Positions 1 to 64,000 are shown, counted from the first letter of the stretch. The stretch is DNA of 64,000 nt from Candidatus Poribacteria bacterium (GCA_963665235.2 CAXXLX010000001.1:2368001-2432000); one strand, 5' to 3'. A program made the numbers and translations. The notes: generated by a model not told the origin, from the letters alone.

Positions 1-564
1 AATGCTACGGACGAGGGCTTCAATTTCTAGGTCCTCTTCCTCTGTAGATTCCGGTGTATCGTTGACATCAATGAGTCGGACGCGTGCTATCATGAAGGGT
101 TCGGTCTGGAGTATTTCTTGAATTTGTACTCTCGAACTGCCCTTTGCGACAAATAACACATCTTCAACGTCCTTTTTTGCCTGGAGAATATGAATCAAGC
201 TTCCGATGGGGCTTAATTCCTCAAGCGTCATGTCCTTCATTGCACGTGGGTCTGTGTCCAGGCTGCGGCCGGAGGTCGTTCGGAAAATACAGACTGCCCG
301 TTCGCCATTGAGTATCGCATCGTCTACAGCGTCCATGACCATCTTTCCGGAGAGGGCGACATGGTGTGCTGGAAAAGGCGGATGTGGCGGCATATACGGG
401 AAGATGACCAAATCATCGACCGGTAGGATAGGGAGTTCCTGTGTATTCAGAATTTCTTCTAGAACATCAACCTCGGATTTCCGTTTCCTGCTGCGTCTTC
501 TCGAACGTTTTTTCGGCTCTTCGGGATTTTCAGATTCCTCAGTGTTTTCGTGTTCTTTTTCCAT
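1..564 (-). CDS. lon: Lon protease, N-terminal part (runs off the window start)
   Basis: Manual translation MEKEHENTEE...ELPILPVDDLVIFPYMPP...KGSSRVQIQEILQTEPFMIARV matches the Lon N-domain pattern; AAGGAG RBS at 575-580 (minus strand). Confidence 0.75.
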   Translation of the reverse strand, partial: MEKEHENTEESENPEEPKKRSRRRSRKRKSEVDVLEEILNTQELPILPVDDLVIFPYMPPHPPFPAHHVALSGKMVMDAVDDAILNGERAVCIFRTTSGRSLDTDPRAMKDMTLEELSPIGSLIHILQAKKDVEDVLFVAKGSSRVQIQEILQTEPFMIARVRLIDVNDTPESTEEEDLEIEALVRSI

Positions 565-601
565 GACGATTATGCTCCTTTTTTCTCTAAAGCTACGGTT
601 A

Positions 602-1741
602 TTAATTACTATTTGTGTTGTGAATCCATCCGCGGTTTCCTTCAATGACGACTTTCGTGTTGAGTGCGGCACACCGTTTCTGATATTCCTCTAACGTCTC
701 TATAGCGGTGTATTCCAAGCTTCCCTTTCGGCTAAGCTCGCCTGCCTCTGGGGTTTTAGGCGGTTTCGTGCCATCAGCCAATTTGAGCAGGCGCGGTTGC
801 GGAAAGGGGGCACCCAGTACATCTACTAACACGGGTATTAATTCTATCGATTTGAATTCCTCCGCTACAAAGGTTACCTTAGGAATGACGACTCGCGCAT
901 ATAGCAGTTGATATGTGTCATAGATGAAATCGGCGAGGCTGTAAATAATAGGTTTTCCCTTATAGATTTCTATACCCCCGAGGCTATGAAGCTGTTGACA
1001 TAGGACCAAATCCGCGCCAGCATTAATGAGCGCGTTTGCAAAGATACGTTGCCGCCCGATGCTTCCCTCTCGCACCTTCGAGTCGGAGTCCCTTTTTCCC
1101 CAATGGAGCCAAACGATAACGATTTGTGCCTCTTCATCTACCGCTTTAACGGCACGTATCATCTGACTGTAGTTCGCGGGGGCTACGGTGTCATGCGATA
1201 AGGAATATCCGAATTCATTTTCACGCAGATAGGCGAGCAGTGCGACCTTTTTGTCTTTGACATTAAGCCATGCAGGGGCCCGTGCTGCTTTCGCTGAAAT
1301 GCCTGCACCTATAGTTTTGACGTTATAACGCTCCAATTGGATTAATGTATCTTCTATCGCTTCTAAACCGAAGTCGGTGATATGCGGCGTTGCTAGCGAG
1401 ACAGCGTCAAATCCTGCATTTGCTAGAGCGCGCCCAAGTCCAAGTGTCGCGCGGAAGTACGGCTCTTGCGTTCGACGCGGTTCGCCTCTATCTGAAATGC
1501 TGGTGTTAAGGGACACAGTGGCAACATCAGCGGCTTGAATGAAGGGGGCAGTCCCCTCAAAAAAGACCCCCGCCCCGCGGCTTTCAATTAGCGGAGTCAA
1601 GTTGCTCCCGATAGTGATGTCGCCAACGGCGATAACAGAAATTTCAGTGCTGTCTACCTGCTCCGTTTCCGCGCTAGCGTGGAAAATCGTGCCTTGTATC
1701 AAAAAAAAGCTAGAAATAAGAACGGCTGCTATGCTTCTCAT
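602..1741 (-). CDS. CapA/PgsA-family metallophosphoesterase-like secreted protein, degenerate active site
   Basis: Signal peptide; VGDI, GFDAVSLA..H..DFG, HWG and PIIYSL motifs of the CapA family. Confidence 0.75.
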   Translation of the reverse strand: MRSIAAVLISSFFLIQGTIFHASAETEQVDSTEISVIAVGDITIGSNLTPLIESRGAGVFFEGTAPFIQAADVATVSLNTSISDRGEPRRTQEPYFRATLGLGRALANAGFDAVSLATPHITDFGLEAIEDTLIQLERYNVKTIGAGISAKAARAPAWLNVKDKKVALLAYLRENEFGYSLSHDTVAPANYSQMIRAVKAVDEEAQIVIVWLHWGKRDSDSKVREGSIGRQRIFANALINAGADLVLCQQLHSLGGIEIYKGKPIIYSLADFIYDTYQLLYARVVIPKVTFVAEEFKSIELIPVLVDVLGAPFPQPRLLKLADGTKPPKTPEAGELSRKGSLEYTAIETLEEYQKRCAALNTKVVIEGNRGWIHNTNSN

Positions 1742-2211
1742 AATTCTTCTTTCAGTTGTTTGCCGAACGTTATCAAGAGCTCAGCGAGGGCTTGCCGCTC
1801 AAGCCGGTCCGCATTTAAGGATGCTTTGATCTGTTGCTGCAGTTTATCTATTTGTGCCTGGAAGTCCTCGGCAAACTGATTAATGAACGTTGAGAGTTGC
1901 TCAAGTTCACGTTCCCTGTCGTTGATAAGTTCATCCATTCGGCTATCGACGCGTTGTGTTATCTCGTCTGCGATACGGTTTTCGTAAGATGTTTTAGCGT
2001 CGGCAATCTCTTTCAATATTCTTGTCTCAGCGGTAGCAAGACTTTCTCGGGTTTTCTCTATTTCTACGGTAAGAGTTCGAAGTTTCTCATCGTAGCGGCG
2101 GAGGTCGTCTCCAAAAAGACTGTCTCGGAGATAAGCTTCTAAGTTTTGCGGGGGCGTTGGTTGCGGCTCCCGTGTTTCTTCTATTGTTGATGTTTCACGT
2201 ATGTCCTTCAT
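1738..2211 (-). CDS. Hypothetical coiled-coil protein
   Basis: Start moved to ATG 2211 (MKDIRET); the longer ORF-track N-terminus is a translated 13-bp tandem repeat; 4-bp overlap with the CapA-like gene. Confidence 0.65.
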   Translation of the reverse strand: MKDIRETSTIEETREPQPTPPQNLEAYLRDSLFGDDLRRYDEKLRTLTVEIEKTRESLATAETRILKEIADAKTSYENRIADEITQRVDSRMDELINDRERELEQLSTFINQFAEDFQAQIDKLQQQIKASLNADRLERQALAELLITFGKQLKEEL

Positions 2212-2231
2212 AGAAATCCCCTTCTGTCTTT

Positions 2232-2336
2232 CATAAACGTTGGGCATAAACGTTGGGCATAAACGTTGGGCATAAACGTTGGGCATAAACGTTGGGCATA
2301 AACATTGGGCATAAACGTTGGGCATAAACGTTGGGC
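2232..2336. repeat. 13-bp tandem repeat CATAAACGTTGGG x8
   Basis: Eight copies read directly, one with a G>A variant. Confidence 0.95.
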
Positions 2337-2366
2337 GGCTAAAAGCGTGCCTGCCTGCCGAAATTG

Positions 2367-3422
2367 CTACGGGTAGTTATACAGATTTTCCGGTGTCTCT
2401 CTGTTATTTTGCTCATCTGTCTGCTGCACAGTGATTTCATCTGACGGTTGGCGGCGGTTCGCGTTAAATTCACGGAGGATGCAGTTGACAATTTCTTCAC
2501 TGTAGGCTTCCGCTGAAACTTTCCCTTGGTTTGCCTCCCACGCCATTCGTGCCGCTGCTTCGAAGTACTCGGCATGCTTATAAGCGTCCAGCGGGTCGGT
2601 GCCACGCGAGAAAGTGCCGTGTCCCACCCAGTAAACGATATGCCGCATCGACGCGTTGGCACCGTTCTCGAAAAGCCGCAGGCTCTCATAAGACAACTCC
2701 GGTATACCCGGGGCACGCTCTTCGACGAACCCAATCCCCCCGCAGGCATCGTACATAATCGGGGTCTCCGGTTCATATCCGCGCAGGAAATCATAAAACC
2801 GGTCAGGGTGCCCGTGTTGCGTACGCGAGATGAGGTTCAAAAACTTTGGCTGCAAGTGGACTAATGCCCGGAACCCTTGTGCTTCTAGCTGCTCGAAAAT
2901 CAGCAGATAATGGAACATTTCGCTGGTCGGGACACACGGTTTTGCTGTGCTAGTGCTTTGCAGCTCCGTTTGTGTCTGCGTTCCAAAACGCATGCGATAA
3001 TGTGTTCCATCCGGTTCCACCTCAATAACAGTCAGATTCAGGGCGGGATGTTCTATACCAATCATGTCTAGCCGTGAACCCGATTTGGTCAGAAGCACAT
3101 GCCTGCCCGCTAACCCTTTGACGACAATCTCTGCGGGAAGGGAATATCGCGGGGCATTATCGTAAGTGATGAGGCATGCTGCATCGACCGGTTCCGATAG
3201 TATGACCCCCATATTTCCCGCTGAAGCCCAGAGGTAGTCGTGTGCATGGGCATGCGCGCCTACCCATCCCATTTGCCCGATGCATGTGCCTAACTCACTA
3301 TCAGGCGAAATAGGGGCAAGCCTTGGCTGATATCCTCGCGCACACCACTGCTGGTAACGATAACTCTGCGGCGGTGGCGGCTGCGGATGTATCAAGTACG
3401 GATTGGTTAATGTTAAACCCAC
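2367..3422 (-). CDS. Class II aldolase, rhamnulose-1-phosphate aldolase-like
   Basis: WASAGNMG, LLTKSGS, PTSE, LVH and WVGHGTFSRG..PLDAY..AEYFEAAA motifs resemble RhaD. Confidence 0.65.
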   Translation of the reverse strand: MGLTLTNPYLIHPQPPPPQSYRYQQWCARGYQPRLAPISPDSELGTCIGQMGWVGAHAHAHDYLWASAGNMGVILSEPVDAACLITYDNAPRYSLPAEIVVKGLAGRHVLLTKSGSRLDMIGIEHPALNLTVIEVEPDGTHYRMRFGTQTQTELQSTSTAKPCVPTSEMFHYLLIFEQLEAQGFRALVHLQPKFLNLISRTQHGHPDRFYDFLRGYEPETPIMYDACGGIGFVEERAPGIPELSYESLRLFENGANASMRHIVYWVGHGTFSRGTDPLDAYKHAEYFEAAARMAWEANQGKVSAEAYSEEIVNCILREFNANRRQPSDEITVQQTDEQNNRETPENLYNYP

Positions 3423-3472
3423 TTGTGTCTTTTTTCTCCGTTAAAATATGTCTGCTCTGAATATTCTCTTTA

Positions 3473-3502
3473 AAATATACCATGTTTCATAGATTTTGTC
3501 AA
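3473..3502 (-). promoter_or_regulatory. Sigma70-type promoter of the aldolase-like gene
   Basis: TTGACA-17 nt-TATATT on the minus strand. Confidence 0.6.
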
Positions 3503-3547
3503 GTTAAATCGTCAAAAAGTGCAAACGGGCAATAAATTCGGTGGTTC

Positions 3548-4309
3548 CTAATGCTGGAGCGTCTGTGAGATGAAAAGCTTTGTGCGTTCGTGCTGCGGGT
3601 TGTCAAAGAAATCCGCAGGGGCGGCTTCCTCTACGATTACACCTTCATCAAAAAAAAGGATTCGATCGGCGACTTCACGGGCGAACCCCATCTCATGGGT
3701 GACAACGAGCATGGTCATACCGGAGTGTGCGAGCTCCCGCATGACATCAAGCACTTCCGAAATCATCTCCGGGTCAAGCGCGCTTGTGGGTTCATCGAAG
3801 AGCATAATCTTGGGCTCCATCGCTAAGGCCCTTGCGATTGCAACGCGCTGCTGTTGACCTCCCGATATTTCTGCCGGGTATTTATACGCCTGGTCTGCGA
3901 TATCCACACGTTCTAAAAGTGCCAACGCTGCTTCTTCAGCCTCACTTTTCGACATTTTCCGGACCCGAATGGGCCCTAACGTTATATTCTGAAGGTTGGT
4001 GAGGTGCGGAAATAGGTTGAACTGCTGAAATACCATGCCGACCTCTTGACGGATAAGGTTGATATTACGGAGGTCATCGCTGAGTTCGATGCCATCGATG
4101 ATAATTTTGCCGCGCTGATGCTCCTCCAACCGGTTCAGCGTCCGAATGAATGTAGACTTTCCGGAACCGGAGGGACCACATATCACTGCCCTTTCGCCTT
4201 TTTGGAACGAGGTTGTAATTCCTTTGAGGACGTGGAAATCGTCAAACCATTTGTGTAGGTCCTCGCAGATAATAATTGGTGCGTTTGCTGCGTTTTCGTG
4301 TTCTGCCAT
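3548..4309 (-). CDS. aapP: Amino-acid ABC transporter ATP-binding protein
   Basis: GPSGSGKS Walker [16 protein letters not shown] signature, [13 protein letters not shown]; last gene of an aap/bzt-type cluster. Confidence 0.9.
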
Positions 4310-4367
4310 TTTTTTCTGTCCTTTCTAAGATGTTTCGAAGTTGGTGTGAATTGCGTGGTCAACCCGC

Positions 4368-5618
4368 CTAGTGTTCTCCGACTCCCAATTCTGCTTCAAT
4401 TTTCTGACTGGCGTAAGACATTGCGTAGGTAAAAATAAAATAGATGACTGCAGCAAATAGGTATACTTCAGCCTGAAGTCCCAGCCAGTCTAGGTTTGCG
4501 ACAACACTTTTCGCTATCCCCAGAAGATCGAGTAGGCCGACAATAGTTACGAGGGATGTGTCCTTAAAGAGCGCGATGAATTGCCCGACGATAGCGGGAA
4601 TGACTGCCCGCAGTGCCTGGGGCAAAACGATAAACAGCATCGTCTTTGGATAGGTAAGTCCAATTGCTTGTGCAGCTTCATGTTGCCCCCTCGGAATCGC
4701 TTGGAGGCCGCCACGGACGTTCTCTGCCATGTAGGCTGCTGAAAAAAGCGTTAACCCGACCATAGCGCGTAAAACTTTGTCAAGTTGAAAGTCGCCTGGC
4801 ATAAAAATTGGGAGTAATATGCTTCCCATGAACAGGATAGTGACCAAAGGGACACCGCGAACTGTTTCAATATAGATTATGGAAACCCACCGAATAGCTG
4901 GCAGCTGACTTCGCCGTCCGAGTGCCAAAAGCACACCGAGTGGGAAGCAGGCTAAAATACCGACCGCTGCGAGAATTAATGTGAGAAGCAGCCCCCCCCA
5001 GTTTGTTGTGTGAACGGTGTTCTCGCCGAACCCGCGCAGCATTATCATAGTCCACGGAAAGGAGAGAATCCATCCACCGATGACCCATCGCTTCAATTCA
5101 TTCCTATCGCGTCCGAGAAAGAAGCTAACGCCAAAGAGTACTAAGCCGCCTAATAACCATCCCCTCTTGAAAAAAATGAGGTAGATAATATTGAAGTTAT
5201 ATTCAAGTGTAGCAGATTCAGTTTCACTATTTTTAACAATATCCAAAGGTATAAGGAGTAAAATCAGTCCAAAAATTGCAATAGCAATTGCAATGCGGAG
5301 AACCAAACCTTTCCATACTCCCGTACTCAGCCCTAACAATACAAACAAAGTATAAAGGACTATCCAGATCTGCCATACCTGTTCTATCGGATAAGATCCG
5401 ATCATCAGTATTTGCAAGTTCGCAGGGATAACTTTCCAATCGGCTTGTGTAAGCACCCACGTTAAAACGCCTTTGAAAACAAAGTACAAAAACACAAGGG
5501 CTAAGAGTGTTAAGAGGGTATTATACCAGGTGCTAAACAGGTTCTCCTTAAGCCACCGTATCGGGCTTTTTGAGGCGGATGGGGGTTTAATTTCTGGCGT
5601 AACTTCTGGGTTTTCCAT
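4368..5618 (-). CDS. aapM: Amino-acid ABC transporter permease
   Basis: WLKENLFSTW, WGGLLLTL, AENVRGGLQAIPRGQHEAA; start moved to MENPEV with an AAGGA RBS. Confidence 0.88.
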   Translation of the reverse strand: MENPEVTPEIKPPSASKSPIRWLKENLFSTWYNTLLTLLALVFLYFVFKGVLTWVLTQADWKVIPANLQILMIGSYPIEQVWQIWIVLYTLFVLLGLSTGVWKGLVLRIAIAIAIFGLILLLIPLDIVKNSETESATLEYNFNIIYLIFFKRGWLLGGLVLFGVSFFLGRDRNELKRWVIGGWILSFPWTMIMLRGFGENTVHTTNWGGLLLTLILAAVGILACFPLGVLLALGRRSQLPAIRWVSIIYIETVRGVPLVTILFMGSILLPIFMPGDFQLDKVLRAMVGLTLFSAAYMAENVRGGLQAIPRGQHEAAQAIGLTYPKTMLFIVLPQALRAVIPAIVGQFIALFKDTSLVTIVGLLDLLGIAKSVVANLDWLGLQAEVYLFAAVIYFIFTYAMSYASQKIEAELGVGEH

Positions 5619-5669
5619 GTGCTCATTTTCCTTAATTGGCGATTGGCTATTGCTAACTATTAACCTATT

Positions 5670-6176
5670 GTGATAGCACCCACTACCTAAAGGCAGGGGC
5701 TTTGGCTTCATAGACGTTTGCGTTCTTCCCGAAGGTTGAACGTCCGAGGTCCCACCGAGGACATCCTTTTATATCGTCTCTACCCGTAGGCGATTCCCCG
5801 CAGATGTAACCCCTTTTATAGATGAAACCTCTTTGGGCATATCAGGGCGGAATGTTCCTGTCTATCCCCACCTACCTTTTTTCTCACATCGTCGCATGCT
5901 AGCTCTGATTCCACACGTTTTACAGCCGCCCTTCCTACCAGGCACGCCGACATGACAAGTCCTGAAACTTGGGAGTTCTGAACCCACTACGTTTTATTTT
6001 GAATGGACGCTCTCCATCAACATTGCTGTTGCGCGGTGCGGTTTTTACACCTGTTGACACCGATGGGCAGTCTGTGTTACCCTTGCACATTGTGAAAGTC
6101 GTTTTTCTGATTACACCCTTCGCCGCTTACATCACCAAGCTGAAGCATGGAGAAACTTTAGCGGAAGAGTGGTAAA
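5670..6176 (-). mobile_element. Non-autonomous IS200/IS605-like element without transposase or TnpB
   Basis: Minus-strand 3' end AAGCCCCTGCCTTTAGGTAGTGGGTGCTATCAC resembles the right end of the IS605 at 11063 (AAGCACACGCCTTTAGGCGTTGTGAGTATCAC); other end has a CCATGC-TTCA-GCTTGG hairpin like the IS605 left-end hairpin. Confidence 0.6.
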
Positions 6177-6249
6177 TAACTACTTCGGTGCGAAAGATGA
6201 CGCGGTTAAGGCGAAGTTCTTCGAGCAAAATGCCAAGGCGGCGGATCGG

Positions 6250-6549
6250 TTAGCGATTTAGGTTTGCCCCAGGAAATGGCTCTGTGAATTTCTCGCCACG
6301 TTCTCCAGCAGCCATTCTGCGGTTATTCCATTCAGTTATCTCGCGATAAGCTTGTGCTTTTCCCTCGGCTCTGCCTTGGGCTATCCCCTCGGCTCTGCCT
6401 TGGGCTTTTCCCTCGGCTCTGCCCTCGGCTCTGGCTTGTTCGCTGACTTGTGCCTTAAGTTCTCTTTCCTTTTTCAGCGTATCCCTGATGCGTTGAAACA
6501 TGATGTCGATTGCCTCCTCAAATATCGTCAACATTGTAGCCGCTGACAT
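6250..6549 (-). CDS. Small protein with RAEG repeats (Rpn-tail-like); partial duplicate of the upstream gene
   Basis: Block 6441-6557 matches 6880-6996 with one mismatch; RAEG repeats. Confidence 0.55.
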   Translation of the reverse strand: MSAATMLTIFEEAIDIMFQRIRDTLKKERELKAQVSEQARAEGRAEGKAQGRAEGIAQGRAEGKAQAYREITEWNNRRMAAGERGEKFTEPFPGANLNR

Positions 6550-6580
6550 AATTTGTGAGATATTTATAACAGCCTGTCAG

Positions 6581-7195
6581 TTAGCCGTTTTGTGGCGGTA
6601 TCGGCGGAGGTTCGGTGAATTTTTCGCCGCGTTCTTCGGCAGCCATTCTTCGGGTATTCCATTCAGCTATCTCGCGATAAGTCTCGGCTCTGCCTTGGGT
6701 TATCCCCTCGGCTCTGCCCTCGGCTCTGCCTTGGGTTATCCCCTCGGCTCTGCCTTCGACTATCCCCTCGGCTCTGCCTTGGGTTATTCCTTCGGCTCTG
6801 CCTTCGACTATCCCCTCGGCTCTGCCTTCGACTATCCCCTCGGCTCTGCCTTCGGCTCTACCTTTGGCTTTAGCTTCTGCGCTGACTTGTGCCTTAAGTT
6901 CTCTTTCCTTTTTCAGCGTATCCCTGATGCGTTGAAACATGATGTCGGTTGCCTCCTCAAATATCGTCAACATTGTAGCCGCTGACATAATTTGTGTGAT
7001 GTTTCTTCCAACGCTATAAAGCGCGTCAACAAAACTCTGATTTTTGATTAATATCTCATGGAAGAGTACTACCAAAAGAGAGGACAAGGCAAAGATTGTG
7101 AACGTAATCATCGCGTTCTCAGCATTCCGGACTGTGAATATTGATGACCGTTTAGCTCTGTTTTCCGCTTCCATGTAGACTCCTTTGAGTGTCAT
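6581..7195 (-). CDS. Membrane-anchored protein with an RAEG-repeat C-terminal tail
   Basis: N-terminal hydrophobic segment; about 10 GRAEG-type repeats; YREIAEWN tail. Confidence 0.7.
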   Translation of the reverse strand: MTLKGVYMEAENRAKRSSIFTVRNAENAMITFTIFALSSLLVVLFHEILIKNQSFVDALYSVGRNITQIMSAATMLTIFEEATDIMFQRIRDTLKKERELKAQVSAEAKAKGRAEGRAEGIVEGRAEGIVEGRAEGITQGRAEGIVEGRAEGITQGRAEGRAEGITQGRAETYREIAEWNTRRMAAEERGEKFTEPPPIPPQNG

Positions 7196-7305
7196 TTCAC
7201 TTTTCTGTGATACCCTCTATTCTGAGGCTATCATAATTTTCATTCTGAAAAATTGCTGGGTTAGCGCATTATGCAACCCATTTAATTATACCGTAACCCG
7301 CGCGG

Positions 7306-8487
7306 TCAGCTTGAGCGTCCGATTCGGGTAATTCTGCTGTTGTACCAATTCATGAGTAACGATGTCGTTAGGCTCATAATCAGATAACTTACCATAATCA
7401 TCGCGAAGATGGGAATGGATTGTCCGGTCTGATTCATCATTGTATGTCCTATGCTAAGTAAATCGGGAAATCCGATGGCGATAGCAAGACTGGAGTTCTT
7501 TGCAAGGTTCAGATATTGACTGGTGAGTGGCGGTACAATAATGGGGATGGCTTGCGGTAGAACGATTAAGCGCAACACCTGCGATTCTTGCAGGCCAACC
7601 GCTCTCGCTGCTTCCCGTTGTCCTTTTACCACTGCCTGTATGCCACTTCTGACGACTTCTGCGATAAACGCGCTTGTGTAAACAGCTAGTCCGATTAAAA
7701 GGGCGGAGAATTCAGGTGAAAAATTTATACCCCCCTGGTAGTTGAAACCTTGCAGTGCAGGTATATCTAGGGTAAAAGGTTTGCTCACTATCGTCCCTAA
7801 GACAGCGATTACAAGGAGGGTAGGTAATGCCCATTTCGCGCGAAATCCGGGCTGCCCTAATTTTTCAAGGGTTTGCCACCGCAGGATATAGAGAACCGCC
7901 GCCACTATGAAACCAAAGACGAGGAATCCAAGCCAAATTCCGAGCCCCGGGGCCGGTTCAAGCGAAGGCAGATATAGACCGCGGTTGTTTATGAAAATAG
8001 ATTCGAAAAATGTAATACTCTCCCGAACAATCGGGAGGTTGCGGGTTAGGGCATACCAGAAAAGAATCTGTAGGAGAAGCGGGATGTTTCGGAAACATTC
8101 AACATAAATAGCTGCTATAGTTCGGATGAGCCAATTATTGGAGAGTCGAGCGATTCCGAAAAAGAGCCCTAGAATTGTGGCGAGGACAATGCCGATGATG
8201 CTAACCTTTAGCGTATTTACGATGCCTACCCAGAATGCCTTGAGATAGGTGTCCGAAGCTGTGTAATCAATTCCTTCAGAAATATCGAACCCGGCTTCGT
8301 TTCCTAAGAACGTTAGGTCAAGTTCCAAGTTCTGTTCACTGAGTCCTCTTAACATGTTTGAATAGAGAAACCCTGCCAATAGGACGATTCCAATAAGAAA
8401 AAGTATCTGGAACAGAACGCGCAGAACCCGAACATCTCGCCAGAACGGAATTTTATCCGATACAACCTGCGGTGAATTATTTTCCAT
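7306..8487 (-). CDS. aapQ: Amino-acid ABC transporter permease
   Basis: FL..EAGFDI, GIARLSNNWL, FRNIPLLLQ, AEVVRSGIQAV.KGQ.EAA, KNSSLAIAIG. Confidence 0.9.
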   Translation of the reverse strand: MENNSPQVVSDKIPFWRDVRVLRVLFQILFLIGIVLLAGFLYSNMLRGLSEQNLELDLTFLGNEAGFDISEGIDYTASDTYLKAFWVGIVNTLKVSIIGIVLATILGLFFGIARLSNNWLIRTIAAIYVECFRNIPLLLQILFWYALTRNLPIVRESITFFESIFINNRGLYLPSLEPAPGLGIWLGFLVFGFIVAAVLYILRWQTLEKLGQPGFRAKWALPTLLVIAVLGTIVSKPFTLDIPALQGFNYQGGINFSPEFSALLIGLAVYTSAFIAEVVRSGIQAVVKGQREAARAVGLQESQVLRLIVLPQAIPIIVPPLTSQYLNLAKNSSLAIAIGFPDLLSIGHTMMNQTGQSIPIFAMIMVSYLIMSLTTSLLMNWYNSRITRIGRSS

Positions 8488-8642
8488 TTTTATCTATAAC
8501 GGCAGTGCCTCGCCGCCTCTACTAATAGTTAGTGGCTAACTACTCTCTTTTGCCATGATGAAAGTGGTGAATGTGCGGAACAACTTACTGCGGTGCTACT
8601 TGAATAGGCGCACATCTCGTCTTATGTCCGCGTGCCAGTCAA

Positions 8643-9659
8643 TTAACGAAACGGCATGGCGTAGAGCAAACCACCCTCTGTCCACGGTTTGTTAATCCCG
8701 CGTGGCAAACCGAGCGGGGTGAGGTGCCGTTCAAAAATTTCACCATAGTTGCCGACAGCAGCGATTACCTGTTTTGCCCAATCGCTTGGGAGACCGAGTT
8801 TCGCGCCCATTTCGCCTTTTACCCCTAAAAAGCGTTCGATTTCAGGGTTAGTGGTTTTGAACGTGCTGACATTTGCCTTCGTGATTTTATGCTCTTCGGC
8901 AAAAAATGTAGCGTAAACGACCCAACTCACGGCATCATTCCATTTATTGTCGCCGTGAATAGTGAGGGGCCCCAACGGTTCTTTTGAGATGGTTACATCC
9001 AGGATAATATGGTCATCCGGGACTTTTAAACCGCGACGCCGGGCAACAAGCTGGGATTTATCGCTGGTAACGACATCGCATCGGCCGGCTTCATAGCTGG
9101 CGTAGAGGGTATCAATATCCTCGTAAACAACCGGGCTAAAATCGATACCTAATGAGCGCATGGTATCTGAAAGGTTTAACTCGGTTGTACTACCGGAGGT
9201 GACCCCGATGGTCGCGCCTGCTAGTTCCTTAATAGATGTGATGTTAAGCGATTTCGGGAGCATGAATCCTTGGCCATCGTAAAAGGTTGGCGGTCCGAAG
9301 TCTATGCTCAACTCAGCGTCTCGGCTGAGTGTCCAGGTGGTGTTTCGGATTAAAACATCTATTTCGCCTGTTTGAAGGGCGGTGAAACGTTCGGCGGCAT
9401 TTAAGGGCACGAACTCGACTTTGCCTGGGTCGCCTAGGACAGCAGCGGCAATCGCTCGTCCATAATCTGCGTCAAAGCCGCTCCATTTACCATCTTCACC
9501 GAGGAAACCGAAGCCTGGCAAGCTGCCGTGCACGCCACAGACAACCTTGCCTCTTTTTTTGACCTGATCGAGAATACTCTCCTGCCCGTTAGCAAGCAGC
9601 GGTAATGTGAGTGAAATTGCTAAAACCAATATGGAAATACGGAACCAAAATTTTTTCAC
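8643..9659 (-). CDS. aapJ: Amino-acid ABC transporter substrate-binding protein
   Basis: Signal peptide; RFTALQTGEIDVLIRNTTWTLSRD, ISKEPLGP, VGNYGEIF, GGLLYAMPFR. Confidence 0.92.
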   Translation of the reverse strand: MKKFWFRISILVLAISLTLPLLANGQESILDQVKKRGKVVCGVHGSLPGFGFLGEDGKWSGFDADYGRAIAAAVLGDPGKVEFVPLNAAERFTALQTGEIDVLIRNTTWTLSRDAELSIDFGPPTFYDGQGFMLPKSLNITSIKELAGATIGVTSGSTTELNLSDTMRSLGIDFSPVVYEDIDTLYASYEAGRCDVVTSDKSQLVARRRGLKVPDDHIILDVTISKEPLGPLTIHGDNKWNDAVSWVVYATFFAEEHKITKANVSTFKTTNPEIERFLGVKGEMGAKLGLPSDWAKQVIAAVGNYGEIFERHLTPLGLPRGINKPWTEGGLLYAMPFR

Positions 9660-9781
9660 AAGAATCCTCCTTTATGTCTTTAAACTTAGACGAAGAAAAA
9701 ACGGTTTATTTAGATTGTATCAGAATGTGAGGCTGCTGTCAAGAAAAAACGGACTTTTTCAGTAAGATAGGCCTGCGCGGT

Positions 9782-20181: not shown

Positions 20182-20248
20182 ATGGGAGTTAATGTAGGCG
20201 CGGTTACAAAGCACGCCTACACGGATTTTACACGGATGAGTGCCACTT

Positions 20249-20944
20249 TTATTCATCACCGCCGAGAAGGCCTAAGCGGAACAGATAGTAGAGCAGCGTG
20301 AGTAGACTGGTGATTGCTGCGGCGAGATATGTTAAAAATGCTGCGTTAAGTACTTTGCCCGCGTGTCGATTTTCTTCAGGGGAAAGCATGCCTGCTTCGT
20401 CCATAGCGATTTTGGCACGGCGGCTTGCATCCCATTCAACAGGAAGTGTTATTAGTGAAAATACGACGACTATCGAAAATAGCCCTACACCTAGCAATAT
20501 CAGCCCTTGAAGCTGAAGAAGGAATCCCGCTATCATCACGATATACGAAGAGATGGAACCGAAGTTGGTAGCTGGAACAAGCGCGCTCCGAAGTTTCAGC
20601 ATTCCGTAGTCATTTGCGTCCTGCATGGCGTGCCCCGCTTCATGGCAGGCGACTCCTATAGCGGACAGTGAATGACTAGAGTACACATCTTCGGACAAAC
20701 GTAGTGCTTTCTTGCTTGGGTCGTAATGGTCACTTAACCACCCGTTTGTGCGTTCGATGCTGACACCGTCAATGCCGTTTCTTTGCAACATGAGTGCTGC
20801 TGCTTGCGCGCCTGTCATCTGATTTCGTGAACCGACGCGCGAATATTTTGAGAATGTTGATTTTGTGCGCCAGGTCGCATAGAGCGATAACGCCAGCCCC
20901 GGTGCAATAAATACGAAATACATTGGGTCAAACCAACCTAACAT
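20249..20944 (-). CDS. Membrane neutral zinc metallopeptidase (YugP-like)
   Basis: LSDHYDP, VACHEAGHAMQ, TLPVEWDASRRA, VLNAAFLTYLAA. Confidence 0.9.
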   Translation of the reverse strand: MLGWFDPMYFVFIAPGLALSLYATWRTKSTFSKYSRVGSRNQMTGAQAAALMLQRNGIDGVSIERTNGWLSDHYDPSKKALRLSEDVYSSHSLSAIGVACHEAGHAMQDANDYGMLKLRSALVPATNFGSISSYIVMIAGFLLQLQGLILLGVGLFSIVVVFSLITLPVEWDASRRAKIAMDEAGMLSPEENRHAGKVLNAAFLTYLAAAITSLLTLLYYLFRLGLLGGDE

Positions 20945-21166
20945 GATGAATACCTCCAGGTTTTATGTTTATATCAGTTTACGTGTGCATTCGTGTATAT
21001 TATACTATTAAAATTATACACGAATTCAAGAGAAAATTCAACTGCCAAAATTTTGTTTGACACGGCAGGCTCGGTTTGGTAAGCTGTATTGGAGAAACGT
21101 TCAGGAGAACAGCCTTGGACCTGACGTAGAAACTTAGGCAATTGCGCCTATAAGGAGGCCTCTGCT

Positions 21167-22360
21167 TTGAAAATCACAAATGTTAAAACTATTCTGACCG
21201 CCCCGGATGGGATTCGACTTGTTGTTGTTAAGGTTGAAACGAGTGAACCCGGTTTATATGGGGTCGGTTGTGCAACCTTTACACAACGTCCGCTCGCGGT
21301 TGCGACCGCTGTTGATGAATATCTCAAACCGTTTCTTATCGGAAAAGACCCAAGCGATATAGAGGATATTTTCCAGACGAGTTTTGTGAGTTCATATTGG
21401 CGAAATGGGCCGGTGCTAAACAATGCGTTAAGCGGTGTGGATATTGCGCTATGGGACATTATGGGGAAACGTGCGAACATGCCTGTGTATCAATTACTGG
21501 GGGGCAAATGCCGTGATGCGGTGACGCTTTACGCGCATGCGGGCGGGGGCGACTTCCAAGCTGTAGCCGATAGCGTCCGCCGTTATATGGAGCAAGGTTA
21601 CCGCTATGTGCGTGCACAGGTTGCAATTCCCGGCTATTCAACTTACGGGGCGGGAGGCGGAAAACGGAGTTCACCTGCTTTCGAACCGACACCTTATGTC
21701 AATACAGTCATTAAGCTCTTTGAGCATCTGCGAAAAGACTTGGGGGATGAGGTTGAACTTCTGCACGATGTACATGAACGGATACCGCCAATCCAAGCGA
21801 TTAATCTTGCGAAAGGGTTGGAACCGTATAATCTGTTTTTCCTTGAAGACCCGTTCGCGCCAGAGGATGTTGACTATTTTCAACTGATGCGTCAACAGAC
21901 GAGTATTCCGATTGCGATGGGTGAACTGTTCAACAATCCGAATGAGTATGTCCACCTAATCAAGGACCGTCTCATAGATTTTATTCGGGTGCATATTTCG
22001 CAAATCGGTGGTCTTAGTCCTGCCCGAAAATTAGCTGCGTTGTGTGAATTTTTCGGTGTACGAACTGCGTGGCACGGCCCTGGCGATGTTTCTCCGGTTG
22101 GGCATGCTGCGAATGTCGCCTTAGATTTGGCATGCTATAACTTCGGAATTCAGGAGCAGCATGTCTTCGGTGAGAACACAAAGGAGGTTTTTCCCGGGTG
22201 CCCCGAAATTCGGGATGGGTGTTATTGGGTAAATGAAGCACCGGGCCTCGGTATTGATGTGAACGAGGAGCTCGCAGCACGTTTTCCGTTTCCGGAGCAT
22301 CCGCTCAACGGCGGATGGGCTCCGGTACGGCGGATGGATGGAACGGTTATCCGGCCTTAG
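21167..22360 (+). CDS. Enolase superfamily, RspA/mannonate dehydratase-like
   Basis: SSYWRNGPVLNNA, LLHDVHER, FLEDP, GELF, TAWHGPGDVSPVG; AAGGAGG RBS. Confidence 0.88.
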   Translation: MKITNVKTILTAPDGIRLVVVKVETSEPGLYGVGCATFTQRPLAVATAVDEYLKPFLIGKDPSDIEDIFQTSFVSSYWRNGPVLNNALSGVDIALWDIMGKRANMPVYQLLGGKCRDAVTLYAHAGGGDFQAVADSVRRYMEQGYRYVRAQVAIPGYSTYGAGGGKRSSPAFEPTPYVNTVIKLFEHLRKDLGDEVELLHDVHERIPPIQAINLAKGLEPYNLFFLEDPFAPEDVDYFQLMRQQTSIPIAMGELFNNPNEYVHLIKDRLIDFIRVHISQIGGLSPARKLAALCEFFGVRTAWHGPGDVSPVGHAANVALDLACYNFGIQEQHVFGENTKEVFPGCPEIRDGCYWVNEAPGLGIDVNEELAARFPFPEHPLNGGWAPVRRMDGTVIRP

Positions 22361-22381
22361 AGCGTATCTCATAAATCACTT

Positions 22382-22477
22382 AGTATTCGGGCGACAAACC
22401 CGCTCCTACAGGGCGGGGTCCCCCGCCCGATTAGAAGCACTCTTTCTTTAGAGGAGCGGCCTGTTTGCCCGAATACT
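22382..22477. repeat. REP-like inverted dyad
   Basis: AGTATTCGGGCGACAAACCCGCTCCT...AGGAGCGGCCTGTTTGCCCGAATACT; a half-copy recurs at 48714-48739. Confidence 0.7.
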
Positions 22478-22556
22478 AGACAGTACAGAAACTTTACGCA
22501 CCCATCTTGCATTTTTTTCTGGCAAATAACAAAAAATTGTGATATACTATTAAATC

Positions 22557-24362
22557 ATGTCAACAAAACTTAAACATATACGCAACTTTTGTATTTTAGG
22601 ACACATCGACCACGGGAAAAGCACACTGAGTGACCGGCTCCTTGAGTATACAAACACACTCGCTGAACGGGACATGCGTGAGCAGGTGCTCGATTTGATG
22701 GAATTGGAACGGGAGCGCGGTATCACTATTAAAGCCACCGCTGTCAAACTTGAGTATCCCGCTGCCGATGGCACTACGTACGAGCTCAACCTCATTGATA
22801 CACCGGGACACGTCGATTTTACGTACGAGGTTTCCCGAAGTCTTGCTGCATGTGAGGGCGCGATTTTAATCGTTGATGCTGCGCAGGGGGTTGAAGCACA
22901 AACGCTTGCAAACGCGTATCTCGCTATTGAGAATTCCCTGGAAATCATACCGGTAATTAACAAAATCGATTTACCGGCCGCTGCACCTGCGGAGGTCAAA
23001 CGGCAGATAGATGAAGTTGTCGGTATTCCTGCCGAGGATGCCCTGTTAGCCAGCGCGAAAGCAGGTATCGGCATCTCCGAAATTCTGGAGGCAATCGTCC
23101 AACGCATTCCAGCACCAGCAGGAGAAACCGAAGCCCCCCTGAAAGCACTCGTGCTTGATTCGGTTTACAACAACTATCGCGGTGTGATTATGTACACCCG
23201 AATCTTTGATGGAAGCATCAAGCCGGGGCAGAAAATTCAACTCATGCAAACCAAACGTTCCTATGAAGTTGAAGAGGTCGGCATTTTTACACCGCAGATG
23301 CAACGGACATCGGAACTCCGGACAGGCGCAGTGGGCTATCTCATCGCTGGCATTCGTGAAATTGAGAACGCCAAAATTGGGGATACTATCACACATCACA
23401 CACAACCGACCAGCACACCGCTGCCCGGGTACCGTGAGGTAAAACCGCTTGTGTTTAGTGGGCTCTATCCGGCGGACACTAACCAATTTCATGCCTTGCG
23501 GGAAGCACTTGATAAACTTCGTCTCAACGATGCATCCTTTACGTTTGAACCTGAGACCTCTGTCGCCCTCGGCTTCGGATTTCGATGCGGATTTCTCGGT
23601 TTACTTCACATGGAAATCATTCATGAACGGCTTGAACGTGAATTCGGACTTGACCTCGTCCGGACCGCGCCGAGTGTGATGTATCACGTCTATTTGAAAG
23701 CGGGTGGACATGTTCCGGTGGACAACCCCGCGCACCTTCCTGAACCGCACCATATCGAACGAATCGAGGAACCGTATGTCAATATTGATATAATTGTGCC
23801 GCGCGACTATATCGGCAATTCGATGGAACTTTGTCAAAAGCGGCGGGGTGTATATAAACGGATGAACCAACTTGATGCGACACGGGTGCAGCTGCTCTAT
23901 GAACTTCCGCTCAGTGAAATGCTCACCGACTTTTATCCGAAACTGAAATCATTAACGCGCGGGTACGGTTCACTGGAGTATGATATAGGCACCTACAAAA
24001 TCGGAAATCTGGTAAAGTTGGAGCTTCTGCTCAACGGCAAGAAGGTGGACGCGCTCTCCACTATTTTGCCACGCGAAGTAGCAGAAACGCGCGGGAAGGC
24101 ATTGGTTAGCAAATTGAAAGCGTTGATTCCGCGGCAGATGTTTGAAATTCCTATCCAAGCAGCGATTGGGAATAAGATTATTGCACGCGAAACTGTCAGA
24201 CCGCTTCGGAAAAACGTCACCGCAAAGTGCTACGGTGGTGACATAACCCGAAAACGGAAATTGTTGGAAAAACAGAAAAAAGGGAAAAAACGACTTAAAC
24301 AGATTGGCAACGTTGATGTTCCGCAAGAGGCGTTCACTGCAATGCTTGCTACGGATGAGTAG
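22557..24362 (+). CDS. lepA: Elongation factor 4
   Basis: [51 protein letters not shown]. Confidence 0.98.
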
Positions 24363-24445
24363 CGAATGGAAACCTTAGGAGTATACCTATTACCTTTAAG
24401 AAAGAAAGGAAAATGCCGCTTGATAGATAGTGGTTTCATAATATT

Positions 24446-25249
24446 ATGAGTACTGATACGCAATTAACAGGATGGCAGAAATTCCGGAAGACTGTCATCT
24501 GGGAATATACGCAAGTCATTGTTGTCGCCCTTATTCTCGTCTTTGGGTTTATACGTCCCTTTGTTGTGGAAGCGTTTAAAATACCTTCCGGTTCTATGGA
24601 AGACACGCTTCTTATAGGTGACCGGATTCTGGTGTGCAAGTTCATCTACGGCATTAAAATCCCCGGCACGAAAATTCGAGTTTTCGATTTTCATAAACCT
24701 GCTCGGGGTGACGTGTTCGTTTTTATACCGCCGCACGACCGGGAACGCAATTTCATTAAGCGCATCGTCGCTGTTGAAGGTGATACAGTGTCCACCCAAG
24801 GCGATACGCTTTACGTGAATGGCAAAGCGGTTGACGATAAAAGCTACACAAAGGACGTGGGCTCCCCGCACTTCCAAAGTGATTTCCCACCCTTCCGAGA
24901 ACCGGGGCACTTTCGAGGTGATAAAGCGTACAAAGATTACACCTTGACAGAAAGTCAGTTTAAAAACAAATTTCCTGAAGGCAAACCGTTCACCGTACCA
25001 CAAGGTACCGTTTTCGCTATGGGCGATAACCGAAACCGTAGCAGCGATAGTCGAACCTGGGGCCCGGTGCAGGTAGACGATATTAAAGGACAAGCCTTCA
25101 TGGTATACTGGTCCTTCTGCGACGCTAAAGATCCGAATGTAGCGTGTAAAAATGAAAATGTGAAAATATGGGAGGTGTGGAAGATAATTGGCAATATAAG
25201 ATTCAATCGAATCGGAAAACTTATCCATTCGAAGGCTGGATATAACTGA
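24446..25249 (+). CDS. lepB: Signal peptidase I
   Basis: IPSGSMEDTL (Ser), FIKRIV (Lys), MGDNRNRSSDSR; follows lepA. Confidence 0.95.
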   Translation: MSTDTQLTGWQKFRKTVIWEYTQVIVVALILVFGFIRPFVVEAFKIPSGSMEDTLLIGDRILVCKFIYGIKIPGTKIRVFDFHKPARGDVFVFIPPHDRERNFIKRIVAVEGDTVSTQGDTLYVNGKAVDDKSYTKDVGSPHFQSDFPPFREPGHFRGDKAYKDYTLTESQFKNKFPEGKPFTVPQGTVFAMGDNRNRSSDSRTWGPVQVDDIKGQAFMVYWSFCDAKDPNVACKNENVKIWEVWKIIGNIRFNRIGKLIHSKAGYN

Positions 25250-27183
25250 TGCATCAAGAGAGAAGAAATCTTATCATCGGCACAGCAGGGCATGTTGACC
25301 ACGGAAAGACCGCGCTGGTAGGAAAGCTTACCGGCATTGAAACGGATAGGCTTAAAGAGGAACGTGAGCGCGGTCTCTCTATCGAGCTCGGATTCGCCTA
25401 CTTCGATTTGCCGGATAACTCGCGCGCAGGTATTGTGGACGTGCCCGGGCACGAGAAATTTATCCGAAATATGCTCTCTGGGGCTTACGGTATGGATATG
25501 GTGCTCTTCGTTGTGGATGCGAAGGAGGGTGTGCAGGAACAGACGTTGGAACACCTTGCTATTCTCGACCTACTCGGTATTTCAAACGGCATTCTGGTTA
25601 TGACAAAGGCCGATTTGGCATCTCAGGAAGAACTCGCGGAAGCCACAGAGATGACGCAAGAAATGCTAGTCGGGACAACCCTTGAGGGAATTCCGACTGT
25701 TAGTGTCTCCTCAATCACAGGGGAGGGCATTGATACGCTAAAGCAGACGATTGTGAAGCAGGTCGCTCTTGCCACAAAAGCGCAAGAACATGATGGTATC
25801 TCACGGCTCTATGTCGATAGGGTTTTTACAGTGCAGGGGTTCGGCGTTGTTGTTACAGGAACGCTTATCGGGGGTGCTATTCATCGGGACCAGCGGATGG
25901 TTCTGCTGCCCCAAGGCGAGGAGGTCAGGGTCCGCGGGATAGAGGTTCACAATGAACCGGCTGCTATTGCACAAGCTGGGCAAAGAACTGCGTTGAACCT
26001 GTCGGGTACATCCGCGCAAAACATTCAACGCGGTGATGTGCTCTGCCCGATTGAATTTTCACGCGTCACTGACAACATAAACGTATCGTTACAGGTTTTG
26101 TCTTCATTTCCGAGAATTCTTGAACATTGGAGCCGTTTTCGCGTGTACCTCGGCACACGCGAAATATTTTGTAGGTTAATCTTATTGGTCGATGAAGCCA
26201 TCCTTCCGGGCGACACCGTTCAGGTTCAACTCCGCTTGGAGCAACCGATTTTAACCTTCAGAGGGGATAGGATAATCTTACGCGATTTTTCGGCACAGCA
26301 TACTGTCGGCGGCGGTGAGGTGATTAACCCGTTTGCCCCTAAGCATAAGCGGTTTACACAAGAAACCATAACAACCCTAGCGCAGTGGGAAGAAGCTGAT
26401 GACGCGCAGGTTGTGAACACAGTGTTAGTAAACAGCGAGGCGTTGTGTATGCCGGAATCTTTTCTCCACTACTATCTACCGCATTCTCGTGTGAATGTTG
26501 GGAGTATCTTGGAGGCACTGCAAACCGAGGGGAAAATTGTACGCTGGGATACATCCGGGAGAACACCGCTCGTTTCGGATGCTATGCGTACTGCAGCTGC
26601 CGAAGAGAAGATAATTGCTGCGTTATCCGAATTTCACACGACACAACCGCTCCTTGCTGGGCAAAACGCCTCACAGCTCTGCCGCACACTTGAACTAGAT
26701 GAGGTCGGATTCGCCAAACTCACGCATCAACTGATTGCTGCGAAGCAGCTTGTTAAGGATGGGAACCTGCTCCGATTGGCATCACACGAAATCCAATTTT
26801 CCGAAGAGGAAGAGACTGCGAAAGAGACATTGGAAAAAATATTCCTAGAGGCTGGCATTAACACCCCGAACCTCACACAGCTCAACGCGCTACTCCCTGA
26901 ATATACACCCAAGGTGATTGAATCCACCTTTTTCGCGCTCCTGAACCTTGGGCAGTTCATCAAAACAGCCGATAATTTCTTCATCCACAAAACCGTTTTT
27001 GAAGAGACGCGCGAATTGTTAACCAACTATCTTCATGAACATGATACAATAACTGTTGCAGACTTCCGGGAACTTGCACAAACCTCGCGAAAATACGCAG
27101 TACCGTTCTTGGAATACTGTGACAGTCAGAACATTACAATCCGGGATGGAAACGTCAGGAGATTGGCAACGCGGCAAAATTAG
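25249..27183 (+). CDS. selB: Selenocysteine-specific elongation factor
   Basis: GTAGHVDHGKT, DRLKEERERGLSIELGFA, C-terminal winged helix TSRKYAVPFLEYCD; adjacent to tRNA-Sec. Confidence 0.95.
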   Translation: MHQERRNLIIGTAGHVDHGKTALVGKLTGIETDRLKEERERGLSIELGFAYFDLPDNSRAGIVDVPGHEKFIRNMLSGAYGMDMVLFVVDAKEGVQEQTLEHLAILDLLGISNGILVMTKADLASQEELAEATEMTQEMLVGTTLEGIPTVSVSSITGEGIDTLKQTIVKQVALATKAQEHDGISRLYVDRVFTVQGFGVVVTGTLIGGAIHRDQRMVLLPQGEEVRVRGIEVHNEPAAIAQAGQRTALNLSGTSAQNIQRGDVLCPIEFSRVTDNINVSLQVLSSFPRILEHWSRFRVYLGTREIFCRLILLVDEAILPGDTVQVQLRLEQPILTFRGDRIILRDFSAQHTVGGGEVINPFAPKHKRFTQETITTLAQWEEADDAQVVNTVLVNSEALCMPESFLHYYLPHSRVNVGSILEALQTEGKIVRWDTSGRTPLVSDAMRTAAAEEKIIAALSEFHTTQPLLAGQNASQLCRTLELDEVGFAKLTHQLIAAKQLVKDGNLLRLASHEIQFSEEEETAKETLEKIFLEAGINTPNLTQLNALLPEYTPKVIESTFFALLNLGQFIKTADNFFIHKTVFEETRELLTNYLHEHDTITVADFRELAQTSRKYAVPFLEYCDSQNITIRDGNVRRLATRQN

Positions 27184-27241
27184 GAATTTGGTAATAGATA
27201 ATTGGTTATCGGAAACGGTTAGGTGCACTATCAGTGAGCGT

Positions 27242-27335
27242 GGGGGAGGATAGGGTCCGGTGGCCCTACCGGTCTTCAAAACCGGCTTGTCCATGCAAGT
27301 GGATAGGTGGGTTCGACTCCCACCCTCTCCCGCCA
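27242..27335 (+). tRNA. selC: tRNA-Sec (anticodon UCA)
   Basis: 8-bp acceptor stem, CCGGT-CTTCAAA-ACCGG anticodon arm, long variable arm, GTTCGACTC T-loop, GCCA end. Confidence 0.95.
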
Positions 27336-27369
27336 TCTTTCAGTGCTTGCCTTGTTTGAAATCAACTTA

Positions 27370-27515
27370 TACCATTTTTATTAATTATTCTATCATTACC
27401 GGTTGTTAGAAATGAAACGGAGAACGGAAGACCCAAACTGGAAGTTTATGCTACAAGAAAGCACAAACTGGAAGTTTATGCTACAAGAAAGAGACATTTT
27501 CAATTAGAAATGGTA
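27370..27515. mobile_element. MITE family A copy 2
   Basis: Same TIRs and TTA flanks as 19791-19941. Confidence 0.8.
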
Positions 27516-27564
27516 TTAGTAGCAACCGCGCCTGCAACAACGTCGGCAGGCGAGCAGAGGCACC

Positions 27565-28473
27565 ATGAATCAAATATCTTTGCCCTTACTTAACAACGCA
27601 GAAACCCTACAACGTCGGCATCCGGCGTGGATTAAGGCCCGTATCCCAGGCAGTGGGGCTTACGCGGAACTCAAAAAATTAATGCGGGACCTACAACTCC
27701 ACACGGTCTGTGAAGAGGCGCGATGTCCGAATATAGGCGAATGTTGGAACAACCGCACCGCCACCTTCATGATACTAGGCGATGTCTGTACACGCCGTTG
27801 TATGTTCTGTGCTGTGAAAAAAGGGGCCCCTGGTGGCATCGTGGACGCAGATGAACCCCGAAGACTTGGGGCAGCAGTTGGGTACTTAAAACTCCGGCAT
27901 GTCGTTATTACCTCTGTCAACCGGGACGACCTGCCTGATGGGGGTGCTGCTGTCTTCGCCGACTGTATCGCCGAAGCGCGAAAACAGCAGCCGGGGTGTA
28001 CAGTGGAGGTCCTCATTCCTGACCTTGAGGGAAATTGGGATGCCCTTAAGGTTATTATCCAAGCCCGTCCTGAAGTGCTGAACCACAACACTGAGACGGT
28101 GCCGAGACTTTACCGCCGCGTCCGTCCCTACGCAAATTATCAACAAACACTCACACTGCTTCGGGTCGGCAAACAGCTCGATGCGGAAATACTCACAAAA
28201 TCTGGACTTATGGTCGGATTAGGGGAAACGGTAACAGAACTTTTGGAAACGATGCAAGATATTTGCGACACCGGATGCGATATTCTGACTATTGGACAAT
28301 ATCTTGCGCCTTCCGCACGGCATCTGCCAATTCAACGCTACTATACACCGGAAGAATTTGACGAACTCAAAGAAGCGGGGACAGCGATGGGGTTTCGGCA
28401 TGTAGAATCCGGCCCGCTTGTCCGAAGTTCTTATCATGCAAGTGAACAGGCACAACTGTCGAGTCTGTCCTGA
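27565..28473 (+). CDS. lipA: Lipoyl synthase
   Basis: CEEARCPNIGECW, CTRRCMFC, GPLVRSSYHA. Confidence 0.97.
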   Translation: MNQISLPLLNNAETLQRRHPAWIKARIPGSGAYAELKKLMRDLQLHTVCEEARCPNIGECWNNRTATFMILGDVCTRRCMFCAVKKGAPGGIVDADEPRRLGAAVGYLKLRHVVITSVNRDDLPDGGAAVFADCIAEARKQQPGCTVEVLIPDLEGNWDALKVIIQARPEVLNHNTETVPRLYRRVRPYANYQQTLTLLRVGKQLDAEILTKSGLMVGLGETVTELLETMQDICDTGCDILTIGQYLAPSARHLPIQRYYTPEEFDELKEAGTAMGFRHVESGPLVRSSYHASEQAQLSSLS

Positions 28474-28486
28474 ATTCGTGTATCTA

Positions 28487-28629
28487 AACCTAAGTTGCCA
28501 CCTATAAATTTTTAGGCTTGGAAAGTCCGATTTTAGTCAAAAAATGCTGATAATTGTAGCGTGAACTTCTATGTTGCGCCCTTATGCCACAAACTAGAAA
28601 GTTTGTGCTACTATGTGGCAACTTGCGTT
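28487..28629. mobile_element. MITE family B copy (inverted, diverged)
   Basis: TIR AACCTAAGTTGCCAC / GTGGCAACTTGCGTT; reverse complement resembles 55491-55644. Confidence 0.7.
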
Positions 28630-28788
28630 ATCTAAGCCTTTTTTTGAAATAATTCCATTAAAAACCGGATAAAAATCGGATTTTTGTGCAATTTTTTAGC
28701 GGATTTGTGATATACTTAATCAAAAATACCGCCGAGATTTTGTGAATGTCTCGCCGGGCACAAACAAAAAAGATGAAGGACAAAAAAA

Positions 28789-29598
28789 ATGATTCATGTG
28801 ATTATTAATGGGGCATGCGGTCGGATGGGACAGTTGATTATCCGAGGCGTTGCCCAACAAACAGATATGAAACTCGTGGGAGCTATTGAATATCCGGAAC
28901 ATCCACAAATCGGGACTGATGCTGGCGTTGCCGCTGGGATAGAAGAACTTGGCGTAGCAATTACAGGTGAACTCAGCGATGTCATTGACAGCGCGGGCGT
29001 TGTGATTGAATTTTCAAAACCTGAGGCAACCCTTCAACACCTACGACAAGTTGTCGATGCGGGGAAAGCGATGGTCATCGCAACGACAGGGTTTAGCGGC
29101 GATGAGCTTGCAACTGTTCAAGCACTTGCAGCACAAATCCGATGTGTCATGGCACCGAATATGAGCCTCGGTGTCAACGTCATGATTCAGGCATTGGCAT
29201 TAATCGCCAAAGCCCTCGGAGATGAGTATAATATTGAAGTGATAGAAGCACACCACAATCATAAGGCAGACTCGCCGAGCGGGACCGCGTTGCGATTGGC
29301 GGAGACTGTTGCGAACGCGCTCGAGCGCGATTTGGATGCGGTCGGTGTCTATGGGCGACACGGTATTATCGGTCCGCGCCCGCAGCACCAAATCGGCATT
29401 CACGCAATCCGCGGCGGAGACATCGCAGGAGACCACACCGTCCTCTTTGCAGGTGAGGGGGAGCAACTGAGCGTCGTCCACCGCGCACACAGTCCCGAAG
29501 CATTTGCAAAAGGTGCCATTCGCGCAGCGCGATGGGTCATAGATGCCCCCAAAGGACTCCACGATGTCAGTGAAGTACTTTTTGAGAATCATCGGTAA
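28789..29598 (+). CDS. dapB: 4-hydroxy-tetrahydrodipicolinate reductase
   Basis: GACGRMG, APNMSLGVN, EAHHNHKADSPSGTA. Confidence 0.95.
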   Translation: MIHVIINGACGRMGQLIIRGVAQQTDMKLVGAIEYPEHPQIGTDAGVAAGIEELGVAITGELSDVIDSAGVVIEFSKPEATLQHLRQVVDAGKAMVIATTGFSGDELATVQALAAQIRCVMAPNMSLGVNVMIQALALIAKALGDEYNIEVIEAHHNHKADSPSGTALRLAETVANALERDLDAVGVYGRHGIIGPRPQHQIGIHAIRGGDIAGDHTVLFAGEGEQLSVVHRAHSPEAFAKGAIRAARWVIDAPKGLHDVSEVLFENHR

Positions 29599-31594
29599 AC
29601 TTCAAATAGTTGCAATCTTATTTAGTATCGGTTGTGCGGATACGTCCCAAAATGTGAGGGGTGTATGGAAAACTGTTAGAGAAGGGGATTGGAGCGCACG
29701 GCTAAACGATGTTCACTTTATTTCTGAAACGCACGGATGGGCTGTTGGAAATCCAGCGGAATTCGTCATCGGGCATGGACAGCGGACAAGTCCTACCTAT
29801 ACAGAGGGCGGCGAGAGCATCATTCTCCATACAGCAAATGGTGGACAGAAATGGAACAAACAGGACAGCGGGATTTTCGGAAAACCGTTGCGAAAAGTCT
29901 ATTTCCGCTCTAAAACCGAGGGGTGGTGTATCGGAGATGGCGGCACACTCCTTCGAACAACCGATGGCGGACAGACATGGAAACAACTCAAAACGGACAC
30001 AGAAAATAATCTCTACGACATCACTATGAATAGCAGTGGCGGTTGGATAGTTGGAGATTGGGCAACACTCCTTAGAACAACCGATGGCGGACAGACTTTT
30101 GAAAAGGTGGATGGAAGCGCGTTTGAAGAGAAATCGTTGAGAGGGGTCTATTTTGTTGACGACACCCACGGCTGGATTATCACATACAGTACGCCTCATG
30201 GCGAAGGCGACATCGGACATATCTATCGGACAACGGATGGTGGAAAAACATGGGGGCAGCAACTTGCTACAAAACCCTCACTCTTCAGTCTACACTTCAT
30301 AGATAGGTTGACAGGTTGGGTAGTCGGCGACCGGCGTAGCCTCTACGCAACAACGGATGGCGGAAAAACATGGGAATTCCTTACGCACGGCAGCGAGCAG
30401 CGCCACAAAAGTGAATACGGGCAACCGACTTACCTCGGTAAAGAGCCGTTACACACCTTTACGCTTTATGACCTTGATTTCGTCGATAAACAGCACGGCT
30501 GGATTGCGGGGGACCTGGGCGTTATCCTCTATACTAATAGTAGTGGCAAACAGTGGAAACATCAACGCGGCGGGCCCCGATTTCACAACAGTGCTGACCC
30601 TGTGCTACTCGGTATCGATTTCATATCCAAAGACTTAGGATGGGCAGTCGGAGAAGATGGCACAATTCTCCACACCCGAAACGGAGGATTAACCTGGGAA
30701 TCGCAATCGAACCCGACATATCTCCTCTTTGATGTCTATGCTGTTTCAGAGAATAAAGGGTACATTGTCGGGGATAGGGGCGCGATTCTACAAACGGATG
30801 ATGGTGGGACCACGTGGCAAGCGCAAGATAGCCGTACCCCTGAATGTTTCGGGAGCACGTACTTTGTTTCACAACAAAAAGGGTGGGCTGTCGCGGAGGC
30901 AGGTGTCATTCTGCATACAACCAATGGCGGAATCGTTTGGGAACAGCAGCCTACCGACACAAAACAGGATTTGCTCGCTGTCTTTTTTATAGATGCAGAG
31001 ACCGGCTGGTGTGCTGGGAGTGCAGGTGAAATTCTACACACTGCCGATGGCGGCAAACGGTGGATATCTCAACAGAGTGGTGTACCACATAATCTTTTTG
31101 ATATTCACTTCACCTCGAAACGTGAAGGATGGGCAACCGGAATTTTTGGCACACTGCTGCACACGGTTGATGGCGGCAAACGGTGGCAACTTTCAAAATT
31201 GAGTCAACACCTTGCAAAATTGGACAGAGGGAACAATATTTGGTTAAAGGCAGTCTATTTCGTTTCACCACAAATCGGGTGGGTCGTCGGAGAAGATGGC
31301 CTGATATTTCACACAAATGATGGCGGAAAAAGTTGGAGTCGCCAAAATAGCTACACCCAAAATTTCCTTTACGATCTGTTTTTTATCAACGAGACAGAGG
31401 GATGGGTGGTCGGAAAAAACGGGTTGGTTCTGCACACCGAGGATGGTGGCAAAAACTGGAGACCGCAGCGCACCTATACCCAAACCGATTTGACTGCTAT
31501 TCACATGAGCACACCGCACAATGGATGGGCGGTCGGTCAAGGCGGAACGATTCTGAAATATGAGGTCGTTCGTGTCAAAACGGCAACGAAATAG
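29564..31594 (+). CDS. YCF48/BNR (Asp-box) repeat beta-propeller protein
   Basis: Many repeats of GW.VG..G.ILHT.DGG..W; lipoprotein-like N-terminus; start uncertain. Confidence 0.85.
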   Translation: MSVKYFLRIIGKLQIVAILFSIGCADTSQNVRGVWKTVREGDWSARLNDVHFISETHGWAVGNPAEFVIGHGQRTSPTYTEGGESIILHTANGGQKWNKQDSGIFGKPLRKVYFRSKTEGWCIGDGGTLLRTTDGGQTWKQLKTDTENNLYDITMNSSGGWIVGDWATLLRTTDGGQTFEKVDGSAFEEKSLRGVYFVDDTHGWIITYSTPHGEGDIGHIYRTTDGGKTWGQQLATKPSLFSLHFIDRLTGWVVGDRRSLYATTDGGKTWEFLTHGSEQRHKSEYGQPTYLGKEPLHTFTLYDLDFVDKQHGWIAGDLGVILYTNSSGKQWKHQRGGPRFHNSADPVLLGIDFISKDLGWAVGEDGTILHTRNGGLTWESQSNPTYLLFDVYAVSENKGYIVGDRGAILQTDDGGTTWQAQDSRTPECFGSTYFVSQQKGWAVAEAGVILHTTNGGIVWEQQPTDTKQDLLAVFFIDAETGWCAGSAGEILHTADGGKRWISQQSGVPHNLFDIHFTSKREGWATGIFGTLLHTVDGGKRWQLSKLSQHLAKLDRGNNIWLKAVYFVSPQIGWVVGEDGLIFHTNDGGKSWSRQNSYTQNFLYDLFFINETEGWVVGKNGLVLHTEDGGKNWRPQRTYTQTDLTAIHMSTPHNGWAVGQGGTILKYEVVRVKTATK

Positions 31595-31616
31595 CAATAT
31601 AGCTAGGGGAAATCTA

Positions 31617-32360
31617 ATGACAGGTGAACAAAAATATCTATTCGACTTACAGGGGTACATCGTGTTGAAGGGTGTCGTTCCGCAACCTGTACTTGAGGCA
31701 TGCAACGTTGTCCTCGATAGGTTTGAGAATATGCCGCCCGCTGACTATCCGACACCGCTATGCCTCGGCACCGAACGCACTGAAAAAGAGCTCTACATCT
31801 CTAATATCCTGGAGGCAGATAGCGCGCTGAATCCGCTCGTTGACATTCCAGAGGTGCTCGATGTCATCCAAGGCGTGACCGGCGGCCCCTATCGGCTCAA
31901 TCACACCTATACAATTTACCGATGGGGTGGGGGTTACACCGGTTTACACATGCACGGAACGCCTATCATTCCGAAGTGTCAATATCACTGCCGAAATGGA
32001 GAGATGGTCTCAACGTTGACAAAGGCTGTTTTTCCCATGCTCGATTGTGATGTAGAAGATGGGTGTTTTGCGGTTATACCGGGGGCGCATAAAAGTAATT
32101 TTCCCAAACCGTGGGGAAGCCATCCGGACGAGAATCCGGTGCTTCAACCGATTCCAGCACAGGCTGGAGACGCTATCATCTTCACCGAAGCCCTCACCCA
32201 CGGCTCTGTCATTAATGTCTCTGGTAACCCCCGGCGGACAATCTACTACTGCTATAGCATCGGTTATATGCCTGACTGGGGTGGTCAAGGGCTGCATTTC
32301 AGTCCAAATGTTATGAATCAACTCAACGAAACGCAACAGGCAATTCTTCATCTCAAATAA
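31617..32360 (+). CDS. PhyH-family Fe/2OG enzyme with non-canonical metal motif
   Basis: YLFDLQGYIVL, GCFAVIPGAHKSNF, AGDAIIFTEALTHG, RRT. Confidence 0.8.
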   Translation: MTGEQKYLFDLQGYIVLKGVVPQPVLEACNVVLDRFENMPPADYPTPLCLGTERTEKELYISNILEADSALNPLVDIPEVLDVIQGVTGGPYRLNHTYTIYRWGGGYTGLHMHGTPIIPKCQYHCRNGEMVSTLTKAVFPMLDCDVEDGCFAVIPGAHKSNFPKPWGSHPDENPVLQPIPAQAGDAIIFTEALTHGSVINVSGNPRRTIYYCYSIGYMPDWGGQGLHFSPNVMNQLNETQQAILHLK

Positions 32361-32394
32361 CGTTACCCGCGTCTGAACTAATAGGAGAAATAAT

Positions 32395-33570
32395 TTGATT
32401 ACAATCGCTGAAAGGTTACAGAAACTTCCACCCTATCTCTTTGTAGATTTGCGTCAAAAAATGATGGCTGCCAAGGCCCAAGGCGTTGATGTTATCAGCC
32501 TCGGCATCGGAGACCCGGATTTTCCGACCCCTGATTCGGTCGTGGAAACCCTCTGCACCGCAATCCAAAGCTCGGAGGACCCGGATAGACACCGCTACGG
32601 TTGCGATAACCCTGTCGCAGATTTTCCACAGGCGGTTTCCGAGTTTTATCAACACCGGTACGGCGTTTCGCTCTCCGATGAACAGGTCGTAACAACGCTC
32701 GGCAGTAAAGATGCAATCGTCAAAATGGCATTGGGTCTTCTGAATCCGGGGGATATCGGTATCGCTGCGAGTCCGGGGTATCCTACCTATAACATCGGGC
32801 ATGTTTTCGCCTCGGCGACTACGTACTACGCGCCTTTGTTGCGGGAAAATCGGTTTTATCCGGACTTTGAGGCAATCCCGGATGAGATTAAGCGGCTTGC
32901 CAAGGTGTTCTGGATAAACTATCCAAACAACCCGACGACAGCAGTTGCTGACCTCGCCTTTTTTGAACGCGCCGTTGAATTCGGGAGACAACACGGTATT
33001 CTTATCGCACACGATAACGCCTACAGCGAAAACACCTACGATGGTTATCGGTCGCCAAGTATCCTACAGGTGGAGGGGGCTGACGAAGTGGCTGTTGAGT
33101 TCTTTTCGTTGAGTAAGGCGTTCAATATGACCGGCTGGCGGTTAGGATTTGTCGTCGGCAACCCGACAGCGGTTGAGGCTGTCAAAAAGGTTAAAGACAA
33201 TATTGATAATGGGTCGCTCCGGGCTCTTCAATTTGCGGGGGCAAAAGCACTCTCAATCGCGGATAAGCTTACGCCAGCAATCAATGCTGTTTATCAAAAA
33301 CGCAGGGATATGGTAGTAGATGCCCTTTCAGAGAGCGGATGGGCACTTGAAAAACCGAAGGCGACAATCTACGTATGGGCCCCAGTTCCTGAACGTTTCA
33401 AGGGTTCCAGTCGTGCGTTTGCAACTGCGCTCCTTGAAAAAGCGGGTGTCGTTGTAACCCCTGGGCTCGGCTACGGACAGTGGAGTGAAGGCTACTTCCG
33501 GATTTCGCTGACCTACCCTGATGAGGTTATTACTGAAGCGGTCAACAGAATTCGGTCTTTTTCGGGGTGA
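32395..33570 (+). CDS. dapL: LL-diaminopimelate aminotransferase (class I/II)
   Basis: LPPYLF, ISLGIGDPDFPTP, NYPNNPT, HDNAYSE, SLSKAFNMTGWRLG; near dapB. Confidence 0.8.
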   Translation: MITIAERLQKLPPYLFVDLRQKMMAAKAQGVDVISLGIGDPDFPTPDSVVETLCTAIQSSEDPDRHRYGCDNPVADFPQAVSEFYQHRYGVSLSDEQVVTTLGSKDAIVKMALGLLNPGDIGIAASPGYPTYNIGHVFASATTYYAPLLRENRFYPDFEAIPDEIKRLAKVFWINYPNNPTTAVADLAFFERAVEFGRQHGILIAHDNAYSENTYDGYRSPSILQVEGADEVAVEFFSLSKAFNMTGWRLGFVVGNPTAVEAVKKVKDNIDNGSLRALQFAGAKALSIADKLTPAINAVYQKRRDMVVDALSESGWALEKPKATIYVWAPVPERFKGSSRAFATALLEKAGVVVTPGLGYGQWSEGYFRISLTYPDEVITEAVNRIRSFSG

Positions 33571-33749
33571 GGTCGGTAAAGATATTCTGTCCCAACCTTG
33601 GGGACGCGCTTTGTCCGCGCGCTGCCAGGGGGACACTAACAAATTAACACGAAAAGGCGTTGACTATGTATCTGTTTGAATGCTTGTATCCGCTTCGCTG
33701 TATCGTATCAGACTTAAGCGTTTCTGGACGCATTGGAAGGATTTTCGCA

Positions 33750-36700
33750 ATGTTTTCACGGAATCTACACTTGGGGTCGCTATGCTTCGTTCTCTTTATG
33801 CTTTTGACACTTGTGCCTGTAGTGGGTGCCCAGATGCTCACCTATACTGTTGCGGATGGTCTCGTTGGTCCTGTTGTTCCTGTTATCTTTCAGGACAGCC
33901 GTGGGATTCTCTGGTTTGGCTCAGAAAGCGGTGGTGTCAGCCGTTTTGATGGGAACACCTTTTTACAGTTTCCCGACGAAAACCGTTTACTTTTCGGGAA
34001 GACGCAAGACATCGCTGAGGATAAGTGGGGGAATATCTGGTTTCTCACCAGACATGCGTCAGAAAGTGTCGGGAATGTCAGTTTATACGATTACGGTCAG
34101 CAAAAACTTCAACTCATCGGTGAAGGAAACTGCCTTGCAGTCGATGCGCAGGGGCATGTATGGGTCGGTGGCCCCGGTTCGCTGGTGCAATATACTGTCA
34201 CAAATAGGCAGGACGGACCGCGTCCACATCCTGTTAGCATAGCGGATGTTCCCGATGCAAAAATAAACGTCATCTTTCAAAGTGGGGATGGCGAGCTCTA
34301 CTTCGGCGGGAACGATGAAGTGGGGGCTCTTATTCTCAAATTTCGGAGTCCCGAGAACGCTTGGCAGCCCGTAAGTACCCAACGGATTGACACTCCTTCG
34401 AATTTACCTAACGGTCTTTCAATTAAGGCGATAACCGAAGACCCGGAAGGCAATCTCTGGTTCGGGGGCCGAGGTTTGTTGCTACGTTTCGACAAGGCAC
34501 AGCAGCAATTTCAGGAGGTGTTAGCTGGCCGAGGTAATCGGCCGAGGCCGGGGCAAGGTAACGCGTTCCGTCCGCCGGGACAGACTACGGACAGAAAAGT
34601 TTCACTCCAACTCGACAGCCAAAACAGAATCTGGTTCAGCGATAATCAGCGATTGAGATGGTGGGATGGTACACAGCTTCGCCGGCTACAAAATGTAGCC
34701 TCAGAAGTAAATCAGGGATTTTACCTACAAGGTTCATTTCAAATTGAGGATGCCTGGGGCAATCTCTGGTTTGCAAGTGAAACAGGGGCGCACCAATATG
34801 ACAAAAAACTTATCCAGTCCACCGCTGAAACCGTGTTTGAACAAGACGCACCGCCGACAGCTCCCGCTAAAATAGCACAGAAGATTTACCGCGTTGACGA
34901 TGGGCTTGGAAGCGATAACATCCAAACTATTTTTGAAGCAATGGATGGTAAAATCTGGTTCGGGCATGATAATGGTGTAACGGTGTTCGACCCGCTGCCC
35001 GCTATTGTCAATCACACAACGCGGGCGATTTTAGGCAGCAACAGCGTCCGGCTCATGTATCCAGACAGCACGGGAACACTCTGGCTCAGCATCCCTGGGG
35101 GGGTTGCACGCTATGCCCCTCAGGAGGGTAAACTTTTTCACTATGACCTCGAAGAACGCGTTGAAACAGGAAACGACGATACACCATCTCGGTTCCGTAA
35201 CAGACGTATCGAAATTAGCAAAATTTTTGAAGCGGCTGGCAATATTTGGTTCATCGGTAAACCTACACACCCGCGCGGGACTCTAGCCCATTATAGAATT
35301 TTCCGATATAGGGCAGGAAATTTTGAGCAGCTGTCGCTTAAAATTCGCACAGAAATCGGGCCTGGGGGTGAGGTGCTCCATACCAATACGGAACCGCTCA
35401 TTTCGTTGGGGACACCGCCTTGGATTTCTCTCGGCGGATGGTTATTTCTGCCGAGTCGCACCGGATTGCAATGGCTCTCTCCAACCGGAATACATACGCT
35501 CTCTTTTCAGTATCCTCATTCTCTGCCACACGCTGCCTCGACTATCACAGCACTGTACACCGACAATCAAAACCGTCTCTGGTGTTATCTAGAAACTGGG
35601 GAAGTGAAACGTTACCCGAATATCCGAAACAGGCGACGGGCCCCTAAAACCGTAATTAATCCGGAGGTTTTCCCACTCAGCTCAGTGATAGCTATCCCGA
35701 GCATGTCCGAAGGAGAAGCTGTCAAATGGTTTTTTGACACTGCCAATCAGCAACTCGTCTATTGGGATGCCGCTGCCCCTGAGCCCACTCCCACGGCACT
35801 CGAAGAGGAAACAGGTGGGCCGCCCCTACTTGCGGTGCAAACCGCGCCTGAAGCAGAAAAAAGTCAGGCAGAAGTGACAACGTTTCTTTTCAGAGATGGT
35901 ATCCGGACATACCGGGGCAATCAATTACAGCACACCGTCCCCGTTGAGATAGATGAAATCAGAGGTGCGCTTACCACAACAGCGGGCGACCTCTGGTTAG
36001 CTACCGCCCACGGTGCCCTCCGGTACGATGGCGAAACTGCCAAAATATACACAACTGCGGATGGATTCCTTGTAGATGACCTGCGAGATGTTCACGAGGA
36101 TAGCTGGGGCAACCTATGGTTCGCCACCTGGGGCGGCGGCGTTGTCCGATACAACGGTGAAACCTTTGAACCCCTCACTACCAAAGATGGGCTTGTTCAT
36201 AACAATGTCTCCAGCATCCATGAATCTGACGAAAAACATCTCTGGTTTGCTACCGAAGGCGGAGCCACGCAGTACCGGCCGGACCGGGGCGCGCTCCCAT
36301 TTTGTCGTATCGTCTCACTTGACGCGGACAAAACATACACCGAAGCCCCATATATAATACCCCCCGGACAGGATGTCACCTTCCATTTCCAAGGCAGCAG
36401 TCCGCTCCGCGATAACGTTACATATCAATTTAGACTGCTCGGTATCGACAACAGGGTCTGGACAAGTTCGTTGACAGAAGCAGGGCAACCTGAGGCCGCG
36501 GAATTTACAGGTGGTGTCGAACAACGGTTTCACCCACAACAAACTGGCGTAGAGAAAAATTTGCCACACGTTCGCTATAAGGGGTTGAAATCCGGAAATT
36601 ATGCCTTTGTCATAAAAGCGTTTCGCGACGGATGGCCCTATACACATCCGCCTGCGGTATTCAATTTCACTATCGACCAACCCTTCTGGACACTGTGGCG

Positions 36701-37559
36701 GAATTATCTCCCGACCCTCATTTTCCTTTCCGCCTTTGGTGCGCTCGTTTTTCGGTTAATTATTAACCGAAGACGCAACGCACAGCTACGGCTTGAAATA
36801 CGAGAAAGAGAGGAAGCGGAGCTGCAACGTATCCGTGATGAATTGAATGAAGCACAAAACATTCAAATGGGACTCTTACCGACCGCAACCCTTGATACAA
36901 AAGGGTTTGATGTCGCTGGCATGTCCGTACCCGCAACGCAGGTAGGCGGCGACTTTTACGACTACCTGACCGTCGCCAACGGGCAAACTGCTATCGCCGT
37001 CGCTGATGCCGCAGGAAAAGGGTTACGCGGCGCAATGAATGCTGTGCTCACAAACGGTATGCTGCACGAAGTCGCACGATTCAGAGCGGAAGCCAATGTC
37101 ATCCTCACCGAACTCAATGCAGGGTTAGCTCCCCGAATGTACGGACCCAGCTTTATCGCACTCAACCTTGCAATCCTCGATGAATCCCAAAAACAGGTCG
37201 ACTACGCAAACGGCGGGCAACCTTATCCTATTCTCAAACGCGGCGACGACATCATAGAGATAGAAAATAGCGACCTCCCCCTCGGTAGCATGAGACGGGT
37301 CAAATATGATTCCTTTACCTTTGACCTAGCTGAAGGGGACATCCTTATCTTTCATACTGACGGCCTTATTGAAGCACTTAATGCTGACGAGGATATGTAT
37401 GGCACAGAACGGCTAAAGCAAATCGTTTCCGAAATTCCGGACGACGCAAATGCTGAAGCGGTCATCGAACATATTGTTGAAGATGTACACAGCTTCGTCG
37501 GAGAAGCGGAACAGTACGATGACCTGACACTTGTCGTTATCAAACGGCTCCAAAGTTGA
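33750..37559 (+). CDS. Periplasmic beta-propeller sensor (Reg_prop/Y_Y_Y) with a TM segment and a SpoIIE/PP2C phosphatase domain
   Basis: ED..GNLWF repeats; TM at about 36700; VGGDFYD, AVADAAGKG, HTDGLIEA, DDLTLV. Confidence 0.88.
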   Translation: MFSRNLHLGSLCFVLFMLLTLVPVVGAQMLTYTVADGLVGPVVPVIFQDSRGILWFGSESGGVSRFDGNTFLQFPDENRLLFGKTQDIAEDKWGNIWFLTRHASESVGNVSLYDYGQQKLQLIGEGNCLAVDAQGHVWVGGPGSLVQYTVTNRQDGPRPHPVSIADVPDAKINVIFQSGDGELYFGGNDEVGALILKFRSPENAWQPVSTQRIDTPSNLPNGLSIKAITEDPEGNLWFGGRGLLLRFDKAQQQFQEVLAGRGNRPRPGQGNAFRPPGQTTDRKVSLQLDSQNRIWFSDNQRLRWWDGTQLRRLQNVASEVNQGFYLQGSFQIEDAWGNLWFASETGAHQYDKKLIQSTAETVFEQDAPPTAPAKIAQKIYRVDDGLGSDNIQTIFEAMDGKIWFGHDNGVTVFDPLPAIVNHTTRAILGSNSVRLMYPDSTGTLWLSIPGGVARYAPQEGKLFHYDLEERVETGNDDTPSRFRNRRIEISKIFEAAGNIWFIGKPTHPRGTLAHYRIFRYRAGNFEQLSLKIRTEIGPGGEVLHTNTEPLISLGTPPWISLGGWLFLPSRTGLQWLSPTGIHTLSFQYPHSLPHAASTITALYTDNQNRLWCYLETGEVKRYPNIRNRRRAPKTVINPEVFPLSSVIAIPSMSEGEAVKWFFDTANQQLVYWDAAAPEPTPTALEEETGGPPLLAVQTAPEAEKSQAEVTTFLFRDGIRTYRGNQLQHTVPVEIDEIRGALTTTAGDLWLATAHGALRYDGETAKIYTTADGFLVDDLRDVHEDSWGNLWFATWGGGVVRYNGETFEPLTTKDGLVHNNVSSIHESDEKHLWFATEGGATQYRPDRGALPFCRIVSLDADKTYTEAPYIIPPGQDVTFHFQGSSPLRDNVTYQFRLLGIDNRVWTSSLTEAGQPEAAEFTGGVEQRFHPQQTGVEKNLPHVRYKGLKSGNYAFVIKAFRDGWPYTHPPAVFNFTIDQPFWTLWRNYLPTLIFLSAFGALVFRLIINRRRNAQLRLEIREREEAELQRIRDELNEAQNIQMGLLPTATLDTKGFDVAGMSVPATQVGGDFYDYLTVANGQTAIAVADAAGKGLRGAMNAVLTNGMLHEVARFRAEANVILTELNAGLAPRMYGPSFIALNLAILDESQKQVDYANGGQPYPILKRGDDIIEIENSDLPLGSMRRVKYDSFTFDLAEGDILIFHTDGLIEALNADEDMYGTERLKQIVSEIPDDANAEAVIEHIVEDVHSFVGEAEQYDDLTLVVIKRLQS

Positions 37560-37609
37560 AATGATCGGTGTCAATTGCTAAACTATCGGCGCATGAGGCG
37601 GAAATAAAC

Positions 37610-39217
37610 ATGCACGGTCTCATGATGAACTATCCATTGACAATCGCGCAGATTTTAGAGCATGCACGCCAAATCCATGGAGACAAGCAGGTTCACACGC
37701 TTTTGCCTGATAAAAGTCTGCATAGCTATCGTTACACTGAACTTTACGAACGCGTCAAACGACTCGCGAACGTCCTCATCGGATTCGGCATACAGCCCGC
37801 TGACAGGGTCGCAACTTATGCAGCTAACACGTATCAACATCTAGAGCTCTACTACGCCATTCCGTGCATCGGTGCAATCCTTCATCCGCTTAACGTCCGC
37901 CTCTCTCCCTCTCAACTTGCACATATTGTGCGGGAGGCAGAAGATAAACTCGTCTTTGTTGATGGAGAGTTCGCAGAGCAGTTTGCAGAGCTACAGCAGC
38001 AAATTGACTGCAAACACACGATTCTCTGGAACACAGACGCAACTACAGCACAAGTTGAATATGAACGGTGCATTGCGGAAGCGGACAGCACCTATACTTG
38101 GAATATCCAAGACGAAAATTGTGCGATGGGGCTCTGCTATACCAGCGGGACAAGTGGAGACCCCCGGGGAGTCCTTTACACACACCGCTCTACGTTTCTC
38201 CACACACTGGCGGTCAATCAAGCAGATGTGTTTGGTTTAACTGAGGCGGATGTTGTGATGCCTGTTGTTCCGATGTTCCACGCAATGGGATGGGGGCTGC
38301 CTTACGCATGTCTATTTTCAGGGACAGATATGGTATTACCGGGCACCAACCCTACGCACCTCGCAGCCCTTATTGCCGAAACAGGGGTCACCGTCGCTGC
38401 GGGGGTTCCCACGGTCTGGTCGAAACTTTTACCCGAATTGCGGGAGATGGCGCAGGATATTTCTGCACTGAAACGAATCATAGTTGGCGGTGAAGCAATG
38501 CCCCCCACCCTCATTGAAGCTTACGAAACAGAACTCGGCGTTGAAGTCCGCCACGCCTGGGGGATGACTGAGATGTCCCCTACAGGCACGGTCTCTACAC
38601 TCCGTAGAGCACACAGCAATCTGCCCCACGCTGAAAAATGGAAGGTAAAGGCGATGCAGGGCAGACCGATTCCGGGGGTGCAAATACGACTTGCAACCGA
38701 AACCGGGGTTCAACTTCCCTGGGACGGGAACACAAGTGGCGAGGTCCAGGTAAGAGGTCCTTGGACAGCGCGATGCTATTACAAACGCGAACCGACAGCA
38801 GAGAATTTTACTGCCGATGGATGGCTACGCACAGGCGATATCGCCACTATCAACCCAGAAGGTTATATGCAAATTGTGGACCGCGCAAAAGCACTTATCC
38901 GGAGCGGCGGAGAATCTATCTCCAGCATCGCACTAGAGGCGCGGTTGATGAAACACCCGCAGGTTGTTGACGCAGCGGTTATCGGCGTACCTGACGAAAA
39001 GTGGGGAGAACGGCCGCTTGCTATCGTTGTCCTGACACAACAGGCAACCGAGGACACGCCCGCTATGCTGAACGAACACCTCGCCGCCGAGTTTCCGAAA
39101 TTCTGGCTCCCTGACACGTTTGTATTTACGGATGAAATCCCGAAAACGAGCGTCGGAAAATCGGATAAACGCGCGATGGTTCATCAATTCGCATCTACAG
39201 ATAGTGAGGGTGTGTAA
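37610..39217 (+). CDS. Fatty-acid--CoA ligase (AMP-binding; AlkK/DmdB-like)
   Basis: CYTSGTSGDPRG, PMFHAMGWGLPY, AWGMTE, GWLRTGD, IRSGGE, KTSVGK. Confidence 0.88.
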   Translation: MHGLMMNYPLTIAQILEHARQIHGDKQVHTLLPDKSLHSYRYTELYERVKRLANVLIGFGIQPADRVATYAANTYQHLELYYAIPCIGAILHPLNVRLSPSQLAHIVREAEDKLVFVDGEFAEQFAELQQQIDCKHTILWNTDATTAQVEYERCIAEADSTYTWNIQDENCAMGLCYTSGTSGDPRGVLYTHRSTFLHTLAVNQADVFGLTEADVVMPVVPMFHAMGWGLPYACLFSGTDMVLPGTNPTHLAALIAETGVTVAAGVPTVWSKLLPELREMAQDISALKRIIVGGEAMPPTLIEAYETELGVEVRHAWGMTEMSPTGTVSTLRRAHSNLPHAEKWKVKAMQGRPIPGVQIRLATETGVQLPWDGNTSGEVQVRGPWTARCYYKREPTAENFTADGWLRTGDIATINPEGYMQIVDRAKALIRSGGESISSIALEARLMKHPQVVDAAVIGVPDEKWGERPLAIVVLTQQATEDTPAMLNEHLAAEFPKFWLPDTFVFTDEIPKTSVGKSDKRAMVHQFASTDSEGV

Positions 39218-39243
39218 AGTTTTTGTACAAGTTGTTCAGTATT

Positions 39244-39332
39244 AGCCCAGTATGGGCGATATGTTTATAGAAGCCGAGACCACCCGCACACCTTATCCCA
39301 TCGGGACGATATGTTTATAGAAGCCGAGACCG
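39244..39332. repeat. Pair of GGGACGATATGTTTATAG-family repeats
   Basis: Two direct copies 51 bp apart sharing CGATATGTTTATAGAAGCCGAGACC. Confidence 0.8.
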
Positions 39333-39577
39333 CCTCTCCACTATATTTCTGGTTTCCCAAATTGCCAATCGCCAATCGCTAATTCGGCTATTGGCTGTTG
39401 GAAACCTATGGAAACCATTAGCAAGAAGGTTGTGATGCTAAGCATATCTTTGTCGCGCGTCAAAACCCTCTTCCTCTTTGTTTTCTTTCTCTTGCTAATT
39501 GCTAATTGCCAGCGTTGCCAATAAGCTAATTGCCAATGATATTTTTTATGAAGAAAAATCAAACCGTTCGCAACTAA

Positions 39578-39650
39578 TACCATTTCTAATTGAAAATATC
39601 TCTTTATTGTAGCATAAACTTTTAGTTTGTGCGCTTTATTGTAGCATACA
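39578..39650. mobile_element. MITE family A partial copy (inverted)
   Basis: TAA|TACCATTTCTAATTGAAAAT followed by GTAGCATAAACT hairpins. Confidence 0.65.
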
Positions 39651-39730
39651 TGTTATGTTATAAAAACACCCCTAAAATTACGCGAACAGTACAACCCTTT
39701 ACTTATCTCCATCAGGAGTCGAACTCCCTT

Positions 39731-41124
39731 CTAGGGGGCAGTGCCTGGTGTCGGGCGTTCTGGACGCGCCGGTGGTTTAAGGTGCTTTTCACCTTCCTGC
39801 CGTATCTTCTCCAATTCAGTGATAACTTTTTGGAGTGCCTGCAAATCTTTTGGCAATTTTCCCCCATGCAGTGCTTCTAACTGCGTAAACCATTGCTGAA
39901 CCGCATCCGGTGTGCGGAGTTCCGGTGGTATCTCCAGCCCTGGTGGGAGTTGCTTGGCATCGGGGTGCGGCCGCTGCTGTGTAGGGGCAGTCTTTTGAGA
40001 CGTGGGCGGTTCGTGTGTGTGTCCAGGCTCACGTTCCCGTGCTTGTTCAGGAGGGACGGTGCCGTGGGGCTGCTTCTCTTCTGGCGTGTTCAGGAGCGTA
40101 TCCAGCTCCAACAAGAGTTCATGTTCTTCAATCTGCTGTTGCAGCAGGGTTTGTGCTGTTTCCAACTCTTTCATGTTCCGTTCAAAAAAACGGGGCGGCA
40201 CCTTGCCGATTGGTATTGGTTTATTATTTGCGTCTATGTAGACCACGCTCATCCCCTCAGGGGCAACACCGAAATTGACTAACGCGTCTTCCTCCTCAGA
40301 CGTGAGACTGGGCCCTATAAACTTCGTCCTACCTGTTTCGGGCTCTATATGCACGTTCACAAGATTCGGTGAAAATGGCAGAAAACTACCATCCAAATTC
40401 GTAACACCCCCTTCAACTTCAGGGTCTAACTCCACCGCAAGCTCTATGTTTATAAGCCGCACCACGGAGAACTTGTTAGCCATTTGGACATACGCTTCCC
40501 ACGTCGTATCCGAAGGCAACTTTAGTGCCTGAAGCAGGCCTGCTTTAGAAGAATGTCCACCGACCACAGTCCTGCCATCTTCATCGTATTCCGGTATTCC
40601 GGTATCCCAATCCTCCGGGTCGGCCCTGTTATGCCAATCGTCTACTCAATGCCAGTTGATAGTGTCCAAAACCAGCAAACGGGTGACCGAGGTACATGAG
40701 GTCTTCCAGCCACTGATCCAGCGGATACATTGCCTCTGCTGCCTCTAATTCCTTAAGGTTTGGGGTGGCGGAAGTCAAGAAAACTTTGATTCCACATTTC
40801 CTTCATTTCGGCGCGGGTGTAGGGCTGATATTTCTTTTTGATGGCAGTGAGGTCCAGGCGTTCCCAAGCGCGTTGGATCGGGTGCTTTGTGTTGCTTGCC
40901 TGGGAAGATTCCACCGTATCGGTGTCGGTGTCAGGTTTGGTCCAATCGTAGGTATGGATATGTTGAACGGTGTTGCCATCGGGGGCGGTATGTTCATGCG
41001 GGGTCGGCGCGGGGATCTGTTCTTGGACAGACAATAAGGGGTGCGGCCGATGTGCCATATAAACTGAAATACCGATAGCGAAGACGAGCAGGGTTATTGT
41101 GATGAGGATCATCCGTTTTTTCAT
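39731..41124 (-). pseudogene. Frameshifted secreted hypothetical protein
   Basis: Signal-bearing ORF 40753-41124, a middle frame (NLKELEAAEAMYPLDQWL...) and ORF 39731-40567 look like one gene with two frameshifts. Confidence 0.55.
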
Positions 41125-41385
41125 GAGGTTTCTCCTTGTAGTCGACAGCCGTGGAGACTGTCCGACAGATGTGTGTGCGTTCTGCGAGGACCATTTCTAT
41201 TAAGTCCCCAATTGGCAGGCCGCACGGGGAATGCCTAAATGGCATTCCTCGTTGATTTGGCGCAGGCCATTTGTGAGGGGGGAGTTTTGGATAGAATCTG
41301 TCCGTTCAGATCCCCCTTTATCCCCCGCACCTGTGAGGGAAGGGGCCTTTTGAACCTATTATGTCCGTTGAGGGACAATAAATAT

Positions 41386-42392
41386 TTAGCAAGTAAACCA
41401 TTTCGTCACAAAAGCGATATGAATCTGGGAAATCCTGTGCGCGGTTACCAGATGCCGAGCAAGGGTTAAAATTTTTTCAACCACGGAGTTCATCAGGACC
41501 TGGAAGACTTGCAGTAGCATTCTCTTCCAATTTAGTCCATTTATACGCCGCTGTAACGTCACCGGATTGACCTCCGTATCATTTAGTTTACCGCTGCCTG
41601 TTGCACTTTTATCTTGGTATTTAGGAAACGCCGTCGGCAATGGCTTTTAATTGGAGCAGAAATTGCGTAACCCCGCGCTTCACGTTCGTCGGACGAAGCA
41701 GTGTAAGAGTGTTCCGAGGTTGCTGTCAGGGTGACAACGTTACTCAAAATCCTCCCCCATACGTTCTCTTGTCACCTCTTGCGATATTTACCTTCTTGAC
41801 AATAAGGTTCAGAAATGCTGTCTCCGTCCACGTATCTTTCTTTATACTCACTTCCCGGCAACCCGACTTAGAAAGCCGCTTCTTGCATGATAATTCACTG
41901 GGGAGAACGTGACAGTGCCTGTTGCGACCCCTTGCCAGGTGGCTCTTTCGTCTGGGTATTGGGTTAAGTCTAAATATTCTATCTGGTCAACACCCGGTGT
42001 CACTGTTATCGCGGGCATGTCTTTCCCCTGTGCTGGCATTGGCAGTAACACTCACGGAATAAACGTTCTGTGTGTCACTATTTGGACCGTTCGCGCTGTG
42101 GTTGTACTTAGGCCTGGATAGTACCTGATCCCCCAAGCAGAAGCATTTTCAGTTCCGATCCCGTCATTACCACTATAATGTTACCTCTCGGATCTTGGCC
42201 GCCAGTTGACACCGGCTTGCCCTTAGAATCCACTTTCGCTGCAGAGTTGTGCGTGTGTCCTGGTGGCTTGTGCGGTGCCCCTGTGTTAGGGTCTTCCCTA
42301 TTATGTCCGATTCCATCGGGTGTCTGTGCTAAAAACATAACAGACATCACAACGCCTAATAATATCGCGCATTCAAAAAATCTTCTTTTCAT
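41386..42392 (-). pseudogene. Fragmented secreted protein gene
   Basis: Signal peptide MKRRFFECAILLG with a GAGGAG RBS, followed by several short same-strand frames. Confidence 0.45.
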
Positions 42393-42833
42393 TTGGGTTG
42401 TCTCCTCGCCGCGGTGTTCGCGGCTGTTTGAACGTTCTAAAACGTTATCAGAAAAACTAACAGGGTTTATCTCTGATGTTCCAAAGGAAACGTTGCTGTC
42501 AACGTGAACCTTCGGGCTCGCTGGTTCTCAATATTCCTATACACAAGCTTATGCATGTGATAGCATGAAAACCAGCCTTGTCATACTATATCTATGGCAT
42601 GGTTACGCGCCGATGATGCTTTTGCTATTGTTAGCATTGTCAGCGCGCCCCCCTTGGGGGTAAACGTTCCTGGTGTAACACACGCGAACTTGTGCATTGC
42701 TAACACCTTATGCCCATTATACATCACTTTACAAAATATGTCAATCGCTCAAAAAGTGATTTCCCATGCTTTCCGATTTTGCAGATGAACCATGACGATT
42801 CAACACAAATCACATCTATTTTTCAGTAAGCGG

Positions 42834-43510
42834 TTAAATTAATTGTTGCGTAACAGCATCTTCGGCTATCTCTGGGTATTTGGTTCTGAGCTGCTTTTTC
42901 AGTGCTTTTCTAGCCCGATGCAACAAAACCTCGACGTTGCCAACTTTCAGATTCAGCCTTTCGGCAATTTCTTTGGAAGACAACTCTTCGACGACTCTCA
43001 ATCGTATCACGTCTCGCTGGTTTTCCGGAAGCTTCGCTATCAAACCGTAGACGATTTGTAGACGTTCTGAATCAATCGCAATGCGCTCAGGTTGCTTGCG
43101 CTCAGGTTGCTGATACGTATACGATGATTGAATCCCTATTTCCGCCAATCTGTTCCCAGAACTGCTACCAGCGATTTCATAAACCTCACGTCTTTGCGGC
43201 TCTCTTTCCCGCTCTTTTCTCTGTGCTTCGAACCATTTTGCCCTTTTTCTTCTCCGGCAATGGTGAAAAGCCACTTATTGAAACCTTTAGGCTTCTGAAT
43301 TGTGCCTATCCATTTAAACGCTTCAAGGAGCGTATCTTGGGCGAGCTCTTCTGCATCCTCGTGCACGATGCCCCTGTTTTTGAAGAAACGGATAAGTTGT
43401 GGACGATATTTAAAATAGAGGGCATTCCATGCCGTTTCATCACCGGATTGGCAAGCTACTACGTATTTTGCATCTTCTTCTGCATTCTTCTTGTCTGATT
43501 TCGCTTCCAT
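42834..43510 (-). pseudogene. ECF sigma factor, frameshifted
   Basis: Region 2 (DAEELAQDTLLEAF...FNKWLFTIA) and region 4 (LPENQRDVIRLR..EELSSKEIAERL...LHRARKAL) are in different frames; shift at about 43255. Confidence 0.85.
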
Positions 43511-43530
43511 TGATTACTTTAGGCATTATG

Positions 43531-43706
43531 AAATAATCACGTGTGCCTATATTGTGGATTTATTATAATAAGTGGCAAACTTTCTGCAAAACCTTACAAA
43601 AATCTCATTTTTTTAAAAATAACCACGTGTGCCTATATTGTGGGTTTATTATAATAAGTGGCAAACTTTCTGCAAAACCTTACAAAAATCTCATTTTTTT
43701 AAAAAT
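43531..43706. repeat. 86-bp tandem duplication containing a promoter-like sequence
   Basis: Units start at 43538 and 43624; each has TTGCAG-16-TATAAT on the minus strand. Confidence 0.85.
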
Positions 43707-43849
43707 TAAGTTGCAATATGGCTGGGCTATTTTAATTGCTTGATTTATTTGAAAAAATATGGACAGAGAGTGAGGCATAGTTGAAAAAGTTAACACATTT
43801 CGTGTATAATGTTAGATAAGTGTACGCCGTATTGGCGAAAGGAGATAAA

Positions 43850-44489
43850 GGGGCAGTCGTTGACACTATTTCTAAAGATTATGTTCAGGAACACCCTGAT
43901 GATTTTACAAACTTTTGTATAGGTGACAAAGAGTTCACTGTCCTGGAAATCAACCAATAGTCAGTTCTATAAGCCCAACCAACGGGCGGGCTGGATATAA
44001 GGTGGTATCCGTTTTTTCATAATTGTTTCCTCAACGAACCGCAAGGAAATATCAAAAATTCCCTTTACGCCGTTGATGGAGCGTCCAGCGGGTGTAGATT
44101 CGGAGGCGTGGTTTCGGCGGTGTGTTCAAGCTGCGGCGCGCGCAGATGTGCCAGATGCATCTGAATATATTGGGAGCATGGCTATTTTAGGCAATTTAGT
44201 TTATGATATGAAGATGATTTTAACGATTGTATCGAAGGAGACGATGTACGAATTAGATATTATCCGACACCTAACAGAGAAAGCGACAGCGGAAGCGCGA
44301 GCGGAAACACTACAGGAAGGTATATTTGATGTGTTAACCCTTCGCTTACAGTCCGATGCTGCACTTCGCTTTAAACCCACATTGGAGCAAATCGACGACC
44401 CGCAGCAGCTTGCGGCACTGCTCCGCGCTGCGGCGTTGGCGAACACACTCGAAGACTTCGAGCAGGTTTTGGAAGAAACCGAAGAGTGA
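43850..44489 (+). pseudogene. Rpn/PD-(D/E)xK-transposase-like gene remnant with intact C-terminal part
   Basis: AAGGAG RBS then a mutated start, VDTISKDYVQEHPDDF, a stop, then PFTPLMERP...TLQEGIFDVLTLRL...LEQIDD.QQL..LLRAA tail. Confidence 0.6.
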
Positions 44490-44513
44490 ACGCACTAGAA
44501 GGAATATTTGAAA

Positions 44514-45239
44514 ATGTCAAATCAAAATCACAAACTAAACGCAGAAGAGATCGACCAGTTTCGGAGGGATGGTTACCTCGGTCCTTATACGCTCTGTAAT
44601 CCTGATGAAATGCAGACGATGCACCCCGAAATTGAACGGATACTTGAAACCGACGCACCTGACCATAAAAACAGGGTGCATAACCGGCATCTCGATTTTC
44701 CACTGATTCACGACCTTGCCACGCACCCTGCTATTGTCAAGCGGATGGCAGCTCTCTACGGACCCGATTTGCTGCTGTGGCGAACCAACTTTTTTGTCAA
44801 GGAGCCCGGCGCAAAGGAGATTCCGTGGCACCAAGATTTTAACTACTGGCCCGTTGAACCGCCTGTTATCATTTCAGCATGGATTGCTGTTGATGCTGCT
44901 ACGTTGGAAAACAGCTGTCTCCAAATTGTGCCAGGGTCACATCGAAAAGTAATACCGCACGTGAAAGCTACATCCGACATGGCGTTTGGACTGATGGGCG
45001 ACCTCAATTTCGTTGATACAAGCAACATCGTCAGTCTAGAGATGCAACCGGGGGAATTTGTCCTTTTTAATGAACGCACCCTGCATCATTCAGAGGCGAA
45101 TCGCTCCGATAAAAGACGTATCGGCCTGGCTGTCCGCGTCATCATCCCGATTGTCAAAGTTTTTAACTGGGACTCGCCCAAGCACGAATTAATTGTAATT
45201 CATGGGAAAGATTCTGCTCAATTTAATGAAAGGAGCTAA
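44514..45239 (+). CDS. PhyH-family dioxygenase
   Basis: FFVKEPG, PWHQD, ENSCLQIVPGSH, TLHHS..N.S..RR. Confidence 0.9.
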   Translation: MSNQNHKLNAEEIDQFRRDGYLGPYTLCNPDEMQTMHPEIERILETDAPDHKNRVHNRHLDFPLIHDLATHPAIVKRMAALYGPDLLLWRTNFFVKEPGAKEIPWHQDFNYWPVEPPVIISAWIAVDAATLENSCLQIVPGSHRKVIPHVKATSDMAFGLMGDLNFVDTSNIVSLEMQPGEFVLFNERTLHHSEANRSDKRRIGLAVRVIIPIVKVFNWDSPKHELIVIHGKDSAQFNERS

Positions 45240-45241
45240 CG

Positions 45242-46258
45242 ATGAACCGTCAAATTACACTGGCTGCACGACCGGTCGGCTATCCGAAAGAATCGGATTT
45301 TAAACTCGTTGAAACCGATATTCCGACCCCGGAAGCGGGGCAAGTGCTTATAAAAACTATCTATCTCTCTGTCGACCCGTATATGCGGGGCCGTATGAAT
45401 GCAGCTCGCTCTTACGCTGCCAATGTTGAATTCAGCGAGGTGATGGTCGGTGGGGTTATTGCACAGGTTGTTGAATCGAGACATCCCGATTTTAAGGCAG
45501 GCGATATTGTGAACGCGCATATAGGGTGGCAAGAATACGGGGTCTCGCGCGGAGAAGAGTTGCGGAAAATTGACCCGGAGATTGCCCCTATTTCAACAGG
45601 CATCGGTATACTCGGCATGCCGGGGTTGACCGCCTACTTCGGGCTGCTTGAAGTCGGACAACTCCATGACGGTGAAACAGTGTTCGTCTCCGGCGCAGCT
45701 GGGGCAGTCGGTTCCGTTGTAGGACAGATTGCGAAAATCAAAGGATGCAGGGTTGTCGGCTCCGCAGGAACAGATGAAAAAATCGCATATCTCCTCGATG
45801 AACTCGGTTTTGATGCAGCTTTCAACTACAAGAACGTCACAGACTATCACGCCAAACTTGCCGAACTCTGCCCCGATGGTATAGATGTCTATTTTGACAA
45901 CGTCGGTGGACGTATCACGGATGCTGTCTTTCCCAATTTAAGGATTAAAGGACGGGTGGTTATCTGCGGACAAATTTCACAATATAACCTACAAAATCCG
46001 GAAACAGGGCCCCGCTTTCTTTGGCATCTCATTACCAAACGGGCGCGAATTGAAGGGTTTCTCGTCTTTGAATTTGCCGATAGGCACCCGGAAGCACTCG
46101 CTCAAATGGCAACGTGGGTTCAGCAGGGAAAGTTGAAATATCGAGAGACAGTCGCTGATGGCGGTATTGAAAACGCACCCGCTGCATTTATCAGCATGCT
46201 CAAAGGCGGCAATATTGGCAAACAGCTCGTCAAAATCGCAGATGTGACTGAGGGTTGA
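45242..46258 (+). CDS. NADP-dependent oxidoreductase (CurA/PGDH-like MDR)
   Basis: LSVDPYMRGRM, LGMPGLTAYFGL, VSGAAGAVGS, YFDNVGG. Confidence 0.92.
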   Translation: MNRQITLAARPVGYPKESDFKLVETDIPTPEAGQVLIKTIYLSVDPYMRGRMNAARSYAANVEFSEVMVGGVIAQVVESRHPDFKAGDIVNAHIGWQEYGVSRGEELRKIDPEIAPISTGIGILGMPGLTAYFGLLEVGQLHDGETVFVSGAAGAVGSVVGQIAKIKGCRVVGSAGTDEKIAYLLDELGFDAAFNYKNVTDYHAKLAELCPDGIDVYFDNVGGRITDAVFPNLRIKGRVVICGQISQYNLQNPETGPRFLWHLITKRARIEGFLVFEFADRHPEALAQMATWVQQGKLKYRETVADGGIENAPAAFISMLKGGNIGKQLVKIADVTEG

Positions 46259-46269
46259 TGGCTACTTAA

Positions 46270-48582
46270 ATGGGGAACAAAGTGCAAAGATATATCACTT
46301 TCTGGCAACGATTTTCACTCACTATACTGCTTATAACGCTGCACCTCCTCGGTACGTCTGATGTCACCTGCTATGAGGGACAGGCTGCCGAGCTTGCACA
46401 AGCACAACCGCAACAGGACGCTGCTACACGCCTCCAAATCTTGAACGCAATTCAAGCGGCGCATGACCATTACCATGAGCGGCGGTATGCTGAAGCTATT
46501 AAGGCATATCAAACCTTACTTAAAACGGAACTTCGGCAGAGCCAAGCGGATTCACTTCGGTTGATGTTAGGGCAAAGCTACGAAAAACTTGGCGAAGACG
46601 CTGAAGCACGGCTCGCCTATAAGCAGATTATTGACGAAAATCCGGATGGGGTCTACGCAACACAGGCGGCTAGTCAACTCGGTAACCTCTATCGGCAGCG
46701 TTACCAATTCGATGCCGCGCTGCTGCAATTCAAGCAGATTATAAAGCAACACCCCGATACGCAGGCTGCTGCTATCTCCGCATACCTTATCGGCTCATAT
46801 CAATACGTAGATGGTAAATATGATGAGGCAGTGGTAAGCTTCAAAAATTTCTTGGATAATTTTCCAACTTCACCCTATCGTTCAAGTGCTATCAGCAGCC
46901 TTATCCGCCTTTATACACAAAGCAAACGGTATGCCGAGGCTGAAAAGCTCCTCACTGAACGGATACAACAGAATCCTACTGACATCACCCTTTTGGAGGA
47001 ATTAGCGACACTTTACCAACAACAGGGGAAATACGATGAGGCATTAGAACTCTATCGCGGGACATTAGAACAGAACCCCGGCAACACAAGCCTCCGTCGA
47101 AAACTCGGTTCACTCTATGCTGAACTTGGGAAAATCGAACTTGCCAAAGCGGAATGGCAAAAATTGGTGGCAAACGATGCAAGTCAAAACCAACAACTCG
47201 GCGCGATTTATCTGGCACACAAGCTGTACCCGGAAGCAATTCAGGCGTATCAGCAAGCCATCCAAATGAATCCACAATACGGCTATCTCTACACACAGTT
47301 GGCAGCTGTTTACAAAATCCAGGGGAACATCGACGAAGCTCTCTCGACCTACTTGGATGCCTTACTACGTATCGGGCCCATCGGAAGTCAACGCGAAACG
47401 GTATGGAACGCAATGCTCGAAATCTACGAAGGTGAAAATCAAAAACCGCTACAAGAAAAACTCCTCGTGCAGCTTCAAGAGGCACAGCGAGCAACCCCCC
47501 AGAATCTCAACGTTACCCTTACCCTCGGAGAACTCTCGTTCTATGCGGGACAGTTCGAAAAGGCACTTGAAACCTTCGCAAAACTTCATCGAAGGTATCC
47601 TACCGCTATTGACGCAACGTTGGAAAGATATGCCCGCGTGCTAGAACGCAAACAAAATCCAGCAGCGGTCGGTTTCTATAAGACGTTGGTGCAGGTTACC
47701 GGAACAGCGTCGCAACGCACAAATGCCCAGTACAAACTCGCGCGCCTCTACCAAAAAATAGAGGCGTGGGATGAAGCGGCCACCCTTCTCAAGGAATTGA
47801 ACAGTGGCAGTGCCGCCTCTACTACTACGCAACTCCTGCTTGCACGGATACAATTACACGGGCACCGTGACCCGACAGCTGCACAAATCACTCTTCAACG
47901 GATGAATCTCCAGGGCGTAATCACCACGCAATCCATGGAAGTGCAAGTGCTATTGGGAGAATGCCACCTGCTCTTGAAAGCGTATACCCGCGCAAGGGAG
48001 GTGCTTGCGCCTATTGCGGACACCCCTAATCGTTTCCAAGCAGCTGCGCGAAAACTGATTGGCGACACCTACTTCTTCGCCGCAGATTTCGAAAAAGCAC
48101 ACAAGGCATATAAACAGGTCATCGGTATTTCAAAATCCGACCGGCTCACCAACGACGCACTCGAACGGATTATTCTCATCCAAGACCACCCGGACTATTT
48201 CAAGATGCCACTTACCGATTACGCCACTGCCCTGCAACACTATCTGAGTGGGGACACTGAAGCGGCTATAGCACAGTGTCAAAACACAATTTCACTTCAG
48301 CCGCAAGCACTAATCGTTGACGATATGTGGCTGCTGCTCGGCACTATCTATCAGAATCAGCGTGCAGACGCGGACGCTATTCGTGCATACCAGCAAATTA
48401 TTGAGATGGAAAGTCATCTCGCGGTGGATGCTTTGACGCAAATCGCCAAAATCTATCAGAAACAGAACGATTTCACAAATGCCTTGGATACCTACACCCT
48501 ACTGGTAACCAAATATCCGGATAACAGCATCATCCCGTATGCACGCCAACAGTTGGATGAAATTAAAAAGTTGATACAGTAG
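46270..48582 (+). CDS. Large secreted TPR-repeat protein
   Basis: Signal-like N-terminus; many TPR helix pairs. Confidence 0.85.
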   Translation: MGNKVQRYITFWQRFSLTILLITLHLLGTSDVTCYEGQAAELAQAQPQQDAATRLQILNAIQAAHDHYHERRYAEAIKAYQTLLKTELRQSQADSLRLMLGQSYEKLGEDAEARLAYKQIIDENPDGVYATQAASQLGNLYRQRYQFDAALLQFKQIIKQHPDTQAAAISAYLIGSYQYVDGKYDEAVVSFKNFLDNFPTSPYRSSAISSLIRLYTQSKRYAEAEKLLTERIQQNPTDITLLEELATLYQQQGKYDEALELYRGTLEQNPGNTSLRRKLGSLYAELGKIELAKAEWQKLVANDASQNQQLGAIYLAHKLYPEAIQAYQQAIQMNPQYGYLYTQLAAVYKIQGNIDEALSTYLDALLRIGPIGSQRETVWNAMLEIYEGENQKPLQEKLLVQLQEAQRATPQNLNVTLTLGELSFYAGQFEKALETFAKLHRRYPTAIDATLERYARVLERKQNPAAVGFYKTLVQVTGTASQRTNAQYKLARLYQKIEAWDEAATLLKELNSGSAASTTTQLLLARIQLHGHRDPTAAQITLQRMNLQGVITTQSMEVQVLLGECHLLLKAYTRAREVLAPIADTPNRFQAAARKLIGDTYFFAADFEKAHKAYKQVIGISKSDRLTNDALERIILIQDHPDYFKMPLTDYATALQHYLSGDTEAAIAQCQNTISLQPQALIVDDMWLLLGTIYQNQRADADAIRAYQQIIEMESHLAVDALTQIAKIYQKQNDFTNALDTYTLLVTKYPDNSIIPYARQQLDEIKKLIQ

Positions 48583-48599
48583 TAGGATATGCATAAGCG

Positions 48600-48642
48600 G
48601 TAGAAGGATGGAGGGATGGAAGGTTGGAAGAATGGAAGGTAA
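48600..48642. repeat. 8-bp degenerate tandem repeat (GAAGGATG-like)
   Basis: GAAGGATG GAGGGATG GAAGGTTG GAAGAATG GAAGG. Confidence 0.7.
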
Positions 48643-48743
48643 GCCCGTCGGGGTCTATGCGACACGAAAGATATTAATCAACGTGAGTTTGAAAAAAAGT
48701 TTTCCCTAGTATGAGGAGCGGGCTGCTTGCCCGAATACTGGTT

Positions 48744-48825
48744 AGTCCCATAGGGACGATATATTTATAGAAGGTCCGTTTCTGCCCCAACTCTTAGTCC
48801 CGTAGGGACGATATCTTTATAGAGG
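48744..48825. repeat. Pair of AGTCCC..GGGACGATAT..TTATAG repeats
   Basis: Two direct copies 52 bp apart. Confidence 0.8.
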
Positions 48826-48891
48826 TTAGTGCCAGCGGACATTTATTATCAAGCTCACGTTATTAATCAGAAAACAGAAGGAGGTAACCTT

Positions 48892-49914
48892 ATGGAAAAA
48901 TGGAACTTACCAGCAGGGGCTAAAGCCCGCCTTGGTAAAGGTTGTATAATTAGGATACGGTTTTCACCAGATGGAACGCGGTTAGCTGTTGGTGGTAGTA
49001 TCGGAGTTTGGATTTACGATGTCCAGACAGGGGAAGAACTTAACTTATTTATAGGGCATGTGGGTTGGGTTTTTAGCGTGTCGTTTAGTCCTGATGGTCA
49101 CATGATTGTTAGTGGGAGTTCGGACAACACTATTCGGCTATGGGACATTAGCACTGGAAAACTTGTCAGAACCCTCACAGGGCATAAGGGTTCGGTCAGT
49201 AGTGTATCGTTTAGTCGGGATGGTCACATGATTGTTAGTGGGAGTTCGGACAATACTGTTTGTCTATGGGACACAAACACAGGGAAACTTCTCAGCACCC
49301 TCACAGGACATACGGCTGATGTCAAAAGCGTGTCATTTAGTCCGGATGGGAATACCGTCGTTAGTGGGAGTTCGGACAATACTGTTTGTCTATGGGACAC
49401 AAACACAGGGAAACTTCTCAGCACCCTCACAGGACATACGGCTGATGTCAAAAGCGTGTCATTTAGTCCGGATGGGAATACCGTCGTTAGTGGGAGTTGG
49501 GACAACACTATTCGACTATGGGACGCACGGACCGGAGAACTTATCAGAAAAATCACGGGACATACGGATAATGTCAGTAGCGTATCGTTTAGTCCGGATA
49601 GCAATACCATCGTTAGTGGCAGTTCGGATGGGACTATTCGGCTATGGAAAGCGCGAACCGGAAAACTTATCATAACGCTCACTGGAGATATGGGTACGGT
49701 CTATAGCGTGTCGTTTAGTCCGGATGGCAGGACAATCGTTAGTGGCAGTTCGGATGGGACTGTTCGGCTATGGGGGACAAACACCGGACAACTTATCAGA
49801 ACACTTATAGGACATACTGGGGCGGTCAATAGCGTGTCATTTGGTCCGGATGGTCGCATGCTTGTTAGTGGGAGTGGTGACGGCACTATCCTGATATGGG
49901 AACTTGAACCTTAG
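48892..49914 (+). CDS. WD40-repeat protein
   Basis: Seven-bladed pattern GH...V.SVSFSPDG..IVSGS.D.T..LWD; AAGGAGGT RBS. Confidence 0.95.
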   Translation: MEKWNLPAGAKARLGKGCIIRIRFSPDGTRLAVGGSIGVWIYDVQTGEELNLFIGHVGWVFSVSFSPDGHMIVSGSSDNTIRLWDISTGKLVRTLTGHKGSVSSVSFSRDGHMIVSGSSDNTVCLWDTNTGKLLSTLTGHTADVKSVSFSPDGNTVVSGSSDNTVCLWDTNTGKLLSTLTGHTADVKSVSFSPDGNTVVSGSWDNTIRLWDARTGELIRKITGHTDNVSSVSFSPDSNTIVSGSSDGTIRLWKARTGKLIITLTGDMGTVYSVSFSPDGRTIVSGSSDGTVRLWGTNTGQLIRTLIGHTGAVNSVSFGPDGRMLVSGSGDGTILIWELEP

Positions 49915-50011
49915 GCGTGCCACGTATTTAATTGTAATCTTTACTATAAGACCGTTCAGGGGCGGGTGCTGGGACATCTGCCGCACCTTATCGAGTAGGA
50001 GAATATTCATT

Positions 50012-51034
50012 ATGTCAACATCCTCAAACGTTCGCGTCGCTATCTACGGATGCGGGAATTTTGCGAACCGCACCCGAATTCCGAACCTCCTGCAGCAGGA
50101 TGCTGTAGAAATTGTGGCGGCATGCGATAGCAGCACGAAAGCAGCGCAGGAAACAGCGAAACATTTCAACATCCCTCGCGCTTACCACAGCGAAAATGGC
50201 GGTGCACACAAAATGCTTGACGCTGAAACAATCGATGTGTTATACTCTATTGTACCGGCGTACGTGCGAACCGATGTTGAGATAACCGCTGCGCAAAAGG
50301 GTATCCATCTTTTCAGTGAAAAACCGCAAGCACTCACGATGCAGGTTGCTTGTAGTATTGACGAGGCTATCCAGCAAGCTGGCGTTATCAGCACAGTCGG
50401 ATTTCGCGAACGGTACCGCCCGCTTTTTCAAAAAGCGCGCGAATTTTTAAGCGATAAAACAGTGGTACATGTTCGTTTCCAAAGCTACGGCGGACTTCCA
50501 GCAAATGCGGATGCCGCTCCAAAAACCTGGTGGGCGGATATGAACAAATCCGGCGGCCGCGCATTAGACTGGGGTGTCCATGCAACCGATTACAGCCGGT
50601 TTATGACAGGATTAAACGTTGTCAAGGCACAAGCGTTCTATTGTGAACGTCCACCTTATGCGGCTCCACTCGCTTGTAGTTTTAATTACAGCTTCGACAA
50701 CGGTGCTACGATGACGCTCGGTTTCATCTCAGCCGGCCCGAGCCCGAAAGATGAACCGTGGTTTACCGTTTTCTACGAAGGCGGACATCTCACACTCTAC
50801 CGATACGATAGGATAGAAGTCAACGGTGAAACGATTTATCAGGCTGACGAATTCGATCCGTGGTTAGAGCAGGATAGCACTTTTATCCGTGCTGTTCAGA
50901 CCGGAGATGATAGTCCATTGCAAAGCGATTATCACGATGGGCTTTTCTCTTTAGCACCTGTCTTGGCAGGTTAGGAATCTGCTCGCCGCAATGGAGAATG
51001 TATTGATATAGAGACGTTCATGGATGTTTCTTAA
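50012..51034 (+). CDS. Gfo/Idh/MocA oxidoreductase with an in-frame TAG at 50972
   Basis: VAIYGCGNFA, FSEKP, SGG.ALDWGVH..D; frame continues ESARRNGECIDI to TAA 51034. Confidence 0.8.
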
Positions 51035-51119
51035 AAGTTGGAGTTCGCTTACACCCTATCAACCACTAAAACTTAACCTAAACTTACGTTTTAATATTAT
51101 TTCATAAGGAGGAAAAATT

Positions 51120-51335
51120 ATGGATGCAAAATTGAAAAAGATTCAAATCACGCCAATGAAGTTTGACAAAGACGGGGACGTACAAAAAGAGGAATTTGCA
51201 ACACTCACAATTGAGGTCCCGATGGATAGCGCGGGACAACGCGCAGCTATTGTCGGTTTGCTCGAACTCCTCGCCCAGGAATGGGTTATCTTGGACGTTG
51301 AAGGCAAAACCCCAGGAGCTGCAAAAACCGTATAG
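51120..51335 (+). CDS. Small hypothetical protein (71 aa)
   Basis: AAGGAGG RBS; fills the gap before the next gene. Confidence 0.65.
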   Translation: MDAKLKKIQITPMKFDKDGDVQKEEFATLTIEVPMDSAGQRAAIVGLLELLAQEWVILDVEGKTPGAAKTV

Positions 51336-51342
51336 GTCACTC

Positions 51343-52484
51343 ATGAAAAAAAGTTTTCTCTTTACACCGGGACCAACGCCAATACCGCCTGAGGCGTTGT
51401 TATCCATGGCGCAACCGATTGACTACCACCGAAGTCCCGCTGCGATAGCACTAATTCGGGACGTTCTGGAAAAACTCAAGCACGTCTTTCAAACAACGAA
51501 CGATGTGCTCTTCCTGACCTCCTCCGGCACGGGGGCAATGGAAGGGGCAGTTGCAAACCTGCTCTGCCGGGGGGATAAAGTGCTTGTGATTCGGAGCGGT
51601 AAATTCGGTGAACGGTGGCATGAAATCTGCACAGCGTTCGGGGTTGAAGTTATACCGATTGATGTTACATGGGGGGATTCTGTCGCACCGGAAGCGGTAG
51701 AATCCGAGCTAACCGCACATCCTGAGGTAAAAGCTGTTTTCGCCACACTCTGTGAAACGTCAACAGGTGCCCTGCACGACATTGAAACGTTAGCACGTTT
51801 GACGCAAACCCGGCCAACGTTGCTTGTTGTCGATGCTGTCAGTGCCCTCGGTGCTGACGATTTACAGATGGACAACTGGGGTGTGGACGTTGTCGTCTCC
51901 TGTTCACAGAAGGGGTTGATGACTCCCCCCGGACTCGCTTTTGCTGCCCTCAGTTCGCGTGCTTGGGATGCGGTAGCGCGGTCGGACCTCCCGAAATATT
52001 ACCTGGATTTCCGAAAAGCACATGAGCGCGGATTAGAAGGCTCGGTACCCTACACCCCTGCGATTACACTGCTTACGGCACTGCAATGCGCCTTAAATCG
52101 TATCTACGCGGAGGGAATTCGCAAGACGATTGCTCGCCACAACCGCTTGGCGATGGCAACACGGAGCGCGGTTAAGGCAATTGGACTCCCGCTGTTCGCT
52201 ACATCGCCTGCCAACACACTAACATCAGTCCGGTTGCCTGAAGCAATTGATGGAAAAGCATTTATCAAGCTAATGCGTGAAAAACACGGTATCACGTACG
52301 CAGGCGGACAAGGTGAGTTGGGCGGGAAAATTGTCAGAATTGCCCATCTCGGTTGGATGAATGAAAACGATGTTATCGTCGCCATTTCCGCGTTTGAGAG
52401 AGGCTTAGCCGAAATCGGGTATGATGTCCCGCTTGGCGCGGGGGTACCACCGCTGTACAGGAAGTTTTTGCACAGCAACGCTAA
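51343..52484 (+). CDS. Class V aminotransferase (serine-pyruvate/alanine-glyoxylate type), C-terminal frameshift
   Basis: FTPGPT, SSGTGAME, CETSTG, VDAVS, SQKGLMTPPG, PYTP, RIAHLG; natural end AVQEVFAQQR* lies in another frame after about 52446. Confidence 0.85.
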
Positions 52485-52518
52485 CAGGAAGCGACTGCTG
52501 GTGCTAATTTTAAAAATT

Positions 52519-53795
52519 ATGGATGAAACCACACTTTTCGATGCCTCTTACGAAAAACGAAAAAAACCGCTGCTTACCCAAACGTTAGAGCGACTACGGC
52601 CTATCTATAGTCAGTCGGAGCTCAACGTCTTGCGTATCGACAGTACGAGCCGAGAGCGGTTAGCACAACGTTCCGGACGCGTGGATTTGTCAATCGGGAT
52701 ATTCTTGAAACTGTCCTCGGTAATTTGCTGGAATGTGTTGCGCCAGGGTCACATAATGCCCCCCATCTTCAGGATCAAAAACAGGAGCTCTCAGAAGCAC
52801 TTGAGGAGGTTGCAGCCCAATTGTATGCAATGGTGGCGCAATCGTTTTTAGCGGTTACAGACGAAACGCATCTTGAGGCGGCTCTTGAAACCGCCTTCTC
52901 CCTTCTCTGGGAACTCCCTCGACTTAAAAGTCGTGCGCTCTGGAACCGATTCGCCTCACTAAAAGACCCTGCTGTCTGGGATGCGTATCTGTTACATACC
53001 GGTATTTCTCGCGAAAAACTTGCAGCCCAGGATTTCCGAACACAAATTGATACCGCAATTCAGGAACGCACCTTTGAACCGTACGAAGATTTCCTTGGGA
53101 CGCTCAATCTATCTCATGTTTTGGATTATCAACTCCAACTTGTAGTCAGTACTTATCCCGGGTGGCGTGTGCTTTTCTATCACGATGTTGCGCACGCTTT
53201 GACGCGCAGCGAGTCGCCTGAAGGAAATCCGGACCTACACAGGGTGCCAGTACCGTTGTTACCCCGTGCCATTTCGGAACTCGGCGGGCGATATTACCAA
53301 GCCGATTTACACCCAGAAACGCAAATAGGGGACGCAAATTTCTTAGAACATCCACATCGCGGCGTGACAACTGGACAAACCGGCATTATCGGGTCTGGAT
53401 GCGTTATCTACCCTTGCACCTTGGGCGGTTTAAGCGTCAAAGTCAAACAACGGCACCCTACCATCGGCAACTTCGTAGAAATTGGCACGGACACGAGCTT
53501 ACTCGGGCCGGTTCAGGTTGCTGAGCGGACTACTGTCGGCACAAACACCGAAATTTATGGGTTTGTCGAAATTGAGCAAAAATGTCGGATCGGTTCGTCC
53601 GTCGTTATCGGAACTATCCGCGGTGCGGCTGAATATCCCGGAAAAATCTATATTGGGGATGAGGTTCGGATCGGAGATGGCACCGTTATTGAAAACACAT
53701 CAGAAATGGATCTGATTATACCGACCCGTTCACAGATTCCTGCGCGGAGTCACGTAGCAAACGACGGCTTCGGATTCCCACGATACGTGGCGTGA
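52519..53795 (+). CDS. Serine O-acetyltransferase-like hexapeptide-repeat protein, frameshift at about 52670
   Basis: TYPG, LLPRAISE, DLHPETQIG, RHPTIG and left-handed beta-helix repeats. Confidence 0.7.
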
Positions 53796-53895
53796 CTCAA
53801 GGAAATGATGGTTAAACTCACGTTACAATATTCAAAATCACTACAAGCAAATCGGAGGTGCGCTTGCAACAACCGCGCAAGCGTTTCGGAAACCA

Positions 53896-55464
53896 TTGTT
53901 AAAAAAAATAGAACGAGCCTTAATTAGCGTCTACGATAAAACATCCCTTTTAGAAATAGCGAATACCCTCGCTCAGCACGGGGTCGAAATTCTTTCTACC
54001 GGCGGGACAGCAAAACACATGCGAGACGCGGGCATTGACATACTGGATGTCTCTGACTACACCGGCTTTCCTGAAATGCTGGATGGTAGAGTCAAGACGC
54101 TCCATCCGAAAGTCCACGGTGGGCTCCTTGCCGAACGGGATAATCCGGAACACAGTGCCCAAACGGACGCACACGGCATAACCCCAATTGATATGGTGAT
54201 ATGCAACCTCTATCCGTTTGAGGCAACCGTTGCTAAACCGGATGTCACACTTCCGGAAGCGATTGAGAATATCGACATCGGTGGCCCGACGATGATTCGC
54301 GCTGCAGCAAAAAACTATAAGCACGTCGCTGTGCTCACAGCCCCTAGCCAATATCCACAAATTATCGCCGATTTGGCAACGAACGATGCATGCCTTTCGG
54401 AAGAGAGACGTTTTGAATTGGCACGCGCAGCGTTTATTCACACAGCACAGTACGACAGTGCAATAGCAACCTATCTTGCCAATTTAGAGACCGATGCCGA
54501 ATTTGCTGATATGCTGACGCTCCGTTTCCGGAAGGCGGATGCGTTAAGATACGGTGAAAATCCGCACCAACAGGCCGCGTTCTATAGAACAGAAACATCC
54601 CCCGCCGCACCTTGTGCCGCGTGGGCAAAACAACGCAATGGCCCACCGCTATCGTTCAACAACATTCTCGATTTAGATGCCGCCTTAGAGATTGTCAAGG
54701 ACTTTAAGTCGCCTGCTTGTGCAATCATCAAACATAACAATCCGTGTGGTCTAGCAACTGCTGACAATCTGCAAGATGCCTTCACGAATGCGCTTGAGTG
54801 TGACCGCACCTCCGCTTTCGGTTCAATTGTCGGTTTAAATCGAAAAGTGACAATTCAAACAGCGAATACTATTCGTGAAGCAGCAAAAGCGGGGGTGAAA
54901 ATTGAGGCGGTTATCGCTCCGAATTACACCGAAAAAGCACTACGGGCATTGTCTCGCGTAGCAAACCGCCGTATCCTTGAAACCGGACCGCTCTCGCCAC
55001 CGGAATCTGTTTTGCAAATCCGAAACGTCACCGGGGGTGCACTTGTCCAGGAACAGGATGTCCATCACACTGAAAAGGATGCCCTACAGGTTGTCACTAA
55101 ACGCAAACCGACAGATGCGGAGATAGACTCCCTACTTTTCGCGTGGAAGGCGTGTAAACATGTCAAATCTAACTGCATTCTGCTTGCCCAAGACACACAA
55201 ACAGTCGGTATCGGTGCGGGGCAGATGAGCCGTGTAGATGCTGCTATTATTGCTGTCCGCAAAGCTGGTGAAAAGGCGAACGGTGCCGTTTTAGCCTCCG
55301 ATGCTTTCTTTCCATTCCCTGACGGTGTAACAATTGCTGGTGAGGCGGGCATTCGGGCAATTATCCAACCGGGCGGCTCCGTAAATGACGACTCTGTGAT
55401 TGAAACAGCGAACACCTACGATATGGCGATGGTGTTTACAGGTGTCCGACATTTCCGCCATTAG
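53896..55464 (+). CDS. purH: Bifunctional AICAR transformylase/IMP cyclohydrolase
   Basis: RALISVYDK, GRVKTLHP, IDIGGPTM, LRYGENPHQ, ASDAFFPF, RHFRH. Confidence 0.98.
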   Translation: MLKKIERALISVYDKTSLLEIANTLAQHGVEILSTGGTAKHMRDAGIDILDVSDYTGFPEMLDGRVKTLHPKVHGGLLAERDNPEHSAQTDAHGITPIDMVICNLYPFEATVAKPDVTLPEAIENIDIGGPTMIRAAAKNYKHVAVLTAPSQYPQIIADLATNDACLSEERRFELARAAFIHTAQYDSAIATYLANLETDAEFADMLTLRFRKADALRYGENPHQQAAFYRTETSPAAPCAAWAKQRNGPPLSFNNILDLDAALEIVKDFKSPACAIIKHNNPCGLATADNLQDAFTNALECDRTSAFGSIVGLNRKVTIQTANTIREAAKAGVKIEAVIAPNYTEKALRALSRVANRRILETGPLSPPESVLQIRNVTGGALVQEQDVHHTEKDALQVVTKRKPTDAEIDSLLFAWKACKHVKSNCILLAQDTQTVGIGAGQMSRVDAAIIAVRKAGEKANGAVLASDAFFPFPDGVTIAGEAGIRAIIQPGGSVNDDSVIETANTYDMAMVFTGVRHFRH

Positions 55465-55490
55465 ATTTCGGACATTTTAAGCTCAACACT

Positions 55491-55644
55491 AACCTAAGTT
55501 GCCACATAGTAGCATAATCTTCCAGATTGTGCATATTTGTGTGCGAATTGGAAGTGAACGGGACAAATAGTAGCTAATTATCAGCATATTTTCATTAAAG
55601 ACGGTGTTTCTAGGTCTAAAAACTTATAAGTAGCAACTTGGGTT
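55491..55644. mobile_element. MITE family B copy
   Basis: TIR AACCTAAGTTGC..GCAACTTGGGTT; near-identical to 57814-57967. Confidence 0.8.
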
Positions 55645-55672
55645 ACACTAACACGTTTCAGGAAATTGAAAA

Positions 55673-56845
55673 TTGCCAACTACATTAACACTCCCTTCTA
55701 CGATAATTACGGGGGTAGGTGCCTCCGAAGAGGTAGGTAAGCAGGCGAAACGGCTCGGTGCCACAAACGCGCTTATCGTGACGGACCCGGGCATTGCTAA
55801 AATCGGATACGCTGAGCAGGTTGCCCGAAACCTACGTGCTGTAGGTATTGCTGTCTCACACTTCTCTGGTGTCACACCCGACCCGACTCTGTTAAACGTG
55901 CAGGATGGATTAAAGCAGTACGTTGCCGAAGGCTGCGATGTGATTGTAAGCGTCGGCGGCGGTAGTGCAATTGATTGCGGAAAAGGCATCGCTGTCAAAC
56001 GCACTAACAGTGGCGAATTTTTGGACTATATGGGGGTAGACAAAATCCTGAATACAGGTGCCCCCTTAATTGCTATACCGACCACAGGTGGAACCGGCAG
56101 CGAAGTCACAAAAGTCACCGTGCTTACCGACACAGAACGGAACGTCAAAATGATGCTGAGCAGTGCATGTTTACTCCCAGCTGTTGCACTGGTTGACCCG
56201 TTGTTATCTGTCACAACGCCGCCCTCCTTGACTGCGGCAGTCGGTGTTGATGCGTTGACACATGCGATAGAGGCGTATATCTCTAAACGCGCGCAACCGA
56301 TAACGGACGCGCTTGCATTGAAAGCGATTGTGATGATTTCGGGTTCACTTCGGCAGGCATGGGCGGATGGCGAAAATATCGCCGCCCGAACAGATATGAT
56401 GCTCGGCGCGTCAATTGCGGGCATGGCGTTTAGCAACGCGTCTGTCGCCTTAGTTCACGGTATGTCACGGCCGATTGGTGCCTATTTTCACATTCATCAT
56501 GGATTATCAAACGCGGTGCTGCTGCTTGATGTGATGGCGTTTAGCGTAGTCGGCGCGCCTACACGTTTTGCCGATATCGCCCGCGCGATGGGAGAACCGA
56601 TTGATGGGTTATCCCCAATGAAGCAAGCAGATGCAGCGATTTCTGCTGTCCAACGACTCGTCAACGATATCCAAATGCCTCGACTCGGAGAGATTGGGAT
56701 TGATAACGAGAAATTTGAACAGGTTATTGAACAGATGGCAGTTGACGCTATTGATAGCGGCAGTCCTGCTAACAACCCGCGGCAAGCCACTGCTGAGGAG
56801 ATAGTTGCACTCTATCGGAAATGCTTCGACCCGCGAGGTGCATAG
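55673..56845 (+). CDS. Iron-containing alcohol dehydrogenase
   Basis: GGGSAID, IPTTGGTGSE, DALTHAIE, LVHGMS, HHGLSNA. Confidence 0.92.
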   Translation: MPTTLTLPSTIITGVGASEEVGKQAKRLGATNALIVTDPGIAKIGYAEQVARNLRAVGIAVSHFSGVTPDPTLLNVQDGLKQYVAEGCDVIVSVGGGSAIDCGKGIAVKRTNSGEFLDYMGVDKILNTGAPLIAIPTTGGTGSEVTKVTVLTDTERNVKMMLSSACLLPAVALVDPLLSVTTPPSLTAAVGVDALTHAIEAYISKRAQPITDALALKAIVMISGSLRQAWADGENIAARTDMMLGASIAGMAFSNASVALVHGMSRPIGAYFHIHHGLSNAVLLLDVMAFSVVGAPTRFADIARAMGEPIDGLSPMKQADAAISAVQRLVNDIQMPRLGEIGIDNEKFEQVIEQMAVDAIDSGSPANNPRQATAEEIVALYRKCFDPRGA

Positions 56846-56890
56846 GCACACCTAAGATATGCACGACTACATAGTTTGATAGGATAAAAA

Positions 56891-57745
56891 ATGACAATAA
56901 TTGATTCTCACACACACGCATGGCCCCGCTGGCCCTATCAACCGCCGGTTCCGGATGATGAGAGCCGTGGAAAGGTTGAACAGCTCCTGCACGAAATGGA
57001 TAGGCACGATGTCGACAAGGCAGTGCTTGTCTGTGCACGCATTGATAGAAACATAGACAACAACGACTACGTTGCACAGTGTGTCGAACGTTACCCTGAG
57101 CGTCTGATTCAGTTTGCAGATGTGGATTGTTCATGGACAGAGACATATCACACGGACGGTGCAGCGGAACGGCTCAAAACGGCGGCAGAAATGTACACGC
57201 TCAAAGGCTACACACACTACCTCAGGGGTGATGACGATGGCAGCTGGTTTTTTTCGAGTGAAGGGCAACGTTTTTTTCAAACGACCGCTGAACTCGGTCT
57301 CATCGCCAGTATTGCCATGGGAAGTCAGCAGCACGCGCCGCTTCGGAAATTAGCGGCACAGTTTCCTACGATTCCGTTTCTGTGCCATCACATGGCAGGG
57401 GCGCGAGCCGGTGAGGCTCACCCCTATCCACAGCTTGAGCAGGTCCTCGCCTCCGCCAAGGTGCCGAATATCTACGTGAAAATGTCAGGGTTCGCTTACG
57501 TTTCGCAGGTCGCGTGGGATTATCCTTACTCCGATACACATTGGATAGTCCGCGCACTTTACGAACATTTCGGCCCCGGTCGACTCTGCTGGGGCTCAGA
57601 CTATCCGGTTGTCCGTAACTTTATGACCTATCAACATGCATTAGAGGCGTTCCGGACCCACTGCACCTTTATTCCGGCGGCCGACAAAACCGAAATTTTA
57701 GGCGGCACCCTCCAACGATTGCTATCGGCAGCAGGGGAGCAGTAG
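56891..57745 (+). CDS. Amidohydrolase family 2 protein
   Basis: IIDSHTH, HHMA, YVKMSG, WGSDYP. Confidence 0.88.
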   Translation: MTIIDSHTHAWPRWPYQPPVPDDESRGKVEQLLHEMDRHDVDKAVLVCARIDRNIDNNDYVAQCVERYPERLIQFADVDCSWTETYHTDGAAERLKTAAEMYTLKGYTHYLRGDDDGSWFFSSEGQRFFQTTAELGLIASIAMGSQQHAPLRKLAAQFPTIPFLCHHMAGARAGEAHPYPQLEQVLASAKVPNIYVKMSGFAYVSQVAWDYPYSDTHWIVRALYEHFGPGRLCWGSDYPVVRNFMTYQHALEAFRTHCTFIPAADKTEILGGTLQRLLSAAGEQ

Positions 57746-57813
57746 CGTAAGCACAGGCCTGCTATGCAGGGTTTTAGCATCTATTGTTTTTTTAGGCATC
57801 CTGTGATACTATA

Positions 57814-57967
57814 TACCTAAGTTGCCACATAGTAGCATAATCTTCCAGATTGTGCATATTTGTGTGCAAACTAAAAGTGGACGCTACAAATATTGCCTAA
57901 TTATCAGCATATTTTCATTAAAGACGGTGTTTCCGGGTCTAAAAACTTATAAGTAGCAACTTGGGTT
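57814..57967. mobile_element. MITE family B copy
   Basis: Same TIRs and internal sequence as 55491-55644. Confidence 0.8.
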
Positions 57968-57981
57968 ACTATATACACATC

Positions 57982-58536
57982 ATGGAAAAAACATCTGCTC
58001 TCATTCCGATTTACACTATAGGTTATGGCAGTCGTTCGATAGAGGAACTCATCGAACTGCTACACGTCCATAAGATTGCTTATCTCATTGATGTTCGCTC
58101 GGCACCCTATTCTCGCTATAAGCCGGAATTCTCTAAGCTCCCGCTAGCGAATACGCTGGAACAGCACGGTATCCGCTACGTGTTTATGGGCGATACGCTC
58201 GGTGGTAGACCGGACGACGAAACGTGTTACGTCAACGGGAAAGTCGATTATGAAAAGGTTAAAACCACGGAGGCCTATCAGCGCGGCATTCAACGCCTTC
58301 ATGCTGCCTTTTTGCAACAACAATCTATTGTCCTGATGTGCAGTGAGGGGAAACCGGAGACGTGCCACCGATGTAAACTTATCGGGGCAACCCTTACAAA
58401 TGAGGAGATAGCGGTCATTCACATTGATGAAGATGGTGAGCAACTCACACAGGAACAGGTTATTGAACGGTTGACAGGCGGACAATTGTCGATGTTTGGT
58501 GAGGAGACGTTTCATTCTCGGAAAAAATATCCGTAA
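57982..58536 (+). CDS. DUF488 family protein (copy 1)
   Basis: IYTIGY, LIDVRSAPYS, LGGRP, LMCSEGKPETCHR. Confidence 0.88.
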   Translation: MEKTSALIPIYTIGYGSRSIEELIELLHVHKIAYLIDVRSAPYSRYKPEFSKLPLANTLEQHGIRYVFMGDTLGGRPDDETCYVNGKVDYEKVKTTEAYQRGIQRLHAAFLQQQSIVLMCSEGKPETCHRCKLIGATLTNEEIAVIHIDEDGEQLTQEQVIERLTGGQLSMFGEETFHSRKKYP

Positions 58537-58547
58537 TTTAATTCGCT

Positions 58548-59039
58548 ATGAAAAAAATCAAAATTGTCACCATCGGTGTCTACGGATTTGATGAAATCGG
58601 TTTTTTCGACGCTTTACGTAAAGCAGCGGTTGATACATTCTGCGATATTCGTAGCCGACGGGGTGTACGCGGCGCAACTTACGCGTTTGCCAATAGCAAG
58701 CGGCTGCAAGCACGTCTTTCAGAACTCGGTATCCAATACATCCACCGTAAAGACCTTGGCCCGACGAAAACCGTTCGAGAAAAACAGGCAGCGGCGGATA
58801 AAGCCACGAAAACTGCTAAACGCAAACGAACTAAACTTGGGAAAACGTTCATTGAAGCCTACCACACAGAATGCCTCGACGCGTTTGACCCGAAAAGCCT
58901 GCTGGATGAACTGGGAACGGATGCCAAAGTTGTAGCACTTTTTTGTGTCGAAACTGCCCCGGATGCATGCCACCGCTCCTTAGTAGCGGATAAACTGGCG
59001 ACAGCATTCAATCTGGAGGTTGAAAATATTTTGCCGTGA
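58548..59039 (+). CDS. DUF488 family protein (copy 2)
   Basis: IVTIGVYG, CDIR, LFCVETAPDACHRSLVA. Confidence 0.85.
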   Translation: MKKIKIVTIGVYGFDEIGFFDALRKAAVDTFCDIRSRRGVRGATYAFANSKRLQARLSELGIQYIHRKDLGPTKTVREKQAAADKATKTAKRKRTKLGKTFIEAYHTECLDAFDPKSLLDELGTDAKVVALFCVETAPDACHRSLVADKLATAFNLEVENILP

Positions 59040-61753
59040 GAGTCTTAATTGTTGCAAAAACCCGAATGGGAAGTGGCGCGTGCATCGGTGCCATTACTGA
59101 GACAGGAAAAAGTGTCCGACTTATTCCGTTTAATGCTGACCCACATGAGGGTGCGAACAGAGAATATGAGGTTGGGGATATTTGGGAGATTTCCGCTGAG
59201 CCTGAAACTTCACTGATTCCACCGCATAACGAAAACATTGTGGTTCATAAAAAATCGCGCCTTCGGACAACGCAAGACACAAAAAATTTGATAAGCGCGA
59301 TTGAACTTTTGATGCCCCCGAAAATTGGAGCTCCCCGAAAACTCTATGAAGGTTTATTGAAAACGACAACTAGCGGTTCGCTTTACATTGCAGTGGACGG
59401 TGATATTCCACCTTACAGCACTGCGTTTTGGAGACCAGATCAGCCGCTTGCTCGCGATACAGAAGGGAAGCGAATACGATATCGATACCCTACCGAAAAT
59501 GGAGGCTACACGCTTACCTTTGTCGGTTTCCAAGAACCGCTTGAGACAATTCCGGCAGGGACGCTCCTGCGTGTGTCGCTGGCACATCGGTGGAGACCAA
59601 AAGAGCAGCCGGATGCTGAAGAACGGCACTACGCACAGCTCTCCGGCTGGTTCGTCGAAGAAATAGCACAAGCACAATCGGAGCGTCCGAGAGCACAAGA
59701 ATCGCCTCCGCTATCAACTCCGATGCAAACTCCCTTAGAAATCCTCACAAACGTTTTCGGACATGAACAGTTTCGCCCATTTCAGGAAACTATCATCAAC
59801 CATATCCTAAAACGACAGGATGCACTGATTGTTTTACCCACAGGTGGCGGAAAATCTCTCTGCTATCAATTGCCTGCACTCATGTTTGAGGGTGTGACGG
59901 TTGTTGTTTCACCCCTAATTTCACTCATGCAGGACCAGGTGATGCAACTCCAAAATCGTGGCATCCACGCTGCATTTCTTAATCACACTGTTGGGAACAC
60001 AGAATACGTCGCCACGATGCAGCAGGTCAGGCAGGGTAAAATCAAACTGCTGTACGTTGCGCCTGAGACGCTCGTTCGCTCCGAAATACTTGTTATGCTT
60101 GAGGAGTCAGATGTTGCCTGCCTCGCCATTGATGAAGCGCATTGTATTTCAGAATGGGGACACGACTTTCGGCAGGAATATCGACAACTGGTCACCATTC
60201 GCCAACGATTCCAAAACGCCGTTTGCGTCGCCCTAACAGCGACTGCAACCCCACGGGTTCAAAACGACATCAAAAAATTACTCAAGTTTGACGACGGAAA
60301 TGAGTTTATAGGCAGTTTTGACCGAGAAAATCTATTCATCGCTGTTGAACCGAAAGTTGAATTGCTGGAACAGACGCTCGCGTTTCTTAATAGGCATCGC
60401 GGTGAATCCGGCATTATATATTGTCAAACCAAGAAGCAGGTTGAATCGCTCTGTCGTAATTTAACCGCCAGACGGTTCTCAGTACGCCCTTACCATGCAG
60501 ACCTTGATAACGCAACTCGAAGGCAAAATCAAGAAGCATTTATTAAAGGCGACATCCAAGTAATCGTTGCCACAATTGCGTTCGGTATGGGAATAGATAA
60601 GGCGGACGTCCGTTTTGTTCTACACGCCGGTTTGCCCAAGGAACCCGAATCTTACTACCAAGAAATCGGGCGCAGCGGTCGCGATGGACTTCCAGCCCAA
60701 TGTCTTTTGCTATTTAGTTACGGCGATGTTGACACCATCAATCATTTCATCGAGCAGGGCGCACAATCCGAAAAACAGGGACGACTGGAAAGAGCACAAA
60801 CACTCATTTCATGGGCAACGTCAATAGCATGTCGACGAAAAGTGTTATTGGCCTATTTTGGGGAGCAATATGAGCAGGAAAATTGTGGAATGTGTGACAA
60901 CTGCCGCAAATCAGAAATCGACCGTGTCGACTTGACGGTACCCGCGCAAAAATTTCTTTCCTGTGTCCTCCGGACAGAAGAACTATTCGGGGAAGCTTAT
61001 GTTACTGATGTCCTACGGGGGTCAAAGCGGAAAAAAATTCTTGATAACGGACACGACACACTCTCCACATACAGCATTGGCATAGAATACAGTAAGACGC
61101 AGTGGCGATATTTGTCTCATCAATTCCTCCAACACAAACTACTTGAACGAGATGCACGGCATGGGAGTCTCCGCGTAACGCAGAAAGGTCGGGGAGTACT
61201 CAGTAGCAAAGATACGTTTTGGGGATTTTCGGTGGAATCGGTAGATATTTCCACATCCGAAGTGCTCTCTGAATATGCCCCGGAACTCTTTGAATTACTT
61301 CGAACGCAACGAGACAAAACCGCTGAGGTGGAGGGTGTAGCTCCTGAGACCGTTTTTCACGATAAAGCACTGAAAGCGATGGCGACCTATTTTCCGACAT
61401 CTGAGGAAACTTTCAGACAGATGCCTAGCGTGGGCCCCTCGAAATCGGAAAAATATGCTGATATCTTCTTGCCAATCATTTGTGATTATTGCAAGGAAAA
61501 TGAAGTGGAACCGGATACCCATGAACTTTTCGAGCAACTTCGCTCAAAACGTACAACAGTAGCAGAGCAGGAGAAATTACCGGCATATCGTATCTTTAGC
61601 AACAAGACGTTGCAAGAAATGGTGACTCAATTACCACAATCGGTAGGAGAATTTGAGGAAATTCACGGCGTTGGGCCCGTGAAAATAGAAAAATACGCCA
61701 AGTTTTTTTTGCCGATTATCCGGGCCTACTGTAAAGAACATGGTATTAATTGA
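59036..61753 (+). CDS. recQ: RecQ helicase with N-terminal dual-OB-like domain and two HRDC domains
   Basis: LPTGGGKSLCYQLP, DEAHCISEWGHDFR, ATIAFGMGIDK, QEIGRSGRDG, RQC CRR..CGMCDNC; about 205-aa extra N-terminal domain. Confidence 0.9.
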   Translation: MRVLIVAKTRMGSGACIGAITETGKSVRLIPFNADPHEGANREYEVGDIWEISAEPETSLIPPHNENIVVHKKSRLRTTQDTKNLISAIELLMPPKIGAPRKLYEGLLKTTTSGSLYIAVDGDIPPYSTAFWRPDQPLARDTEGKRIRYRYPTENGGYTLTFVGFQEPLETIPAGTLLRVSLAHRWRPKEQPDAEERHYAQLSGWFVEEIAQAQSERPRAQESPPLSTPMQTPLEILTNVFGHEQFRPFQETIINHILKRQDALIVLPTGGGKSLCYQLPALMFEGVTVVVSPLISLMQDQVMQLQNRGIHAAFLNHTVGNTEYVATMQQVRQGKIKLLYVAPETLVRSEILVMLEESDVACLAIDEAHCISEWGHDFRQEYRQLVTIRQRFQNAVCVALTATATPRVQNDIKKLLKFDDGNEFIGSFDRENLFIAVEPKVELLEQTLAFLNRHRGESGIIYCQTKKQVESLCRNLTARRFSVRPYHADLDNATRRQNQEAFIKGDIQVIVATIAFGMGIDKADVRFVLHAGLPKEPESYYQEIGRSGRDGLPAQCLLLFSYGDVDTINHFIEQGAQSEKQGRLERAQTLISWATSIACRRKVLLAYFGEQYEQENCGMCDNCRKSEIDRVDLTVPAQKFLSCVLRTEELFGEAYVTDVLRGSKRKKILDNGHDTLSTYSIGIEYSKTQWRYLSHQFLQHKLLERDARHGSLRVTQKGRGVLSSKDTFWGFSVESVDISTSEVLSEYAPELFELLRTQRDKTAEVEGVAPETVFHDKALKAMATYFPTSEETFRQMPSVGPSKSEKYADIFLPIICDYCKENEVEPDTHELFEQLRSKRTTVAEQEKLPAYRIFSNKTLQEMVTQLPQSVGEFEEIHGVGPVKIEKYAKFFLPIIRAYCKEHGIN

Positions 61754-62042
61754 AACACCTTTTTCGCTACATTCACACAAGTTGCCCCCTATTCAAAGCT
61801 GATATCTTCTTGCCGTTCATTTGTGATTGCTGTAGTTAAAAAAGTTCAACTTTTACCGAAAATTGTGGTATAATTAAGGTACCCCACATTGGATGAGAAG
61901 ACGAACCTTTGGTATTCTTTTGGTATCCTTTACCGAAGGTTCGCCTTGTCCAAGTGGCATAGCGAACTTTGCGAATTGTGAGAATACTTTGATTTAGATA
62001 ACGCTCGGATAAACACGCCCAACAAACCTACGTGCATAACTC

Positions 62043-62624
62043 ATGGAGGCTCTCATGGCATCTAGTGCAGCAAGGACTTATCTGACCCCCGAGGAGTACC
62101 TCGCTTTTGAACGTAAAGCGACAACTAAACATGAGTACCTCGCGGGAGAAATAGTCGCAATGTCCGGGGCAAGTTTTGCCCATAATTTCATCACCGGGGA
62201 TATCTTCGGTGAGCTCCGTGCTCAGTTGCAAGGCGGAAAGTGTAAAGCTGCCACCAGTGATATGCGCGTCAAAGTCAGTGAAACTGGAGCGTACTTCTAC
62301 CCGGATGTTGTCATTTTCTGCGGTGAACCTCAAGCAGAGGATAACAGCTCGGACACACTTCTCAATCCAACTGTCATCATAAAGGTGCTTTCTCCCTCAA
62401 CAGAGGCACGTGACCGAGGCGAGAAATTCTGGCATTATCAGCAACTCGCGTCCTTGCAAGAGTACATCCTTGTTTCTCAAGACCGTATTTGTGTCGAACA
62501 TCATCTTCGCGAAGGAATCGATTGGCTGCGAACCGAATTTCGGGAGCTTGAAGAGGTAATCTCGCTCACTTCAATTGAGTGCAAGTTGTACCTGCGCGAC
62601 ATCTACAGTAGCGTCGATTTGTAG
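62043..62624 (+). CDS. Uma2-family endonuclease-fold protein
   Basis: LTPEEYLAFE, HEY..GEIVAMSGAS..H, YPDV, VLSPST...DRGEK, LQEYILVSQ. Confidence 0.92.
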   Translation: MEALMASSAARTYLTPEEYLAFERKATTKHEYLAGEIVAMSGASFAHNFITGDIFGELRAQLQGGKCKAATSDMRVKVSETGAYFYPDVVIFCGEPQAEDNSSDTLLNPTVIIKVLSPSTEARDRGEKFWHYQQLASLQEYILVSQDRICVEHHLREGIDWLRTEFRELEEVISLTSIECKLYLRDIYSSVDL

Positions 62625-62730
62625 CCTAATCTGTTAGATTGTGCATATCAGGACGCAAGCTAATAGGCAGTGTCCAAATCAACTGACAATGGACGAATAC
62701 CCTACTAATTGGAATAATAAGGAGAAAACA

Positions 62731-63780
62731 GTGATAAAAATTGGAATAGTCGGAATCGGATTTATGGGAATGATTCACTACTACGGTATCCAGCGTATCA
62801 AAGGGGCAGAAGTTGTCGCTATCTGCACCCGGGATAAGAAAAAATTGGCTGGCGATTGGACCGGCATCCAAGGTAATTTCGGTCCCCGTGGCGGCATGGA
62901 AGACCTCTCTCACATCCGAAAATACAGTGAGATTGACGAACTGCTCGCCGATGAAGAGGTTGAGCTGGTCGATATCTGCCTACCGACACACCTCCACAAA
63001 TCTGTTAGCATGGCATCCCTCAACGCGGGAAAACACACGCTCGTCGAAAAACCTATCTCCATTGATATTGACGATGCCAATGAGATAGTTCAACTTGCTG
63101 AAGAGACAGAAAAACTTTTTATGGTAGCGCATGTGCTTCCCTTCTTTGCGGAGTATGCTTACGCGAAACAGCTGGTTGAAGGTGGAAAATATGGCGAGCT
63201 GCTCGGCGCACATTTCAAGCGAATTATTTCAAAACCGAATTGGTCACGAGATATTGCCGATATTGAAAAAAGCGGTGGGCCCGGCATAGATTTACATATT
63301 CACGATACGCATTTCATTCAACTGCTTTGTGGGGTCCCCGATGCCGTATTTTCACAAGGCAAGTTGGCAGGCGGTAATTTCGTCGATTATTTGACTACAC
63401 AATACATCTACAACGATAAGGAGCTTGCCGTGAGTTGTTCATCGGGGGCAATTTCACAAAGTGGGAGAGCCTTCTCACACGGGTTTGAACTCTATCTCGA
63501 AAAGGCTACGCTGCTATTCGATTTCGCTACACTTGGCGGAGAGCCGGTCACCGCCGTACCGCTCACACTTCTCACCGAGGATGGCGAGGTCCAGCGAGTG
63601 GATTTAGGGGAAGTTGACCCAATTGATGCCTTTACCGCGGAGATTCAATACGCCGTCGATGCTGTCGATTGGGAAGATGAGCCTACCGCGCTGTCCGGCG
63701 TTGGAGCGAGAGATGCGCTCCTGCTCTGCTATAAAGAAGCGGAATCTGTTAAAACCGGAGAAATCGTGCCGATTCACTAA
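62731..63780 (+). CDS. Gfo/Idh/MocA oxidoreductase
   Basis: IGIVGIGFMG, DICLPT, VEKP, SGG..IDLHIHD; GTG start with an AAGGAG RBS. Confidence 0.9.
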   Translation: MIKIGIVGIGFMGMIHYYGIQRIKGAEVVAICTRDKKKLAGDWTGIQGNFGPRGGMEDLSHIRKYSEIDELLADEEVELVDICLPTHLHKSVSMASLNAGKHTLVEKPISIDIDDANEIVQLAEETEKLFMVAHVLPFFAEYAYAKQLVEGGKYGELLGAHFKRIISKPNWSRDIADIEKSGGPGIDLHIHDTHFIQLLCGVPDAVFSQGKLAGGNFVDYLTTQYIYNDKELAVSCSSGAISQSGRAFSHGFELYLEKATLLFDFATLGGEPVTAVPLTLLTEDGEVQRVDLGEVDPIDAFTAEIQYAVDAVDWEDEPTALSGVGARDALLLCYKEAESVKTGEIVPIH

Positions 63781-63815
63781 GTCGCGCGCTCCATCTTCTT
63801 GGGACAAATTGCGAT

Positions 63816-64000
63816 ATGAACGCATTTTATTCCGTTAGCAACATCGGAGAACTCTATGTTCCCACCGCATGTCGAGACGTTGTTTTTGCGCGCGCAGCTG
63901 TAAAACGGTTTGCACATCAGGATTTAGAACAGTACAACCGGATTTTCACACATATCCAGCGCGGGGGTGTCGCTGTAGTAGAAGGAAAATGGGAGCAAAT
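63816..64000 (+). CDS. Hypothetical protein, N-terminal fragment (runs off the window)
   Basis: Open frame MNAFYSVSNIGELYVP... to the window end. Confidence 0.4.
   Translation, partial: MNAFYSVSNIGELYVPTACRDVVFARAAVKRFAHQDLEQYNRIFTHIQRGGVAVVEGKWEQ

Follow-up and report, generated by a model that had tools for sequence, protein, structure and literature searches.

Pfam already defines a system in which DUF488 proteins are associated with a dual OB-containing (DuOB) domain. The operon described here is the RecQ-fused branch of this system, and it may well encode a helicase-coupled machine for the processing of DNA ends. It comprises two DUF488 genes (DUF488-A and DUF488-B) followed by a gene for a RecQ helicase carrying the DuOB domain at its N-terminus (Table 1), and was found in a window of 64,000 nucleotides (the whole stretch of DNA analysed) from a Candidatus Poribacteria genome, a sponge symbiont. 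We infer DNA as the substrate from the domain fusions and the fold only.

The Pfam families PF22557 (Dual OB-containing domain) and PF22751 (Active DUF488-N3 subclade) presumably originate from the work of Burroughs and Aravind in 2023, whose abstract reportedly predicts a role for DUF488 and DuOB in DNA-end processing in biological conflicts. As in the DUF488-DuOB systems represented in Pfam, a pair of DUF488 genes precedes the DuOB gene, but here the DuOB domain lies N-terminal to a complete RecQ, and neither DUF488 protein reaches the 27-bit gathering cut-off of PF22751 (the DUF488-N3a subclade), their scores being 20.5 and 24.1 bits.

The operon and its protein products

Table 1. Features of the DUF488-DuOB-RecQ locus, with positions counted along the window
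Feature	Position	Strand	Remarks
Upstream intergenic region	57746-57981	+	No promoter recognised
DUF488-A	57982-58536	+	184 aa counted from ATG
DUF488-B	58548-59039	+	163 aa
DuOB-RecQ fusion protein	59036-61753	+	905 aa, GTG start
DuOB domain, predicted tandem OB fold	59036-59650 (aa 1-205)	+	PF22557, AlphaFold2, Foldseek
SF2 helicase core: DEAD (aa 247-409) and Helicase_C (aa 440-551)	59774-60688	+	Pfam
RecQ_Zn_bind (aa 562-624) and RQC winged-helix (aa 628-725)	60719-61210	+	Pfam
Second of two HRDC stretches (aa 830-895)	61523-61720	+	Pfam; the first lies upstream in the C-terminal region

The TAA stop codon of DUF488-A is separated by 11 nt from the ATG of DUF488-B, and the GTG start of the RecQ gene overlaps the DUF488-B TGA stop as GTGA. 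ORF calls and reading of the sequence thus bear out the three tightly coupled genes proposed in an earlier note on this DNA. An alternative TTG start at 57961 would extend DUF488-A by 7 aa. A consensus scan of 57500-62300 detected no sigma-70-like sites, and a scan for promoters and terminators at the locus gave nothing above expectation. The metatranscriptome assembly X14 includes a contig of 6,246 nt that derives from a relative (~80-90% identity across three aligned pieces) and spans parts of all three genes; such a contig is no proof of transcription or of a single transcript.

The neighbours of the locus in the window are housekeeping genes, including those for PurH, an Fe-alcohol dehydrogenase and an amidohydrolase, and based on the ORFs and Pfam domains of the window the locus lies outside any defence island. 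A Uma2 gene with a match to PADLOC PDC-S03 is located just downstream. The flanking genes of the window recur in just five of 80 loci (best 80 of 377 genome matches), and the downstream neighbours are partly common to loci within Poribacteria.

Both upstream proteins belong to the DUF488 family (PF04343, gathering score 22.2), with an E-value of 1.8e-21 (77.5 bits) for DUF488-A and 7.9e-14 (52.8 bits) for DUF488-B, and they represent distant paralogues (hhalign probability 98.5, 21% identity). The C-x-E-x5-C-H-R motif, which according to the earlier note is kept by both paralogues, is indeed present in both translations and is invariant in alignments of 53 orthologues of each protein (C120-x-E122-x5-C128-H129-R130 in DUF488-A and C133-x-E135-x5-C141-H142-R143 in DUF488-B). 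This motif is the predicted active site of DUF488. DUF488-A is a predicted Cys-dependent enzyme, and its C-terminal tail (GQ..F..SRK) is kept in at least 90% of 78 sequences, while DUF488-B contains conserved basic stretches (R35, R37, R38 and R41; K91, R92 and R94).

To our knowledge, no activity has been demonstrated for any member of the widespread DUF488 family. PDB sequence searches with DUF488-A and its profile produced chance-level matches only and no sequence-related solved structure. In the PHROGs database, DUF488 weakly matched families of unknown function and DuOB had no match, and a search of the ESM Atlas retrieved DUF488 clusters only. Complex prediction for DUF488-A and DUF488-B with DuOB as the partner reached a score of 0.46 versus 0.38 for the control, which speaks neither for nor against an association.

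The helicase portion of the third protein has the complete domain set of a RecQ, including two Pfam HRDC stretches (E 1.4e-37), and its score against the NCBIfam recQ equivalog TIGR01389 (727.2 bits) is above the cut-off of 640.2, in agreement with the intact helicase and RQC motifs described earlier. The other RecQ paralogue of this genome has neither RQC nor HRDC. Thus, the proposed check for a separate canonical recQ identified the fused protein as the sole RecQ of the genome with RQC and HRDC domains, a stronger result than expected.

Residues 1-205 of the RecQ protein match the DuOB profile PF22557 over its full length (positions 1-210 of 210; E 3.5e-25; score 89.7 bits, cut-off 27 bits). 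An AlphaFold2 model based on a 57-sequence alignment shows two β-barrels with nearly all-β structure (pLDDT 93.8, pTM 0.88); it replaced a single-sequence run on residues 1-235, which gave a pLDDT of 38. The top Foldseek matches of this model are HIN-200 domains, Teb1, BRCA2 and POT1, so that among solved structures it comes closest to DNA binders with tandem OB folds. The TM-scores of the fold matches are low (0.30-0.36), and the best of these matches are the dsDNA-binding HIN domains rather than ssDNA binders. Like DuOB, the HIN-200 proteins AIM2, IFI16, p202 and MNDA have two tandem OB barrels, which in HIN-200 bind DNA (Foldseek E 6e-5 to 1e-3, probability 0.96-1.0), but with TM-scores of just 0.27-0.36 and 10-16% identity the likeness is a resemblance of topology and not membership.

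The N-terminal domain, which had been described as OB-like, is therefore a Pfam DuOB over its full length with a predicted tandem-OB fold, and this confidently modelled fold resembles tandem-OB DNA binders. In DuOB domains, a set of polar residues is invariant or nearly so (T9, C16, R28, H64, E66, D67, R179, S181, Q201 and S203). The DuOB of the window keeps all 12 invariant columns and has Asn at the near-invariant D67 and His at the near-invariant C198.

Distribution and fusions in Poribacteria and other phyla

DuOB was detected in 27 of 41 related genomes and was not found in the other 14. DUF488-A is encoded directly upstream of DuOB in all 27 DuOB-bearing relatives, DUF488-B is present in 26 of them, and RecQ is fused to or adjoins DuOB in 25. 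RecQ matches above 480 bits occur in 25 of the 41 genomes, always at the DuOB locus; the only RecQ match in 11 further genomes is the ~600-aa paralogue (410-437 bits), and five genomes have none. Decay is visible in G029, which has an in-frame TAG and no RecQ, and in G040, which has neither DUF488-B nor RecQ, and the module carries a frameshift in G038 and, in G015, an IS that splits it. The three genes are passed on, lost and decayed jointly, and the module is dispensable, patchy and repeatedly decayed among the relatives.

For a wider survey, the best 80 of 377 genome matches and the best 80 of 523 metagenome matches were viewed. The order DUF488-A, DUF488-B, DuOB-RecQ was found in 77 of the 80 genome loci under six phylum labels; two of the remaining three loci are cut by contig ends and one has no DUF488 genes. 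The DuOB-RecQ fusion comprises 960 clusters at 90% identity. In NCBI, these proteins carry the plain label 'DNA helicase RecQ'. A stand-alone core of DUF488-A, DUF488-B and DuOB is commoner than the RecQ-fused form, and its genes follow the same order in 59 of 62 loci free of contig-end cuts. This core often adjoins BREX, type I restriction or helicase genes, and it is also carried by three IMG/VR contigs.

The linkage of two DUF488 genes with a dual-OB protein, given as background in the earlier note, is thus real and general in the relatives, the 77 loci and the stand-alone loci. The suggested neighbourhood survey revealed that both the fusion and the synteny are conserved across phyla, so the tests by which the note proposed to refute itself do not refute it. 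The novelty that it gave to the architecture was overstated: the DuOB domain and its DUF488 link are already covered by Pfam families, the fusion is common, and the DUF488 pair matches the PADLOC candidate PDC-M45.

On a DuOB tree of 163 rows, the fused-versus-alone label changes three times, compared to a mean of 54 for shuffled labels, and two of these changes are contig-end truncations. The RecQ-fused DuOB domains form essentially one clade with a single origin. On the RecQ-core tree, the fused RecQs are placed apart from 14 plain verrucomicrobial RecQs, and the phylum labels change five times (minimum possible four); the fused clade has been inherited largely along phylum lines, mostly vertically. 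In a Chloroflexota order, 13 genomes have a RecQ scoring 489 bits or more; in 11 of them it is joined to DuOB and in two to DUF488-A. Across the Poribacteria sample and this order, no full-length RecQ was found that lacks a link to DuOB or DUF488. The fused RecQ of Verrucomicrobiota and Latescibacterota genomes coexists with a plain RecQ, so there it does not serve as the housekeeping copy.

In a separate family, DUF488-A is fused directly to RecQ, with PF04343 and RecQ domains in 60 of 62 matched clusters and an invariant catalytic motif; DuOB is absent from both checked genomes with this fusion (n=2). Both DUF488 and DuOB also occur in fusions with SF1 helicases: protein P0318 joins DUF488 to a UvrD-like helicase, and P0239 combines DuOB with a PIF1-like helicase and a TBP-TOTE domain. 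A TOTE-type helicase with DuOB in place of its N-terminal domain matches PDC-M16A with 866 bits. Since DUF488-A and DuOB have been fused repeatedly to helicases of two superfamilies, a shared DNA substrate is the simplest explanation. The notion of a housekeeping RecQ with an unrelated upstream pair is argued against by the direct DUF488-A-RecQ fusions. Literature searches found no paper joining DUF488 with RecQ or dealing with PDC-M45, nothing on DuOB with rhodanese ('DuOB' as a whole word returned unrelated papers only), and nothing relevant on DUF4326/RapZ.

Proposed function and alternative readings

As a helicase-coupled processor of DNA ends, the DuOB domain would hold DNA at an end or a ss/ds junction, RecQ would unwind it in the 3'-5' direction, and the DUF488-A/B pair would act on the exposed terminus. 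The chemistry of the pair is probably transfer or removal of a phosphate or sugar-phosphate via cysteine, as expected for the rhodanese/Cys-phosphatase superfamily. For the Poribacteria clade we lean towards genome maintenance (recombinational repair or fork processing) by a module that would have been born as the core of a conflict system, because this is the sole full RecQ in these lineages and its inheritance is mostly vertical. Counting against repair are the stand-alone core beside defence genes and the PDC-M45 match, both of which fit defence better. The dispensability of the module, including its decay in four relatives, counts against the end-processing reading as a whole.

It is possible, although rather unlikely, that the operon is dedicated to anti-phage or anti-plasmid defence, with DuOB-RecQ sensing or unwinding invading DNA and the DUF488 pair modifying or disabling its ends; the fused form would then be one effector variant of a DUF488-DuOB conflict system. 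DUF488-A matches PADLOC PDC-M45B over nearly its full length (E 1e-54, 183 bits) and DUF488-B matches PDC-M45C (E 5e-12), but PDC-M45A is not among the matches listed (25 of 36 RecQ matches), and PADLOC has no DuOB model, with DuOB alone giving no PADLOC match. A preprint by Payne et al. (10.1101/2024.01.29.577857) describes PDC systems as untested candidates that lie inside BREX, DISARM or type I R-M loci. PDC-M45 itself is only a candidate, and the locus of the window is not within BREX, DISARM or R-M genes.

Ten large same-strand genes downstream of stand-alone DuOB include a ParE-UvrD fusion, a SNF2 helicase, type I HsdR, AAA_21, a UvrD-like helicase, BrxL and a C5 methylase, in line with defence, but these neighbours were picked by size and are no blind sample. 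The TOTE-type helicase with DuOB, the IMG/VR contigs, the patchy and repeatedly decayed module and the Uma2 gene are also consistent with defence. They are set against the position of the window locus outside a defence island, the descent of the fused clade along phylum lines, and its status as the only full RecQ in two large lineages. DpdF and PsyrT share the RecQ-family helicase core with the fused protein, giving very low E-values, but the PADLOC DpdF matches reflect RecQ homology only: the score against the NCBIfam DpdF model (NF041063) is 200.3 bits, under the cut-off of 550, and dpd and psyrA partner genes are absent.

An action of the DUF488 enzymes off DNA appears improbable. In that case, they would synthesise or break down a small molecule, either a nucleotide or an NAD-derived sugar-phosphate, as a regulator of the helicase or a signal of damage, and DuOB would bind a ligand or a partner. 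The 2023 abstract of Burroughs and Aravind is said to predict that the clade includes enzymes acting on NAD-derived sugars and nucleotides, and the conserved polar set of DuOB exceeds the needs of a plain backbone binder; these points are opposed by the repeated fusion of DUF488-A and DuOB to DNA helicases of two superfamilies. Finally, a degenerate fusion without functional link is extremely improbable given the intact frames and conserved motifs, and chance adjacency or misassembly is refuted by recurrence in 26 of the 27 DuOB-bearing relatives and by identical order and fusion in the 77 of 80 independent genome loci (best 80 of 377) and the 960 protein clusters.

Relation to other RecQ helicases and implications

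E. coli RecQ works with SSB and the RecJ exonuclease. The fused protein resembles canonical bacterial RecQ (TIGR01389) in its full domain set, and the operon resembles it in the presumed logic by which a helicase cooperates with a DNA binder of the OB fold and an enzyme that processes ends. It differs in that the OB module forms part of the protein itself, two HRDC domains are present, and DUF488 proteins with a Cys motif take the place of a DHH nuclease as partners. In WRN, an exonuclease domain is fused N-terminally to RecQ, and BLM has the OB-fold partners RMI1/RMI2. As in the operon, a RecQ core is combined with an accessory module at the N-terminus, for DNA processing or with an OB fold; this is an analogy only, with no homology of the accessory parts claimed.

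Tentatively, we propose that DUF488 proteins could be new cysteine-dependent polynucleotide-end modifiers paired with helicases. The operon could then be a bacterial counterpart of the WRN-type 'helicase plus end processor' and the sole RecQ pathway in Poribacteria and many Chloroflexota, with the RecQ-less core as its defence-island ancestor. If true, this would provide the first function for a DUF spread across prokaryotes, including E. coli YeaO.

The operon order, the fusion via DuOB and the direct DUF488-RecQ fusions in other lineages lock the DUF488 paralogues to a complete RecQ, which points to DNA as the likely substrate and suggests a concrete assay. If the role is defence, a RecQ-based effector would be added to the PADLOC candidate PDC-M45. 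Since every full-length RecQ found in two large uncultured lineages, sponge-associated Poribacteria and the Chloroflexota order, has these partners, models derived from E. coli RecQ may not transfer to them.

Operon layout and fold of the dual-OB domain

The layout described in the earlier note, with two DUF488 genes followed by a RecQ gene carrying an extra N-terminal domain, was correct in every part according to the ORF listing, the raw sequence, Pfam and NCBIfam. The raw sequence has an 11 nt spacer between DUF488-A and DUF488-B, and the stop codon of DUF488-B overlaps the start of DuOB-RecQ as GTGA. Both DUF488 proteins match PF04343 (DUF488; E 1.8e-21 for DUF488-A and 7.9e-14 for DUF488-B), and both fall under the cut-off of the Pfam model for the "active DUF488-N3" subclade. 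DuOB-RecQ scores 727 bits on the NCBIfam recQ equivalog (cut-off 640).

Coordinates and domains of the operon genes and of two further genes (window positions unless indicated)
Feature	Position	Strand	Details
DUF488-A	57982-58536	+	184 aa counted from ATG; ORF listing
DUF488-B	58548-59039	+	163 aa; ORF listing
DuOB-RecQ	59036-61753	+	905 aa; ORF listing
DuOB, PF22557 "Dual OB-containing domain"	residues 1-205 of 905-aa protein		whole profile, 89.7 bits (cut-off 27)
DEAD	residues 247-409 of 905-aa protein		Pfam
Helicase_C	residues 440-551 of 905-aa protein		Pfam
RecQ_Zn_bind	residues 562-624 of 905-aa protein		Pfam
RQC	residues 628-725 of 905-aa protein		Pfam
HRDC	two stretches in 905-aa protein		Pfam
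Uma2-family putative endonuclease	62043-62624	+	PF05685 E 1e-32; PADLOC PDC-S03 E 3e-30
Second RecQ-family gene, own genome	G000:C1:4073187-4074830 (L002 901-2685)	minus	594 aa; DEAD, Helicase_C, Zn-binding domain

The proposal that the N-terminal domain is OB-like was borne out by the whole-profile PF22557 match, a confident AlphaFold2 model and Foldseek matches to tandem-OB proteins. The model reached a pLDDT of only 38 from the single sequence and of 93.8 (pTM 0.88) with a 57-sequence DuOB alignment, the latter being nearly all β-strand with two short helices. Its top Foldseek matches in the PDB were HIN-200 domains (MNDA, p202, IFI16 and AIM2; E 6e-5 to 1e-3), followed by Teb1 AB, BRCA2, POT1 and the telomere end-binding protein α subunit, all of them tandem-OB DNA binders which resemble DuOB in fold class. 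Because the TM-scores are only about 0.3, the model supports assignment of DuOB to the tandem-OB fold class and nothing closer to any match. In the window protein (DuOB, 59036-59650), residue 67 is Asn at the position of the near-invariant Asp of a PPH-x-ED motif, and residue 198 is His where Cys is near-invariant, a swap which would fit a metal ligand.

Distribution and descent of the module

Candidatus Poribacteria are sponge-associated bacteria. In the 5.3-Mb assembly containing the window, DuOB is matched only once and DUF488 only twice, each time at the operon locus. The check for a separate canonical recQ suggested in the earlier note returned none in this genome, the sole other RecQ-family protein (594 aa) lacking RQC and HRDC and having ~160 residues between Helicase_C and the RecQ Zn-binding domain. 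Across three families, almost every relative has a paralogue of this type, scoring about 410-437 bits on TIGR01389. Among 41 genomes of the same order, the window's own included, DuOB is present in 27, and the coordinates place DUF488-A directly upstream on the same strand in all 27, DUF488-B between the two in 26, and RecQ fused to or adjoining DuOB in 25. RecQ matches above 480 bits were found in 25 of the 41 genomes, always at the DuOB locus, the others having solely the ~600-aa paralogue (410-437 bits) or no match. Thus, the presence or absence of the full RecQ goes along with that of DuOB and of the two DUF488 genes.

The irregular loci in this sample are decay products. A frameshift has apparently broken the DuOB-RecQ gene of G038 in two at a 4-nt overlap. 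In G029, DuOB is interrupted by an in-frame TAG and RecQ is missing, and G040 retains a 286-aa DuOB remnant with neither DUF488-B nor RecQ. In G015 an insertion sequence with a DDE_Tnp_1 transposase (locus L191, G015:C3:18500-24500, 3142-4401, minus strand) sits inside the DuOB-RecQ gene between Helicase_C and the Zn-binding domain, cutting the helicase core from the Zn-binding/RQC/HRDC part. DUF488-A alone is kept in three genomes of one genus, of which G019 was inspected.

The DuOB region matches 960 clusters of 497-1584 aa in a 90%-identity protein database; each of the 120 listed has RecQ families, with PF22557 precomputed in 114 of them. At 50% identity, 726 representatives match DuOB at E ≤1e-3, and the best 150 are mostly stand-alone DuOB proteins of ~200 aa, with 12 of at least 700 aa. 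Ten longer representatives were scanned, comprising six DuOB-RecQ proteins (several with a C-terminal HTH_40), three with DuOB alone and one other helicase fusion, P0239. At least 377 DuOB loci emerged when a single genome for each species was scanned, a lower bound because the scan relies on a peptide pattern. That the fusion and its synteny extend to other genomes was confirmed by the best 80 of these loci, labelled Poribacteria, Latescibacterota, Chloroflexota, Verrucomicrobiota, Phycisphaerales and Terriglobia: 77 have the order DUF488-A, DUF488-B, DuOB-RecQ, two are truncated at a contig end and one (L086) is without DUF488 genes. RecQ is frameshift-split in six of the 80.

A stand-alone DuOB was used to seed a metagenome scan (best 80 loci), and a viral-contig scan added three loci. 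DuOB is stand-alone in 77 of these 83 loci and RecQ-fused in six, and in 63 it is preceded by both DUF488 genes, in agreement with the co-occurrence of DUF488 with stand-alone dual-OB proteins stated in the earlier note; 16 loci are cut by contig ends and four are irregular. One irregular locus (L128, 6519-8193) has DUF488-B and DuOB in the usual order and DUF488-A downstream on the opposite strand. The three viral loci (L188-L190) are IMG/VR contigs with the stand-alone A-B-DuOB core. A-B-DuOB is therefore the core system, of which the RecQ-fused branch is found in the window.

DuOB and RecQ trees were built with FastTree and carry local support values only. On the 163-domain DuOB tree, the fused-versus-alone label changes three times (shuffled mean 54), and two of these changes are contig-end truncations, so that the fusion forms essentially one clade. 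Within the fused clade, phylum labels change five times against a minimum of four, with Verrucomicrobiota nested inside Chloroflexota, a pattern indicative of largely vertical inheritance and a few transfers. In the RecQ-core tree (90 rows), 14 plain RecQs from one order of Verrucomicrobiota form one clade, and the DuOB-linked RecQs, verrucomicrobial ones included, all lie opposite it. Plain RecQ is also present outside Poribacteria in genomes G045 (751 bits) and G041 (543 bits). In one Chloroflexota order, 13 genomes have a RecQ match of 489 bits or more, and in every one of them this RecQ is joined to DuOB (11) or DUF488-A (2).

DUF488 proteins and their helicase fusions

DUF488 was reportedly assigned by Burroughs and Aravind in 2023 to the rhodanese/Cys-phosphatase superfamily, and they are said to have predicted DNA-end processing in conflict systems for some of its members. 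PDB searches found no solved structure related to DUF488 by sequence. DUF488-A and DUF488-B are only distantly related paralogues, which hhalign aligns with a probability of 98.5 at 21% identity. Across 53 orthologues of each, sampled from both fused and stand-alone systems, G14, D37, R39, C120, E122, P125, C128, H129 and R130 are invariant in DUF488-A, and T8, G10, D33, R35, R37, R38, C133, E135, C141, H142 and R143 in DUF488-B. A C-terminal GQ..F..SRK tail in DUF488-A and basic runs in DUF488-B are also conserved. Given this conservation, both proteins are under selection and are probably enzymes.

The protein encoded at locus L212 (G095:C35, 184-3096, minus strand) has 970 aa; DUF488 occupies residues 37-148, a complete RecQ with HTH_40 comes after it, and DuOB is absent. 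Its N-terminal part retrieved 62 clusters (P0271-P0332). Of these, 60 from Chloroflexota and Gemmatimonadetes combine PF04343 with RecQ domains, under the source labels Anaerolineae, Ardenticatenaceae, Promineifilaceae, Caldilineaceae and Gemmatimonadetes, and another (P0318) joins DUF488 to a UvrD-type helicase. The fused domain is an orthologue of DUF488-A and is 44-67% identical to the window protein; the RecQ-fused proteins show no variation at the C-x-E...C-H-R residues. In genome G085, DUF488-A lies immediately upstream of RecQ, and neither DuOB nor a second DUF488 was found anywhere in G095 or G085. The 919-aa P0239 consists of DuOB, a PIF1/RecD-like SF1 helicase and a TBP-TOTE domain; its helicase part matches PADLOC PDC-M16A (866 bits), DuOB replacing that family's usual N-terminal region. 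That DuOB and DUF488-A have each been joined independently to RecQ as well as to SF1 helicases is the strongest evidence here that the DUF488 enzymes and the helicase share one substrate.

The earlier note regarded the architecture as uncharacterised. Within a literature search whose scope left the defining DUF488-DuOB paper outside, we found no paper on DUF488 together with RecQ, on DuOB in the dual-OB sense or on PDC-M45, and no experiments on any DUF488, DuOB or DuOB-RecQ component. The novelty is narrower, however, as Pfam and the PADLOC candidate set already cover the domain families and with them the A-B-DuOB association, a kind known already as a computational prediction. NCBI names DuOB-RecQ proteins only "DNA helicase RecQ", and we found no description of this branch as the one full RecQ of two lineages or of the parallel DUF488-A-RecQ fusion family.

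Genome maintenance or defence

A role of the module in defence is slightly less favoured for this clade, with several observations in its support. DUF488-A and DUF488-B match the PADLOC candidates PDC-M45B (E 1e-54) and PDC-M45C (E 5e-12), and a Uma2 gene with a PDC-S03 match follows directly after the operon in the window. According to the preprint of Payne et al. (10.1101/2024.01.29.577857), PDC systems are 145 candidates located within BREX, DISARM or type I R-M loci. Seven of ten large genes downstream of stand-alone DuOB, chosen by size and not blind, are helicase, restriction, BREX, methylase or AbiEii-like, and the module is patchy in distribution and frequently decayed. Nevertheless, the RecQ of this clade is complete, has no other full RecQ beside it in two large lineages and has descended mostly vertically. 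In the window the operon has housekeeping genes as its neighbours (purH, an Fe-alcohol dehydrogenase and an amidohydrolase), and many Poribacteria loci have downstream neighbours in common. We therefore lean slightly towards genome maintenance as the role of the DuOB-RecQ clade.
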